This document shows, in pieces, positions 1 through 64,000 of a stretch of 64,000 nt of DNA (its first letter is position 1; each line of letters starts with the position of its first letter). Source of the DNA: Roseibium sp. (lineage in GTDB: Bacteria; Pseudomonadota; Alphaproteobacteria; Rhizobiales; Stappiaceae). The notes beneath the pieces were generated by a model that saw only the letters and a list, made by a program, of their open reading frames with translations, made no database searches and had not been told where the DNA came from. The DNA lies in NCBI RefSeq assembly GCF_048261595.1, contig NZ_JBLXFW010000007.1, positions 6,180 to 70,179 on the forward strand. The letters are read 5' to 3'. Made by a program: the position numbers and the translations under genes.

Positions 1-147
1 GAGGTGTCGGAGGACCGTCTGGAGGCATTGGCGAGGGAAGTTTCCGGCCAGGTTGAAAGCGGCGATCCCGAGGTTGACGCAGTGCTTCGCGAGATCGAAT
101 TGAGGGTCAAGGTGGAGCTCGCGAAGCTTGGCCGATTCAGTGACTGA
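1..147 (+). CDS. fliX: 3' end of flagellar assembly regulator FliX (partial, runs off window)
   Basis: Frame 1 is open from base 1 to TGA at 145-147 and reads ...DAVLREIELRVKVELAKLGRFSD. This resembles the FliX C-terminus; fliX-dksA adjacency is typical of Hyphomicrobiales. Confidence 0.7.
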   Translation, partial: EVSEDRLEALAREVSGQVESGDPEVDAVLREIELRVKVELAKLGRFSD

Positions 148-323
148 ACTTCCCCAACGGACGGTGATGCGATGGCCCGTAATTTGGTCAAATACACGCC
201 GATCGGCTTATCCAATTGAATTAACTATGTTTTTTATAACGCGATTTTTACCAAAACGACCGTTGTCGGCTGTTGGCTTGGCCTATATATTGCCCGCGGC
301 CTTACGGTAATTCGGAGCTATCG

Positions 324-740
324 ATGACGGTTGAACTTGAGTCTGCATATCGACCCACCGAAGACGAGCCGTTCATGAACGACCGGCAGCGCGAGTACTT
401 CAAGAACAAGCTGCTGGCCTGGAAGGAAGACATCCTGAAGGAAAGCAAGGAGACCCTCGCCAACCTGCAGGAAGAAAGCCAGAACCATCCTGACTTTGCC
501 GACCGCGCCTCGTCTGAGACGGATCGTTCCATCGAGTTGCGTGCGCGCGATCGGCAGAGAAAGCTGATTGCTAAGATCGATGCCGCCCTCGAGCGAATCT
601 CCGATGGCAGTTACGGGTATTGCGAAGAGACCGGTGAACCGATCTCGGTCCGCCGCCTCGAAGCCAGACCGATCGCAACGTTGTCGATCGAAGCGCAGGA
701 AGCCCATGAGCGCCGCGAGAAAGTCTATCGGGACGATTGA
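324..740 (+). CDS. dksA: RNA polymerase-binding protein DksA (alphaproteobacterial one-Cys form)
   Basis: PFMNDRQREYFKNKLLAWK, DFADRAS coiled-coil tip, GSYGYCEETGEPI...RPIATLSIEAQE. ATG 324 is preceded by GGAG. Confidence 0.95.
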   Translation: MTVELESAYRPTEDEPFMNDRQREYFKNKLLAWKEDILKESKETLANLQEESQNHPDFADRASSETDRSIELRARDRQRKLIAKIDAALERISDGSYGYCEETGEPISVRRLEARPIATLSIEAQEAHERREKVYRDD

Positions 741-773
741 CCTTTCCGTCTGAGAGCGGGTTGCTGAAGTATG

Positions 774-802
774 ACCCTCCCGGTCGCCGGGAGGGTTTTT
801 TG
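774..802 (+). terminator. Intrinsic terminator of dksA
   Basis: ACCCTCCCGG-TCG-CCGGGAGGGT followed by TTTTTG. Confidence 0.85.
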
Positions 803-887
803 TTGTTTGCAGACGGAATGGGGCGGCTGCGCTTTCATTTCCCAAGTGGATAATCCGGTGGCTGCGGTAGCCCTCCGCGGAAATGAA

Positions 888-927
888 AACGGGTCCGATG
901 TTCGGGGAGCGAGACATCGGACCCGTT
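888..927 (-). terminator. Probable terminator of the flgFGAH operon
   Basis: Perfect 14-bp stem AACGGGTCCGATGT/ACATCGGACCCGTT, with a T-run on the minus strand after the stem. Confidence 0.6.
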
Positions 928-1000
928 GTCAGCACCCCGTGGAAGGCTTCTAGAACACCTTCCAGGGGTGCCGGGGGAGCTTTGAGTTGTTCTCTCGTCC

Positions 1001-1753
1001 TTAGAAGGGGAGCAGGATGTCGAGAACCTGGTTGCCGTAGCGCGGTTGCTGCACTTCGGTGATCTGGCCGCGCCCGCCATACCCGATGCGGGCCTCGGCG
1101 ATCTTTTCGCTGGCAATCCTGTTGTCGGAACTGATGTCTTCCGGGCGGACGATGCCGGCGACGATCATCTCGCGGACCTCGAAGTTCACGCGCACTTCCT
1201 GGCGGCCTTCGATAACGAGGTTGCCGTTCGGCAATACCTGCAGAACGACCGCGGCAACTGTCGTCTCGAGTTTTTCCTCGCGGTCGACGCTGCCTTGTCC
1301 GGAGAAGTTCGAATTGCTGTTTACGGAGCCGAGGTTGCTCGCCGAAACGCCGGCTGGCAGCAGCAGCGTGTCGATTGCCGTTCCGAGCGCGCCGCCCGTA
1401 CCAGCGCCGTTGCTGTCGGAGCGTGAGCGCTGTGTACTGTTGTCGAATTCGGCCTTGTCCGAAATCGTCACGACAACGGTCAGGATATCACCGACCTGCT
1501 TTGCCCGCTGGTCCTCGAAGAAGGCGCGGTTGCCGGAGCGCCAGAGCGAGTTGGGGCTGTAATGGGCCTTTTGCGGCTCGGGCATGGGCATCTGGACCGG
1601 GCGGTACCCCGCAGTGGTGGTCGGATCCTGGATGGCGTTGAGCGGAGGCTGTTGTCCGATCTGGGCCAGGCGGTCAGGGGTTCCGCAGGCCGCAACCATG
1701 CTGGCAAGGGAAATGCTGACAAGGAGCGTTTTGGTGAAGGACGACGTGGTCAT
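1001..1753 (-). CDS. flgH: Flagellar L-ring protein FlgH
   Basis: Lipobox MVAAC; SLW, F.DQRA..VGDILTV, VLPNGNLVIEGRQEVRVN and QQPRYG motifs. Confidence 0.95.
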   Translation of the reverse strand: MTTSSFTKTLLVSISLASMVAACGTPDRLAQIGQQPPLNAIQDPTTTAGYRPVQMPMPEPQKAHYSPNSLWRSGNRAFFEDQRAKQVGDILTVVVTISDKAEFDNSTQRSRSDSNGAGTGGALGTAIDTLLLPAGVSASNLGSVNSNSNFSGQGSVDREEKLETTVAAVVLQVLPNGNLVIEGRQEVRVNFEVREMIVAGIVRPEDISSDNRIASEKIAEARIGYGGRGQITEVQQPRYGNQVLDILLPF

Positions 1754-2730
1754 TGCTTGCCCCCTTCGAGGCTGGCGACAATCGGGTTGGATGGAGCAAT
1801 GCGGACCTGCCCGCGGGAGGTTACGGTCGCAGGAATAATTCGGCGGGACTGGAGGTTCATCACGTCGATGACGTCGCCTTCGGCGCCTTCATCGATGGCC
1901 TGCCCGCGCGTGGTCAGCTTCATGCCTGGCAGTTCGAACGTTACAGTCACCTTGTCGCCACGGGCGACGAGGACGGGACGTTCGAAATCGTTCCGGGCGA
2001 TCGGGCTGTTGGCGCGCAGGTTCTGCCGCGCTGCAAGACCGATGACGGCATCAGCGCTCAAAAGTGCATCGGCCGGAACCTGCTGGCGTGCAAGGCGCAC
2101 GGTGGTCAGGCTTCCTTCCTTCAGGATCGCGCCGCGTGTCAGGGGCTGCGACAGGGCCACGACTTCCATCATCTCGCGGGCATAGCCCGTCAGGTTCAAC
2201 TGCTGGCGGCCGCGCGGTCCCTCGATGCCGAGGAACAGCGTGAAACGCCCATCGGTTCGTGACCAGAGCACGCGCTCGACACTGATGGGCTGGACAGCGG
2301 CTGGGTTGGCCTGGATCGGTCCCGGATTGCGGTGGAAGGTGATCTCGAGATCCTGCGGGACCAGCGATGCGTCGCGGCGCGCAAGAGCCTCTGCCGCCAG
2401 TTGTTGCAGGCGCGGCAGGTCGTAGATTTCCGCACGGCGATGAACCGTTACCCGAGACAGGCCGTCGGTTCCGGCCATCACCAGGCCAGCTGCCCGAGCA
2501 CGTTTTGCGACCGTCTCGGCCGGGACATCGCCCGAGGTGCCAAGGTCGGGCGAACGGAACAGCGGGACATCGGCAAAGGCGCCGGCACTGGTGTAGAAAT
2601 CGCCGACGGTGACGATTTCCGAGAGCGTGCTGACCTGCGAGCGCAGGACCGGGCGTGTTTCGGCCGATACTGTCGAGCTCGTCCAGACAAGACCGGCGAC
2701 AATTCCGGCAAGAGCGATCAGGCGTTTCAT
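1750..2730 (-). CDS. flgA: Flagellar P-ring formation chaperone FlgA
   Basis: Signal peptide; C-terminal LVARGDKV...GQAIDEGAEGDVIDVMNLQSRRII (SAF/ChapFlgA); lies between flgG and flgH. Confidence 0.9.
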   Translation of the reverse strand: MKRLIALAGIVAGLVWTSSTVSAETRPVLRSQVSTLSEIVTVGDFYTSAGAFADVPLFRSPDLGTSGDVPAETVAKRARAAGLVMAGTDGLSRVTVHRRAEIYDLPRLQQLAAEALARRDASLVPQDLEITFHRNPGPIQANPAAVQPISVERVLWSRTDGRFTLFLGIEGPRGRQQLNLTGYAREMMEVVALSQPLTRGAILKEGSLTTVRLARQQVPADALLSADAVIGLAARQNLRANSPIARNDFERPVLVARGDKVTVTFELPGMKLTTRGQAIDEGAEGDVIDVMNLQSRRIIPATVTSRGQVRIAPSNPIVASLEGGKQ

Positions 2731-2742
2731 GATGCTGCCTCC

Positions 2743-3525
2743 TTACCGGATGTTGGTGGTGGTGGAGTACATTTCGTCGGCGGCCTGGATGATGCGTGAG
2801 TTCATCTCGTAGGCGCGCTGGGCGGAAATGAGATCTGCGATCTCGGTCACCGCGTCGACGTTGGACATCTCGAGGTAACCCTGTTGCAGGTCGCCAAAAC
2901 CGTTATTCCCGGGATTGTCGATCTGGGCGGCGCCACTTGCGTCCGTTTCCAGGTAGAGGTTGTCACCGATGGCTTCGAGACCGGACTTGTTGACGAAGCG
3001 CGCCAGCTGGATCTGGCCAAGATTGGCCTGGTTGCCGGCACCGTCGATGACCTGAACCGTTCCGTCACCCGAAATCGTGATGTCACGGGAATCTTCCGGG
3101 ATGACGATGCCCGGATCGACGGCATAGCCGTCAATGGTCACCAGGGTACCGTTGGCGTCGCGTTCGAATGAACCGTCGCGGCTATAGGCGGTGGCGCCGT
3201 CGGGCAGCTGGATCTGGAAGAAACCTTCACCGCGGATCGCGATATCCAGCTCCTTGCTGGTCTGCTCCAGAACGCCCTGGGACATGATGCGGGCCGTTGC
3301 AGCCGTCTTCACACCGGAACCGATCTGGACACCGGTCGGAACGATGGTGCCGGCGTTGGATGTCTGGGCGCCCATACGGCGCAGGTTCTGGTAGAGCAGA
3401 TCCTGGAAGTCTGCGCGCTGCTTCTTGAAGCCGGTGGTGCGCATGTTGGCGACGTTGTTGGAGATGACTTCGACGTTCAACTCCTGTGCCTTCATCCCGG
3501 TCGCAGCGATATGGAGTGCTTTCAT
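2743..3525 (-). CDS. flgG: Flagellar distal rod protein FlgG
   Basis: ISNNVANMRTTGFKK, FQDLLYQ, YSRDGSF, GYLEMSNV motifs; 260 aa. Confidence 0.95.
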   Translation of the reverse strand: MKALHIAATGMKAQELNVEVISNNVANMRTTGFKKQRADFQDLLYQNLRRMGAQTSNAGTIVPTGVQIGSGVKTAATARIMSQGVLEQTSKELDIAIRGEGFFQIQLPDGATAYSRDGSFERDANGTLVTIDGYAVDPGIVIPEDSRDITISGDGTVQVIDGAGNQANLGQIQLARFVNKSGLEAIGDNLYLETDASGAAQIDNPGNNGFGDLQQGYLEMSNVDAVTEIADLISAQRAYEMNSRIIQAADEMYSTTTNIR

Positions 3526-3546
3526 TGTTCAGGTCCTTCGTTGCGA

Positions 3547-4287
3547 TCAGGCTTCAAGCCGGCCAAGTGTCTGGATTGCCTGCTTGCGCAGGTCGTCGGT
3601 GTCGGCCATCAGCTTGCTGACGGTCTCGTAGGCGCGCGTGATGCGAACCATGTGAGCGATTTCGATGACGCCTTGCACATTCGACTGCTCAAGGCCGCCC
3701 TGGATTACGCGGGCCTGAGCGAAGTCGACCGGGTTTTCGTGGAAGTAGGTGTTCTCACCAAGAGCCTTGAGGTTTTCCGGGTCCTCGAAGGTAACGATGC
3801 GAAGCTGGCCGCGAATGCCCAGCTCGGAGACGATCGTGCCGTCCTCCGCGATGTCGACCTTCCCGTCTTCACGGGTAAAGATGACCGGACCACCGTCGGT
3901 CAGGACAGGTTGCCCCTCGGCAGTCACAAGGACGCCGGTCGGCGACAGGTGGAACGCGCCATTGCGGGTGAAGGCCTCGGTGCCGTCTTCCCGCTGAACA
4001 ACCATCCAGCCTTCGCCGTCGACGGCAATGTCGAAATCATTGCCGGTCAGCTTGATGCTGCCCTGGTTGAAATTCAGGCCTGCGCCATAGTCCTGGACAT
4101 AGGAAAGGTTCTTGTCGCCCTGCATGAATTCCGTGGCTTCCGCCAGCGGCATCAGGACTTCCTCGAACACCATACGCTGCGTCTTGTAACCTGTCGTGGT
4201 TATGTTGGCCATGTTGTTGGCCACCATGTCCATCTGATTCCGTAAGGACATCTGACGCGACAAGGTTATGAGCTGTGCGTTCTCCAT
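3547..4287 (-). CDS. flgF: Flagellar basal-body rod protein FlgF
   Basis: Start taken at MENAQLITLSRQ; ANNMANITTTGYK, FTRNGAF, LEQSNV motifs. Confidence 0.93.
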   Translation of the reverse strand: MENAQLITLSRQMSLRNQMDMVANNMANITTTGYKTQRMVFEEVLMPLAEATEFMQGDKNLSYVQDYGAGLNFNQGSIKLTGNDFDIAVDGEGWMVVQREDGTEAFTRNGAFHLSPTGVLVTAEGQPVLTDGGPVIFTREDGKVDIAEDGTIVSELGIRGQLRIVTFEDPENLKALGENTYFHENPVDFAQARVIQGGLEQSNVQGVIEIAHMVRITRAYETVSKLMADTDDLRKQAIQTLGRLEA

Positions 4288-4354
4288 ATTAACAAATCCC
4301 TTTGCTCCCCGGTGAGCCGCCGAACTCCCCAGAACGGCGCCTCGCATGGTTAAT

Positions 4355-4371
4355 TGCAGGACCCGTGCCAA
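4355..4371 (-). promoter_or_regulatory. Sigma54 (-24/-12) promoter of the flgFGAH operon
   Basis: Minus strand TTGGCACGGGTCCTGCA matches TGGCAC-N5-TTGC with one mismatch, ~70 bp upstream of flgF. Confidence 0.75.
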
Positions 4372-4454
4372 AATCTAAATCTTTGAAAAAAATGGGTAAA
4401 ACCGAGACAAGGGTGGTGCGATGGGAAAAGGTTTCCGGCACATATTAACCACTT

Positions 4455-4467
4455 GGCAATTTTTGCC
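4455..4467. promoter_or_regulatory. ftr-like (FlbD-type) inverted repeat
   Basis: GGCAA-TTT-TTGCC about 85-95 bp upstream of the sigma54 promoter; a related GGAAA-N3-TTTCC lies near 4424-4436. Confidence 0.45.
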
Positions 4468-4479
4468 GACTCGCGCCAG

Positions 4480-4507
4480 TTAACGATTTGGTAACCATTC
4501 GTTAACC
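4480..4507 (+). promoter_or_regulatory. Overlapping CtrA boxes upstream of fliL
   Basis: TTAA-CGATTTG-GTAA-CCATTCG-TTAACC: two TTAA-N7-TTAA boxes, each with one mismatch. Confidence 0.7.
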
Positions 4508-4566
4508 ATTTCTGGCTTTAGAAACATATACGCGCGCGCAATCGCGCAACGGATCTGGAGTGGACG

Positions 4567-5076
4567 ATGGCGGACGAAGACGCTGCTGCTGGCGCCGATG
4601 GCGAAGAAGGTGCTGAAGGCGGCGGTGGCGGCAAGAAGAAGCTGATCCTCTTTGGCGGCATCGGCCTTGTCGTTCTGCTGGCGGCCGGAGGAGGGGCCTA
4701 TTTCTTCCTGATGGGAGGAACCCCGCCTCCGCCAGCGCCTGACGGCACGCAACCGGTCCAGGAAGAACAGAAACCGGTCGTGTTTTACGACCTGCCGGAG
4801 ATGACGGTAAACCTGGCTACAGAAGGCCGGACAACCTACCTCAAGGTGCGCATCGCGCTGGAGGTTCAGGACCGGGCAATGATCGACCAGATCTCGCCGT
4901 ATCTGCCGCGAATTCTCGATGCTTTCCAGATCTATCTGAGAGAGCTTCGCCCTGCGGACCTAGAAGGGTCTGCTGGTCTGTTTCGTCTGAAGGAAGAATT
5001 GCTCAGGCGCATCAATCTCTCTGTCTATCCGGCACGAGTCGAGGGTGTCCTGTTCAAGGAAATTCTCGTCCAGTAG
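4567..5076 (+). CDS. fliL: Flagellar basal body-associated protein FliL
   Basis: GGKKKLIL plus one TM helix; FYDLPEMTVNL, YLKVRIALE, LKEELLRRIN, LFKEILVQ. Confidence 0.95.
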   Translation: MADEDAAAGADGEEGAEGGGGGKKKLILFGGIGLVVLLAAGGGAYFFLMGGTPPPPAPDGTQPVQEEQKPVVFYDLPEMTVNLATEGRTTYLKVRIALEVQDRAMIDQISPYLPRILDAFQIYLRELRPADLEGSAGLFRLKEELLRRINLSVYPARVEGVLFKEILVQ

Positions 5077-5098
5077 TGCCAGTACCTGATGGTGCGAC

Positions 5099-6334
5099 AT
5101 GGCTGACGATGACGACGACGATCTGTCCGAAGAGGATATGGCTGATGCCTGGGGTGCTGCCCTGGCAGAGCAAGGCGCGGGCGACGGCGAAGACGATGAT
5201 CTAGCCGCGGCCTGGGGTGCTGCGCTCGAGGAGCAGGGTGCCGGTAGCTCCGACGACATGGCTGCCCAGTGGGCGGCGATGATCGATGACAGCGAGCCGG
5301 ACCTTGAAAACGCAACGCGCGGCGCCGACCGTGTCCTGAACCAGGAGGAAATCGACAACCTTCTCGGCTTCAACATCGAGGACACGATCGCCGGTGACCA
5401 GAGCGGTATCCGGGCGCTGATCAACTCGGCAATGGTCTCCTACGAGCGCCTGCCGATGCTTGAAATCGTGTTCGACAGGCTTGTCCGCCTGACGACCACG
5501 TCCTTGCGCAACTTCACGTCCGACAACGTTGAAGTGTCTCTGGATTCGATCAGCTCCGTACGTTTCGGCGATTACCTGAACTCGATTCCCCTGCCTGCGA
5601 TCCTTGGCGTGTTCAAGGCTGAGGAGTGGGATGGTTTTGGCCTGATCACGGTCGAGTCGAGCCTGATCTACTCGATCATCGACGTGCTCCTGGGTGGCGG
5701 ACGCGGCACGACTGCGGTCCGCGTCGAGGGCCGGCCCTACACGACGATCGAAACGGGTCTCGTGCAGCAGATGGTGTCGCTGATCCTGCAGGATGCGGAG
5801 CATGCGTTTGCGCCGCTCTCGCCGGTTCATTTCAATCTTGAACGTCTGGAAACCAATCCGCGGTTCGCGGCAATTTCACGTCCGGCCAACGCGGCCATCC
5901 TCGTGGAACTGCGGATCGACATGGAAGATCGCGGCGGCACCGTCGAGATCATGATGCCCTATGCAACGCTGGAGCCGATTCGCGATCTGCTGCTCCAGAT
6001 GTTCATGGGCGAGAAGTTCGGCCGTGACCCGATCTGGGAAGGCCACCTGGCAACCGAGATTCACGCAGCGGAAGTCATGGTTGATGCGGTTCTTTACGAG
6101 ACCCATCTGCCGCTCAGCCGCATCCTGAGCCTTGATGTTGGGCAAACATTGGTTTTCGACGTCGACCCGGCGGATCCCGTCTTGCTAAAATGCGGCAACA
6201 TTCCCCTGACCGAGGGAACGCTTGGAAAGGTGGACGATTCGATCGCGATCCGCGTTGCCAAGAACTTGCGTAAACCGAAGATGACGCTGGCTGCATTCGA
6301 GCGCGCCATGCAAAGCGAAATGGAGGCGAATTGA
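5099..6334 (+). CDS. fliM: Flagellar motor switch protein FliM
   Basis: RVLNQEEIDNLL CheY-binding motif, YERLPMLEIVFDR, C-terminal SpoA-like domain. Confidence 0.95.
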   Translation: MADDDDDDLSEEDMADAWGAALAEQGAGDGEDDDLAAAWGAALEEQGAGSSDDMAAQWAAMIDDSEPDLENATRGADRVLNQEEIDNLLGFNIEDTIAGDQSGIRALINSAMVSYERLPMLEIVFDRLVRLTTTSLRNFTSDNVEVSLDSISSVRFGDYLNSIPLPAILGVFKAEEWDGFGLITVESSLIYSIIDVLLGGGRGTTAVRVEGRPYTTIETGLVQQMVSLILQDAEHAFAPLSPVHFNLERLETNPRFAAISRPANAAILVELRIDMEDRGGTVEIMMPYATLEPIRDLLLQMFMGEKFGRDPIWEGHLATEIHAAEVMVDAVLYETHLPLSRILSLDVGQTLVFDVDPADPVLLKCGNIPLTEGTLGKVDDSIAIRVAKNLRKPKMTLAAFERAMQSEMEAN

Positions 6335-6936
6335 TGAGCCCTTTGCCCATCGGAATGATTATCGAGGGGCTGGTTGCGGTTTTGCTTCTGGTCACCATCG
6401 GATACTGCTTTACCCTGAACAAGCGATTGCAGCGACTTCGCGCGGATGAGGAAACTCTTCGTGCCACCATCTCCGAGCTGATGACGGCGACGGAGATCGC
6501 CGAGCGTGCGATCCTCGGCCTCAAGGCTACCGCGAATGAAGCCGACAAGACCTTGGGCGCCCGTCTTGCGGACGCCCAGGAAATGTCTGCAGAGCTTGCC
6601 GCTCAGGTCGGCGAAGGCGAGAAAATCTTCAATCGCATCAGCCAGATCGCGGAAGCGGCACGCACCGCCGCTACCCACCGTGACACTGCCCAGGCTGCAC
6701 CAGCGCCGCGCGCCTATGCGGAGCGTTCCGCCCCGGCTCACGCGCCACGCTACGAGCACGCACATCAGGCTCCGGTCTACGATCCCGCACCCGGTTACGG
6801 AGCCTATGCTCCCGAGCCGGCGGCCGCTCCTGCGCCGCGCCGTTCGGCTCGCGCCGACGACATTCGCAGTGCCGCTGCCGAGGCAACGGCCCGGCTCGAA
6901 CGGTTTCGCAAGCGCTCTGAGGGTGCCGCTGCATGA
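6334..6936 (+). CDS. Flagellar-cluster membrane-anchored coiled-coil protein (DUF6468-like)
   Basis: N-terminal TM IEGLVAVLLLVTIGYC, then LNKRLQRLRADE coiled coil and a Pro/Ala-rich tail; start overlaps the fliM stop. Confidence 0.7.
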   Translation: MSPLPIGMIIEGLVAVLLLVTIGYCFTLNKRLQRLRADEETLRATISELMTATEIAERAILGLKATANEADKTLGARLADAQEMSAELAAQVGEGEKIFNRISQIAEAARTAATHRDTAQAAPAPRAYAERSAPAHAPRYEHAHQAPVYDPAPGYGAYAPEPAAAPAPRRSARADDIRSAAAEATARLERFRKRSEGAAA

Positions 6937-7640
6937 ATTTGCGTCTCCTCCCATTGTTAGCCATTTCAGCCAGCGCCCTTTTGGCGCTGAAGCTGCTCGG
7001 CTTCCTTGTCGGAGGGGAGAACGCAGTCACGCCGATCAAGCAGGCGATCGCCCAGGAAACTCCGGGTGAATCGGCCAGTGCCGACATACCACCTGCGGGC
7101 GACATGCCCCCCGGGGATGCAGCAAGTGACGAGCCGCCGGCCAGCGATGGCCCGCCGCCATTGCCGGACAGTCTCGAGATCGGTGGATCCGCCGCCGAGC
7201 GTGCCGTTCTGGAAAGTCTCGGCAAGCGCCGGCAGGCGCTTGAGCAGCAGGAGGGGCAACTCGACTTGCGTGAAAAGCTCCTGCAGGCAACCGAAGATCG
7301 TATCCAGCGCCGTGTCGATGAATTGAAGAACCTCGAGCAGCGGATCGAGGGAGCGGTCGAGGAGAAGCGCAAGCAGGAGGAGGGCGAGATCGCCGGCCTC
7401 GTGCTGATGTACGAGAGCATGAAGCCGAAAGATGCCGCCCGTATCTTCAATCGACTGGATATGCCGGTCCTTCTGAAGGTCGTTCGGCAGATGAAGCCCC
7501 GCAAGATGGCGGATGTGCTCGGCAAGATGGACCCGGAGGCCGCCGAGCGTCTGACCGTGGCGATTGCCAACTCGGCGAGCGGGGAGGAGCCCGTAGGGCA
7601 GCCGACCACAAACGACCTTCCGAAAATCAATTCAAACTGA
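6933..7640 (+). CDS. motE: MotE-family (MgtE_N-like) flagellar protein
   Basis: Signal/TM segment, coiled coil, LVLMYESMKPKDAARIF...MKPRKMADVLGKMDPEAAERLT motif. Confidence 0.75.
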   Translation: MNLRLLPLLAISASALLALKLLGFLVGGENAVTPIKQAIAQETPGESASADIPPAGDMPPGDAASDEPPASDGPPPLPDSLEIGGSAAERAVLESLGKRRQALEQQEGQLDLREKLLQATEDRIQRRVDELKNLEQRIEGAVEEKRKQEEGEIAGLVLMYESMKPKDAARIFNRLDMPVLLKVVRQMKPRKMADVLGKMDPEAAERLTVAIANSASGEEPVGQPTTNDLPKINSN

Positions 7641-7734
7641 CAGATAGGCCGGCATTTACAGACGTAGTGTAAGGACGCGTTAAGACCGCTTAACTAAAAC
7701 TGAGGCGTTAGGCGGCTTCCAAGGGACGAATAGC

Positions 7735-10700
7735 GTGCTGAAGCACATCAGGCATCACGTGAAGACATGTGTCTTCTCTCCGATTGCCGCGCTGCGCAAG
7801 GGACTGCGCCGCACGGCCGGGGTTTTGTGTGCCTCGATCGTCACTGCGTTCTTCGCCCTGCCTGTGACGGCACAACAGCTCGAACCGGTCGAGTTGAAAG
7901 TCATGCCTTCCGAGGGGTACGGCCGAATGGTGCTGACCTTCTCCGAACGGACGCTCTTGCCCTATTACGACGCAGTTGTGACCGGCGGGGTTCTGCGCAT
8001 CTCCTTCGAGGAACCGATCGACATCGCAGTCGATGACGTGCCGCTTGATCTTGGCGAGTATATCGCGATTGCCCGCCGCGACCCCGATGGCAGCGCAATC
8101 CGCTTCGCGCTGAAGAATCAGTTCAAGATCAATACGCTTGAGGCTGGTGAAAAGCTGTTCGTCGATATTTTGCCGCCCAACTGGCAAGGCCTGCCGCCGG
8201 GGCTACCTGACGATGTCGTGCGTGAACTTGCCAAGCGCGCCGAGGAGGCAATGCGCAAGGTGCGCGCCCTTGAACAGGCGCGCCTGAAGGCGAAGGAGGG
8301 GCCGTCGGTCGAGCTTCATATCGGCGAGCATCCGACCTTTACCCGACTGGTTTTCGATTGGTCGATCCGCTTCGATACCGCATTCGTCCGCGAAGACGAC
8401 ATCATCAAGGTCACGTTCAACCATCCTGCCCAGCTCGACATTTCGCATTTGCGTGCGCATCTGCCGCAGGGCGTGGTCGATGCCACGTCGTTCCTCGACA
8501 AGGGCAAGCTGAAGTTCCTGATGCGCATCGACCCGGACGTGGATATTCGGGCGTTCCGTGAAAACCAGACCTACGTCATCGACATCACGCCGGAGAACAA
8601 GGAACCGCTTGATTCTGCCAATGCGATGATCAACGAAGAGTTTGACACTGCGCGCGGAGACGCTCGGGAGGGCGTTATCATTGCGCCGGGTGTGCGCAAT
8701 CTCGATCCGCAGCCGGAAGCGGAGCCCGTGCCCGAGTCCGCACCTTCTCCCGATGAAAGCAACGTCCAGCCCGTTCCTGTCAGCCAGGCAGCACCCGGAG
8801 TTCCGGACGAGGCTGCGGCGTTTGGAATGGTCCCGTTCGACGGTAGTGTGCCAGCTGCCGCTCCTGCCGAGCCTGTAATGCAGCCGGATGCACCGGCAGC
8901 GAGCGATCAGGAGGCCGGAGCAAACCCTGCCGCGATTCCCACTGCCGCAACTCCCAGCGAGGAGGCGCAGCCGGAACAGGTGGCAGATGTGGCGCCGGAA
9001 ACGGCGGTCGTGACGCAAGCCGGTCCTGATGCCAATAGCGAGTTGCCGCGCGCCAAGCCCGGGGCGTCTGTCTCTGCAGAAGCCGTGGTGCCGGCAGACG
9101 AAGGTGTTGAAGCGGTTCCGGCCCCCGAAGTCATGGGCGGTGACGTGGCGAATAGCGATGGAAACGCCCAGGTTCTGACCTCCATGATCCCACCGGCCGA
9201 CCAAGTCATGCCGGAAAATGTCAACTTGCCGACCCCATCTGCCGAGGCCCCATCTGCCGAGGCCCCATCTGCTGAGGCCTCGTCCTCTCAGGCACCTTCC
9301 TCGCCTGAGACCGGTGAGCCCGCACCTCTCGCGCAAGAGGTTGCCCAGGCGATGCCTGCCGAATCCCCGGCTCCGATGGCTAAGCCTATAGATGCGGTAT
9401 CCGAACCGGCTCCTGTCGTGGTCGAACCACAGGGCACGAACACCGGAGGCTCCGTGCCGCCGCCGCTGACGCTCGGAAAGACCGACGGCGGCGAGGCTGG
9501 CTGGCGCGCGAATGGCGGTGCGCCTGCTCCGGAGATCGCCAATTCGCCGGAACAGCCGCCTGCCGACTTCGCGCAGGAGATCCGGAATTTCGTTTCGGCT
9601 GAGGCCCGGCGTATCGGCAAGACCGTGCGGATCGTGTTTCCTTTCCTTGAGCCGGTTTCCAGTGCCGTGTTCCGCCGCAACGACAGCATCTGGATGGTCT
9701 TCGATACCGATGCCACCATTGACACGCGCGGCATGGCATCGGCTCTGTCGGAGACCGCCGACACCATCGTGGTGGAGGAAATGGACGGTTACCAGGTCCT
9801 GCGGCTGGATCTGAACGACCCCGTGCTCGCGACTGTGGGCCTCGACGGAAACTCGTGGAGCCTTGTGATCGGCGACATGATCCTTGAGCCGTCGATCCCG
9901 CTGAAGCTGGAGCGCAACGTGCGCGGTGACGGCGGTTCGGTCCTGCGCGTTCTTTACAAGGATCCGCAGAATATCCGCGAGATAACCGACCCGTTCGTTG
10001 GGGACCGTATAGCGCTGGTAACCGGCTTCGGGCCGCCGCGCGGTCTTCTGAAGCAACAGAAATTCGTCGATCTGGAAGCGCTCAGTTCAGCGCAGGGTAT
10101 TGCCGTTGCCATGAAGTCCGACGGCGTGACTGTGAAGCTGCTCGGCGACGATGTGATCATCGAGAAGATCGGCGGACTGGCACTGTCGAACCGGCACCTG
10201 CGTGGCGGCACCGGGGCCTTCAACTCCATCGTTGACCCCAATGAGCCGGGGTACGTGGAGTTCGTCTCGCTTGCGACGGAAGGGCCAAGCAGCTATCGCG
10301 AGCGGCTGCACAAGCTTCAGGACGCTCTCAGCCGAGCGCCCGAGGGGCGGCGGCGCAAACAGCTGATGGACCTTGCCCGTTTCTATCTCGCCCATCAGTT
10401 CGCCCAGGAAGCCATGGGCCTGATGACGCTTGCGGTCGAGGAAGACCCGGCCATCGCGACCGACAGCTCCTACAACCTGATGATGGGCGCGGCGAAGACC
10501 CTCGCAAATCGCCCGGATGAGGCCTTCGATCACCTCAATATCCCGGAACTCAAGAGCAGTCCTGATGCCGCCGTCTGGCATACGATCGTCGATGTGTCGC
10601 TTGGCAACTGGACGGCAGCGCGCATAGCGATGCCCCGCGGCCGGGCGGTGGTCGGAAACTATCCGAAGTCGATCCAGACCGAATTCAATCTCGCGGCGGC

Positions 10701-11994
10701 ACAGGCGATGGTCGAGGCGAATGACTTCGGCGTCGCCAACAGCATTCTGTCCGAGATTGAGCCGAGTGAAATTTCCGCCTCGCAGGCGGCCCGCTACGAT
10801 ATCTTGCGTGGCCGCGTGGCCGACGCGTCCGGCCGCTCTCAGGAAGCCCTGACCGCCTTCGATCTGGTCGCCAAGTCCGGTGACCGTCCGCGGGCCGCGG
10901 AGGCCGAGTACCGTAGCCTTCGCATCCGCTACCGTGACGGTGATCTTAGCACCGAGGAAACCATCGACAAGCTTTCGGGGCTTGCAACCTCCTGGCGCGG
11001 TGACGAGATCGAACTGAAGACACTCAGGTTCCTTGCGCAGCTCCATGCAGAGTCTGGTGGATACCGGGAAGCCTTCGAGGCGATGAAGTCTGCCGTTCAG
11101 GCCAATCCGGAAGCAGATACGACCCGATTGCTGCAAGAGGAAATGAACGCCCTGTTCGCGTCCCTTTTCCTCGATGGCAAGGCCGACGAACTGCCGCCGG
11201 TCCGTGCTCTGTCGCTCTACTATGATTTCCGAGAGCTGACGCCAATCGGCCGCCGTGGCGACGAAATGGTACGCGGGCTTGCCCAGCGACTGGTCGAAGT
11301 GGATCTACTCGATCAGGCGGCCGAGCTGTTGCGGCACCAGGTCGACAACAGGTTGAAAGGCGCGGCTCGTGCACAGATCGCAGCAGATCTTGGTGCCATC
11401 TATCTTATCGACCGAAAGCCTGAGGAAGCGTTGCGGGTTCTGAACCTGACGCGCCAGGCCAGCCTGCCGTCGACGCTCGAACGTCAGCGCAACATCGTCG
11501 AGGCCCGTGCCCTGACTGCCAGCGGACGTCCTGACCTTGCGCTGGAACTCGTGCGCAACATGCGTGGCAGCGACGTGGATCGCCTGCGTGCCGATACCTT
11601 CTGGGCTGCGCAGAGCTGGCGTGAGGCAGGGGAACAGCTTGAAGCCATGCATGGTTCACGCTGGTCGGACAACATTCCGCTCGATCCGCTTGAGCGCAGG
11701 GATATCCTGCGCGCCGGAATCGCCTATTCGCTTGCTGGTGACCAACTGAGCCTGAACCGCTTGCAGACCAAATATACGCCGAAGATGACCGATAGTCCGG
11801 AATCGCTCGCCTTTGAGGTGGTGACCCGGCCAATCGAGGCGCAGGGTGTCGAGTTCCTTGAAGTTGCGAACCGTCTTGCGAATACGGATGAACTCGAGAC
11901 CTTCATGGACGAGTATCGCCGCCAGTACATGACCCCGCGCGACACGCCGGGACAGGCGGCCAACGAGCAGGATGGAACAGTCGAGAACGGCTGA
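7735..11994 (+). CDS. Very large exported TPR-repeat protein of the flagellar cluster
   Basis: Signal peptide-like FALPVTAQQ, beta-rich N-terminal domains, a long Pro/Ala/Glu linker, then helical TPR-like repeats. Exact start uncertain. Confidence 0.75.
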   Translation: MLKHIRHHVKTCVFSPIAALRKGLRRTAGVLCASIVTAFFALPVTAQQLEPVELKVMPSEGYGRMVLTFSERTLLPYYDAVVTGGVLRISFEEPIDIAVDDVPLDLGEYIAIARRDPDGSAIRFALKNQFKINTLEAGEKLFVDILPPNWQGLPPGLPDDVVRELAKRAEEAMRKVRALEQARLKAKEGPSVELHIGEHPTFTRLVFDWSIRFDTAFVREDDIIKVTFNHPAQLDISHLRAHLPQGVVDATSFLDKGKLKFLMRIDPDVDIRAFRENQTYVIDITPENKEPLDSANAMINEEFDTARGDAREGVIIAPGVRNLDPQPEAEPVPESAPSPDESNVQPVPVSQAAPGVPDEAAAFGMVPFDGSVPAAAPAEPVMQPDAPAASDQEAGANPAAIPTAATPSEEAQPEQVADVAPETAVVTQAGPDANSELPRAKPGASVSAEAVVPADEGVEAVPAPEVMGGDVANSDGNAQVLTSMIPPADQVMPENVNLPTPSAEAPSAEAPSAEASSSQAPSSPETGEPAPLAQEVAQAMPAESPAPMAKPIDAVSEPAPVVVEPQGTNTGGSVPPPLTLGKTDGGEAGWRANGGAPAPEIANSPEQPPADFAQEIRNFVSAEARRIGKTVRIVFPFLEPVSSAVFRRNDSIWMVFDTDATIDTRGMASALSETADTIVVEEMDGYQVLRLDLNDPVLATVGLDGNSWSLVIGDMILEPSIPLKLERNVRGDGGSVLRVLYKDPQNIREITDPFVGDRIALVTGFGPPRGLLKQQKFVDLEALSSAQGIAVAMKSDGVTVKLLGDDVIIEKIGGLALSNRHLRGGTGAFNSIVDPNEPGYVEFVSLATEGPSSYRERLHKLQDALSRAPEGRRRKQLMDLARFYLAHQFAQEAMGLMTLAVEEDPAIATDSSYNLMMGAAKTLANRPDEAFDHLNIPELKSSPDAAVWHTIVDVSLGNWTAARIAMPRGRAVVGNYPKSIQTEFNLAAAQAMVEANDFGVANSILSEIEPSEISASQAARYDILRGRVADASGRSQEALTAFDLVAKSGDRPRAAEAEYRSLRIRYRDGDLSTEETIDKLSGLATSWRGDEIELKTLRFLAQLHAESGGYREAFEAMKSAVQANPEADTTRLLQEEMNALFASLFLDGKADELPPVRALSLYYDFRELTPIGRRGDEMVRGLAQRLVEVDLLDQAAELLRHQVDNRLKGAARAQIAADLGAIYLIDRKPEEALRVLNLTRQASLPSTLERQRNIVEARALTASGRPDLALELVRNMRGSDVDRLRADTFWAAQSWREAGEQLEAMHGSRWSDNIPLDPLERRDILRAGIAYSLAGDQLSLNRLQTKYTPKMTDSPESLAFEVVTRPIEAQGVEFLEVANRLANTDELETFMDEYRRQYMTPRDTPGQAANEQDGTVENG
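9233..9277 (+). repeat. In-frame 15-bp tandem repeat x3 (PSAEA units)
   Basis: CCCCATCTGCCGAGG twice plus CCCCATCTGCTGAGG. Confidence 0.95.
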
Positions 11995-12117
11995 TAGAAG
12001 CCCTGCTCGTACGAAAGCACCTGCTTTTTCGGTTCTCTGGATTGTCCTGGTCGATGGCCCTCGGCATGAGGCCGGTTGCCATCTGTCACGAAGGCATCGG
12101 CCTGACGGCCAGCTGCC

Positions 12118-13215
12118 TCAGACGGGGACCTTTTCGGGCATAGGGGCCATGCGCCGATACTTCAGCAATTCCGTCTTGTAGCGCATGACGAGGTTATGAA
12201 TGTTGCGGGTGCTGCGATCGAGCCAGGCACAGCGCGCTTTCAGGAAATCCCGATATGTGGCGTCGCTTATGCCGGTTCTGAGCATCAGCATCATGACGGC
12301 AGCGTCGGAATCCGACTTGAACGTGTCCAGCACCACTTCGCTTTCAAGGTTCACCTTGCGCGCGATCAGCCAGACAGCAGCATCGACCCGATCCTGCTCG
12401 AAGAGTGTTAGCAGCATGGAATCGAAGGACAGTTCGCCGCTCGCGATGTGAACGCTGGCTTCGTGCCGCGAGTAGACATGGCCGTCGATGACGATTTCGT
12501 CTCCGTCAGTCCGGCTGTTGATTGTCGATGCCAGGCTTTCGAGTTCGCCGTTTTCGTAAGCTCGCTTGAGAGGCGCTGGCACGAGGGGGCAGTCGTTGCC
12601 GATGACGAAACCGAGCGTTTCATGGAAATCCTCGTCGTCGAGCGCCCGTTTGGCGAGGCCGCCCAGAACCTCTGCTTCGCTGTTGGCGAAAATGAGAAGG
12701 GCCAATACGGCACGAACGGAAATTGTTGCCTTCGTGTTGGCCAGAAGCGTGTGCACGACGTTGCGCGGGCTGCGGGCAATCAGGGTGTCGATCATCTGCT
12801 CAGACAGGTCCGGCCGTTTTGCAACAGTCGCCTTGTGCCTGGCAGAGCCGCTTCGGGACAGCAAAAGAAGAGCTTCCTGACTCACCATGGGCGAAGTCTC
12901 GATTACAGGTTCCGAAAGCTCAAATTCTTCCTGTGCCAGCCGGTCCGCGAGTTCTGACGTGATGCGGTCGGTCCTTGCGAGCCTGACGACGAGTTCATAA
13001 CGTGCGCCACGGTCCAGTTGTTCGAACACGGTGAGCACGATCTTGCAGAACAGTTCTTTTTCAACCGGCGTCGGCTCGTGGTCTTCGGACTTGGCGTATT
13101 CAGCCACAAGCGCGCGAATGAGCCGAGAGCGAGCTTCAGGCTCCCTGATCTTGGCCAGTTCCTCAAGACTATCGCGCAGCAATTTGATTTCCCCGACTAC
13201 CTGCTGCATCCGCAA
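12118..13215 (-). CDS. DUF2336 domain-containing protein
   Basis: LVVRLAR...LAQEEFELSEPVIETSPMV...VAKRPDLS...LLANTKATIS pattern typical of DUF2336. Confidence 0.75.
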   Translation of the reverse strand: MRMQQVVGEIKLLRDSLEELAKIREPEARSRLIRALVAEYAKSEDHEPTPVEKELFCKIVLTVFEQLDRGARYELVVRLARTDRITSELADRLAQEEFELSEPVIETSPMVSQEALLLLSRSGSARHKATVAKRPDLSEQMIDTLIARSPRNVVHTLLANTKATISVRAVLALLIFANSEAEVLGGLAKRALDDEDFHETLGFVIGNDCPLVPAPLKRAYENGELESLASTINSRTDGDEIVIDGHVYSRHEASVHIASGELSFDSMLLTLFEQDRVDAAVWLIARKVNLESEVVLDTFKSDSDAAVMMLMLRTGISDATYRDFLKARCAWLDRSTRNIHNLVMRYKTELLKYRRMAPMPEKVPV

Positions 13216-13352
13216 GGTGCAGCTGCAGGGTTCTTTGTATACGCAATCGAATTAATTTTTGCCGACTTTTCGCAAAATTCGTCGTTATTTTTTCCGGTGC
13301 CGTATGGGCAACCCTGCGCTCCCGCGAGGCGCAACCGCAGGGCATACGTACG

Positions 13353-14150
13353 TCAGCCGCCCCCGAAGCTTTTGACCAGGCTGCCGGCAACCATGTTCCA
13401 GCCATCCACGAGCACGAAGAAAATCAGCTTGAATGGCAGCGAAATCACCACCGGCGGCAACATCATCATACCCATGGACATGAGGACGGAGGCGATAACC
13501 AGGTCGATGATCAGGAAGGGAAGGTACAAGAGAAAGCCGATTTCGAAGGCGCGCCGCAGCTCACTGATCATGAACGCTGGAACCAGCGTGCTCAGAGACA
13601 GGTCGTCCGGCGTTTCGGGTGCCTCGCGTCCGGAGAGCTCCTGGAACAGCGCCAGATCCTTCTCCCTGACCTGGGACAGCATGAAGGTGCGGAACGGATC
13701 GGATGCCCGCTCGAATGCCTGCGTGACCTCAATGTCACCATTGACGAGGGGCTGGACACCTTCATTGTAGGCGGTCTGTATCGTCGGGGCCATGATGAAG
13801 GCGCTCAGGAACAGCGCAAGGCTTATCATCACGGTATTAGGCGGGGCCGTCTGCAAGCCGATCGCGGACCGAAGCAGGGAAAGCACCACCACGATGCGGG
13901 TAAAGCTCGTCACCATCACAAGGATGGATGGGGCGAGTGAGAGAACGGTCAGCAGGGCAACAAGCTGGACTGCCCGTTCGGTGATAGTGGCATCTTCGCC
14001 AAAGCCAAGCGAGATCTCCTGCGCCATCGCAGGCGAGGCGATCAGGGCGAGCGCAGCAGCAACGGCACATAGCCTCGCGGCAGCTCTCGCGCCTCCGGTA
14101 AACCCGATGCGGTTCAGCGGCCGTGCGTGGCCGCCGATGGACAGTGTCAT
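13353..14150 (-). CDS. fliP: Flagellar export protein FliP
   Basis: LTVLSLAPSILVMVTSFTRIVVV, PAFMISELRRAFEIGF, LPFKLIFFVLVDGW. Confidence 0.97.
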   Translation of the reverse strand: MTLSIGGHARPLNRIGFTGGARAAARLCAVAAALALIASPAMAQEISLGFGEDATITERAVQLVALLTVLSLAPSILVMVTSFTRIVVVLSLLRSAIGLQTAPPNTVMISLALFLSAFIMAPTIQTAYNEGVQPLVNGDIEVTQAFERASDPFRTFMLSQVREKDLALFQELSGREAPETPDDLSLSTLVPAFMISELRRAFEIGFLLYLPFLIIDLVIASVLMSMGMMMLPPVVISLPFKLIFFVLVDGWNMVAGSLVKSFGGG

Positions 14151-15541
14151 TGTTTTTGTGGTCCGTGTATTTCGTCGAGAAGCTTGGCCATCTCGTCTTC
14201 GATGGGGTTGGGCAGTTCGTTGACGCCGTCTTTTGTTTGCTTTTTCACTTCCGCGGCATCGGCATCGCCGACTTTTTCAGGCACCACGTCGAGGTGAGCG
14301 CCTGTTCCTTCTTGGGCACTGGAGCTGGGGGGCGTCGTGGCTTTGTCGCTTGATGCCTCATCTGCCTCAGGCTTGCCGGGCGCAGCTGATGGAGCGGCTG
14401 TCTCGGGCGATACATTGCCAGCGACCGAAGCTGTCTCTTTCGTCAGGTCAGCAGTCTGAGCCGCTGCCGGAACTGGCACAGTGGCGTCCAGGTCTTGCCT
14501 GGGCTCCTGCTTCGGTTCCGGCTTCACGGTGGGAGCGGCGGAGGTTGCTACGGGGGCGGTCGCGCTGCCGTTTGCCGATCGTTGAACGGCAGTAAGGGCA
14601 CGGGCGGCCGGGCCGGAGGACGGCGGAGACACCTGATGCGATGACAACGCGTTGGGGCGCGCCGCGGCGAGGTAGGACGAAAGCGTTGCCGGTTGCCCTG
14701 AGGTGCGGGTTTGGGCGTCAGGCCTTGCGGTGGAGTCGATACTCACCGAGGGTGCCCGGGATTGAGTAACACCCGCTCCGGTCTGCGGCCGTTCCGCCTG
14801 ACGGGGTGGCTGCGGACCTGCCGGGAGTCCCCTTGCCATTTGGGCCTGCTGCGAGGGCGCCGAGGCTTGCGGGCGAGCGGCCTGTCCCCCGTTCGCCGGA
14901 TCGCTGCGGCCTGAAACGGAGGATGAGGGACTGTCGGTTTTGGTCAGGGACGGAGGTGTAATGCGGCCAGAGGCGGCCGCCTGCAGAAGGGACCGCGCCG
15001 GATTGAGGCTTGATCGCGGTTGCGCATTGTCGCTGCTGACCTGTTTCGGCGCCTGCGCGGCAGGTTCAACCGGGCTCGGGGGAGCGGGAGTGGCCGCAAC
15101 AGGGGCCGGCATCACCGGAGCAGGTCGCGGAGCCTGCTCGGCAGAAACCGCCATCGGTTCGGCAATAGTTTCCGCCTGAGGCGGAACTGTGTAGCCCGAT
15201 GGGGCGATCTGGCTACGGCCATTGGTCGACCCGAGCGGCGCGCTCTTGATGATGTTCTGCTCGATGACGATGTCGGTAGGGCCGCCGATCAGAATGAGGT
15301 GTTCGACATTGTCGCGACGGATCAGGAGAAGGCGTCGGCGCGCATCTACATTTGTGGCGTCCATGACGGTGATACGCGGCTGCCGGCTCCGGCCCGAGGA
15401 AAGTCGGGTTCCTGTCAGCCGCTTCAGGATCATGGTGAAAAGTGCGATGAGAATCAGAACGATACCCAGAGCGATGGCAAAGGCGAGACCCCGGGCGATG
15501 CCGTCTCCAATGCCAAATGTCTCTGCAATCCAAGTGTACAT
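14147..15541 (-). CDS. fliO: FliO/FliZ-family protein with a long low-complexity C-terminus
   Basis: TM helix followed by VDARRRLLLIRRDNVEHLILIGGPTDIVIE; ATGA overlap with fliP; RBS GAGG before ATG 15541. Confidence 0.85.
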   Translation of the reverse strand: MYTWIAETFGIGDGIARGLAFAIALGIVLILIALFTMILKRLTGTRLSSGRSRQPRITVMDATNVDARRRLLLIRRDNVEHLILIGGPTDIVIEQNIIKSAPLGSTNGRSQIAPSGYTVPPQAETIAEPMAVSAEQAPRPAPVMPAPVAATPAPPSPVEPAAQAPKQVSSDNAQPRSSLNPARSLLQAAASGRITPPSLTKTDSPSSSVSGRSDPANGGQAARPQASAPSQQAQMARGLPAGPQPPRQAERPQTGAGVTQSRAPSVSIDSTARPDAQTRTSGQPATLSSYLAAARPNALSSHQVSPPSSGPAARALTAVQRSANGSATAPVATSAAPTVKPEPKQEPRQDLDATVPVPAAAQTADLTKETASVAGNVSPETAAPSAAPGKPEADEASSDKATTPPSSSAQEGTGAHLDVVPEKVGDADAAEVKKQTKDGVNELPNPIEDEMAKLLDEIHGPQKQ

Positions 15542-15874
15542 GCCTACCTCATAAAGTCCCGCACAGGTCGCGCATACGGGGTGCGCTCTGCCTGTGTGGC
15601 GGCGCACCTTCTTCATCGATGCTTTTGGGCTGCATGACTGCCGCACCGCTGACGGAATCATGTGCCATTTGTTAGGTGCCAGCGTAGGACGCTTGGCTTC
15701 GAGCCAACCTTCGCACTGACCTTCGTGGGACCAGACGAATCCTCAACTGAGGCAAAGTTAACAGAACTGGGCAAATTCTGCCTGCTTCAGGCGAAGGAAA
15801 TCTTGGAAATTGCATTTTGCAATCGGGTCATCCACCGAATTCGTCAGGCAAAACCTGATAGTCCTTGTGGGGCG

Positions 15875-15890
15875 TTAACCATTCGTTAAC
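15875..15890 (+). promoter_or_regulatory. CtrA box in the fliO/flgB divergent region
   Basis: Perfect TTAA-CCATTCG-TTAAC. Confidence 0.85.
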
Positions 15891-15899
15891 CTTTGGGTC

Positions 15900-15912
15900 G
15901 GCAATGTTTGCC
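15900..15912. promoter_or_regulatory. ftr-like inverted repeat
   Basis: GGCAA-TGT-TTGCC, same geometry as 4455-4467. Confidence 0.45.
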
Positions 15913-15919
15913 TAGAACG

Positions 15920-15934
15920 TTAACGAATGGTGAA
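15920..15934 (-). promoter_or_regulatory. Second, inverted CtrA box
   Basis: TTAA-CGAATGG-TGAA; the reverse complement reads TTCA-CCATTCG-TTAA. Confidence 0.6.
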
Positions 15935-15938
15935 TCGG

Positions 15939-16343
15939 ATGGCGCTGACCAATCTACCCGTCTTTCAGGCCTTGAAGTCAAAAATGCAGTGGCATCAGGT
16001 CCGGCAGCGGGTTCTTGCGGAAAATATCGCCAATGCGGATACCCCTCGTTACCAGGCCAAGGAACTGAAAGACTATAAGTTTTCCGATCGCATCGGTCGG
16101 TCCAGCGCTGGTGTGCAAACGACGGTGACGAAGAGCGGACACATATCCGGCACGCTTTCTGCAGCTTCGGATGCGAAGGCGGAAAAGAGGGACATGTTCG
16201 AAGTCACGCCGAGCGGCAACAACGTGGTGCTTGAAGAGCAGATGATGAAGGTCACGGAGAACCAGATGGATTTCCAGGCGGCCACGTCGATCTACTCGAA
16301 GAGCCTCGGCCTGATCCGGACAGCCCTGTCGAAGACTGCCTGA
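15939..16343 (+). CDS. flgB: Flagellar rod protein FlgB
   Basis: RQRVLAENIANADTPRY, PSGNNVVLEEQMMK. Confidence 0.95.
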   Translation: MALTNLPVFQALKSKMQWHQVRQRVLAENIANADTPRYQAKELKDYKFSDRIGRSSAGVQTTVTKSGHISGTLSAASDAKAEKRDMFEVTPSGNNVVLEEQMMKVTENQMDFQAATSIYSKSLGLIRTALSKTA

Positions 16344-16385
16344 ACGAGAAATTGACGGCAGCGGCGACGCGGCAGGAGAAATGAA

Positions 16386-16796
16386 ATGGATCTGATCAAG
16401 TCATTGTTCGTATCGGCGACGGGCCTCAAGGCCCAGAACGGCCGCATGCGGGTGATCGCGGAAAACATCGCCAATGCGGACTCCACCGGTCGAACGCCGG
16501 GCGAGGACCCGTATCGTCGCAAGATTCCGACCTTCAAGAGCCACTTCGACAAGGAGATCGGTGCGCAGGTCGTGGAATTGGGGCGCCTGGCGGAAGACAA
16601 GGCGCCTTTCGAAACGCGGTACGAGCCGGGTCACCCGGCGGCGGATGCCGATGGCTACGTCAAGACACCGAACGTCAATACGCTGATCGAGACGGTCGAC
16701 ATGCGCGAGGCGCAGCGGTCCTACGAAGCCAACCTCAACGTGATCGAGGCAACGCGCCGGATGGTGCAGCGAACGATCGACATTCTGCGGGCCTGA
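16386..16796 (+). CDS. flgC: Flagellar rod protein FlgC
   Basis: RMRVIAENIANADST, YEPGHPAAD..GYV..PNVN, RSYEANL. Confidence 0.97.
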   Translation: MDLIKSLFVSATGLKAQNGRMRVIAENIANADSTGRTPGEDPYRRKIPTFKSHFDKEIGAQVVELGRLAEDKAPFETRYEPGHPAADADGYVKTPNVNTLIETVDMREAQRSYEANLNVIEATRRMVQRTIDILRA

Positions 16797-16857
16797 CGGG
16801 CTCACGGAACACGCTGAAAACTAGTCACAGAACCAGACATCCAGAGGCGACAAGGTC

Positions 16858-17172
16858 ATGTCCACTTATTCGGTTGCGAACAACGCCTATCAGACGGCCG
16901 CTCGCCTCGCACGACAGGCATCTACGCCTGACGAGCTTCCGTCCGGGCGAGAAAATGTCGACTTTGGGAAACTGGTCCAGGAATCAGTGGAAAGCGTCGT
17001 CGACAAGGGGCGTGACATGGACGCGAAGTCGATCGGCCTTATAGAGGGACGGACGGACGTCGTTGATGTCGTGACGGCGATTGCCGAAACGGAAATGGCT
17101 CTGGAAACCATGGTCACAGTTCGTGACCGGGTGATCTCCGCATATGAGGAGATCATGAGAATGCCGATCTGA
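16858..17172 (+). CDS. fliE: Flagellar hook-basal body protein FliE
   Basis: DVVTAIAETEMALETMVTVRDRVISAYEEIMRMPI. Confidence 0.92.
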   Translation: MSTYSVANNAYQTAARLARQASTPDELPSGRENVDFGKLVQESVESVVDKGRDMDAKSIGLIEGRTDVVDVVTAIAETEMALETMVTVRDRVISAYEEIMRMPI

Positions 17173-17193
17173 TCCTGGAGGCCGGAGCTTGCG

Positions 17194-17463
17194 ATGACCG
17201 GTGGCGAGGTACTCGATATCGCCCGTGAAGGCGTTTGGACCATGATACTCGTGGCCGGTCCGACCATGGTTGTCGGGCTTGTTGTGGGTGTCGTCATCGC
17301 CCTGTTCCAGGCTTTGACCCAGATCCAGGAAATGACCCTCGTCTTCGTCCCGAAGATCCTTGCCATCTTCATTACCTTGCTGATCACCATGCCGTTCATG
17401 GGCCAGGTTCTGGCATCATTTACCGCGAGAATCGGCGAGCTGATCCTCGCGTCGCCAGCTTGA
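17194..17463 (+). CDS. fliQ: Flagellar export protein FliQ
   Basis: ALFQALTQIQEMTLVFVPKI. Confidence 0.97.
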   Translation: MTGGEVLDIAREGVWTMILVAGPTMVVGLVVGVVIALFQALTQIQEMTLVFVPKILAIFITLLITMPFMGQVLASFTARIGELILASPA

Positions 17464-17479
17464 CGGGCCGGAGAGGCGC

Positions 17480-18253
17480 ATGACGCTGCAGCTCAACTTC
17501 CTGCCTGAGATTGCTGCGGTCTACATGCTGATGTTTGCACGCCTCGGCACCATGATCATGCTGATGCCGGCGTTGGGTGAAACAGCTGTCCCCATGCGAA
17601 TTCGCCTGTCGATCGCGCTGCTGCTGACCCTCGTCATGTACCCGATCGGCGTCTCGACCTACCCTGATGAGCTCTTGGCCAACCCGCTGCGCCTTCTGCT
17701 TCTCATGGGCGGAGAGTTCGTCCTCGGTTTCGTCATCGGGCTTAGTGCCAAGATGATCACTTTCGCCCTGCAGACCGCAGGCGTGATCATTGCCAGCCAG
17801 TCGAGCCTTGCCATGGCGCTCGGAACGGACGTGACCAATTCCGGCCAGCAGGGCGCGCTGGTGTCCAACTACCTTTCGATCCTCGGCGTGACGCTGATTT
17901 TCGTGACCGACACCCACTACCTGATCATTGCCGCAATGCATGACAGCTTCACCATGTTCCCGCCGGGCGGCTGGATGCCGGTGTCAGACTTTGCGGAAAT
18001 GGCGACCCAGACGGTCGCAAACGTCTTTTCCATCGCGGTGCGCATGAGCGCGCCGTTCCTCGTGGTCGGCATCGTGTTCTATTTCGGCCTCGGCTTGCTC
18101 AACAAGCTGATGCCCCAGATGCAGATCTTCTTTATTGCCATGCCCGTGAACATCGCGATCGGGCTTGGTCTCCTCCTGGTGCTGATGACGACCATGATGA
18201 CGTTCTACATGGACCATCTGAGAGAAGCGCTGGGCATGTTCGTGCTGGGCTAG
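17480..18253 (+). CDS. fliR: Flagellar export protein FliR
   Basis: FARLGTMIMLMP, PMRIRL, GLLNKLMPQMQIFF; highly hydrophobic. Confidence 0.95.
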   Translation: MTLQLNFLPEIAAVYMLMFARLGTMIMLMPALGETAVPMRIRLSIALLLTLVMYPIGVSTYPDELLANPLRLLLLMGGEFVLGFVIGLSAKMITFALQTAGVIIASQSSLAMALGTDVTNSGQQGALVSNYLSILGVTLIFVTDTHYLIIAAMHDSFTMFPPGGWMPVSDFAEMATQTVANVFSIAVRMSAPFLVVGIVFYFGLGLLNKLMPQMQIFFIAMPVNIAIGLGLLLVLMTTMMTFYMDHLREALGMFVLG

Positions 18254-18262
18254 GGGGGCTAG

Positions 18263-19342
18263 ATGGCAGAAGGTTCCGACGATTCGGAGAAAACCGAGGA
18301 CCCCACACACAAGCGCTTGAAAGATGCGCACGACAAGGGGGACGTTCCCAAATCCCAGGAGGTCAGCACCTGGTTCACGCTTGCCGGTTCGGCATTGTTG
18401 ATCGCCATTTTCGCGCCGACAATGGCATCCTCTCTGGCCGGGCTCCTCAAGGGGTTCCTGGAGCATGCCCACCAGATACCTGCCGATGGTCTGGCCCTGC
18501 GCGCCCTGTGGCGCGATACCGGTCAATCGATCGCCTTGATCGTGGGGCTGCCGCTTCTGGCGCTGGTCCTGATGGCGGTCGCGGGCAACATGGTGCAGCA
18601 CCAGATGGTCTTCACGACAGAGACCATCAAGCCGAAGCTATCCAAGATCTCTCCCCTGTCCGGGTTCAAGCGCCTGTTCTCCTCCGAAAGCCTCGTCAAC
18701 TTCGCCAAGGGGCTCGTCAAGATAACGGTCGTCGGTGCCATTATGGTGGCTGTCCTATGGCCGCACCGCGACGAGGCCGATACGATCATCTTCGCCGAAA
18801 CCGTGGTGCTTCTGGACGAGTCGCGCATGCTCGTTCTGCAGGTGCTGGCGGCGATCCTGTCGGTCATGACCGTTGTTGCAGGCCTCGATTTTCTCTACCA
18901 GCGGCACAAGTGGTGGGAAAAGCAGAAGATGTCGCTGCAGGAGGTCAAGGAAGAATACAAGCAGACCGAGGGTGACCCGCACGTCAAGGGCAAAATCCGC
19001 CAATTGCGTATGGAGCGTAGCCGCAAGCGCATGATGTCGGCCGTTCCCCAGGCAACCGTGGTGGTTACCAACCCGACCCACTATGCTGTGGCGCTGAAAT
19101 ACGAGGACGGCATGGGGGCGCCCATGTGTCTGGCCAAGGGAACGGATGCCGTTGCGTTGAAGATCAGGGAAGTCGCCAAGGGTCACGACATTCCAATTAT
19201 CGAGAACCCGCCGCTGGCGCGTGCACTCTATGCGACTGTCGAAATCGACCAGGAAATTCCGGAAGAACACTACAAGGCGGTCGCCGAGGTCATCGGCTTC
19301 GTCTTCAAAATGCGCAAACGCTCTGGATGGCGCGCGAATTAG
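18263..19342 (+). CDS. flhB: Flagellar export protein FlhB
   Basis: EKTEDPTHKRL, EYKQTEGDPHVK, NPTH autocleavage motif, ENPPLARALY. Confidence 0.97.
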   Translation: MAEGSDDSEKTEDPTHKRLKDAHDKGDVPKSQEVSTWFTLAGSALLIAIFAPTMASSLAGLLKGFLEHAHQIPADGLALRALWRDTGQSIALIVGLPLLALVLMAVAGNMVQHQMVFTTETIKPKLSKISPLSGFKRLFSSESLVNFAKGLVKITVVGAIMVAVLWPHRDEADTIIFAETVVLLDESRMLVLQVLAAILSVMTVVAGLDFLYQRHKWWEKQKMSLQEVKEEYKQTEGDPHVKGKIRQLRMERSRKRMMSAVPQATVVVTNPTHYAVALKYEDGMGAPMCLAKGTDAVALKIREVAKGHDIPIIENPPLARALYATVEIDQEIPEEHYKAVAEVIGFVFKMRKRSGWRAN

Positions 19343-19438
19343 GCGCGAATTGGGCTTGGATTGGTTGAATTTCCGGGCATTGCACAGAATGCTTGGCGTG
19401 GACCCGGCGTGTCGATTCGGGTCAGGGAGTTTTGGGGT

Positions 19439-21991
19439 ATGAATGATCTGGACGGCGCAGCTCTTGAGCCGATGATCGACCGGCCGGAAAGGACCGGAAA
19501 TATCTGGCTGCTGATCGGTCTGGCCTTGGCGCTGGTGGTCGCTGCGGCTGCATTTGCGGTGCTGGGCAAGGACCAGTCTCAGCCGTTCGTCCTCGGCCTC
19601 CTCGGCATTCTTGCGGTCGTCGGCGTTTTCTGCCTGTTCGCCGGTGCCATCGGGTTCCTGCGCTTCGGAACCGGACGCGGTGGCAGTCCGATCGCGGCCG
19701 CCTTTCTCAATTCTCTCGATGACGGTGCGCTGATCACCGATACCGAGGGACGCCTGGTTTACGCCAACCAGTCCTACGGCGATCTGACCGGTGCGGAAAC
19801 CGAAGCCGACATTCGTGTCCTTGAGCGCGTTTTCTCCAGCGATCCGGACGCTGCCGATGCGATCTTCCGTCTGTCACAGGCTATGCGCGACGGCCTGAGA
19901 GCGCAGGAAGAAATCCGCATGCCGGTACCGCTTGGGCGCTCCGAGGGCGGGGCGCGCTGGTACCGCGTATCGATCCGGCCACTGGTGCTCAAGCGGCAGG
20001 ACGGCGGCAGCGGAAAACGTCTGGCGGTCTGGCAACTGGCTGATATCACCCGCGACAGGGCCGAGCAGGAAAACTCGTTCCAGGAACTTCAAAGGGTCAT
20101 CAATTTCCTCGACCACGCCCCTGCCGGTTTCTTCTCCTGCGATGGTGCGGGTCGGATCGTCTATCTGAATGCGACACTTGCAGATTGGCTAGGTTACGAC
20201 CTTGCCCAGTTCGAAGCCGGAGAACTCGGCCTCGGCGAGATTGTCCAGGGGGACGGAACCGAGCTGATCCGCTCCGTCAAGGGACAGGCCGGCGAGGTCA
20301 AGAGCGAGACCTTCGATCTCGATTTCGTGGCAAAGAGTGGCCGCAGTTTCCCGGTTCGGCTGCTCCACCGCGTACCGTTCGGCGAAAGCGGGCATGCAGG
20401 CGACAGCCGTACCCTCGTTCTCAACCGTTCGCGCGGAGAAGAAGCGTCGGAAGCGCTGCGAGCGGCGGAAGTGCGCTTTGCCCGCTTCTTCAACAACACG
20501 CCGATTGCCATCGCTTCGCTCGATACGGAGGGCCGGGTTCTTCGCACCAACGCACCGTTCCTACGCCTGTTCGGACCGGTCGACCTGTCTGGGGAGCCGC
20601 CCAAGCTTGAGGACTTCATCGCCGCCAGCGGACGGGAAGAACTTGGCAGGGCGCTCTCGGCGGCGGCCAACGGCATCGGCGAGATCGCTCCGATCGACAT
20701 CCCGCTCAACGAGACCGGTCCCGACCCGCGTTCTGCGACCTTCTATGTCTCGGCCGTGCAGGAAGGCGAGGGCGACGGTGAAGCCGCCATCGTCTATGCT
20801 CTGGAGACGACGCAGCAGCGTGCGCTCGAGGCCCAGTTCGCCCAGAGCCAGAAGATGCAGGCGATCGGGCAGCTCGCCGGTGGCGTTGCCCATGACTTCA
20901 ACAACGTGCTGACCGCCATCATCGGTTTCTCCGACCTGTTGCTTGCGAGCCATCGCCCGACCGACCCGTCCTTCCAGGACATCATGAACATCAAGCAGAA
21001 CGCCAACCGTGCGGCGGGGCTGGTCCGTCAGCTTCTGGCCTTCTCGCGGCGTCAGACCCTGCGCCCGCAGCAGCTGGCGCTGAATGATGTTCTGGCCGAT
21101 CTGTCGATCCTGCTCGACCGGCTTCTGGGCGAGAAGGTCGAGCTGAAGGTCGTCCATGGCCGCGACCTGTGGCCGGTGATGGCCGATCTCAACCAGCTTG
21201 AGCAGGTGATAGTCAACCTGGCGGTCAACGCTGGCGATGCGATGGCCGACGGCGGCAAGCTGACGATTCGCACGGGCAACGTGACCGAGGCCGAGTCGAC
21301 CCAGTTCGAGAACACCCGCGGGATGCCTCCCGGGGAGTACACGCTGATCGAAGTCACGGATACCGGTCATGGCATGCCGCCGGAGATCATGGAAAAGATC
21401 TTCGATCCGTTCTTCTCGACCAAGGAAGTGGGCAAGGGAACCGGTCTCGGCCTGTCGACCGTCTACGGCATCGTCAAGCAGACGGGTGGCTTCATCTTCT
21501 GCACCTCGGAAGTGGACGTTGGAACCACGTTCCGTCTGTTCCTGCCGCGCCATATTCCCGCTGTCGTCGACGAGCCGGTCAAGGAAGTGAAAGCCGAACC
21601 GGAAAAGGTCGCGGATCTGACCGGGTCTGCTTCCATTCTCCTTGTCGAAGACGAGGAGGCGGTACGGGCCTTCGGTGCACGAGCGCTGGCGTCGCGCGGA
21701 TACACCGTGCACGAAGCAGGATCAGGCACCGAAGCGCTTGAGGTCATGGAGGAAACGGGCGGGAATATTGACCTTGTCGTCTCCGACGTGGTCATGCCGG
21801 AAATGGATGGTCCGACGCTCCTTGTCGAGCTGCGCAAGACCCGCCCTGATCTCAAGATCATCTTTGTTTCCGGCTACGCTGAGGACGCCTTCGAGGAAAA
21901 CCTTCCGGCCAACGAGAAGTTCTTCTTCCTGCCCAAGCCGTTCACGCTGAAGCAGCTGGCAACGACGGTGAAGGAAGTCCTGAACAGCTAG
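19439..21991 (+). CDS. cckA: Cell-cycle hybrid histidine kinase CckA
   Basis: Two TM helices, PAS domains, [40 protein letters not shown]-terminal receiver domain; follows flhB. Confidence 0.93.
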
Positions 21992-22026
21992 GACGGCACG
22001 TCAAAGGCGGCCTGCCTGCGGAGGAA

Positions 22027-22431
22027 ATGATGAAGATCACGCCTAACGGAACCAACCCGACACGCACAGGTCCGGCCGACTGGTTCACCGGCATGGTGTC
22101 CCTGGATACTCCGTTTGCCGCAGGAGAACCGGCGGGATTCAGCGGCGCAGTGGTCAGCTTCACTGCCGGTGCGCGTACCAACTGGCACACCCATCCGAAA
22201 GGTCAGTTGATCATCGTGACGAGCGGGCTTGGCTGGGCTCAGAGCGACGGTGGCGAGATTCATGAAATCCGTCCCGGCGACGTGGTCTGGTTCGAACCCG
22301 GTGAGCGGCACTGGCATGGTGCGACCGATCGCACCTCGATGGCCCATGTCGCCATCGCCGAAGCCGAAAACGGTTCCGTGGTCGACTGGGCTGAGCCTGT
22401 CTCGGACGAGGACTATCTGCGCTCCGTCTGA
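22027..22431 (+). CDS. Cupin-domain protein
   Basis: FTAGARTNWHTHPKGQ...PGDVVWFEPGERHWHGA cupin motifs. Confidence 0.88.
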   Translation: MMKITPNGTNPTRTGPADWFTGMVSLDTPFAAGEPAGFSGAVVSFTAGARTNWHTHPKGQLIIVTSGLGWAQSDGGEIHEIRPGDVVWFEPGERHWHGATDRTSMAHVAIAEAENGSVVDWAEPVSDEDYLRSV

Positions 22432-22471
22432 ATGGTTTGTTCCGGCGAGCTGGGGCAGTGCCCCCGACCTC

Positions 22472-23275
22472 CTAAGTCGCCGGCTTTCTTGCGCAAATTG
22501 CGTAGCGGTGCTGTGTCGCCCGTTCCAGTCCTTTCAGCAGGCTGAAGTTGCGGGCCTGCGTGCGATGGATCCGGCGCATGTTGGTGTCGATTGCGATGCC
22601 GGTGAAGCCGGCTTGTTCCAGCAGGGCAGCTACATCTTGTGCGCGAGCGCCCTTTGAAAAATAGACCCGGGACACAATGCTCCGGTGGGTTTCCATCATG
22701 TTCGCCGGCTTGTGGCCGTCTCCACGGGCGCTTGATCTTGAGGCCATGCCCAGTATGGCCGAAATGCGCGCGATGATCCGGTTGAAAAGACCCGGATTGA
22801 CGAAGTCTCCATCGATGATGAGAACCTGGCCGCCTGGCTTGAGAATCCGGAACCACTCGTGGAAGGCCGCCAGTGGATCGACGAGGGTCCAGACTAGGTG
22901 CCGGCAGGTGACCACATCGTAGCTGTCCGGATTCTCCAGTGTGCGCTCCGCATCTCCCATGACGAATCGGATATCGCGCTTGCGGATTTTGGCCTTTTCG
23001 CGTGCCCGCTCGAGCATTGGCTCGGCCCAGTCGAGGCCTGTGACATGGAAGCCGAGATCGTCGAGGAGATGCGAAATCACTCCGGTGCCTGATGCAAGGT
23101 CGAGAGCAGTCCGCTGCTTCCCCGAACCGAGATGACGATGAAACAAAGCATGCCAGGCTGCTCTCTCGTCTTCCGAAAAGATCTCGTGACCAGGCTGGCT
23201 GTCGAACGTCTCTGCACGCTGACTCCAGTAATCTCTGATCTCGTCTTTCAGGTTAAAATTCGCAAGTGTTTCCAT
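22472..23275 (-). CDS. Class I SAM-dependent methyltransferase
   Basis: ALDLASGTG motif I, GDAE, YDVVTCRHLVWTL, LKPGG. The start could alternatively be 23284. Confidence 0.88.
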   Translation of the reverse strand: METLANFNLKDEIRDYWSQRAETFDSQPGHEIFSEDERAAWHALFHRHLGSGKQRTALDLASGTGVISHLLDDLGFHVTGLDWAEPMLERAREKAKIRKRDIRFVMGDAERTLENPDSYDVVTCRHLVWTLVDPLAAFHEWFRILKPGGQVLIIDGDFVNPGLFNRIIARISAILGMASRSSARGDGHKPANMMETHRSIVSRVYFSKGARAQDVAALLEQAGFTGIAIDTNMRRIHRTQARNFSLLKGLERATQHRYAICARKPAT

Positions 23276-23320
23276 GGGGTTCACGCCGGGCTGACGAGCT
23301 GGTTAGAAGGGCTCTAAAAG

Positions 23321-23378
23321 ATATTTCTTGACCAAATAACTCAAGAAATATAGCTCAAATTTAGGAGTCAAATACTCC
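23321..23378. promoter_or_regulatory. Two IRO/RirA-like operators
   Basis: ATATTTCTTGA-N9-TCAAGAAATAT (11-bp arms containing TGA-N9-TCA) at 23321-23351, and GGAGT-N5-ACTCC at 23364-23378. Confidence 0.6.
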
Positions 23379-23403
23379 ACTTTTATCAATTCTTCAATTC
23401 GGG

Positions 23404-24540
23404 ATGATCGGGATGAAAATCAGGGTTTGGGCAGGAGCCATGCTGTTGGCCGTCGGCTTTTTGCCTGTGGGCGCCAATGCCGCCGAAACCGTGACGGTGA
23501 CGGATATCACCGGACGCAATGTCGAGGTTCAGGTGCCGGTGGAAAAGGTCATCCTTGGAGAAGGACGCCAGATCTATTTTACCGCGACGCTCGACAGCGA
23601 AGACCCGTTCAAGCGCGTCGTCGGTTGGCGCGATGACTTCAAGAAGGCCGACAATGACGGGTATCACCAGTACCTTGAAAGCTTTCCGCAGATGGAAGAG
23701 CTGCCGACCTTCGGCGGTATGAAGGACGGTACGTTCGATGTCGAACAGGCTGTTGCGCTCGATCCTGACGTCATCATCCTGAACCTCGACGCCAAGGCGG
23801 CGACGGAAGACAGCGGCTACACGGAGAAGCTCGCCAAGGTCGGCATTCCGATCGTCTATGTCGACTTCCGCGAAAAGCCGATGGTCAATACCGAGCCGTC
23901 CATGCGTCTGATCGGCAAGCTGTTCGGGAAGGAAGAAAAGGCCGAGGAATTCATCAAGTTCCGCGCCGATGCGATCAAGGCCGTTACAGACAAACTGGCA
24001 GCCCAAAGCGATCTGAAGCGTCCGGTCGTCTTCATTGAGCGCGCAGGCGGCTACTCAGATGATTGCTGCATGTCCTTCGGCAACGAGAATTTCGGCAAGA
24101 TGGTCGAGATTGCCGGTGGGGTGAACATGGCAAGCGAGATCATTCCGGGGACCTTCGGAACGGTCAACCCGGAGCAGATCATTGCTGCCAATCCGGACCA
24201 GATCATCGTGACCGGCGCAAACTGGGAGCTTTATGTTCCGGGCGGCAACTGGGTCGGGGTCGGCAGTGGCGCGGATCCTGAAGTGACGGGCCAGAAACTG
24301 GCGAAGCTCATGGAGCGTCCGGGCTTCACCGGCGTCAAGGCGGTTGCCGACAAGAACGTTCACGCGATCTGGCACCAGTTCTACAACAGCCCCTACCAGT
24401 TCATTGCGGTTCAGCAGATCGCAAAGTGGCTTCATCCGGATCTGTTTGCGGATCTTGATCCGGAGGCGAGCTTCCAGGAGCTGCATAACCGCTTCCTGCC
24501 GGTCGACTACCGGCCCGGCTATTTCGTTTCATTGAAATAG
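23404..24540 (+). CDS. Iron-complex/cobalamin-type ABC transporter periplasmic binding protein
   Basis: Signal peptide, VTDITGRNV, EQAVALDPDVII, EQIIAANPD (class III/TroA-like binding-protein motifs). Confidence 0.88.
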   Translation: MIGMKIRVWAGAMLLAVGFLPVGANAAETVTVTDITGRNVEVQVPVEKVILGEGRQIYFTATLDSEDPFKRVVGWRDDFKKADNDGYHQYLESFPQMEELPTFGGMKDGTFDVEQAVALDPDVIILNLDAKAATEDSGYTEKLAKVGIPIVYVDFREKPMVNTEPSMRLIGKLFGKEEKAEEFIKFRADAIKAVTDKLAAQSDLKRPVVFIERAGGYSDDCCMSFGNENFGKMVEIAGGVNMASEIIPGTFGTVNPEQIIAANPDQIIVTGANWELYVPGGNWVGVGSGADPEVTGQKLAKLMERPGFTGVKAVADKNVHAIWHQFYNSPYQFIAVQQIAKWLHPDLFADLDPEASFQELHNRFLPVDYRPGYFVSLK

Positions 24541-24541
24541 G

Positions 24542-25615
24542 ATGATCGAGATGTCCGCAACCGATGCGGTCCAAGGCACAACGGGGCGCGGTCTGTACCG
24601 CGCCCTTGCGCTTAGGCGAATCCTCTTGCTTACCGCTCTCCTGGCTGCTTTGGCGTTGTCCTTCGCCGTGGACCTGGCGCTCGGACCGGCCAACTATCCG
24701 CTTGCGGACGTGATCTCCGCTCTGCTGTTTCCCGATGCCGCCGAGTTACAGATTCGGGTCGTCATCTGGGATATCCGCATGCCCGTCGCTTTGATGGCGA
24801 TTTCCGTTGGGGCCTGCCTGTCTCTTGCCGGAGCCCAGATGCAAACAATACTGGCCAACCCTCTGGCGAGCCCGTTTACCCTGGGCATTTCGGCAGCCGC
24901 AGGTTTCGGAGCGGCTCTTGGCCTTGTCCTCGGGGTCGCCATCATTCCGGCCGCCGTTCACTACATGATCCCGCTCAATGCGTTTGTCATGGCGATGGCT
25001 GCGTCCCTGTTCATCTATTTCTTCTCGACCTTCCGGGGCGTGACGGTTCAGACAATCGTTCTGCTCGGCATTGCGCTGGTCTTCACTTTCAACGCCCTTC
25101 TGTCGCTGATGGAGTACCTTGCGTCGGAACAGGCGCTTGCTGCTGTTGTCTTCTGGACGATGGGATCACTGACCAAGGCGACCTGGGGAAAGGTCTACGC
25201 GACCTTTGCCGTCCTGATTGTTTGCATCCCGTTCTTCGTGCGGAACTCCTGGGCTCTGACGGCGCTGCGTCTTGGCGACGTCAAGGCTCAGAGTTTCGGG
25301 GTGAATATCCGTTCCTTGCGCCTGAAGACGCTGATTGGCGTGAGTTTTCTTGCTGCCATACCGGTCTCGTTCGTCGGTACCATCGGGTTCGTCGGACTGG
25401 TCGGGCCGCATGTCGCCCGGATGCTGGTCGGTGAGGACCAACGCTTCTTCCTTCCGGCGGCTATCCTGTGTGGAGCGCTGATGCTGTCGGCCACCTCCGT
25501 CGTATCGAAGATCCTGCTGCCTGGCGCGGTCCTGCCCATCGGGGTCATCACCGCCCTCGTCGGCGTGCCGTTCTTCTTTGCTCTCATCTTCGCCGACCGG
25601 AGAAACTCATGGTAG
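24542..25615 (+). CDS. FecCD/BtuC-family ABC permease
   Basis: QMQTILANPLASPFTLGISAAAGFGA, IGFVGLVGPHVAR, LPIGVITALVGVPFF. Confidence 0.93.
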   Translation: MIEMSATDAVQGTTGRGLYRALALRRILLLTALLAALALSFAVDLALGPANYPLADVISALLFPDAAELQIRVVIWDIRMPVALMAISVGACLSLAGAQMQTILANPLASPFTLGISAAAGFGAALGLVLGVAIIPAAVHYMIPLNAFVMAMAASLFIYFFSTFRGVTVQTIVLLGIALVFTFNALLSLMEYLASEQALAAVVFWTMGSLTKATWGKVYATFAVLIVCIPFFVRNSWALTALRLGDVKAQSFGVNIRSLRLKTLIGVSFLAAIPVSFVGTIGFVGLVGPHVARMLVGEDQRFFLPAAILCGALMLSATSVVSKILLPGAVLPIGVITALVGVPFFFALIFADRRNSW

Positions 25616-26367
25616 CAATTACGCTGAATGATCTCGGCGCCCGCTATGGAGCAGGCCTGACCGTGGAGGGGGTCTCGACACCACTCCTGAAGGGCGGTGA
25701 ACTGACCGCAGTCATCGGGCCCAATGCTGCCGGCAAGTCGACACTGTTCAAGCGTGTCGCCGGTCTTCTCAAGGGCCCGGGGACGGTGGTTCTCGAAGAG
25801 GCGCAGGTTCCGGCGGCAGACGCCATCCGTTACATGCCTCAGGATACCAACGCCAACGCGGTCCTGACGGTCTATGAATCCGTGCTTCTCGCAGCAAAGC
25901 AGGGCGGCGGATGGCGGGTGCAGAACCACGAACTTCAGGAAATCGACCGGCTGCTGCAGGCCCTGCAGATCTCAGATCTTGCATTCCGCAACCTCGGGGA
26001 ATTGTCGGGAGGCCAGCGTCAGCTCGTTTCGATTGCCCAGGCGCTCGTGCGCGATCCGGAAGTTCTGCTGATGGACGAGCCGACTTCCGCGCTGGATCTC
26101 TATCGCCAAGTCGAAGTGCTGACGTTCATGCAGGATCTCGCACGGCAGAAGGGAATGCTGGTTCTGATCGCCCTGCACGATCTCAATCATGCCTTGCGAT
26201 ACTGCGCCAACACGATCGTGATTGCGGGCGGCCGCCTGGCGGCGGCGGGGCGCTCCGGTGACGTCATCACGCCCGAGCTCATGCGCGAAATCTACAAGGT
26301 TGAAGCCAGGATCGAAGCCTGTTCTCGCGGTGAGCGGCACATCATCATCGACCGATCAGCCGCTTGA
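25609..26367 (+). CDS. Iron-complex ABC transporter ATP-binding protein
   Basis: GPNAAGKST Walker A, LSGGQRQ, LLMDEPT, ALHDLN. Confidence 0.93.
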   Translation: MVAITLNDLGARYGAGLTVEGVSTPLLKGGELTAVIGPNAAGKSTLFKRVAGLLKGPGTVVLEEAQVPAADAIRYMPQDTNANAVLTVYESVLLAAKQGGGWRVQNHELQEIDRLLQALQISDLAFRNLGELSGGQRQLVSIAQALVRDPEVLLMDEPTSALDLYRQVEVLTFMQDLARQKGMLVLIALHDLNHALRYCANTIVIAGGRLAAAGRSGDVITPELMREIYKVEARIEACSRGERHIIIDRSAA

Positions 26368-26383
26368 GCGATCTGTTCCAATG

Positions 26384-26405
26384 ACGCCCGGATCTCTCCG
26401 GGCGT
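26384..26405. terminator. Hairpin after the ABC operon
   Basis: ACGCCCGGA-TCTC-TCCGGGCGT; no clear T-tract. Confidence 0.45.
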
Positions 26406-26432
26406 TCCGCTATTTCGTCAATTGTGGCTGGT

Positions 26433-26550
26433 TCAGGAAACCGGCAGGCCGGGGTTGCCGGGCAGCACGAAGCGCTGTTCCAGAGCCATGCGCGCGGTGT
26501 TGATCAGTGCGGCGTCCTGAGACGCCAGCGTGCGACATTGGGCGCCGGTG
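26433..26550 (-). pseudogene. Decayed 3' fragment of the lipoprotein gene at 30263-30751
   Basis: Translates TGAQCRTLASQDAALINTARMALEQRFVLPGN versus TGDQCRTLAVQDVAVINNARTALEQSFVLPGN. By hand, 26455-26550 and 30339-30434 match at 79 of 96 nt. Confidence 0.85.
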
Positions 26551-26836
26551 GATATCTGATTCGCTGCCCGACGGGTTGAGCCTGGTCCCTTTAGGTCTCC
26601 TGCGTGCTTTCCGGAGCGTGGGAATTGTCTCTTATGCCCTGCCAAGGCCTCGATTTCCTGAGGTATTTCCCGCTCGCCGGAAATAACTGCAACATGCACT
26701 TGCAAAAAGCTCGCTGAATCTAAAGAATTTGCGCTTCCTGGCTTATGTAGTTGTTTCCTCTTGATTATTTCCGTCTTTTTGAAAGTTTCGCAACGTCATG
26801 TAGGGGGCTGCCGAAAATTCGGTTGCGGGAGCATCG

Positions 26837-29800
26837 ATGAGTGCGAAGTCTTTTTTCCGTGCCGGCCTGCTGTCCGGAACTGCTCTGGTTGGAGCAGCTG
26901 CGCTGGTCCCGGCATTCTCTCTTGCCGACGAGATCATTGACGGGACCAACGAAACCGTAATTGGAACCGGCGGCGGCACGAAAGGCGCCAGTTGGACTGT
27001 CAGTGGCGGGCTGTATGTCGGCGACACGGCCACGTCCACGCTGACGATTTCCCAAGGCGGGGTGGTTACCAGCGATAGCGGCATTATTGGAAATATCTCG
27101 GGGTCGGACGGTACGGTCCGTATCAACGGTGGCCCGTCCATGTGGTCGAACGGTAGCGGGATCACCGTCGGCAACCACGGCACAGGCACACTCATTCTTG
27201 AAAACGGTGCCACCACTACAATTTCCGACTTCAATGTCGGGGCGATGTCAGGCTCGTCAGGCACGGTTACGGTAGATGGCACAGGGTCGAGATTGACCGC
27301 GACCAACAGCTTCCGGATGGGGCAGGGGGGGAGAGCCTCCGTGACCGTGGAGAACGGTGGCAGTCTGAGAAGCCGTTTCGACACGAAAATCGGCTATTCG
27401 TCCGGCGTACCAGCATCAACGCTCACCGTGACCGGAAGCGGATCCTCCTGGCGGGCATATGACGATACGTCCATAGGCTACTCAGGATCCGGAAAGTTCA
27501 TTCTCTCCGATGGAGCCGCTGCCTACTTCCAGAACTATTTGCGAATCGGCGAGAACGCATTCTCCAACGGGACAGCTCTCGTGACTGGCGCCGGGTCTTC
27601 GCTTTCGGCTGGGCCGTACGACATGTATGTCGGGAATTCGGGAACGGGAAGCCTGACCATTGCAGATGGCGGGTCGGTTGACGTGTCCTCGGGTACGGGC
27701 ACCTTGTATGTCGGCCGTGCCATCGGTTCGACCGGCACCCTGAATATCGGGGCGGATGCGTCCAAGAGCGCCGCGGCGTCCGGATCCTTGAGTGCAGCCA
27801 GCATTGCCTTCGGTCAAGGCACAACGGCCCTCGTGTTCAACCATACGAACAGCGACTATACGTTCAGTCAGAACATGAGCATCGACACGTCCGGAGACTT
27901 GACCATCCGGAACGTGTCCGGAACCACGTCGCTTACGGGTACAGCCGATTTTTCCGGCGGCAACTCCGCCAAGATGATTGCAGACGGGGGCGCGCTGAAG
28001 CTCACTGACGGCGGCACCTTCTCGGTCAATCAGGTCTTTGTGGGTGACGGGGCAGGAAGTGATGGCGTGCTCGAGGTCTCGGGAAGCACGTCGTCCCTGA
28101 CGGTTGGTGGCGACATGACCGTCGGCCGGAATGCGGACGGGTCGATTACCGTTTCAAACGGCGGCAAGGTGGATAGTACCAACTCGCAAATCGGCCGATA
28201 CGCTGGTTCGACCGGCACAGCCCTGGTAACCGGCAGCGGGTCCCGATGGATAGACGAATACGACCTGGTCGTCGGGGAAAGCGGGACGGGCACCCTGACC
28301 CTCGCCGATGGCGCATCGCTGGACATAGGAGATGACGTCTTCATCGGGCAAAATGCCGGCAGCACGGGAACGCTCAACGTTGGAGCCGGAGTGGGGCAGG
28401 CGGCAGCGGCCGCAGGGACAATCGGTGCCGACAGCATCAAGTTCGGAGCGGGTTCCGGTACGTTGGTGTTCAACCATACCAATTCCGCCTACGATTTCGA
28501 CCGCAAGGTTTCAGGCTCGGGAACAATCGCACTTCACGCCGGGACGACGAAACTCAGTGGTGATTATTCGTCGTTCACCGGCACAGCGGAGATGCGGGGC
28601 GGCACACTGGACCTCACCTCCAGCTATACCGGTGCAATTGATATCTACAGCGGCGTCCTTTCCGTCAACGGATCTGCCAATAACGCGATCTCCGTCAAGA
28701 GCGGCGGAACGCTGGGCGGATCCGGGACGGTGTCCAATGTAACACTGGCCTCAGGGAGCAAGATTGCGCCGGGTAATTCCATCGGCACGTTGAACGTTTC
28801 CGGGAACCTTGGCCTCGTCTCCGGCTCTGTCTATCAGGTCGAGGTGGACAAGAATGGCAACGCCGACCGGATCGCAGCCACCGGGTCCATCACCATCGAC
28901 AGCGGCGCAAGTCTTTCCGTGGTTGCGGAGAACGGCACCGATGACGGCAAGACCTATGGCGACAGGACCGACTATACGATCCTGACGGCAGGTACGCTGA
29001 CCGGTACATTTGGAACGGTAACGGACAACTTCGCCTATCTGGATGCCTCGGTCGCCTACACGGGAACGCAGGCGACGTTGAAGCTGGAACGCAACGACGT
29101 CAATTTTTCGACGCTTGCGAAGACCGTGAACCAGAAGGGGGCAGCCAGCGCGGTCACCAGCCTTGGTTCGGGCAATGCGCTCTACAATGCCGTTCGCAGT
29201 CTGCCGGCGGGTGAACCGGAGCAGGCCTTCAACGCGCTCTCGGGGGAGAGCCATTCGACCATGCAGGGCGCCTTCATGCAGGGAGCCGGGATAAACCGCT
29301 CGACCGTCAACCAGCGCCTGATGAATGTAATGGGCGGCGCTGGCAGTGGCGGCGGCGGGGGACAGGTTGCTGTCGCGTTCCATGGCGACGGGGAAGTGCC
29401 TCTGCTGGAGCAGATCGGCGCGCAGATGTGGGGCCGCGCCTATGGCGGCTGGGCCGAAACGGCAGCTACGTCCAACACCAAGGGTGTTACGAGCTATGGC
29501 GGCGGCTTCCTGGTAGGATTCGACGCGGAGATCGTACCGGATTGGCGCATCGGCGTAATGGCTGGCTATTCCCGAAGCCAGTTCGATTCCCCGTCCAACA
29601 GTTCCGGTGGATCGGCCGACGGCTACCATCTGGGCGCTTACGCCGGCACGAGCTGGGATCTGTCCGGAGGTGCTCTCGGCCTCCGTGTCGGGACAAGCTA
29701 CACGCTGCATTCTCTCGATACCGCGCGCACCGTGGCCTTCACCGGCTTCTCGGACCGCGTGACTGCCAATTACAACGCCTCCACGTCTCAGGCCTTTGCG

Positions 29801-30256
29801 GAACTTGGCTTTGCTGTCGGCATCTCATCGGCTGTCATGGAACCGTTTGCCGGGATTGCGCTGGTAAACCAGCACACCGATGGATTTACCGAAACCGGCG
29901 GGGCTTCGGCACTGACGTCGCAGAGCACCGACAACCTTCTCGGAGTTACAACGGTCGGGGTGCGCGCACAAACAATCCTCGGCGAAGTCCACGGCGTCAC
30001 TGCATCGCTTGTCGGCTCGCTGGCGTGGCGGCATGCGCTGGGCGATGTGAACCCGAGTTCGACCATGCGCTTTGCCTCTGGCGGGGATGCGTTCTCGGTC
30101 GCAGGTGCGCCGATCGATCAGAACACGGCGTCCTTCGAGGCGGGGCTGTCCCTGCAAAAGGACAGCGCATTCGACATGGAAGTGACCTATCTGGGAGAGA
30201 TCGGTGAGACCTCCCAGGACCATTCAGGCCGCCTTGGCTTCCGCTACCGGTTCTAA
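26837..30256 (+). CDS. Type Va autotransporter with a Gly/Ser/Thr-rich beta-helical passenger
   Basis: Signal peptide; repeats of the VG..G.G.L.I..GG.V type; APGNSIGTLNVSGNL junction; C-terminal beta-barrel ending LGFRYRF. Confidence 0.92.
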   Translation: MSAKSFFRAGLLSGTALVGAAALVPAFSLADEIIDGTNETVIGTGGGTKGASWTVSGGLYVGDTATSTLTISQGGVVTSDSGIIGNISGSDGTVRINGGPSMWSNGSGITVGNHGTGTLILENGATTTISDFNVGAMSGSSGTVTVDGTGSRLTATNSFRMGQGGRASVTVENGGSLRSRFDTKIGYSSGVPASTLTVTGSGSSWRAYDDTSIGYSGSGKFILSDGAAAYFQNYLRIGENAFSNGTALVTGAGSSLSAGPYDMYVGNSGTGSLTIADGGSVDVSSGTGTLYVGRAIGSTGTLNIGADASKSAAASGSLSAASIAFGQGTTALVFNHTNSDYTFSQNMSIDTSGDLTIRNVSGTTSLTGTADFSGGNSAKMIADGGALKLTDGGTFSVNQVFVGDGAGSDGVLEVSGSTSSLTVGGDMTVGRNADGSITVSNGGKVDSTNSQIGRYAGSTGTALVTGSGSRWIDEYDLVVGESGTGTLTLADGASLDIGDDVFIGQNAGSTGTLNVGAGVGQAAAAAGTIGADSIKFGAGSGTLVFNHTNSAYDFDRKVSGSGTIALHAGTTKLSGDYSSFTGTAEMRGGTLDLTSSYTGAIDIYSGVLSVNGSANNAISVKSGGTLGGSGTVSNVTLASGSKIAPGNSIGTLNVSGNLGLVSGSVYQVEVDKNGNADRIAATGSITIDSGASLSVVAENGTDDGKTYGDRTDYTILTAGTLTGTFGTVTDNFAYLDASVAYTGTQATLKLERNDVNFSTLAKTVNQKGAASAVTSLGSGNALYNAVRSLPAGEPEQAFNALSGESHSTMQGAFMQGAGINRSTVNQRLMNVMGGAGSGGGGGQVAVAFHGDGEVPLLEQIGAQMWGRAYGGWAETAATSNTKGVTSYGGGFLVGFDAEIVPDWRIGVMAGYSRSQFDSPSNSSGGSADGYHLGAYAGTSWDLSGGALGLRVGTSYTLHSLDTARTVAFTGFSDRVTANYNASTSQAFAELGFAVGISSAVMEPFAGIALVNQHTDGFTETGGASALTSQSTDNLLGVTTVGVRAQTILGEVHGVTASLVGSLAWRHALGDVNPSSTMRFASGGDAFSVAGAPIDQNTASFEAGLSLQKDSAFDMEVTYLGEIGETSQDHSGRLGFRYRF

Positions 30257-30262
30257 AGCCGA

Positions 30263-30751
30263 TCAGGATACCGGCGGGCAGGGGCTCCCCTGCTCGGCGC
30301 GGGACTTCAGGCCGCGCAGGCTTTCCATCGTATTGGCATTGCCAGGGAGTACGAAGCTCTGTTCCAGGGCCGTGCGCGCGTTGTTGATCACCGCCACGTC
30401 CTGAACCGCCAGCGTGCGGCACTGGTCACCGGTGAAGCGCACACGGATGCGGATAACCCGGTTGCCATTGTCGGACGGGCCAAACTCTGCATCGAGTGCC
30501 GGATTGGCATCGGTCATCGTACGTTCCATCACGACCATGTTCGCTTCATCCTGAACGACCGGAGTGCCCTTTTCCATGGCGCTGGCAACCAGTGCGGCAC
30601 GAACGGCAATCGGGCTCGCAGCAATCGCCACGCTTTGTGCGCCGCTCGGCACGTCGAGTGTCGGCTGCTGGGGCAAGTCGCTCCGGCGCGTTGTTGAACC
30701 CTGACAGGCGGCCAGGGTCAGGAGAAGGGCGATGGCGATCAGCTTTTGCAT
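30263..30751 (-). CDS. Hypothetical lipoprotein
   Basis: MQKLIAIALLLTLAAC lipobox; 162 aa. Confidence 0.75.
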   Translation of the reverse strand: MQKLIAIALLLTLAACQGSTTRRSDLPQQPTLDVPSGAQSVAIAASPIAVRAALVASAMEKGTPVVQDEANMVVMERTMTDANPALDAEFGPSDNGNRVIRIRVRFTGDQCRTLAVQDVAVINNARTALEQSFVLPGNANTMESLRGLKSRAEQGSPCPPVS

Positions 30752-30941
30752 GACGGTCCTTGAATGTCGCGGTTAACGGACAATCTGTTCTGGCGGTCGT
30801 GGGTTGTTCGAGCATCCCATGCAACCATTGCCTAGGTTAACACTTTGTAATCGATCGGGCATTGCCGAAGTAACGTCTCTGCCGGCAGGGCGGTTCCGCG
30901 CATGCGGGCAACAAATGCGGGCCAGGCTGGCCTTACGCGCC

Positions 30942-32390
30942 CTAGAACGTGTCGCCGGTCTTGAAGCCGCCGCCGCCGAAACCGCCTCCGGAGCGGAAAC
31001 CGCCGCCTCCGGACGAGGACGAGCCACCTCCGAAACCGCCGCCAAAGCCGCCGCCCATCGATCTGGGAAGGCCCCGGCCTTTCGGGAAGGCCACGCGGCC
31101 ACCCTTTGGCTTGCGCCGCTTGTGCGAGCGCTGCGCACGTGCCCAATAGTCCGCGCCGGAAATCGCGCCCTTGACCAGCTCGCCGAGCAGAATTGTCGTC
31201 AGGGACGTATCGGAGAAGGTGGAATCCCACGTGTCATAACCGCTGCGGCGGAAGTTCTGGCTGACCGAGGTCAGTTCGGCGCGGCGTCGGGAGATATCAC
31301 GCAGCAGCTCCCGATCCTGCCTGATTTCCCGCTCAAGATCCTCGCCGCGCTCGATCAGGTCCTCGATACGGCGCACGATCTTTTCGTCTTCGGGTGACGG
31401 GGTGTCGAGCGCTTCGCGCCACAGATCCTTGAGATCGTCAGCCTTGAGCGAGACCGAGAGTTGTTCCTCGGCCTTGACGAAGCCTTCATCTTCGCCGCGA
31501 GAGAAGTCCTGCAGAGCTTCGGCCAGCGTATCGGTCGAGCGTTCCAGTGCCTCGATCTCGCGATCCGTTTCGGCGATGTCCTGCCCAAGTGCGTCGATGC
31601 GCCCGGCAATGTCCTCGCCTGCGGTTTCTGACAGGGCGTCACGGCTCATCTGTGCAAGGCGGGCTTCTTCCTGCGCAGCAATTTCCGCACAACGTTCCGC
31701 ATGCCGCGCCATGCGCTCCGGAATGCCGGTCAGCATGGCGTAGTTGGCTCTGGCATCGTGATACCGGATCAGTCCGGCGACCCACTGATCAAGGGACCGG
31801 ATGATGCCGCGGGTCGTGTAGTCGGGTGTCCCGAAACCGCGCTCCCAAAGGTACATGAAAAGCCGGTCGGACTCGTAGGCCTTGCCCTTCTCTTCCCGGT
31901 CGGCGAGGGACGTCCGGGCCTTGCCGTCTGCAGCCTCGGCGGTGCTCGCTGCCCGCTCTGCGCGCTCGCGCTGGGCCTGATAGTCCGTATTCTTTTCCAG
32001 CCGTCCGTCTACCTCTTCCATGAGGTCGTCCATGCGGCTCGCGGCAGCCTCCTCCTCCTCGGCCAGGGCTTCTCGCTTTTTCTTCAGGTCGGCGTAGGAG
32101 GTTTCCTTCTCGCGAAGCTGGTCCGACAGTGTCTTGTAGTCGCGCGCGCGCTTTTCCATGAGGCGGCGCGCCTCGCGCGCTGCCTCGTCGAGCCGCGTGT
32201 CCAGGGTTTCCGCGGAATGATTGTCGAGACGGAACCGCGCGAGCTCCTTGTAGGCTTCGCTCTGCCGTGTCTGGATATCGGTCAGGGAACGGGTTGCCCG
32301 GTCGATCTGACCGCTCAGCTCCGTCTCCTCGCGCCGCAAGTCGCCAAGGGCCTGCTCGATACTCGAGAGGGTCTGACGTCCGCTCAGCAT
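30942..32390 (-). CDS. Hypothetical long coiled-coil protein with a Gly/Phe-rich C-terminus
   Basis: 482 aa of E/A/R/L heptads; ends GGGFGGGFGGGSSSSGGGGFRSGGGFGGGGFKTGDTF. Confidence 0.75.
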   Translation of the reverse strand: MLSGRQTLSSIEQALGDLRREETELSGQIDRATRSLTDIQTRQSEAYKELARFRLDNHSAETLDTRLDEAAREARRLMEKRARDYKTLSDQLREKETSYADLKKKREALAEEEEAAASRMDDLMEEVDGRLEKNTDYQAQRERAERAASTAEAADGKARTSLADREEKGKAYESDRLFMYLWERGFGTPDYTTRGIIRSLDQWVAGLIRYHDARANYAMLTGIPERMARHAERCAEIAAQEEARLAQMSRDALSETAGEDIAGRIDALGQDIAETDREIEALERSTDTLAEALQDFSRGEDEGFVKAEEQLSVSLKADDLKDLWREALDTPSPEDEKIVRRIEDLIERGEDLEREIRQDRELLRDISRRRAELTSVSQNFRRSGYDTWDSTFSDTSLTTILLGELVKGAISGADYWARAQRSHKRRKPKGGRVAFPKGRGLPRSMGGGFGGGFGGGSSSSGGGGFRSGGGFGGGGFKTGDTF

Positions 32391-32430
32391 GACAAACCTG
32401 CCTTGTCAGCGTTTTCCGGGAAAAGGGCGG

Positions 32431-33360
32431 CTACCATTTCGTGATTGCTCCCGTCTCCACGCCTGAAATCCAGTCGATGTCGGTTTCCCCACGCTTCTTC
32501 GTTCCCAGCCGGGTCTGCTGAACGATTCCGTCGTCTTCCTTGTCGCGCCGGACGCGGTCGAAGACGGCCTTGCTGACACGTTGGGCCCAGATGGTCACCA
32601 ATTCCGACTTGCCATCTTCTTCGGAGACAACAGGAAGGGGCACTGCCTTGCCGTCGGCATCGATTCCCTCAACGACGAGATAGTAGTTCTTGGCGTTCCG
32701 GTTTGCGTCAGGGATGCGGGTTACGCCGGTGGGCGTACCCGGCCGGGACACGATCTGAACGTCGTAGCTCTGCGCCAATGTGGCCGCGAGAGCCTGGAGG
32801 TCACTCGCCGCCTTGCGCGCTGCTTCCGCCTTGCCATCTGCAGCGGCGCTCAGGCCGTCTGCTCGCAAGGTATCGGCTCTTGTCTGGAGGGCCTGGTTGT
32901 CCGTCAGGCCCTTGACCCGGTCGCTTAGCTCGGCGAGCCGCGCGGGCAGGTCCTGGGTGAGCTCGATCCTGAGCGCTTCGGCGGCCCGCTCACGCGGTGC
33001 GACCACAAGGAACTGCCATCCGGCAATCCCGATGATTGCCGCCACGAGAAGTCCGGCCAGCCACTTCGACCAGGAGCCGCGGGTGACATAGAGAAGGGCG
33101 AGGGATCTTGAAAACCCGGACGCGGGCGGCGCATAGACGAAGCGATCCTGTTTCAGGCCCTCGACGCCGGCTTGCAGGATGTGATCAGGGACGTCGATGC
33201 CCTGTGCGGCATAGAGGTCCTTCAGGCGCTTGATCATGCCCTCGTCACGGGTGTCCGCGCTGAGTTCCTTTTGCACAAGCACTTCGTCGTGGCGGAGAGT
33301 ATCCACCACGTCCATGGCCATCATCAGGTCGTCGAGCGGGGCTTCAGCCTTTTCCGCCAT
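32431..33360 (-). CDS. Single-pass membrane protein (resembles DUF6384 family)
   Basis: LDDLMMAMDVVDTLRH N-terminus, TM WLAGLLVAAIIGIAGWQFLVV, C-terminal beta-rich domain. The family name is from recall. Confidence 0.65.
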   Translation of the reverse strand: MAEKAEAPLDDLMMAMDVVDTLRHDEVLVQKELSADTRDEGMIKRLKDLYAAQGIDVPDHILQAGVEGLKQDRFVYAPPASGFSRSLALLYVTRGSWSKWLAGLLVAAIIGIAGWQFLVVAPRERAAEALRIELTQDLPARLAELSDRVKGLTDNQALQTRADTLRADGLSAAADGKAEAARKAASDLQALAATLAQSYDVQIVSRPGTPTGVTRIPDANRNAKNYYLVVEGIDADGKAVPLPVVSEEDGKSELVTIWAQRVSKAVFDRVRRDKEDDGIVQQTRLGTKKRGETDIDWISGVETGAITKW

Positions 33361-33416
33361 AAAGCTCAGTCTCCGCTGGCAGCCGCGCATCCGCAATGCA
33401 GCGCGGCTGCTTGTCT

Positions 33417-34637
33417 TCAGCTACGAAGCGCGTTGCCTTCGGCCGCGAGCTTGGCAAGGCGGCGCTTGCCGTCTTCCACCGCGGTCCGGATCTCTTCAGA
33501 GTTCTTGGTCGACATGTCGCGCATCTCGTTGATGATCTCACGCGACTGGACCTGGAAGTTGACGACCGAGTCCACAAGCTTCTTGACCGAAGCTGCGGCA
33601 ACGGTCGGTCCATAGCCCGCTTCCAGAGCCTTCTTCTGAACCGCGTCGCCGATTTCGGCGAGGGTTTCCAGGCTCTTGTTGACGCCTTCCTTCATGGCAT
33701 TGAGCGTTTCGGTGCTCTCATGCAGGCCCTGCAGGCCGGTGAAGGAGGCATTGAGTGCGGTCAGTACGGATTCGTTTGTCGAGAAGAAACTGACCGACTG
33801 GGCATAGACCCGTTCCTTGGCATTGGTCGTCTGCATCAGGCGCGCCATGATGACTTCCGACGTGTTGTAGCCGATTGTCAGGTTGTCGGAGAGATCCTTG
33901 GCGACCTGGTAGCGCTTTTCCTCGTCCTGCATCTCGCGAAGCTTCTCGTCACGGGCAAGTTCGAGGCGGGCCTTGGCTGCCGGATCGTCGCCCGCATAGC
34001 CTGCGACGTCGGTCGAGGCTGCTTCGAGGGCTGCCTTGGCGCCGTTCAGCTTGTCCGTTGCGACATTCAGCACCTCCAGTGCATGGACTTCAGCCTGTTT
34101 CAGGGCGCCGCGGAAATCGCGGTAGGCTTCCAGGATCGTCTGTTCGCGCTCGATCTGGTCTTTCGTTGCCCGGGCGACTTCCTTGTAGGTGCCGCGAATG
34201 TCGTCGAAGCGGTCGGAAATCGTGCCGCGGCGCAGGTCGCGCCACTTGTTCGACAGGGTCTCGGTGAAGGAGATCTTGCCATCGGCCAGCTGATCAACCA
34301 GGGCCTTGGCGTCGTCGCGAATGGTGTTGAACGCGTCGGTGATTTCCTCGTAGCGCTGGCCGATATCCATCTGCTGGACCTGCGAACGCACGACCTCGTT
34401 GAACTGGGAGGCCTGACCGAGGGTCCGGGTGATGATCAGGATCTTGTCCGGCGACAGGTCGGAAATCTGCTCCAGGAGCGCGTTGATCGGTGCATCGGTT
34501 TCCGTTTCCGGAGCAATGCCGATCTCGCGCAGCTTGCCCAGGGCCCGGTCAAGATACTGCAAGGGGCTGATCCCGGTCGGCGCGGCTGGCGCGACGGCCC
34601 CGGCGGTTTCCTGTGATGTCCCATCCACCATCGACAT
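33417..34637 (-). CDS. TelA/KlaA-like helical protein (uncharacterised)
   Basis: RBS GGGAG before ATG 34637; 406 aa, all-helical; C-terminal pattern resembles toxic-anion-resistance proteins. Confidence 0.6.
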   Translation of the reverse strand: MSMVDGTSQETAGAVAPAAPTGISPLQYLDRALGKLREIGIAPETETDAPINALLEQISDLSPDKILIITRTLGQASQFNEVVRSQVQQMDIGQRYEEITDAFNTIRDDAKALVDQLADGKISFTETLSNKWRDLRRGTISDRFDDIRGTYKEVARATKDQIEREQTILEAYRDFRGALKQAEVHALEVLNVATDKLNGAKAALEAASTDVAGYAGDDPAAKARLELARDEKLREMQDEEKRYQVAKDLSDNLTIGYNTSEVIMARLMQTTNAKERVYAQSVSFFSTNESVLTALNASFTGLQGLHESTETLNAMKEGVNKSLETLAEIGDAVQKKALEAGYGPTVAAASVKKLVDSVVNFQVQSREIINEMRDMSTKNSEEIRTAVEDGKRRLAKLAAEGNALRS

Positions 34638-34820
34638 GTCTCCCGATTCTTCCTTCGTAGCGGCAGTCCTTGACGCCGGACGTTCATCCCGCAGCGCATC
34701 ATCTAGTTCAGGGTGCCGCCATGGAGTCAACGGCTTATCCGCCCGGCGAGCAGCGAGGGACAGAAAAGCACAGGCGTTGTGACCCGCCTGCGACACCTTC
34801 CGTTACCGGATCGCCGTGGC

Positions 34821-35735
34821 CTATGCGGCCGCGGCGACCGCGATCCTCGCGGCAAGGCGTGCATTGTTGCGCACAAGCGCGATGTTGGTGACGAGCGAGC
34901 GCCCGCCGGTAAGTTTCAGGATATCGCCCAGGACGAAGGGGGTGACATCCTTGCCCTTGACGCCCTGCTTGACCGCATTTGCAATGGACGTATCGATATA
35001 GCCGGCCATTTCCGCCTGCGGGATCTCATTCTCGGCGGGCACCGGGTTGGCGATCAAAACACCGCCGTGATCGCCGAAGGCTGCACGGGTGACAAGGAGC
35101 CTGGCGATTTCGCCGGTATCGTCGAGACGGTACGGTGCCTTGATGCCGCTTTCCCGTGACCAGAAGGCCGGCAGCTCGTCTGTGCCATGGGCAATGACCG
35201 GAACGCCGCGGGTTTCCAACACTTCCAGGGTCTTCGGAATGTCGAGCAGGGCCTTGGCGCCGGCGCAAACGACCAAAACGGGGGTGCGGCCGAGTTCATC
35301 CAGATCGGCCGAAACGTCAAAGGTTTCCTCGGCGCCCTTGTGAACGCCGCCAATGCCGCCGGTGGCGAAGACCTTGATGCCTGCGGCATGGGCCGCCATC
35401 ATCGTCGCAGCAACCGTCGTCGAGCCGGGCCGTCCGCTGGAGACGGCAAAGGCCAGATCGGCTCGCGAGCATTTCATCACATTGTCGGCCTTCGCCAGCC
35501 TGTCCAGATCGTCGTCGTCCAGGCCGATGCGGATCTTGCCGTCGAGCACGGCGATGGTCGCCGGGATCGCGCCTTCGCCCCTGATGTCCGCTTCAACCAG
35601 GCGAGCCGTCTCGACATTGTCGGGAAAGGGCATGCCATGGGTGATGATGGTGGATTCCAGCGCAACGACCGGCTTGCCATCGGCAAGGGCTGCGCGGACT
35701 TCTTCGGTCGGGAGGATGAAATCGGTGTGGGTCAC
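34821..35735 (-). CDS. psuG: Pseudouridine-5'-phosphate glycosidase
   Basis: PVVALESTIITHGMPFP, TTVAATM, FATGGIGGVH, GKDVTPF; GTG start. Confidence 0.95.
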   Translation of the reverse strand: MTHTDFILPTEEVRAALADGKPVVALESTIITHGMPFPDNVETARLVEADIRGEGAIPATIAVLDGKIRIGLDDDDLDRLAKADNVMKCSRADLAFAVSSGRPGSTTVAATMMAAHAAGIKVFATGGIGGVHKGAEETFDVSADLDELGRTPVLVVCAGAKALLDIPKTLEVLETRGVPVIAHGTDELPAFWSRESGIKAPYRLDDTGEIARLLVTRAAFGDHGGVLIANPVPAENEIPQAEMAGYIDTSIANAVKQGVKGKDVTPFVLGDILKLTGGRSLVTNIALVRNNARLAARIAVAAAA

Positions 35736-35841
35736 AGGTGGCCTTTCAGATCGGGAAGGGGAGGCAGGCGGACCGGGGCAAACCAGAAATAGTGGGCCGG
35801 GGCGCATGGGAAAAGAGGAAGGAGGCATAATGCCAGGGAGA

Positions 35842-36777
35842 TCAGGGTGAGATTGAATCCCAGCACAAGGTGTCGGCCACGGCGCCGGGACTTCCAAGGG
35901 TCAGCCGCGCGGCCTGGAGGCCTGCGCCGACGCTGGATCTCAGGTCGTGGCCATGCGCCAGGGCGCAGAGGGTGCCGGCAATCAGGGCGTCGCCGGCACC
36001 GGTCACGTCTATTATGTCTGCGCTGGGCGGCTGGAGCGCGCAGTTCAGCTCGTCTGATCGGATATGCACCGGGTTCGCACCATCGGTGACGACAACAGCG
36101 CTGACGCCGTTCGCATGGAGCTTCGAAGCAAGCTCCGCCGGAGGGGTATCCTCTCCAGCGCCTGCAATGGAAGCCGCTTCCGCGCGGTTCAGGATGAGCA
36201 GCGAAATCTTCGGAAGTATGGCCGAGAGGCGCTGCGCCTTGGCGATGGAGACCGCGTCGGCGACGAGTTGTCCGGCCGGGGCCTGGTCGGCGATCGCCGT
36301 CAGGACCTCGCCGGGCAGGTTGGCATCCACGAACCAGAGCGCATTGCGGTCGGCCTTCCCCACGGCCTCGTTGAAGAAGGCCGGGTCTGCCGTGGTCAGG
36401 ACCAGGTCGTTGATGCAGGCGGCGGCGAGGCTGCCGTCGGGATCGTGAAGGGCAAGATACTGGCCCGTCGAGAAGCCCTCGCGCGCAAGCAGGTTGGTCG
36501 TGATGCCTTCGTCCCGCAGCAGATCGCGCACCACGCGGCCGGCCGGATCGTTGCCGATAACGCCGTTCAGTCCGGTCGTGATTCCAAGCCTTACAAGCGC
36601 CCGCGCAACGTTGGTGGCGACGCCGCCGGGCTTTTGGGAAAGCTCGGCCGGAGTGGACGTTTCGCGCCGGATCACGCGTCCCGCATGGGCAATCGTATCC
36701 CAGTGAACTGCACCGAATGCCGTGACTGCACGGGGCGATGCAAGCAAATCCTGATCAATTTGGCCTGAAACGGTCAT
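35842..36777 (-). CDS. psuK: PfkB-family carbohydrate kinase (probable pseudouridine kinase)
   Basis: PGGVATNVARAL, DVTGAGDA PfkB signature; lies upstream of psuG. Confidence 0.75.
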   Translation of the reverse strand: MTVSGQIDQDLLASPRAVTAFGAVHWDTIAHAGRVIRRETSTPAELSQKPGGVATNVARALVRLGITTGLNGVIGNDPAGRVVRDLLRDEGITTNLLAREGFSTGQYLALHDPDGSLAAACINDLVLTTADPAFFNEAVGKADRNALWFVDANLPGEVLTAIADQAPAGQLVADAVSIAKAQRLSAILPKISLLILNRAEAASIAGAGEDTPPAELASKLHANGVSAVVVTDGANPVHIRSDELNCALQPPSADIIDVTGAGDALIAGTLCALAHGHDLRSSVGAGLQAARLTLGSPGAVADTLCWDSISP

Positions 36778-36977
36778 GCTGTCCTTGCCGAACCGATATT
36801 CATGGAGAGGGAGAGGCGGTTCGCCAGAACGAGCGCCGAAGGAGCGTGCCTATCAGCCCGCGCTGCGCCGGGCAAGCTGAGTGCCCGATACAAGCGCATC
36901 CGGGCGGCGAGTGATTCTGGGTATAACTTTTCGAGGCGAGAAAATAACGCTACGTCATATTTGTCGTGGGCAAGTGA

Positions 36978-36992
36978 GAACATATTTCGAAC
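36978..36992. promoter_or_regulatory. Alphaproteobacterial LexA box
   Basis: GAAC-ATATTTC-GAAC (GAAC-N7-GAAC). Confidence 0.85.
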
Positions 36993-37044
36993 ATGTTGAA
37001 AATAAACGTTAAAAAACAATGCTGCAGAGGATCTTGTCAAATGA

Positions 37045-37059
37045 GAACAAAAAAGGTAC
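37045..37059. promoter_or_regulatory. LexA box proximal to recA
   Basis: GAAC-AAAAAAG-GTAC (GAAC-N7-GTAC). Confidence 0.85.
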
Positions 37060-37110
37060 AAATGCGCAGTTTGAAATGGCGGGTCCATCGTGGAATAAGG
37101 AGCGCAAGCC

Positions 37111-38187
37111 ATGTCGCAAAGTTCACTTCGTCTCGTAGAAAGCAGCCAGATGGATAAGACCAAGGCGCTCGACGCAGCGCTGTCGCAAATCGAACGGGCC
37201 TTCGGTAAGGGCTCCATCATGAAAATGGGCCAGGGTCAGGCCGTGGAGGTCCAGTCGGTTTCCACCGGGTCGCTCGGGCTCGATATCGCCCTTGGCATCG
37301 GCGGCCTTCCGCGTGGCCGCATCGTCGAGGTCTACGGTCCGGAATCCTCGGGCAAGACGACCCTTGCGCTTCACACGGTTGCGGAAGCCCAGAAGAAGGG
37401 CGGCATTTGCGCCTTTGTCGATGCGGAACATGCGCTCGACCCGATCTATGCCCGCAAGCTCGGCGTCAACATTGATGATCTCCTGATCTCCCAGCCGGAT
37501 GCAGGTGAGCAGGCGCTTGAGATTGCCGACACGCTGGTGCGGTCCGGCGCGATCGACGTTCTGGTGATCGACTCGGTCGCCGCCCTGACGCCGAAGGCCG
37601 AGCTGGAAGGTGAAATGGGCGACAGCCTGCCAGGCATGCAGGCACGTCTGATGAGCCAGGCGCTGCGCAAACTGACCGCCTCGATCTCCAAGTCGAACTG
37701 CATGGTGATCTTCATCAACCAGATTCGCATGAAGATCGGCGTGATGTTCGGTTCTCCCGAGACCACCACGGGCGGTAATGCTCTCAAGTTCTATGCGTCC
37801 GTGCGCCTCGATATCCGCCGTATCGGTGCGATCAAGGACCGTGACGAGGTCGTCGGCAACCAGACCCGCGTCAAGGTGGTGAAGAACAAGCTCGCTCCTC
37901 CGTTCCGTCAGGTCGAATTCGACATCATTTACGGCGAAGGGGTCTCCAAGATGGGCGAGCTCATCGACCTTGGCGTCAAGGGTGGCATCGTGGAGAAGTC
38001 CGGCGCGTGGTTCTCCTACAACAGCCAACGCCTCGGACAGGGCCGCGAAAACTCAAAGCAGTTCCTGCGGGAAAACCCGGAAATCGCTGATGAGATCGAA
38101 CTGGCCATCCGCCAGAACGCCGGCCTCATCGCCGACAAGATCATCGATCCTGACGGCAGCGAGGACGAGGGCGACATGGACGCCTGA
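37111..38187 (+). CDS. recA: Recombinase RecA
   Basis: [35 protein letters not shown]. Confidence 0.99.
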
Positions 38188-38267
38188 TCGTCCTGCACTC
38201 TGCCTCTGTCCGGGCATTTGTGCCCGGTCACTTCGGATTTTGACCCCTTTGAACCAAGCTGGTTACG

Positions 38268-38300
38268 ACCCCTTCGCCTTGTCTGAGGCGAGGGGGTTTT
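38268..38300 (+). terminator. recA terminator
   Basis: ACCCCTTCGCCT/AGGCGAGGGGGT stem followed by TTT. Confidence 0.7.
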
Positions 38301-38531
38301 GCATTTCGGCAGCGCTTTTGCGACGTCGCTTTTGACTTGCCCGCATGCGTCGCGCGCTGCCGGTGCCGACATCCCTTGAAAACCGGCGTTTCTTCGCCTT
38401 TGCCGTTCTGGACACGTTCAATCGGGCCGGATAAAAGGCTGGTTCGACCGGGACGGGAGACAGTCTCAGTTCCGGCCCCAAGATTGACCGCCCCGACCCA
38501 ACGGGCAGGCAGGACCGAGGCAGACCACCGC

Positions 38532-41192
38532 ATGACCGGCGTGAATGAAATCAGATCCGCGTTTCTGGACTATTTTGCCAAGAACGACCACCAGGTCGTC
38601 GAGTCCGGACCGCTGGTTCCGCGCAACGATCCAACCCTCATGTTCACCAATGCGGGCATGGTTCAGTTCAAGAACGTGTTCACGGGCCTTGAAAAGCGCG
38701 ATTATTCCCGCGCAACCACATCCCAGAAAGTCGTGCGCGCCGGCGGCAAGCACAACGACCTGGACAACGTCGGCTACACGGCCCGCCACCACACGTTCTT
38801 CGAGATGCTGGGCAACTTCTCCTTTGGTGACTACTTCAAGGACCGGGCCATCGAGCTGGCCTGGAACCTGATCACCAAGGAGTACGGCCTGCCGAAGGAC
38901 AAGTTGCTGGTCACGGTCTACTCGGAAGACCAGGAAGCAGCGGACCTCTGGAAGAAGATCGCCGGGCTTGGCGAAGACCGGATCATCAAGATCCCGACCT
39001 CCGACAACTTCTGGACCATGGGCGATACCGGTCCCTGCGGTCCGTGTTCGGAAATCTTCTACGACCACGGCGACCACATCTGGGGCGGACCTCCGGGATC
39101 GCCGGAAGAAGACGGCGACCGCTTCATCGAGATCTGGAACCTGGTCTTCATGCAGTATGAGCAGACCAAGGAAGCCCGTCTCGACCTGCCGCGGCCGTCC
39201 ATCGATACCGGCATGGGCCTTGAGCGTATCGCCGCCGTCATGCAGGGCGTTCACGACAACTATGACATCGACCTGTTCAAGGCGCTGATCGGCGCGTCGG
39301 TCCATGCGACCGGTGTCGAAGCGGAAGGTGCCGCGCGCGCCAGCCACCGGGTCATTGCCGATCACCTTCGTTCGACCAGCTTCCTGATCGCGGACGGTGT
39401 CCTGCCGTCCAACGAAGGGCGCGGTTATGTCCTGCGCCGCATCATGCGCCGCGGGATGCGTCATGCCCATCTGCTCGGTGCGAGCGAGCCGCTCATGTGG
39501 AAGCTGGTTCCGGCCTTGATCCGCGAAATGGGCCGGGCATATCCGGAACTGGTGCGGGCAGAAGCGCTGATCACCGAGACGCTGAAGCTTGAGGAGACCC
39601 GTTTCCGCAAGACCCTTGAGCGTGGCCTTGGCCTGCTCGACACGGCGACCGACGGCTTGTCCGAAGGCGGTGAACTGGATGGCGAGACAGCCTTCAAGCT
39701 TTACGACACCTACGGCTTCCCGCTCGATCTGACCCAGGACGCGCTGCGTGCCCGTGGCATCACCGTCGACACCGGCGGTTTCGACGCTGCGATGGAGCGG
39801 CAGAAGGCCGAGGCCCGTGCCGCTTGGTCCGGGTCGGGCGAGGCTGCGACCGAGACCGTATGGTTTGCGCTCAAGGAAAAGCTCGGCGCGACCGAATTCC
39901 TCGGCTACGACGCGGAAAGCGCCGAGGGCGTCGTCACGGCGCTTGTCGCCGATGGCGCCGAAGTCAACGAGATCACGGCAGGTCAATCCGGCGCCATGAT
40001 CGTCAACCAGACGCCGTTCTACGGCGAATCCGGCGGTCAGGTCGGTGACACCGGCGTCGCGATTGCGGACGGCCTGAAGGTGCGCGTGACCGACGTTCAG
40101 AAGAAGGCCGATGGGCTGTTCGTCCATCTGGTGAGTGTCGAGGAAGGCAAGCTGACCCTGAACCGCGCGGTCCAGTTGACGGTGGATCATACGCGCCGGG
40201 GCGCCGTGCGGTCGAACCATTCGGCCACTCACCTTCTGCATGAGGCGCTGCGCGAAGTGCTCGGCAGCCACGTGGCTCAGAAAGGCTCAATGGTCACCCC
40301 GGACCGCCTGCGCTTCGATTTCTCGCATCCCAAGCCGATGGAAGGCGACGAGCTTGCGATCGTGGAGGCTTACGCCAACGAAATCGTGCTCCAGAACGCA
40401 CCCGTCGAAACCCGCCTGATGGCTGTCGACGAGGCCATCGAAAGCGGAGCCATGGCGCTTTTCGGCGAAAAATATGGCGATGAAGTCCGCGTTGTGACCA
40501 TGGGCACCGCGCTTCATGGCAACAAGGCCGGCAAGGCCTACTCGGTCGAACTTTGCGGTGGCACCCACGTCAGCCGCACCGGCGATATCGGGCTTGTCAC
40601 CCTGGTCAATGAAGGTGCCGTTGCCGCAGGCGTTCGCCGCATCGAGGCGCTGACCGGTCAGGCCGCGCGCGCATACCTGGACCAGCAGGACAAGCGGGTT
40701 CGCGAACTCGCCAGCCTCCTCAAGGTCGGTGCAGGTGATGTCACAGCCCGCGTGGCCCAGCTTGTGGACGACCGCAAGCGGCTGGAAAAGGAACTGGCGG
40801 ACGCCAAGAAGAAGCTTGCCATGGGCGGCGGCGGCGAAGGTGGCGGAGCAGCCGTCAAGGACGCCGGTTCGTTCAAGCTCATGGCCCGCACCGTGGAAGG
40901 CATCAACCCGAAGGACCTGAAGGGCATGGCCGATGAAGCCAAGACCCAGCTCGGCTCCGGCGTCGTGGTGCTGATCAACGTTGCCGAAGACGGCAAGGCC
41001 GCCATCGTGACTGCGGTGACCAAGGATCTGACCGAGAAGGTAAGTGCTGTCGATCTGGTTCGTATCGGCTCGGAGGCTCTTGGCGGCCGGGGCGGCGGCG
41101 GACGTCCGGACATGGCGCAGGCCGGCGGCCCGGACGGAGACAAGGCGGACACCGCGATCTCCGCGATCGAGGCCCATCTGTCGGCTCTCTGA
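38532..41192 (+). CDS. alaS: Alanine--tRNA ligase
   Basis: [54 protein letters not shown]. Confidence 0.99.
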
Positions 41193-41248
41193 TTTTCCGG
41201 CATCGCGCCATGAACGGCAAAAACTGACTTTGCGTCTTTAAGGATTAA

Positions 41249-41281
41249 TAAGACCCCGCGGATAGGCTCCGCGGGGTCTTA
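41249..41281 (+). terminator. alaS terminator
   Basis: TAAGACCCCGCGGA-TAGGC-TCCGCGGGGTCTTA followed by TGTTTTT. Confidence 0.8.
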
Positions 41282-41351
41282 TGTTTTTCGTGCGGAGTAG
41301 AATGGCCCAGACGGACAGGATTTCGGCTATCGCAGCAAGCGGCGTTTTTTC

Positions 41352-42620
41352 ATGGACGTGATGCTATCCGTGCCTGCCGGGCTTGTCTGCCTCGGTGCCG
41401 TCTTCGCCCTTTTGCTGGCCGCGACCTGGCGCCGTGTGGTGGCGGGCGAAAACTCGACCTCCGCTGTCTCGTGGGCTTTGGCGTTCTGGGCTCCTGCTTT
41501 CGGCATTCTCGTGATCGGTGTTCATGCGCTTGTGAGCGGGTGGACGGGAGCCGATGGAAATGCGCTGGAGATCGCAGGCTATCGCTGGCGCGGGGACGAA
41601 CCCGGCTACATGCTGATCCTTGCCGGTTTCGGATATGCCTGGCGCGGAACCCGCGCCTTTTATGGCAAGAGTGGAAGGTGGTGGCTGGTCGGCGCCTTGA
41701 TTGCAACGCTGCTGGCGCTTCAACCCGTCTTCGGCGGGAGCGGCCATGGCGCAGCGCTGGTGCGTGAACTCTATCTCCTGCTCGGGGCCGCGCTGTTCCT
41801 TCATCTTGCCGTCATCGAGCTGGAAAACGGCCGCTGCACCGAACCCTTGAAAAGCGCCGGCGATGCCATCCTCGTCTGCAAGAGCTTCAGCTTCACGCTT
41901 GTTGCGGTGGTGCCTTTCGCTGTGTGGCAACCCCTGACGCTGAGGGCGCTCGGCGATGGCGGCCCGGTCTGGCTGTTCGCCTGGCTGGTTCTCGTGCTGA
42001 TTCATCTGGTTGCTGCCCCGCTTGTGGCGCTGCAGCTCGCGCGGGAACGGGCTGATCTGCGCCTCCATGTGTTCCGGACCGAAGACGAGCTGACAGGACT
42101 GAATACACGCCATGCCTTCATAGAAGCCGTCGAGGCCGACCTGAAGCGCGACGATCATTTCGCCGGCGCCTTCCTTGTGCTGCAGGTGGATGATTTCCGC
42201 GAGATCACGGATAATCATGGCCGCAAGGACGGAGATCTGGTGCTGGTAGCATTTGCCGGCTTCCTGAGAACCGTGGCGGGGGAGACAATGACCTGCGCAA
42301 GGTTGGGAGAAGCCGAGTTCGGGCTCTATATTCCGGGGCTTGCCGGAAAGCCGGTCGAACTGCTTGCGCAGCAACTGTGCCTTGGCACATGCCTCCTGAA
42401 GCCGGAACTGGACGAAAAGCCTTTCAGCCTTTCGGTCAGCATCGGTTTTTCCGATACGGAGCGCTCCGGCCGGGACTTCGACACGCTGTACGCCCATGCC
42501 AATTGCGGCCTGCATGAAGCGCGCAGGCGGGGCGGGAACGGCTGCTGTGCCTACTCGCCGGACCTGAAGGTCAAGGATTTCCAGTCGTCCATGCGCAAGG
42601 CCCTTCGCCTTATCGCCTGA
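41352..42620 (+). CDS. Membrane protein with a degenerate GGDEF domain
   Basis: Several TM helices; DELTGLNTRHAF, VDDFREITDNHG, RLGEAEF in place of GGDEF, SVSIG, LHEARRRGGN. Confidence 0.85.
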   Translation: MDVMLSVPAGLVCLGAVFALLLAATWRRVVAGENSTSAVSWALAFWAPAFGILVIGVHALVSGWTGADGNALEIAGYRWRGDEPGYMLILAGFGYAWRGTRAFYGKSGRWWLVGALIATLLALQPVFGGSGHGAALVRELYLLLGAALFLHLAVIELENGRCTEPLKSAGDAILVCKSFSFTLVAVVPFAVWQPLTLRALGDGGPVWLFAWLVLVLIHLVAAPLVALQLARERADLRLHVFRTEDELTGLNTRHAFIEAVEADLKRDDHFAGAFLVLQVDDFREITDNHGRKDGDLVLVAFAGFLRTVAGETMTCARLGEAEFGLYIPGLAGKPVELLAQQLCLGTCLLKPELDEKPFSLSVSIGFSDTERSGRDFDTLYAHANCGLHEARRRGGNGCCAYSPDLKVKDFQSSMRKALRLIA

Positions 42621-42681
42621 CCCTGCCGGATGTTCCGCGTAAACGCGGACACCTTTGCGCTCATTTTCTCATCATGTATTG

Positions 42682-44085
42682 ATGAGCGAACGCACGCATG
42701 GGACGGGCCCGGGTTTGACCACAGACAAGACCTTAAAATACCACCTCTATCACCTGTTCGAGGAAACCGCCGTCAACCGGGTGGCGTCGCAGTTCATCCA
42801 GCAGGCCCTGGTGATGCTGATTGTCGTCAACGTCGTGCTGGCCGTGATTGAAACGCTGCCCGCGGTGAGAGAGGCCCATGGCGGCCTCATGTCCCGGATC
42901 CAGATCGTTTCGGGAACAATCTTTCTTCTGGAGTATTTGGTCCGGCTCTATGTTGCCGACATGCACCCGCCGTTGCGGCGCTACGGACCGCTCGGTGCCC
43001 GGCTGCGCTATGCGGTCCAGCCCGATGCCATCATCGACCTGATCGCGGCCCTGCCTCTGGTGATGGTGCTGCTGCTGCCGACCAACGCGGTGACCGTCAT
43101 CGTCATCCTCCGGCTTCTGAGGTTCCTGAAGCTCGCGCGCTACTCGCCCGCGATCCGCTCGTTGTTGCAGGCGCTGGCCAGCGAACGCTGGGCGCTCATG
43201 GGTGCAACGCTGATCGTCTCGGGCGTCATTCTGCTTGCCGCCACCGTCATGCATCTTGTTGAAGGCGAGGCCCAGCCGGACAAGTTCCAGAGCATTCCCC
43301 ATGCCATGTGGTGGGCAATTGCGACGGTGACGACGGTGGGATATGGCGACGTCGTACCGGTCACCGGGCTTGGGAAGATGATCGGCAGCTTCTTCATGCT
43401 GCTCGGTTACGGACTTATCGCGCTGCCGGTGGGCATTATCGCCTCGGCATTTGCCCGTGAAATGCACAGCCGCGACTTCGTCGTAAGCTGGTCGATGGTG
43501 GCGCGGGTGCCGATCTTCGAGGATCTCAAGGCCGCCGAAATCGCCGAGGTTGCCAAGCTGCTCCGCGCCCAGAAGGTCAAGGCGGGCTCCGTGATCGCCG
43601 ACAAGGGCGATGTCGCGGACAGGATGTTCTTCATCTCCGAAGGCAATATCGAGATCGAGCTCGGTCACAAGACTGTCTATCTGGATGCAGGCGATTTCTT
43701 CGGGGAGCTGTCGATGATCCACCAACGGCCCCGCACGGCGCGAATCAAGGCGTTCCACGACACGGAACTGCTGGTTCTGGAGGCCCAGTCCCTGCACCAC
43801 CTCATGGAGAAGAAGCCGGATCTGGCGGCGAAGATCCTTGCCGAAGCCGGCCGTCGCCACGCGGAAACCCTGAACGCCATGGGCGACCTTGTTTCCGAGG
43901 AAATCGCCCAGGCCGACGTGGTGCAGGAAGACGAGAATTCGTCTGACGAGCCTGAGCTTTTTGTCGGCAAGGAGGATCGCGCGGACGGGACCGCGGGTGA
44001 AGAATTCGATGGCGCTGCCTCGCAGGGAGACGGCGACGCAGGTGACAGTGCGGAGACCCGAGAGACCGGGAACCGGTCATCGTAA
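42682..44085 (+). CDS. Cyclic nucleotide-gated potassium channel
   Basis: S4 segment ILRLLRFLKLARY, filter TTVGYGD, cNMP-binding domain FFGELS...RTA; acidic tail. Confidence 0.92.
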   Translation: MSERTHGTGPGLTTDKTLKYHLYHLFEETAVNRVASQFIQQALVMLIVVNVVLAVIETLPAVREAHGGLMSRIQIVSGTIFLLEYLVRLYVADMHPPLRRYGPLGARLRYAVQPDAIIDLIAALPLVMVLLLPTNAVTVIVILRLLRFLKLARYSPAIRSLLQALASERWALMGATLIVSGVILLAATVMHLVEGEAQPDKFQSIPHAMWWAIATVTTVGYGDVVPVTGLGKMIGSFFMLLGYGLIALPVGIIASAFAREMHSRDFVVSWSMVARVPIFEDLKAAEIAEVAKLLRAQKVKAGSVIADKGDVADRMFFISEGNIEIELGHKTVYLDAGDFFGELSMIHQRPRTARIKAFHDTELLVLEAQSLHHLMEKKPDLAAKILAEAGRRHAETLNAMGDLVSEEIAQADVVQEDENSSDEPELFVGKEDRADGTAGEEFDGAASQGDGDAGDSAETRETGNRSS

Positions 44086-44132
44086 GACTGGCCGATCGGT
44101 CTGCATTTGAGATCCGATCTGAAGCGGCCATG

Positions 44133-44157
44133 AAAAAAGGCGGCCCGTAGGCCGCCT
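44133..44157 (-). terminator. Terminator of icd (convergent with the channel gene)
   Basis: AGGCGGCC-CGTA-GGCCGCCT with an A-run on +, i.e. a T-run on -. Confidence 0.75.
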
Positions 44158-44189
44158 GCAAGGTGTTTGGGAGGAGGTTATTCGAGGCT

Positions 44190-45404
44190 TCAGACGCCCA
44201 TCGCCCTGGCAAGGTTTTCGTCGATCTTGTCGAGAAAGCCGGTTGTCGTCATCCAGCCCTGATCCGGTCCGACCAGAAGCGCCAGATCCTTGGTCATGTA
44301 GCCGCTTTCAACCGTATCGATACAGACCGTCTCGAGCGTCTTGGCGAAGCGTGCTAGCTGGTCGTTGCCATCGAGCTTGGCACGGTGGGCAAGCCCCCGG
44401 GTCCAGGCGAAGATAGAGGCGATGGAGTTGGTCGAAGTGCTCTCGCCCTTCTGGTGCTGGCGGTAGTGGCGGGTAACCGTGCCGTGCGCCGCTTCCGCTT
44501 CCACGGTCCGGCCATCCGGAGACATGAGAACGGATGTCATCAGGCCGAGGGAGCCGAAGCCTTGCGCCACCGTGTCGGACTGGACATCGCCATCGTAGTT
44601 CTTGCAGGCCCAGACATAACCGCCCGACCATTTCAGCGCGCTGGCGACCATATCGTCGATCAGGCGGTGCTCGTACCAGATGCCGGCATCGGCGAACCTG
44701 TCCTTGAACTCCGCCTCGTAGATTTCCTGGAACAGGTCCTTGAAACGGCCGTCATAGGCTTTCAGAATCGTGTTCTTGGTCGACAGGTAGCAGGGCACCT
44801 TGCGGTTCAGCGCATAGTTCATCGAGGCCCGGGCGAAATCGCGGATCGAGTCGTCCAGGTTATACATGGCCATGGCGACCCCGGAGGAGGGGGCGTCGAA
44901 GACATCGCGTTCGATGGTCTGGCCGTCTTCTCCGACGAACTTGATGGTCAGCTTGCCCTTGCCGGGGAAAGTAAAGTCGGTGGCGCGGTACTGGTCGCCA
45001 TAGGCGTGGCGGCCGACGATGATCGGCTGGGTCCAGCCCGGCACCAGGCGCGGTACGTTCTGCATGATGATCGGCTCGCGAAAGATCACGCCGCCAAGAA
45101 TATTGCGGATGGTGCCGTTCGGAGAGCGGTACATGCGCTTGAGGCCGAATTCTTCGACACGGGCCTCATCCGGGGTGATCGTCGCACATTTCACGCCGAC
45201 GCCGTGCTTCTTGATTGCCTCTGCCGCATCAACGGTGATCTGGTCGTCGGTCTCGTCGCGCTTCTGGATCGACAGGTCGTAATAGTCCAGATCGATGTCG
45301 AGGTACGGATGGATCAGCTTGTCCTTGATGAACTGCCAAATGATCCGGGTCATCTCGTCGCCATCGATATCGACAACCGGGTTCGCTACCTTGATCTTCG
45401 CCAT
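44190..45404 (-). CDS. icd: NADP-dependent isocitrate dehydrogenase, dimeric (eukaryote-like) type
   Basis: [45 protein letters not shown]; 404 aa. Confidence 0.97.
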
Positions 45405-45445
45405 GGGAGGGCCTCATTCTGGGTTCGGCAATAATTGTGTGCGAT

Positions 45446-45474
45446 GGTATACAATCTTATTTTTTGCGATGCAA
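45446..45474 (-). promoter_or_regulatory. Sigma70-type promoter of icd
   Basis: Minus strand TTGCAT-N17-TATACC, about 40 bp upstream of the ATG. Confidence 0.6.
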
Positions 45475-45505
45475 CACCTGGTGCGATCGTCCCCAACGCC
45501 CCGAA

Positions 45506-45970
45506 GCGGAGCATAGCCCAGTCCACCCACCAAACGCCGTCCCGGGTTTGATCCGGGACCAGAGAGTTTGACGGGGTCAGAGCGAAGGAAACCTTGCGGT
45601 GCGAGGGTTCCCGGATCTCAGCTCCGCTTCCTCCGGGAAGGCGCAAGGGCGGATCGCCCGATCGGTTCAACTCCGAGAATGACGTGAGCATGTGGCAAAA
45701 CCACGACACCAACCCGGCCGTCATCCCGGACGCAGCGAGGCGGAGCACAGCCCAGTCCACACACCAAACGCCGTCCCGGGCTTGATCCGGGACCAGAGAG
45801 TTTGACGGGGTCAGAGCTAAGGAGACCTTGCGGTGCAAGGGTTCCCGGATCTCCGCTGCGCTTCCTCCGGGAATGCGCAAGGGCGGGTCGCCCGATTGGT
45901 TCAACTCCGAGAATGACGTGAGCATGTGGCAAAACCACGACACCAACCCGGCCGCCATCCCGGACGCAGC
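45506..45970. repeat. Two-copy 234-bp tandem duplication containing REP doublets
   Basis: GCGGAGCA..GCCCAGTCCAC..CAAACGCCGTCCCGGG starts at 45506 and again at 45740; the copies differ by scattered substitutions. Confidence 0.92.
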
Positions 45971-46402
45971 AAAGCGAAGATCCGGGACCCACTTGCAGGC
46001 CCGCGTGCTGAAGCGCTGGCGTGTTGTGACACGGCCTTCCGTACGACAATTCCTCACCTGATCCGCTCTGCAAGCGAGTGGGCCCCGGATCTCCGGCTGG
46101 GCCTTCGTCCGGGGTGACGGTGATAATGCGGAGTACAGCCCCGGCCACACGCTAGGTGCCGTCCCGGACATGATCCGGGACCAGGAAATTCGGCGGGGCA
46201 CGCAAAACGAAAGGTTGCGGCGTAAGGGTTTCCGGATCTCCGGCTACGCCGTCGTCCGGGGTGACGGAAGCATCTTTGGCAAGGGCAGGCCCCAAGCCCA
46301 GACTTGTCACCCCAGCGAAGGCTGGGGTCCAGTACGCGGAGACCTCTCAATGCAATCAACCACCGAAAGCGGATACTGGATTCCAGCCTTCGCTGGAATG
46401 AC
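45537..46402. repeat. Cluster of five REP doublets (REPIN-like, CGTC/GTCA-tagged palindromes)
   Basis: Inverted pairs such as CCGTCCCGG..GATCCGGGACC with GGTTCCCGGATCTC..CCGGG, and GTCACCCCAGCGAAGGCTGGGGTCCAG with CTGGATTCCAGCCTTCGCTGGAATGAC. Confidence 0.8.
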
Positions 46403-46620
46403 AATGGATGGGGGGCAAATTCGAATGCCGGCCTCATGCTGACAGTGAGCAGAGACTTGCGGATCGATGCAAGGGCAGTGCGGCACAGCTTTTCCTCACT
46501 CAGGACAAGGCAGCACAAGAGCTCCGAAACACCCTTGTGCCTCCTCGATTTCCCACAACCTTCTGAAATCATTGCCTCCGAAATCCTTTGTCCCCCACCC
46601 CTCTGACCTGGCTTACACTT

Positions 46621-47031
46621 GGTGCTGTTCTCGCCGTCACGGGGCCCTGAGTGGACCGACCGTTCGGGGCGGCGGGAGCCGGAGGTCAGGAGCACCTATC
46701 CGGGATAACGGACCGGTAGCGCGCTCCGGCGGATCGCTCAAGCCGAAGGCGCCACGGGTGACAGACGTGGGGCAGCCCGGTCAGAGAGGCGACGGGTCGG
46801 GGAGAATTGACAGCCCTCCCCGCAGTCCGCAGTGGCACGCGGATGGAAACCTTAGCGCTCGGCGAGATGCCTGGGACAGGCCTTCGGGCAGGCGGGACGC
46901 CTTGCCACTCACCCAACCAACCCAATTCGCCCGGCAAGCGCCGGGTGCCTGCCATCCCGTTCGGATCGAGCGGAGACACACTGCCGGAACGCCGGAGGCA
47001 AGCCTCGCGGCGCTATTTGTGCTGGTGAGGC
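46621..47031 (+). ncRNA. Candidate large structured non-coding RNA (unassigned)
   Basis: About ten helices found by eye, several with G-U pairs on + only; a C(UUCG)G tetraloop; a 7-nt loop-to-downstream complementarity; a terminal hairpin; no credible ORF. Confidence 0.5.
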
Positions 47032-47034
47032 CAA

Positions 47035-47071
47035 TTGACAGGCGAATTTATCTGACTTAAGTCAGATAAAT
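47035..47071 (+). promoter_or_regulatory. Promoter/operator of the MarR-GNAT gene
   Basis: TTGACA at 47035-47040; perfect 26-bp palindrome ATTTATCTGACTTAAGTCAGATAAAT at 47046-47071, just before the ATG. Confidence 0.8.
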
Positions 47072-47072
47072 C

Positions 47073-47945
47073 ATGATCGACGATATCTTCCGCTTCCGAC
47101 GCTTCAGCCGGGCCGTGACCACAGAGGTCGGGGCCCTGGATACCTCTTTCCTCGGGCGGGGCAGGCCGCTTGGCGCCGCCCGCGTTGTCAATGCCATCGG
47201 CCATGGCCGGGGCGATGTGGCGGCAATCCGAGCCTACCTCGGACTTGATTCCGGATTGATGAGCCGCCTTCTCAGGTCTCTTGAGGAGGAAGGCCTTGTG
47301 ACGGTCGATGCCGACGAGGAGGACGGTCGCAGGCGCCGGGCGCGTCTGACCGGCAAGGGTGAGGCAGAGTTCGCCGAATACGAACGTCTTTCAGACGAGC
47401 GGGCGAGAGAAATCCTGTCCCGCCATGCCCGGCCGGATGCCCTGCTGGCAGCCATGGACCTGATCGCCTCGGCTCTTGGCAAGGAGGGGTGGGACATGTG
47501 CGAAATGGACCCTCGGGATCCGGCGAGCGTGCACTGCCTCGAACAATATTACGCCGAGCTGAACAGCCGTTTCGATACCGGTTTCGACGTCACGCTGTCC
47601 GCTGATCCGGACGCGGAAGACATGCTGGCGCCGCGAGGCTGTTTTCTCGTCTGCTTTTCGGATGGCCTTCCGATCGGTTGCGTTGGCCTCAAGGGAACCG
47701 ACAAGGGCTATGCGGAGATCAAGCGGCTCTGGGTGTCTCCCGCCGCTCGTGGTCTCGGGATGGCCAAGCGCCTGATGGAGGATGTGGAAGCTCGTGCGCG
47801 AGGCCTCGGCATATCGCTCCTGCGGCTCGATACCAATTCCAGGCTTCCCGAAGCCGTGAAGCTCTACCAGACGTCGGGATGGACGGAGATCGACCGCTTC
47901 AACGATGATCCCTATCCGGACCATTTCTTCGAAAAGGCGCTTTAG
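47073..47945 (+). CDS. Bifunctional MarR-type HTH regulator / GNAT acetyltransferase
   Basis: LGLDSGLMSRLLRSLEEEGLV..DGRRRRARLT wHTH; AEIKRLWVSPAARGLGMAKRLM GNAT motif A. Confidence 0.9.
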   Translation: MIDDIFRFRRFSRAVTTEVGALDTSFLGRGRPLGAARVVNAIGHGRGDVAAIRAYLGLDSGLMSRLLRSLEEEGLVTVDADEEDGRRRRARLTGKGEAEFAEYERLSDERAREILSRHARPDALLAAMDLIASALGKEGWDMCEMDPRDPASVHCLEQYYAELNSRFDTGFDVTLSADPDAEDMLAPRGCFLVCFSDGLPIGCVGLKGTDKGYAEIKRLWVSPAARGLGMAKRLMEDVEARARGLGISLLRLDTNSRLPEAVKLYQTSGWTEIDRFNDDPYPDHFFEKAL

Positions 47946-48031
47946 GCACAGAACAAGGGCAGCCGGGTGGCTGCCCTTGGTACAGGGGATGCCGGATCGG
48001 GATACACCGTTCCGGCTTTCACCAATGTGGC

Positions 48032-48517
48032 TCAGAGCTCGGCTGCTGCGACCGAACGGATTTTCTTCCAGTTGGCTGCCGCCTTGGAGATGGTTCCAGC
48101 CTGGTCCTTCTGGAATTCGTGGAAGATCGCCTCGTTCAGGAAGAGGTACAGCTTGTCGTCGACCACGGCAGCGAACTTCGGGTTGCCGTCGAACTTCTTG
48201 CCGACAGAGACGCCGAAGGTACAAAAACCGCCGTTTTGCGGCAGGTAGTCGGCCGGGTGTGCCTCGAACTTCGCCTTGGCTTCTTCGGAGGCGAAATAAT
48301 AAGAGACGCCATCGTGAACCGCAGTGAAGCGTGCAGCGCCGTCAATGCGGTTGTGGAGATCGACGAAGGCCACAGGATCGACGCCGTGGAGACCGAGAGG
48401 CTTGCCCGCGGCAGTCAGACCGCTGGAGGTGTTGTACTCGTCGGCGGCGTGGGCCGTGCCCGTCAGCGCGGCAAGCCCAAAAAGGGTCGCGGCTGCAATC
48501 GTCTTGATAGTCTGCAT
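48032..48517 (-). CDS. Exported YHS-domain protein
   Basis: Signal peptide (TAHA/ADE); GVDPVAF, YYFASEE....F.AHPADYLPQNGGFC, VVDDKLYLF. Confidence 0.85.
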   Translation of the reverse strand: MQTIKTIAAATLFGLAALTGTAHAADEYNTSSGLTAAGKPLGLHGVDPVAFVDLHNRIDGAARFTAVHDGVSYYFASEEAKAKFEAHPADYLPQNGGFCTFGVSVGKKFDGNPKFAAVVDDKLYLFLNEAIFHEFQKDQAGTISKAAANWKKIRSVAAAEL

Positions 48518-48598
48518 GTTTGGCTCCTGTTGCCAGTGTTTGCTTTGGGGCCGGATGTTGTCCGGTGACTGGACTATCCGTCCGATCCGCCGGGTTCT

Positions 48599-48637
48599 CC
48601 ATGCTCCAGCGTCCCTCAGGATTTGCCAATCGTCCGG
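48599..48637 (-). promoter_or_regulatory. Putative AraC operator, copy A
   Basis: CCATGC-N5-CGTCCC-N13-ATCGTCCGG, 82 bp upstream of the YHS gene start. Confidence 0.65.
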
Positions 48638-48705
48638 AGGTTTGCCGAAACGAAAACACCGGCCAAATGGCCGGTGTCTTGCGAAGGAGTTTTCGGGTCT
48701 CCAGG

Positions 48706-49077
48706 TCAGGCAGGCTGTGGCAACCCTTCCTCACCCTTGTGCAGGCTGACGACAGTCAGGACGGCGGCCGCATTGATGAGGTAGTAGGCCTTGTCCAGTC
48801 CGGCAAAACCGAGCACGAACGGTGCGACCAGAAAGACAGCGCCGACAGCCGCGTCCACCATCAGGTGCACCTGGTACGGGATGATCCGAACGATGCCGGT
48901 GACATGATCTGTGAGGATGGTCAGCACCAGAGCCGCGACCCCGGTACAGACCGAGAGCCAGAAGGCCAGCGGGTTCGATTGTCCCAATCCCAGAACCATC
49001 GGCACGGCCATGAGTCCGAGGGCAACCGGGTAGTCGAGATAGGCGTGAATGGTCTTTGTCACGAAACGTATGCTCAT
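48706..49077 (-). CDS. Small 4-TM membrane protein (SPW-repeat-like)
   Basis: HAYLDYPVALGLMAVP, HLMVDAAVGAVFLVAPFVLGF; four hydrophobic segments. Confidence 0.7.
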   Translation of the reverse strand: MSIRFVTKTIHAYLDYPVALGLMAVPMVLGLGQSNPLAFWLSVCTGVAALVLTILTDHVTGIVRIIPYQVHLMVDAAVGAVFLVAPFVLGFAGLDKAYYLINAAAVLTVVSLHKGEEGLPQPA

Positions 49078-49154
49078 CTTGTCAGTCCTTTCGAGGATGT
49101 GAAGTGACGGGGATTGTGTTCCGGGGACAAGATGAGCCCCTGTCGCCGTTCGAT

Positions 49155-49193
49155 CCATGCACGTACGTCCCGGATTCTTGACCGATCGTCCGG
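49155..49193 (-). promoter_or_regulatory. Putative AraC operator, copy B
   Basis: Same motif and spacing as copy A, 78 bp upstream of the membrane-protein gene start. Confidence 0.65.
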
Positions 49194-49260
49194 GAGCCTT
49201 GCCGGTGGCGACAAAACGGTGTCCCTGAAGACCTCCCGTCGATCACCAGGATGGACAGTC

Positions 49261-50208
49261 ATGAAGCACGACGCGCTAAGCCAGATCCTCGATGCGCTCA
49301 AATTGCGCGGATCGGTCTACTTTCACACCAATTTTTCGGCCCCTTTCGGTGTCGGCGTGCCTGCCTTTGGCAACGTCGCGCGTTTCCATATGGCCATGCG
49401 CGGCTCCTGCTGGCTTCAGGTCGAGGGTCAGGACCGGCCGATCCACCTGTCTACCGGCGACCTCGCCGTCATCCCCCATGGGACTGCGCATGTATTGAGC
49501 GATGAGCTGGACCGTCCCGTTTCCTCGGTCGACGAGGTCGTGCGTCAAACCGGATATAGTGGCGAGGGCGCGCTCTACTTCGGCGGAGCAGAGGAGGACC
49601 AGGCCTGCAAGCTGTTCTGCGGCCATTTCGAATTCGAAGAGGGCTCGGTCCATCCCATATTGGATGCCCTGCCGTCCGTTATTCATGTACCCAATACCCA
49701 GACCATGAACGCCCATTGGCTGGACGCGGTCATGCGTTTCGTAGCCAGCGAGGTCCATGCGACCCTGCCCGGGTCGGATGCTGTCATTCATCGGCTGACG
49801 GAAATCATCTTCATCCAGGTGGTGCGGACCTTCGTGGATCGTGAGGGCGACAAGGCGGGCTGTCTCGCTGCGGTGCTGGATCCGCGGTTCGGCCGCTGCA
49901 TGTCAAAAATCCACCTGGCGCCCGAGCGCTCCTGGACCGTCGAAACGCTGGCGCGGGAGGCTGGCATGTCGCGAACGGTATTTGCCGAGCGTTTTACGTC
50001 ACTGGTCGGCATGACGCCGCTCGCCTATGTCACCCACTGGCGCATGGAACGGGCGCGCCGGGAGATCGCCGAGACCGACCTGCCGCTGATCGATATCGCC
50101 GAAACCGTCGGCTATACGTCAGAAGCTGCTTTCAACAGGGCTTTCAAACGACATTTCGACGTGACTCCGGGGCAAATCCGAAGGAGCGGCGTGCCGGCTT
50201 TCGCTTGA
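49261..50208 (+). CDS. AraC-family regulator with an N-terminal cupin (Cupin_6/RclR-like) domain
   Basis: DALSQILDALKLRG, LFCGHFEF, WTVETLAREAGMSRTVFAERF, VGYTSEAAFNRAFKR. Confidence 0.92.
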   Translation: MKHDALSQILDALKLRGSVYFHTNFSAPFGVGVPAFGNVARFHMAMRGSCWLQVEGQDRPIHLSTGDLAVIPHGTAHVLSDELDRPVSSVDEVVRQTGYSGEGALYFGGAEEDQACKLFCGHFEFEEGSVHPILDALPSVIHVPNTQTMNAHWLDAVMRFVASEVHATLPGSDAVIHRLTEIIFIQVVRTFVDREGDKAGCLAAVLDPRFGRCMSKIHLAPERSWTVETLAREAGMSRTVFAERFTSLVGMTPLAYVTHWRMERARREIAETDLPLIDIAETVGYTSEAAFNRAFKRHFDVTPGQIRRSGVPAFA

Positions 50209-50296
50209 AGCATGCCAACCGGCATGGCCGCACATCGCCCGGGAGTGCACTTGCATCGCAGGCGCGGGGATGGTGATGTGCCGGATGAAAGGTGGG

Positions 50297-50340
50297 TGAC
50301 TGAGTGCCTGCCTGAGTATCTGACTGAGTGCCTGCCCGAG
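50297..50340. repeat. 12-bp tandem repeat, about 3.7 copies
   Basis: TGACTGAGTGCC TGCCTGAGTATC TGACTGAGTGCC TGCCCGAG. Confidence 0.8.
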
Positions 50341-50377
50341 ACGGCTCATGGCTCGCCCCTTCTGGAAGATTCATTTG

Positions 50378-51382
50378 ATGAAACAACGCAAGATCGGTTC
50401 ATCCTCCGTGTCCGCAATCGGCCTTGGCTGCATGAACTATGCCCATGGCTATGGCAACGGTTTGAACCGGGACGACAGTGTAAAGCTGCTCCGGGCAGCT
50501 CTCGATCTCGGCTACACCCATTTCGACACGGCGACGATGTATGGTGGCGGCGTCAGCGAGAGCATCATCGGCGAGGCGATTTCCGGCCGCCGCGACGATT
50601 ATTTCCTTGCCAGCAAGTGCGGCCTCTATCCCGGCAAGAATGGTGCGGCGCGCGATATCGATGGCGATCCGAAGCGGATCAAGCAGGCCTGCGAGGACAG
50701 CCTCAGGCGCCTGAAGACCGATGTAATCGATCTCTACTATCTGCATCGGATCGACTGGAACGTGCCGATCGAGGACAGCGCGGGAGCCTTTTCGGACCTG
50801 ATCAGGGAAGGCAAGATCAGGGCTTACGGGCTGTCGGAAATGTCTGCGGATACCGTTCGGCGGGCCCATGCCGTGCATCCGGTGACCGCGCTCCAGTCCG
50901 AATATTCCCTCTGGACCCGGAACCCGGAGATCGCGACGCTCGAGACCTGCCGCGAACTCGGTATTGCGTTCGTCGCCTTCTCGCCGCTGGCCCGCAAGTT
51001 CCTGACCGGCAAACTTGGCCTTGATGATGTGCGCAACCCGAACGAAGGTGACATGCGCAAGGTCATGCCCCGTTTCGCGCCGGAGAATTACGCCCGGAAC
51101 CTGGAGCTGCTTGCAGCCTATAACGCCATTGCCGAGGAGGTCGGATGCACGCCGGCGGAGCTGGCGTTGGCGTGGGTTCTGTCGCGCGGCGAGCATGTGG
51201 TTGCCATTCCCGGCACGACCAGTCTGGATCATCTAGCCGAGAACGCCCGCGGTGCGGATGTGGCGATCTCGCCCGAAATCGCGGCGCGGCTGGATGAGGT
51301 CATCAACCATGCCAAAGTGGTCGGTCACCGCTATTCGACTGGCCAGCAGGCGGATATCGACACGGAAGAATTCGCGGCCTAG
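50378..51382 (+). CDS. Aldo/keto reductase
   Basis: SAIGLGCM, FDTATMYG, LASKCG, IDLYYLHR, GLSE, LQSEYSLW, IPGTT. Confidence 0.93.
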   Translation: MKQRKIGSSSVSAIGLGCMNYAHGYGNGLNRDDSVKLLRAALDLGYTHFDTATMYGGGVSESIIGEAISGRRDDYFLASKCGLYPGKNGAARDIDGDPKRIKQACEDSLRRLKTDVIDLYYLHRIDWNVPIEDSAGAFSDLIREGKIRAYGLSEMSADTVRRAHAVHPVTALQSEYSLWTRNPEIATLETCRELGIAFVAFSPLARKFLTGKLGLDDVRNPNEGDMRKVMPRFAPENYARNLELLAAYNAIAEEVGCTPAELALAWVLSRGEHVVAIPGTTSLDHLAENARGADVAISPEIAARLDEVINHAKVVGHRYSTGQQADIDTEEFAA

Positions 51383-51422
51383 ACAGGCGACCGAACGCCG
51401 GTCGATAAACGGACTATGCATG

Positions 51423-51460
51423 AAAAAGGCCCCGCCCAACGGGCAAGGCGGGGCCTTTTT
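51423..51460. terminator. Bidirectional intrinsic terminator
   Basis: AAAAAGGCCCCGCC...GGCGGGGCCTTTTT. Confidence 0.85.
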
Positions 51461-51481
51461 GCAACTGAGAAGGAAGGAACC

Positions 51482-52363
51482 TCAGTCGCCGACGCGTGTC
51501 CAACGGTCCGTGCCGACGACGCGACAGCCGCCGGGGCTTGCTCCAAGCATCACCGTCGCCTCGGCGGGGAGCACGATCTCTATCGCCCGGTCGAAGCTGA
51601 TTTCTTCCGGTGACAGCACTGTCATTGTCCAGCGGATATGCGACCCTCCGCCTTCGCCGGCAGGAATCTGCGCAAAGGTTTCTGCTCCAAGGTCGGTCGT
51701 CACCCAGCGGTTCCGGCCCGCACCACCCCAGCGCACCCTTGCCGTTTTCGACAGGTCGAGGCTGTCTGGATGGAACGGCCGTTGGAAGGTCATACGCCGC
51801 GTTCCCTCGTTCATGCCGGGCAGGGCGCCGGCAGACATGGGAAACATCTGCTGCATCAGCGCCGGACAGCCTTCCATGCGGGTTGGCCCGATTTCGGATT
51901 TCCAAAGTCCGTCTTTCGGCTGCCCTCTCGGGTCTATCAGAAGCCCCTCGTCCTGCTTGAACGTCAGATCGTCCTCGCCCTTGGGAATGGGCAAGGCGTC
52001 ACGCTTGGTGAAAGTCAGGCCGCCGGGCGGGTCGAGGCATTCTTCCGGTCCCGCGTAGGTGGTTCCGTTCCGGCCGAGACCGGTGACGAAGTCGTCCACA
52101 GTGACGCCGGGAGCCGCCCAGACCGGCGGTTTTCCCGCTTCTACCACGAGGATATAGGCGCCTTCCGGCTTTGTGCCGTCCGGTTGATAGACGCGGAGCA
52201 CGTGCTCGTCCGCATCTCCGACGGTCAATTGGTCCGAGCCGGAGTCCGGGTCGTTGATTACCACCAGTGGTCCGCAGGCACGGGCGCTGTCAGCGTTGAC
52301 AAGGCCGGCGACAAGAAGGGCCGCGGCAAGGGAGGGGGCGGCAAGTTTCGTCTTGCTGGTCAT
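51482..52363 (-). CDS. Exported hypothetical protein
   Basis: Signal peptide, four Cys; ATGA overlap with the upstream VWA gene. Confidence 0.7.
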   Translation of the reverse strand: MTSKTKLAAPSLAAALLVAGLVNADSARACGPLVVINDPDSGSDQLTVGDADEHVLRVYQPDGTKPEGAYILVVEAGKPPVWAAPGVTVDDFVTGLGRNGTTYAGPEECLDPPGGLTFTKRDALPIPKGEDDLTFKQDEGLLIDPRGQPKDGLWKSEIGPTRMEGCPALMQQMFPMSAGALPGMNEGTRRMTFQRPFHPDSLDLSKTARVRWGGAGRNRWVTTDLGAETFAQIPAGEGGGSHIRWTMTVLSPEEISFDRAIEIVLPAEATVMLGASPGGCRVVGTDRWTRVGD

Positions 52364-54906
52364 TGTTGTTGTACCGCGATCAGTTTCTTGAGCATGTCGA
52401 TCTCACCGGCGCCGACACTATCCGACTTCGCGCGCCCGGCCTTGAGCTGGCTGGCGATCAGGTCGGCTTCTTGCGTCGAGATGTAGGGGGTGAACTCACA
52501 GAGGTCGCCGAGAGCCGTCCGCTGGCAAGCCTCGCCGCCGGGCTGGTTCAGCCCCAGCTTCTTGAGATTGCCTCCGGGGTCCTCATGGCTGAACCACATG
52601 GAGGGGCGCCCGTCGGCACTGACGCTTGCGGTCGAGGCAGTCCAGCCTGCGGGCATCATGCCCATCACGGATGGGCTGTCTTGCGAGAACAGGCAGGCCG
52701 TCGTTTCCGGGCATGTCGCGAGCGGCACGTTTTCGCCCTGCGCGGCCTTCATGGCGGCACCGAGCATTGCACCGATGTCGGGCGTGCCGTCTTGCGTCGA
52801 GGTGGAAGCCGCGGCGTTGAGAAGGGCTCCCATCGCTGCCGCGGCGGCAGGATCGTCCTTCGCCAGTTTTGCCATTGCCTCGGCCATGGCTTCGGCGGGC
52901 GAGGGCGAGCGCCGCGGGGTGGTCATTCGGATCGACCGGCGGACCATCTCCCAGCCCTCGTCCATCTTGCCGCTGGCCGGTTCGAAGCGGCAGAGGCGAC
53001 CGGGTTGAACATCGATGCAGGGACCGTTCATCTCGGTCCACTGGTGAGGGTTGAGCACGATGGTATCGGGTACTTCCAACGGGCTGTAGAACGTCAGCCT
53101 TGGAAGACCGGGTTCGCCGCCAGCCGTGGCCGCCTCGCGGGTTGGTTGGTCGGTGAACCACCCGGCGGGGAGGATGAAGAGCAGGCCCGTCGCCGCATCC
53201 TCGATCACGCACTGGAACTGTTCCTTGCAGCGGTATCCGACGTCCTGCGGCGCCAGAACCTCGTCGGGTCCGTGGGTGGGGTCGTTGTCCCCCTGCCATT
53301 CGCCGCCCGCTTCGGCGCGCTTTTCCGGCCCGCCTTCCTCGTCTGCGGGTGTGAGCGTGCCGATACGCAGCGGCAGGCGGGTGGCAATGGCGTCAGGTCC
53401 GTCGATGTCTGCGAACAGGTAGACGATCTCGTAGCTGCCCGGCTCGGCTGGAGCGGTCAAGACCTTGGCCGGTCCATAGGCGTTGTCGAACATCTCGTTG
53501 AGGTAGCCGCTCTGGTCCCAGCTCACGAGAGCACCGTCGCGCCAGATCTCGATCCTGTCGTTGTGGGCGCCTCCGCCTTGCGCGGCGATCTTGACCAGCG
53601 CCCCAGGTTCCACGGTCGCCGGTGCGGCAAGGGTTACGTCCGGGCGCGTTTGGACCTCGATTTCAAGGCGCGCGACGGCCTTGGACAGGTCGGTTTCGCC
53701 GTAGCGGTGCCATGCGGCAAGGTAGCGGCCCGGTGCTGCCGGCATGTTCAGTTGGGCAACGGCTGCGCCTTCGCGGCCCTCCTGCATCGACCATTCGATG
53801 CGCCGGTCTTCCAGGGACTGTGCATCCGGCGGCAGAAGTGTCAGGACGAAATCGGCGCCGCCGGTGGCTATGCCCTCCCGGGTAATGCGGGCAGGAAAGA
53901 TGGCGCTGGCGCCTGCACGATAAGGGCCCGCCTGATCGATCACGAGGCTTGGCATCAAACCGGCGAAAGGTACATAGACCGTCCGGGTGTCGCCAGCGGC
54001 AACGGCGATCTCCAGTTCGCCCCGTCCCTGGTCCCCGGCTTCTGCCGAGAGCTGCCACCGTCCTTGCGCCAGCTCGACCGGAAGCGCCCACTGCTGTGCG
54101 AAGGTCAGGAGACCCAGGTCCAGCGTCTCTCCGGTGTCGAGGTTGCTTGCGGAAAACCGAACGCTGTCGGGGCGACCGGCCAAATCGGCCTGGATCGTCA
54201 GGTCGAGCGCCGCCTTGCCCGGGGCCTTCGCTTCGCGCTGGACCGGCTGGGAGGTACGAACCAGCGCGTCTGCGAGTTCAGCGCCGGATTGGGTCGCCAG
54301 AACCATCCCGCCGGTCTGTTCGGCGATACAGGAGATCTGCCTGACCTCGCCTTCGCTGAGCCCGAAGCCGACCACATGCGCTCGAATCGGGATACCTTCG
54401 CGGGCGAGTTCCGCAGCCACGGCGCAGGGGTCGCCGCCGCAGGTTTCCAGCCCGTCGGTCACCAGTACAATGTCGGCTTCCTCGGCGGTTGAGGGGATCT
54501 CGCTGGCGGCGCGCCGGAGTGACGCCGCCAATGGCGTCTTTCCGCGCGGCATCAGCTTTCGAAGCCGTGCGGCGAGTTCTGCTCCGTCCTGGATACCGGT
54601 GGCCGCGATGGTTTCGATGTCGCCGCAATCTCCGCGCCGGTTATGGCCATAGGCAATGACCCCGAGCGGTTGACCGGGATCGCGCGATGTCAGGAATGAT
54701 CCGAGTACGTCGCGCGCCACCTCGGTACGGGAGCGGCCCTCCGGTAGCTGGGCCCACATGGAGCCGGATTCGTCAAGGACGAGGATGGTGCTGCGGTCTT
54801 GGGCAAGGGCGGGAGCAAAGAGCAGGACGGTAAGGGCAACGGTCAGCCAAGGTCTTGAAATCATGTTGAAGTCTGGTCGCTTTGTCGAAATGGGAGTCTC
54901 GTGCAT
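52360..54906 (-). CDS. Exported VWA (von Willebrand A) multi-domain protein
   Basis: Signal peptide ending APALAQ; MIDAS residues DESGS, GKTPL, VTDG; Ig-like middle domains. The start could be 54864. Confidence 0.85.
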   Translation of the reverse strand: MHETPISTKRPDFNMISRPWLTVALTVLLFAPALAQDRSTILVLDESGSMWAQLPEGRSRTEVARDVLGSFLTSRDPGQPLGVIAYGHNRRGDCGDIETIAATGIQDGAELAARLRKLMPRGKTPLAASLRRAASEIPSTAEEADIVLVTDGLETCGGDPCAVAAELAREGIPIRAHVVGFGLSEGEVRQISCIAEQTGGMVLATQSGAELADALVRTSQPVQREAKAPGKAALDLTIQADLAGRPDSVRFSASNLDTGETLDLGLLTFAQQWALPVELAQGRWQLSAEAGDQGRGELEIAVAAGDTRTVYVPFAGLMPSLVIDQAGPYRAGASAIFPARITREGIATGGADFVLTLLPPDAQSLEDRRIEWSMQEGREGAAVAQLNMPAAPGRYLAAWHRYGETDLSKAVARLEIEVQTRPDVTLAAPATVEPGALVKIAAQGGGAHNDRIEIWRDGALVSWDQSGYLNEMFDNAYGPAKVLTAPAEPGSYEIVYLFADIDGPDAIATRLPLRIGTLTPADEEGGPEKRAEAGGEWQGDNDPTHGPDEVLAPQDVGYRCKEQFQCVIEDAATGLLFILPAGWFTDQPTREAATAGGEPGLPRLTFYSPLEVPDTIVLNPHQWTEMNGPCIDVQPGRLCRFEPASGKMDEGWEMVRRSIRMTTPRRSPSPAEAMAEAMAKLAKDDPAAAAAMGALLNAAASTSTQDGTPDIGAMLGAAMKAAQGENVPLATCPETTACLFSQDSPSVMGMMPAGWTASTASVSADGRPSMWFSHEDPGGNLKKLGLNQPGGEACQRTALGDLCEFTPYISTQEADLIASQLKAGRAKSDSVGAGEIDMLKKLIAVQQQ

Positions 54907-54964
54907 GGTTGAAGTTACGTAGGGGCTCCGCTAACCTCAATCTAAGGAAATCCATAGGTCATGC

Positions 54965-55711
54965 ATGAGAACGGACGACTTCGCGGATGCCATAGCGGTG
55001 GAGACGGATGCCGATCGCCTCTGGTCGCTCGCGGGCGAGTGGCTGACCGGCCATGGCTTCGACCGGGTCCTTCATCTGTCTGTTTCTGGAGACTTGGTCT
55101 CGGTGCGAACGACGCTCGGGCAGGATTTCGAAACCTATTACCGCGACCGCAATTTCGAGCAGCACGATCCGTTTCTTACCTATTGCCTTCCGGCTTCGGG
55201 CCCGATTTCGACCGGGGCGGCCTACCTGTCGGAGTATGAGTATCTGACGGAACAGCAGGCCGACGTCATTCGGGCTGCCGGAGAAGCCGGGTTTCAGGCA
55301 GGCTTTTCCGTCGTCACCCGGCGCGATCAGACCGGTTGCGAGGCGTGGAATGTCGGGTCGACACTTTCACGTTCCGAGGTCGAGAAGATCAGAGCGGAAA
55401 ATGGATCCGGCTTGAGACTGGGCCTTGCCGCTCTTCGTACCCGGCTATCAGGTCCGGTCCTCGATCCGTTGAGTGTACGTGAGAGCCAGTGTCTAAGGTT
55501 GCTTGGACAGGGGCTTCGCACCAAGACGATCGCCTATGAACTCGGCATTGCCTGCGTGACGGTGGAACTTCACCTGAGGAACGCGCGGCTGAAGCTCGGC
55601 GCTGCGACCCGCGAACACGCTGTCGCGCTTTATTCCCGTCTGCGAACGCCTGACCATCCCGAAGCGATAGCAGCGCTCTGCGTCGAGGGTGAGGAGCGCG
55701 ACGGCGAATAG
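54965..55711 (+). CDS. LuxR-family regulator with an autoinducer-binding-like domain (LuxR solo)
   Basis: YY..NFEQHDPF ligand-domain motif; LSVRESQCL..L.QGLRTKTIAYELGI...TVELHLRNARLKLGA HTH; no luxI in the window. Confidence 0.85.
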   Translation: MRTDDFADAIAVETDADRLWSLAGEWLTGHGFDRVLHLSVSGDLVSVRTTLGQDFETYYRDRNFEQHDPFLTYCLPASGPISTGAAYLSEYEYLTEQQADVIRAAGEAGFQAGFSVVTRRDQTGCEAWNVGSTLSRSEVEKIRAENGSGLRLGLAALRTRLSGPVLDPLSVRESQCLRLLGQGLRTKTIAYELGIACVTVELHLRNARLKLGAATREHAVALYSRLRTPDHPEAIAALCVEGEERDGE

Positions 55712-55756
55712 AGATTGGCGGTCAGGAGATTTGCCGTTTACCGACCCGGATAAACA

Positions 55757-55785
55757 AAAAGGGCGGCTCGAAGAGCCGCCCTTTT
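55757..55785. terminator. Bidirectional intrinsic terminator
   Basis: AAAAGGGCGGCTC-GAA-GAGCCGCCCTTTT. Confidence 0.85.
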
Positions 55786-55808
55786 CAATTAGGTTCTTGC
55801 CGAGGGCC

Positions 55809-58028
<2,220 letters not shown>

Positions 58029-58225
58029 TCACATTTCCTGAGTTCGAACTTTGGCGAATGGGGAACGTGGTGCCGTTCCCGATGAAATCCGGAACTGCGT
58101 ATACAATTGTACGCAATCAATTGCCAGCCCCTCAGTGACGCCGGCCGGCAAGTTGCACGAGTTCTATCAAACGGCCGCCAAAAGGCAATCGAACGAAAGG
58201 GGGTGAAGCGGTGTGAATGAGCCGA

Positions 58226-58254
58226 TTGACAAGTGTGTAATTGCACTATTAACT
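58226..58254 (+). promoter_or_regulatory. marR promoter with operator copy 1
   Basis: TTGACA at 58226-58231; TGTGTAATTGCACT at 58234-58247 lies in the promoter spacer. Confidence 0.65.
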
Positions 58255-58261
58255 CACGCCC

Positions 58262-58711
58262 ATGATCGGGAATGACTTCAGGACTGAAGATCAGGATGCG
58301 GACGATTTTAGCGTCTGCATGCTGTTCAACGTGCGCAAGGCCGCGCGGGCGATCAGCCGTCGCTATGACCGGTATGTCACCCATTTCGGCCTCAAGGCCG
58401 CTCAGTTCTCGGTCATGGTCCTGGTGCGGGAACATGATGGCAAGACCGTCTCGGAAATGGCCGAAACGGTCTGCATGGAGCGCACGACTCTTCTGCGCAA
58501 TCTTTCCGGTCTCGAGCGCAAGGGCCTGGTGACCACCCGCAAGGCAGAGAGCGGCAAGGCGCGGCTCTATGAGCTGACCCCTTCCGGCTCATCAATGCTT
58601 GACGAGGCGCTACCGTTCTGGCGTCAGGCCCAGGCGGAACTGGCCCGCGAAATCGGGGCGGACAATTTCAGTGAAACAGTGAAGGCACTGAAGGTGCTGG
58701 CGACGCTCTAA
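58262..58711 (+). CDS. MarR-family transcriptional regulator
   Basis: FNVRKAARAISRRYD, MERTTLLRNLSGLERKGLV, YELTPSG. Confidence 0.9.
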   Translation: MIGNDFRTEDQDADDFSVCMLFNVRKAARAISRRYDRYVTHFGLKAAQFSVMVLVREHDGKTVSEMAETVCMERTTLLRNLSGLERKGLVTTRKAESGKARLYELTPSGSSMLDEALPFWRQAQAELAREIGADNFSETVKALKVLATL

Positions 58712-58751
58712 CAAACGCTGCCGGTGACATGCAACACTTCGCACAATGAAA

Positions 58752-58765
58752 AGTGCAATTACACA
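58752..58765 (+). promoter_or_regulatory. Operator copy 2, upstream of fabF
   Basis: AGTGCAATTACACA, the exact reverse complement of 58234-58247. Confidence 0.65.
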
Positions 58766-58792
58766 ATAGTGATTGGATAAGGATCAAGGCAG

Positions 58793-60055
58793 ATGACAAA
58801 CGTGGTTGTGACAGGGCTTGGAGTCGTTTCTCCACTGGGTGTCGGGGTCGAGGCCTTCTGGCGCAAGGTCGTGGCCGGGGCGAACGGTATTCGCCGGATT
58901 ACGCATTTCGACAGCGAGCAGCTCGCCTGCAAGGTTGCCGGCGAGGTTCCAACGATTTCCGAAGATCCTGAAGGGTTCGACGTCGATCGCTACCTTGAGC
59001 CGCGCGAACAAAAGCGCATGGACCGCTTCATCCACTTTGCCATCGCCGCTGCCGACGAAGCGCTCGCCCAGGCCGGGTGGTCGCCCAAGTCGAGTGACGA
59101 GAAAGAGCGTTCAGGCACCATCATCGGGACGGGGGTTGGTGGGTTTCCGGCGATGACAGCGGGCACCAGGCTTGTTGCCGAGCGCGGTCCGCGCCGGGTT
59201 TCGCCGTTTCTGGTTCCCTCGTTTCTGGCCAATCTGGCCAGCGGGCAGGTGTCCATTCGCCATGGCCTGAAGGGGCCGCTAGGCGCCCCCGTTACGGCCT
59301 GTGCTGCAAGTCTGCAGGCCATCGGAGACGCGGTGCGCCTGATCCGGAACGGCGAGGCTGACCTCATGGTGGCTGGTGGGGCGGAGGCCTGTCTCGATCC
59401 GGTATCATTGGCCGGTTTTTCCGCCGCCAAGGCCATGTCGACCAAGCGGAATGATGATCCGGCGAGCGCCTCGCGGCCGTTCGATCAGGACCGGGACGGC
59501 TTCGTCATGGGTGAAGGGGCCGGCATTCTCGTTCTGGAGAGTGAGGCCCATGCCAAGGCCCGGGGCGCCGAGATATTGGCGGTCGTGTCGGGCTACGGAA
59601 CCTCGGGCGATGCCTATCACGTGACAGCTTCGTCGCCGGATGGGGAAGGGGGCCTGCGCGCCATGCGCGGGGCGCTGCGCATGGCCAATCTCGAACCCCG
59701 ACACATCGGCTATGTGAATGCCCATTCCACTTCGACGCCGGTTGGCGATGCAGCGGAAATCGCAGCACTCGATACCTTGTTCGAAGGGCGGGGAAAGGAT
59801 CTGGCGGTATCTTCTTCGAAGTCGATGTTCGGTCATCTGCTGGGGGCAGCGGGAGCGGTCGAGGCCATTGCCTGCGTGAAGGCGCTGACCAGCGGCTTGC
59901 TGCCGCCATCCCGAAATCTGGACACGCCGGACGAGGCGATCTCTCGCTTCGAGCTGATCCCCGGCAAGGCCATTGAGCGCTCTGTCGATCACATTCTGAC
60001 CAATGGCTTCGGTTTTGGCGGGGTGAATGCCAGCGCAGTCTTTTCGCGCAGCTAG
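58793..60055 (+). CDS. fabF: Beta-ketoacyl-ACP synthase II
   Basis: VVVTGLG, TACAAS (catalytic Cys), NAHSTST and GHLLGAAG (catalytic His pair), NGFGFGG. Confidence 0.92.
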   Translation: MTNVVVTGLGVVSPLGVGVEAFWRKVVAGANGIRRITHFDSEQLACKVAGEVPTISEDPEGFDVDRYLEPREQKRMDRFIHFAIAAADEALAQAGWSPKSSDEKERSGTIIGTGVGGFPAMTAGTRLVAERGPRRVSPFLVPSFLANLASGQVSIRHGLKGPLGAPVTACAASLQAIGDAVRLIRNGEADLMVAGGAEACLDPVSLAGFSAAKAMSTKRNDDPASASRPFDQDRDGFVMGEGAGILVLESEAHAKARGAEILAVVSGYGTSGDAYHVTASSPDGEGGLRAMRGALRMANLEPRHIGYVNAHSTSTPVGDAAEIAALDTLFEGRGKDLAVSSSKSMFGHLLGAAGAVEAIACVKALTSGLLPPSRNLDTPDEAISRFELIPGKAIERSVDHILTNGFGFGGVNASAVFSRS

Positions 60056-60118
60056 ATGCCGGTTGCGCCGCGTCCGCGCGGCGTCCATCGCGAGGGTGAA
60101 AGAAACTGCCGCAGGGTT

Positions 60119-60144
60119 GGAACCGAAGTGCCATGCACGCGGTT
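60119..60144 (+). promoter_or_regulatory. Probable general-stress (EcfG/sigmaT) promoter
   Basis: GGAAC-N17-GGTT, about 50 bp upstream of the ferritin-like gene. Confidence 0.5.
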
Positions 60145-60193
60145 GATGTGAGGTCAGATGCGCGCCAAGCGTGCCATGAAAGGAGCGGTTACG

Positions 60194-60682
60194 ATGTCTA
60201 TTTCCAATCTGTCTGAACTTTTCGAGCACACCCTTCAGGACGTGTACTTCGCTGAAAATCACATCAACAAGAACCTGCCGACCATGATCGAAAAGAGCTC
60301 GAGCACGGCGCTCAAGTCGCTTTTCAAGGATCATCACGCGGAAACCAAGACGCAGATCGAACGCCTCAAGAAGGTGTTCGAAGTCATCGGCAAGAAGCCT
60401 TCGGGCGAAGAATGTCCGGCGATCGAGGGCATTGTGAAGGAAGCCGAGGAACTCATCGAGGAAATCGATGACAAGGAAACCCTTGATGCGGCGCTGATCG
60501 CTGCTGCTCAGGCCGTCGAGCACTACGAGATCACGCGCTATGGCACACTCCTGACCTGGGCGAAGCTGCTCGGTCATGATGATGCCATCAGTCTTCTGCG
60601 TGACAACATGGAAGAGGAAAAGAGCGCGGACGCCAAGCTGTCCCGGCTTGCCGAAGACAAGTTGAACAAGAAGGCAGCCTGA
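60194..60682 (+). CDS. Ferritin-like DUF892/YciF-family protein
   Basis: LQDVYFAE, H..ET..QIERL..VF, CPAIEGIVKE, AQAVEHYEITRYGTL, EE..AD.KL; RBS AGGAG. Confidence 0.9.
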   Translation: MSISNLSELFEHTLQDVYFAENHINKNLPTMIEKSSSTALKSLFKDHHAETKTQIERLKKVFEVIGKKPSGEECPAIEGIVKEAEELIEEIDDKETLDAALIAAAQAVEHYEITRYGTLLTWAKLLGHDDAISLLRDNMEEEKSADAKLSRLAEDKLNKKAA

Positions 60683-60719
60683 ACGGCCTTTCTTGCTATG
60701 GATCTCCGATCTTGAGTAT

Positions 60720-60746
60720 GGCCCCGCTTCACGGCGGGGCCGTTTT
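60720..60746 (+). terminator. Intrinsic terminator
   Basis: GGCCCCGC-N6-GCGGGGCC followed by GTTTT. Confidence 0.65.
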
Positions 60747-60774
60747 CATTCGTGCCTTCGAATGAGTCTTTTCA

Positions 60775-60810
60775 AAATCTCATAAATGAGATTTAGTATC
60801 ATTTATGAGA
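60775..60810. promoter_or_regulatory. Nested inverted repeats at the start of the XRE gene (probable auto-operator)
   Basis: AAATCTCAT-AA-ATGAGATTT; also TCTCATAAATGA (60778-60789) and TCATTTATGAGA (60799-60810) are reverse complements. Confidence 0.55.
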
Positions 60811-61383
60811 ATCAATGAAAGCGACACCAACTATCTCGACAGGCGGCTGGCGGAACGGCTGGCAACGTTGCGCAAGGATCAGGGCTGGACGCTCGACGAT
60901 GCCGCTGAACGATCAGGTGTCAGCCGTGCCAGCCTGTCACGGATTGAACGCGGCGAAATCAGCCCGACAGCAAGTGTTCTGGGCCGCCTGTGCAAAGCCT
61001 TCAAGGTCCCGATGGCGGTGCTCTTCTCGGCAAGCGAGGATCGCGGATTGGATCTGGTACCAGCCTCTGAACAATCGGTGTGGACGGATCCGCATTCGGG
61101 CTTTCGCCGGCGCAGTCTTTCTCCTGCTCGCCCGGGCTACAAGGGCGCGGTTATCCTGGGAGAGCTGCCTGCGGGGGCAACCATCTCCTATCCGGATACG
61201 CCGATCCCGGAGCTTGAGCACCATCTCTGGCTGCAATCGGGCGCATTGGAAATGCGGATAGGATCCCTTGTTCATCGCCTGTCCGCCGGGGACTGCCTTC
61301 GTTTCAAACTGACGGAAGGCAACAGTTATTTTGCGCCCGGCCCGGAAACCGCGCGCTATGTTCTGACGGTAATTTCACCATGA
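60805..61383 (+). CDS. XRE-family regulator with a C-terminal cupin
   Basis: WTLDDAAERSGVSRASLSRIERGEISPT HTH; LSAGDCLRF cupin. Confidence 0.9.
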   Translation: MRINESDTNYLDRRLAERLATLRKDQGWTLDDAAERSGVSRASLSRIERGEISPTASVLGRLCKAFKVPMAVLFSASEDRGLDLVPASEQSVWTDPHSGFRRRSLSPARPGYKGAVILGELPAGATISYPDTPIPELEHHLWLQSGALEMRIGSLVHRLSAGDCLRFKLTEGNSYFAPGPETARYVLTVISP

Positions 61384-61916
61384 CCCATGCTTTTGAAGCC
61401 GCCGCGCCGATAGAACTCCTGACCGCTGATGCTGCCCGCGCAGGCCTTGCCGATCTTGGCGATGTGCTTCGCGCCTGTGTTGAGGGCGGGGGCGGTGTCG
61501 GGTTTGTCCTGCCGTTTTCACAAGCAGAGGCGGAGACCTTCTGGGCATCGAAGCTGGAAGGGGTCGAAAGGCATGAGCGTTATCTCCTGGTGGCGCGCCT
61601 CGACGGGCGCATCGTCGCCACGGTGATGCTCGAGCTCGCCCAGCAACCCAACGGTCTGCACCGGGCAGAAGTCGCCAAGCTGATGGTCCACCCGGATGCA
61701 AGAGGCCGCGGATTGTCGAGAAAGCTGCTGGAGGCATTGGAAGCGCTGGCTCGCTCGCTCGGACGTTCTCTTTTGGTGCTCGACACATCCACCGGAGAAC
61801 TCGCCGAAACAATCTATCCCAGATGCGGCTACGAGAAGGTGGGGGTGATCCCCGGCTACGCCCTTTTCCCGGACGGCCGAATGGGCGCCACGACAGTGTT
61901 CTGCAAGCAGCTTTGA
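61380..61916 (+). CDS. GNAT-family N-acetyltransferase
   Basis: GGGVGF, PNGLHRAEVAKLMVHPDARGRGLSRKLL, LLVLDT; ATGA overlap with the XRE gene. Confidence 0.9.
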   Translation: MTHAFEAAAPIELLTADAARAGLADLGDVLRACVEGGGGVGFVLPFSQAEAETFWASKLEGVERHERYLLVARLDGRIVATVMLELAQQPNGLHRAEVAKLMVHPDARGRGLSRKLLEALEALARSLGRSLLVLDTSTGELAETIYPRCGYEKVGVIPGYALFPDGRMGATTVFCKQL

Positions 61917-61970
61917 GGGACTGGTCTGTCGACCCTTCCCAAAATCGTGCTCTTCGGCTAAATCCGGCCC

Positions 61971-62795
61971 ATGACGAGAAACACAAATATCCGCGACGAG
62001 GCGCGCCAGATCGATGTGCGCCCGCCCGCCGTCATCCTGTGCGAGCCGCAGCTTGGCGAGAACATCGGTACCGCTGCCCGTGCCATGGCGAATTTCGGCC
62101 TGACGGATCTTCGAATCGTCAATCCGCGCGACGGCTGGCCGAGCGAAAAGGCGCGTGCCGCCGCCAGCCGGGCCGATCATGTGATCGACAAGGTGCAGGT
62201 TTTCGACAGCGTTGAAGCAGCAATCGCGGATCTGACATTCGTTTTCGCGACGACCGCCCGGTCCCGCGAAGTGCCCAAGCCGGTGCGTGGGCCGGACGAG
62301 GCCGCCGAACGTGTTGTTGGTCTTGGCGCTTCCGGCCAGGCGACAGGCTACCTGTTCGGCCGCGAACGCTGGGGTCTCAACAACGACGAAGTGGCACTGG
62401 CCGACGAGATCGTGACCCTGCCGGTGGATCCTGATTTCGCCTCGCTGAACATCGCCCAGGCGGTGCTCGTCTGCGCCTATGAATGGCGCAAGATCGCGAC
62501 CAAGGGCGCATTGCCATTCCGCCTGTCCGAAGACGAGAACCCGCCGGCCTCCAAGGATGACGTCATGCGCTTCTTCGAGCATATCGAAGGCGCGCTGGAC
62601 AACGTCACGTTCTTTCGCCCGCCGGAGCGCCGCCCGCACATGGTGCGGACCCTGCGCAACATCTTCCAGAAGGCAAACCTGACGGACCAGGAAGTGCGTG
62701 CCCTGCGCGGCGTCGTTGCCGCCCTGGAAAAACGCCGGACTCGGCCGCGGCCCGATCAGGACACGGCTTCGGGCGATATCGAAAGCGACGCATGA
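61971..62795 (+). CDS. trmJ: TrmJ/LasT-family SPOUT RNA methyltransferase
   Basis: [39 protein letters not shown]. Confidence 0.88.
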
Positions 62796-62796
62796 G

Positions 62797-63609
62797 ATGA
62801 GTGACCGCCGTCCTATCCTGATCCTAGATTCCGGGGTCGGCGGCCTCACCGTCCTGCGCGAGGTGCGCTTCAAGCTTCCCTTCGAACGCCTTGTCTATGT
62901 GATTGACGATGCCGGTTTTCCCTACGGGAATTGGGAGGAAGAGCCTTTGAAGCAAAGGCTCGTCGATCTCGTCGGCGCGTTTATCGAAAGGCACGATCCA
63001 AAGGCGATCCTGATTGCCTGCAACACAGCCTTCACCCTGGCCGGGGAAGCTCTGCGTTCCGCGTTTCCGGACCGTACGTTCGTGGGCACAGTGCCTGCGA
63101 TCAAGCCTGCGGCGGCGCGAACCCGGTCTGGCCTGATCTCCGTTCTGGCAACGCCGGGCACCGTTCAGCGGGCCTATACGCGGGACCTGATCGCCGCCCA
63201 CGCGCGTGACTGTCATGTGCGCCTGGTCGGATCCGACCAGCTTGCCGAAATGACTGAGGCGCATCTGCGCGGCGACAATCTTGACGACACGGATCTGCTG
63301 AGGGAAATCGGCGGCTGTTTCCTGGAAGAGGGCGGGCGCAGGACCGACATCGTGGTCCTTGCCTGCACCCATTATCCCTTTTTGGCCAACCGGTTCCGGG
63401 AGGTTGCGCCATGGCCGGTCGACTGGCTCGATCCGGCGGAGGCGATTGCCCGGCAGCTGGCGCGGGTGACGCAGCAACGCGCGGAAATCCGAGATGCTTC
63501 CGCAAAGGGAGAGAGCCGTCCCGACCGTGCTATCCTGACGTCCGGGTGTTGTGCGCCCGTGACCGAGAGGCTTCTAAATGGCTTTGGATTGGCTGTTTGC
63601 GCCGATTGA
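62797..63609 (+). CDS. murI: Glutamate racemase
   Basis: [33 protein letters not shown]. Confidence 0.95.
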
Positions 63610-63647
63610 CTGGCCATGACTTGGCGGGCGTTAGCCCTTGCACGCAA

Positions 63648-63998
63648 TCAGCCCGAGATCGTCTTGACCGCGATGCCGTCGTCGGAGCGTTTGGCCGCCC
63701 GCTTCAATTCAGCAATCTCGGCGGTTACCTGGTCCGGAGCCAGAGCCACGTTCGATTCGAGCGTCATCATCGAGATCGAGCAGTCCAGCAATGAGAAGAG
63801 ACGGGGCGAGCCGAAACGGTCGGCCGCTTCGATGTAGCCGCACTCGCGATGTTCGGCGCTGTAGAAGCTTTCCACGTCGGACTTGAATGCGCGCTTCAGG
63901 CTCAGGAGTTGGGTGGCGATTTCCGTCTGGTCGCCGTTCATGAACCCGGCAAAGAAGTCATCGCCGCCAATGTGACCACGGAAGGTTGTTGTTCCGGT
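63648..63998 (-). CDS. 3' end of a GGDEF-variant (GHIGGDDF) signalling protein (partial)
   Basis: The frame is open from the window end and reads TTFRGHIGGDDFFAGFMNG...FSLLDCSISM, a pattern seen at the C-terminus of EAL/GGDEF proteins. Confidence 0.65.
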   Translation of the reverse strand, partial: TGTTTFRGHIGGDDFFAGFMNGDQTEIATQLLSLKRAFKSDVESFYSAEHRECGYIEAADRFGSPRLFSLLDCSISMMTLESNVALAPDQVTAEIAELKRAAKRSDDGIAVKTISG

Positions 63999-64000
63999 CA

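Follow-up and report, generated by a model that had tools for sequence, protein, structure and literature searches.

The window, by which we mean the whole stretch of 64,000 nucleotides that was analysed (C7:6180-70179, where C1, C2 and so on denote contigs), comes from a 4.23-Mb assembly that is 94% complete. The unit studied here lies inside a 1.67-kb intergenic gap, which is flanked on one side by a gene of the isocitrate/isopropylmalate dehydrogenase family and on the other by a gene encoding a MarR-GNAT fusion protein. The positions of these genes, of the conserved unit between them and of its parts are collected in Table 1, together with the other copies of the unit in the same genome. 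At 47025 the similarity to these copies breaks off sharply. The unit shared with relatives extends from about 25 nt upstream of a conserved CTTATCC block to the end of a T-rich tail; in one related genome (G031) it measures about 460 nt and its boundaries are sharp on both sides.

A preliminary description of this stretch, made from the letters alone, had placed a candidate RNA next to a REP cluster, and the two do adjoin. Within the cluster, about 234 bp are duplicated in tandem (45487-45745 versus 45721-45979, 92% identical). A separate repeat module with REP-like palindromes occupies 45951-46120, reaching to 46268 in some copies; it is present upstream of every own-genome copy of the RNA and also occurs at C2:133482-133648. 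In this copy and in two others, the module is separated from the RNA unit by an inserted palindromic hairpin (46286-46421), which is long and near-perfect. The Rfam model WsnRNA46 (RF02625) matched this palindrome with 45.8 bits (E = 5.6e-8; gathering score 65.3), and it looks like a repeat of the REPIN/MITE type, not like an sRNA gene. As the upstream module stands beside every own-genome copy, the RNA genes of this genome travel within a non-coding mosaic of 1.2-1.6 kb. This dispersed-repeat nature of the stretch had been absent from the preliminary account. On the other side of the unit, a perfect 26-bp palindrome (ATTTATCTGACTT/AAGTCAGATAAAT, 47046-47071) reaches to within 1 nt of the MarR-GNAT start codon (47073) and probably serves this MarR-type protein as an autoregulatory operator.

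Table 1 Features of the locus, elements of the conserved unit and further copies in the same genome
Feature	Position	Strand	Description
Isocitrate/isopropylmalate-dehydrogenase-family gene	44190-45404	minus	other flank of the intergenic gap
Whole conserved unit	46587-47025	plus	promoter-like region, RNA body of ~400 nt, terminator-like hairpin and tail
Upstream block	46587-46593	plus	CTTATCC in the family, TTTGTCC in the window; every position at least 90% conserved in 44 sequences
-10-like hexamer	46614-46619	plus	TACACT, in the family TAtacT; T, A and final T at least 90% conserved in 44 sequences
P1	46627-35/46671-79	plus	9 pairs, 5 changed on both sides, 95.5% paired
P2, hairpin inside P1	46644-54/46660-70	plus	stems covary
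P3, long-range helix, 5' strand	46680-46685	plus	CCGGAG; partner 46881-46886
P4, long irregular hairpin	46689-46727	plus	46689-93/46723-27 and 46700-03/46713-16
Variable central domain	46728-46870	plus	~140 nt; aligns poorly between species, length and sequence differ
P3, long-range helix, 3' strand	46881-46886	plus	CCTTCG; partner 46680-46685
P7, core of the 3' domain	46887-46953	plus	helices 46887-94/46946-53 and 46901-06/46933-38
P8, small hairpin	46957-46973	plus	CCGTTCG GAT CGAGCGG; hairpin here in all copies, sequences differ
Terminator-like element	46990-47025	plus	hairpin 46990-98/47003-12 with one bulged G, then U-rich tail
MarR-GNAT fusion gene	47073-47945	plus	flank of the gap, 48 nt downstream of the RNA unit
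Own-genome copy	C2:121520-121989		99% identical (46556-47025 compared)
Own-genome copy	C1:1360379-1360847		93% identical (46556-47025 compared)
Own-genome copy	C2:603543-603972		93% identical (46556-47025 compared)
Own-genome copy	C1:1586163-1586631		91% identical (46556-47025 compared)
Own-genome copy	C4:337575-338043		85-88% identical (46556-47025 compared)
Own-genome copy	C1:1244130-1244588		middle replaced by different sequence
Own-genome copy, eighth	C5:70322-70780		divergent

Copies in the genome and distribution among relatives

Eight copies of the unit were found in the own genome. Six of them are full, that of the window among them; another is degraded, and the last is a divergent paralog. 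The full copies are 85-99% identical to the window copy. The paralog is nearer to the genus consensus, as seen in its -10 region (CCGTATCCT) and in the stretch GCAGAAAAG, and follows a Lys/Ala-rich histone-like gene and its terminator; it is probably the ancestral copy of this genome. Runs of N and partial duplications of the element's 3' or 5' end occur at C2:121417-121520 and C2:603972-604108, each beside a copy, and the assembly is unresolved at the repeats around these two sites.

Full-length homologues of 430-520 nt are present in other species of the genus. Family members were detected with a covariance model of the 3' domain, according to which 29 of the 72 genomes of the genus (Roseibium-like) are carriers with 1-20 copies each, and carriers within the Stappiaceae amount to 44 of 132 genomes, belonging to five of ten genera, and have roughly 250 copies between them. 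A second covariance model, built from the most divergent members, gave only three marginal matches outside the family when 401 genomes of the order were searched. As judged from these searches, the RNA family is restricted to Stappiaceae, marine Alphaproteobacteria. Its members split into two classes, and the whole architecture described below is common to both.

One explanation for this distribution is that the unit is a selfish, non-autonomous mobile element, the conserved structure of which serves its own propagation and not a cellular function. The patchy occurrence in many copies, numbering 0-20 within one genus and sitting at non-homologous loci, fits such an element, and so do the sharp unit boundaries in G031, the high identity of the copies within a genome and their embedding in REP-type repeats, here in the form of the repeat mosaic. 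Several observations speak against it. Six species have a syntenic copy beside an HxlR-type gene, as would be expected if it was inherited vertically. An inverted-repeat scan found no terminal pair on the RNA unit, and no target-site duplication was seen at the junctions of copies with unique flanks; an identification as a MITE was rejected on both counts. Matches to PF07282 (TnpB), PF00078 (reverse transcriptase) and PF01797 (Y1/RAYT) were all lacking in the own genome (94% complete assembly) despite its abundant REP-type repeats, and an IS110 gene is likewise missing there. Simple retro-copying of a transcript would offer no explanation either, since the unit includes its predicted promoter. 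To these points the evidence for selection on the RNA itself, given below, has to be added. We therefore regard a primarily selfish element as improbable, and propagation of this kind would in any case be compatible with a cellular function and not exclusive of one.

Conserved elements of the RNA fold

All helices listed in the preliminary description can be drawn in the window; comparison across homologues, however, retained some of them and replaced others. In the conserved fold, the covarying helix P3 clamps a 5' domain (P1/P2 and P4) to a 3' domain (P7, P8 and the terminator hairpin). The window copy is able to form all conserved helices, with a folding energy of -180.7 kcal/mol.

A 12-pair helix had been proposed at 46627-38/46668-79. 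It is conserved across 22 homologues, in the shortened form of the 9-bp helix P1. The P2 hairpin enclosed by P1 carries a conserved ACCGW loop (46655-59), the tip GGACCGNCC being nearly invariant. P3 joins sites that are 200 nt apart, GCCTTCGG with CCGGAGGT (46680-87). In the A2 alignment, its eight columns are 96% paired and four pairs are changed on both sides; at three positions such both-side changes were counted in 10-11 of the 22 sequences (GC, UA, CG and AU). The helix is retained in class 2 as CCGGGC/GCCCGG, and a conserved single-stranded YGGGAMA stretch (46872-78) precedes its 3' strand.

The bulged stem noticed earlier at 46696-46719 is conserved across the 22 homologues as well and corresponds to the P4 hairpin. 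P4 is capped by a 9-nt loop (46704-12; GAUAACGGA in the window) with a conserved GUAACG motif, which is found at the tip in 43 of 44 sequences; most members have it in a form readable as a GNRA tetraloop with a closing G-C pair. When the sequences were compared without gaps and anchored at the loop, pairs 1-8 of P4 were canonical in 31-41 of the 44, and up to six types of pair occurred. CTCCGGC had been suggested to alternate between two GCCGGAG copies. This was discarded: the family model pairs 46723-27 with 46689-93 in P4 and assigns 46991-97 to the terminator as its 5' arm. According to the alignment, P3 and the terminator arm do not vary together in relatives.

The central domain differs between lineages in length and sequence. 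In the MAFFT alignment, local hairpins of the own-genome subfamily (46752-56/46766-70, 46798-804/46816-22 and 46826-30/46839-43) are not retained throughout the family, and the central domain of the own-genome copies is unlike the genus consensus.

In the 3' domain, the helix GGCAGGC/GCCTGCC (46887-93/46947-53) was recovered across the 22 homologues as part of P7. Among 73 distinct sequences P7 is 96-100% paired, and most of its positions are changed on both sides. It displays a pyrimidine-rich, single-stranded loop of about 26 nt (46907-32), in which ACCCA occurs twice. The P7 loop of class 1 is C/U-rich, with YCCCA in every class-1 loop inspected, and that of class 2 is A/U-rich (GAAGAAACA...). 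P7 has two mismatches in the window copy, as it does in C2:121520 and C1:1244130, and all three also have an alternative local hairpin (46930-45); judging from these mismatches the window copy itself may be decaying or drifting. P8 takes the form CCGTGG...CCACGG in other own-genome copies and CCCGTTCG...CGAACGG or CCTGCCC...GGGCAG in relatives.

The remaining helices of the preliminary description, pooled, were paired in 51% of cells, which is no better than shuffled and slid controls. The GGTGCT/AGCACC helix and CCCGGC/GCCGGG (46930-45) are among the helices that jointly give this figure and thus found no support in the family. A UUCG-capped hairpin, GCC(TTCG)GGC, was paired in 59% of cells and is replaced by P3 in the family. 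The terminal hairpin drawn at 47002-31 is not conserved either; the 3' hairpin of the family is formed by 46990-47012. A pseudoknot between 46831-37 and 46903-09 had also been proposed, but this pairing is not conserved and competes with the conserved helix CCUUGCC/GGCAAG. The hairpins at 46752-70 and 46957-73 are a separate case: relatives, too, have a hairpin at the corresponding position, and the low counts are uninformative owing to misalignment by MAFFT. Altogether, the earlier interpretation is supported in substance, while about half of the structure drawn with it is not conserved.

Tests of structure and strand

The minimum folding energy of the 411 nt was -194 kcal/mol, compared with -193.4 +/- 6.7 kcal/mol for dinucleotide shuffles (z = -0.08), and the minus strand gave z = +0.13. 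Taken as one piece, the stretch is thus no more stable than expected by chance, an outcome that the preliminary description had itself named as speaking against a functional RNA. In a sequence of 65-68% GC folding energy is not decisive, and this result is outweighed by the comparative evidence.

Fifty pairs were scored in the MAFFT alignment (22 sequences) and were 96.3% paired. Nineteen of these 50 pairs were changed on both sides, compared with 9.5 +/- 1.7 in shuffles (none of 500 reached 19) and with 5-8 when the 3' partners were slid. A model-guided alignment of 73 distinct 3' domains was paired in 96.4% of cells, and 15 of its 22 pairs were changed on both sides versus 2-5 after sliding; this alignment leans towards the covariance model, whereas the MAFFT result for 22 sequences is independent of it. 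The claim of a large structured RNA is thereby upheld, as there are homologues and covariation in the core helices far exceeds that of the controls. As read from these alignments, the fold is maintained by compensatory substitutions. A blind search for extra covarying column pairs, such as pseudoknots, yielded no credible new pair, and the split between class 1 and class 2 swamped the signal.

It had also been proposed that the RNA is read from the plus strand. G·U pairs outnumber A·C combinations by about nine to one (121 versus 13 cells), and pairing would drop from 96% to 86% if the opposite strand were read. This excess identifies the plus strand as the RNA strand and, together with helices joining sites 200 nt apart, indicates selection on RNA and not on DNA hairpins; both features argue against the selfish element considered above.

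These counts also bear on the possibility that the helices arose by chance in GC-rich DNA and that the conservation reflects nothing but recent duplication. Folding z-scores of about 0 on both strands and the many helices of the preliminary description that were not conserved would agree with it. Homologues with identities down to about 70%, also from other genera, nevertheless keep the core helices through compensatory changes far above controls, and the covariation counts have already refuted this explanation.

Promoter-like and terminator-like signals

The TACACT hexamer that had been pointed out 2 nt before 46621 does end at 46619, and TAnnnT is nearly invariant at this place in the family. 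TAnnnT is the pattern expected for a working -10 element. The conserved RNA body starts 7-8 nt downstream of the hexamer. Further upstream, the CTTATCC block may represent a -35-like element or an activator site. In 44 sequences the spacer between this block and the hexamer was fixed in length (19-20 nt) and variable in sequence; a spacing of 19-20 nt to TAnnnT is long for sigma-70.

At the 3' limit of homology lies the terminator-like hairpin with its tail. The nine pairs of the hairpin are 97-98% paired and 4-6 of them are changed on both sides. The U-rich tail reads CUAUUUGUGCUGG in the window (47013-25) and is conserved in the family as GGNUUUGUGCUGG. A scan of the locus for simple consensus signals of the E. 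coli type called neither a promoter nor a canonical terminator; we attribute the missed terminator to the bulged stem.

Identities examined for the unit

No Rfam 15 model reached its gathering score anywhere in the window, nothing overlapped 46556-47031 up to E = 10, and 17 divergent homologues gave no relevant match at E <= 1. The unit thus belongs to no RNA family catalogued there, by gathering score or by E-value, as had been anticipated. ARAGORN called no tRNA or tmRNA gene in 24 family members, and the tmRNA of this genome lies elsewhere (C2:134796-135147). A coding gene was rejected: the frames yield Arg/Pro/Gly-rich junk, neither frames nor stops are conserved, and no Pfam match was obtained. 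The long frames on the plus strand, one of them of 451 aa, are such junk fused by chance to a downstream gene of the glyoxalase type. An exact-pattern scan with a 21-mer across genome contigs returned only chance matches, in unrelated phyla. Plasmid and phage collections contained no match to the RNA unit, and literature searches on non-coding RNAs of Roseibium, Labrenzia or Pseudovibrio brought up no such RNA.

As a structured RNA present in many copies with a patchy distribution, like HEARO and omega RNAs, the unit might serve an enzyme of a mobile element as partner or guide RNA. Omega RNAs, bridge or seek RNAs of IS110/IS1111, retron RNAs and ORF-less group II introns were considered. In G031, about 30 nt separate one copy from the stop codon of a preceding IS110-family transposase gene (L192, G031:C1:751000-755000), this gene being split by an insertion sequence with a DDE transposase and standing directly upstream of the RNA copy. 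This adjacency was found at one of about 100 loci, at an interrupted gene, and the own genome is devoid of a homologue, so that a bridge or seek RNA was rejected and the neighbourhood is considered coincidental. With respect to the other candidates, a TnpB/IscB omega RNA was dismissed as the genome has no PF07282 match and the RNA models did not match, and a retron RNA or group II intron for want of PF00078 in the genome and of an Rfam match; the Rfam models HEARO, IS605-orfB, Intron_gpII, group-II-D1D4 and retron msr all gave no match. Beyond orthologous loci, no gene or ORF is conserved next to the copies. A role as partner RNA of a mobile-element enzyme is therefore largely refuted and has very little probability left.

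The position of the unit, 48 nt upstream of a co-oriented gene and with a terminator-like hairpin at its end, would also suit a riboswitch or other cis-acting leader that controls the gene behind it, in this case MarR-GNAT (47073). Yet the downstream genes are unrelated among copies and species and often lie on the opposite strand, and the survey of gene neighbourhoods already contradicts this reading. A riboswitch or cis leader was rejected given these unrelated neighbours in mixed orientation. In addition, the unit has promoter-like signals of its own, its length of about 400 nt far exceeds that of known aptamer-plus-platform units, and the palindrome at 47046-71 already provides a plausible MarR operator. 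We consider a leader function highly unlikely, even slightly more so than a partnership with a mobile-element enzyme.

Discussion

The element at 46587-47025 is best explained as a stand-alone, structured ncRNA gene of about 400 nt on the plus strand, which belongs to an uncatalogued Stappiaceae family and likely has a trans-acting regulatory or scaffolding role; we assign this reading as a whole a probability of roughly 0.6. That the unit is a genuine structured RNA gene is considered considerably more certain. The RNA would be transcribed from its own predicted promoter and ended by its own predicted intrinsic terminator. As no neighbouring gene is conserved, it would be expected to act in trans, most likely as a regulatory RNA or as a scaffold of an RNP.

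The exposed, conserved P7 loop beside the terminator hairpin is the most plausible candidate for a recognition surface, for a G-rich RNA or for a protein, and ribosome-binding regions are an example of G-rich targets that it might contact. This role is deduced from the composition and exposure of the loop, which in class 2 is A/U-rich instead, and a trans-acting regulatory mode mediated by the loop is accordingly put forward as a tentative suggestion, with the odds rather against it. A compact tertiary fold, which the structured 5' domain would provide, is suggested by the arm with its GNRA cap, by the clamp helix and by single-stranded stretches that are invariant. A bolder proposal is that arm, clamp helix and multi-way junction define a new class of catalytic RNA or RNP scaffold, the gene of which multiplies itself with no enzyme encoded by the element. 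We find this somewhat less likely still than loop-mediated regulation; if true, the unit would be a self-multiplying RNA gene and not a classical transposon.

Among known systems, a cuckoo RNA unit is a short pair of hairpins, 60-100 nt in length, whose loop motif is CCUCCUCCC. The cuckoo RNAs (alpha-r14/CcsR family, PMC4615179) resemble the Stappiaceae RNA in being an alphaproteobacterial family of sRNA genes that multiplies into unrelated intergenic regions, and in having C/U-rich loops able to pair with G-rich targets. The RNA described here differs from them by its size of about 400 nt, its multi-domain fold, a loop of the YCCCA type and the missing Rfam match. MITEs and REPINs, too, are dispersed, non-coding, multi-copy units among REP clusters. 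In contrast to these, the Stappiaceae unit has no terminal inverted repeats or target duplications, the genome contains no RAYT gene, and strand-specific G·U pairing together with long-range covariation indicates a function at the RNA level. The large orphan ncRNAs OLE, GOLLD, ROOL, HEARO, raiA and smtA ('Soda Lake' RNA, PMC11109978) are similar in size (>350 nt), in having many covarying helices, one of them long-range, and a GNRA-type loop, and in a narrow taxonomic range with no obvious cis-regulatory role. The Stappiaceae RNA matches none of their Rfam models, neither in sequence nor in structure. Unlike those RNAs it can reach 20 chromosomal copies in a genome and lacks phage or plasmid matches, and it has no associated ORF, whereas HEARO is accompanied by IscB and OLE by OapA.

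The family is thus a new, lineage-restricted, large structured ncRNA that is absent from Rfam 15. To our knowledge, bacterial structured RNAs of more than 350 nt with solid covariation support are rare, and every earlier class of such size that we know of turned out to represent unusual biology once it was studied. The covariance models and alignments obtained here (R1, R2, A2, A4 and A7) could seed a database entry. With up to 20 copies per genome and no linked protein gene, the family provides a new RNA fold whose structure and function can be studied. Its two classes, variable centre and different display loops also make it a tractable case for learning how a complete RNA gene multiplies and diversifies.
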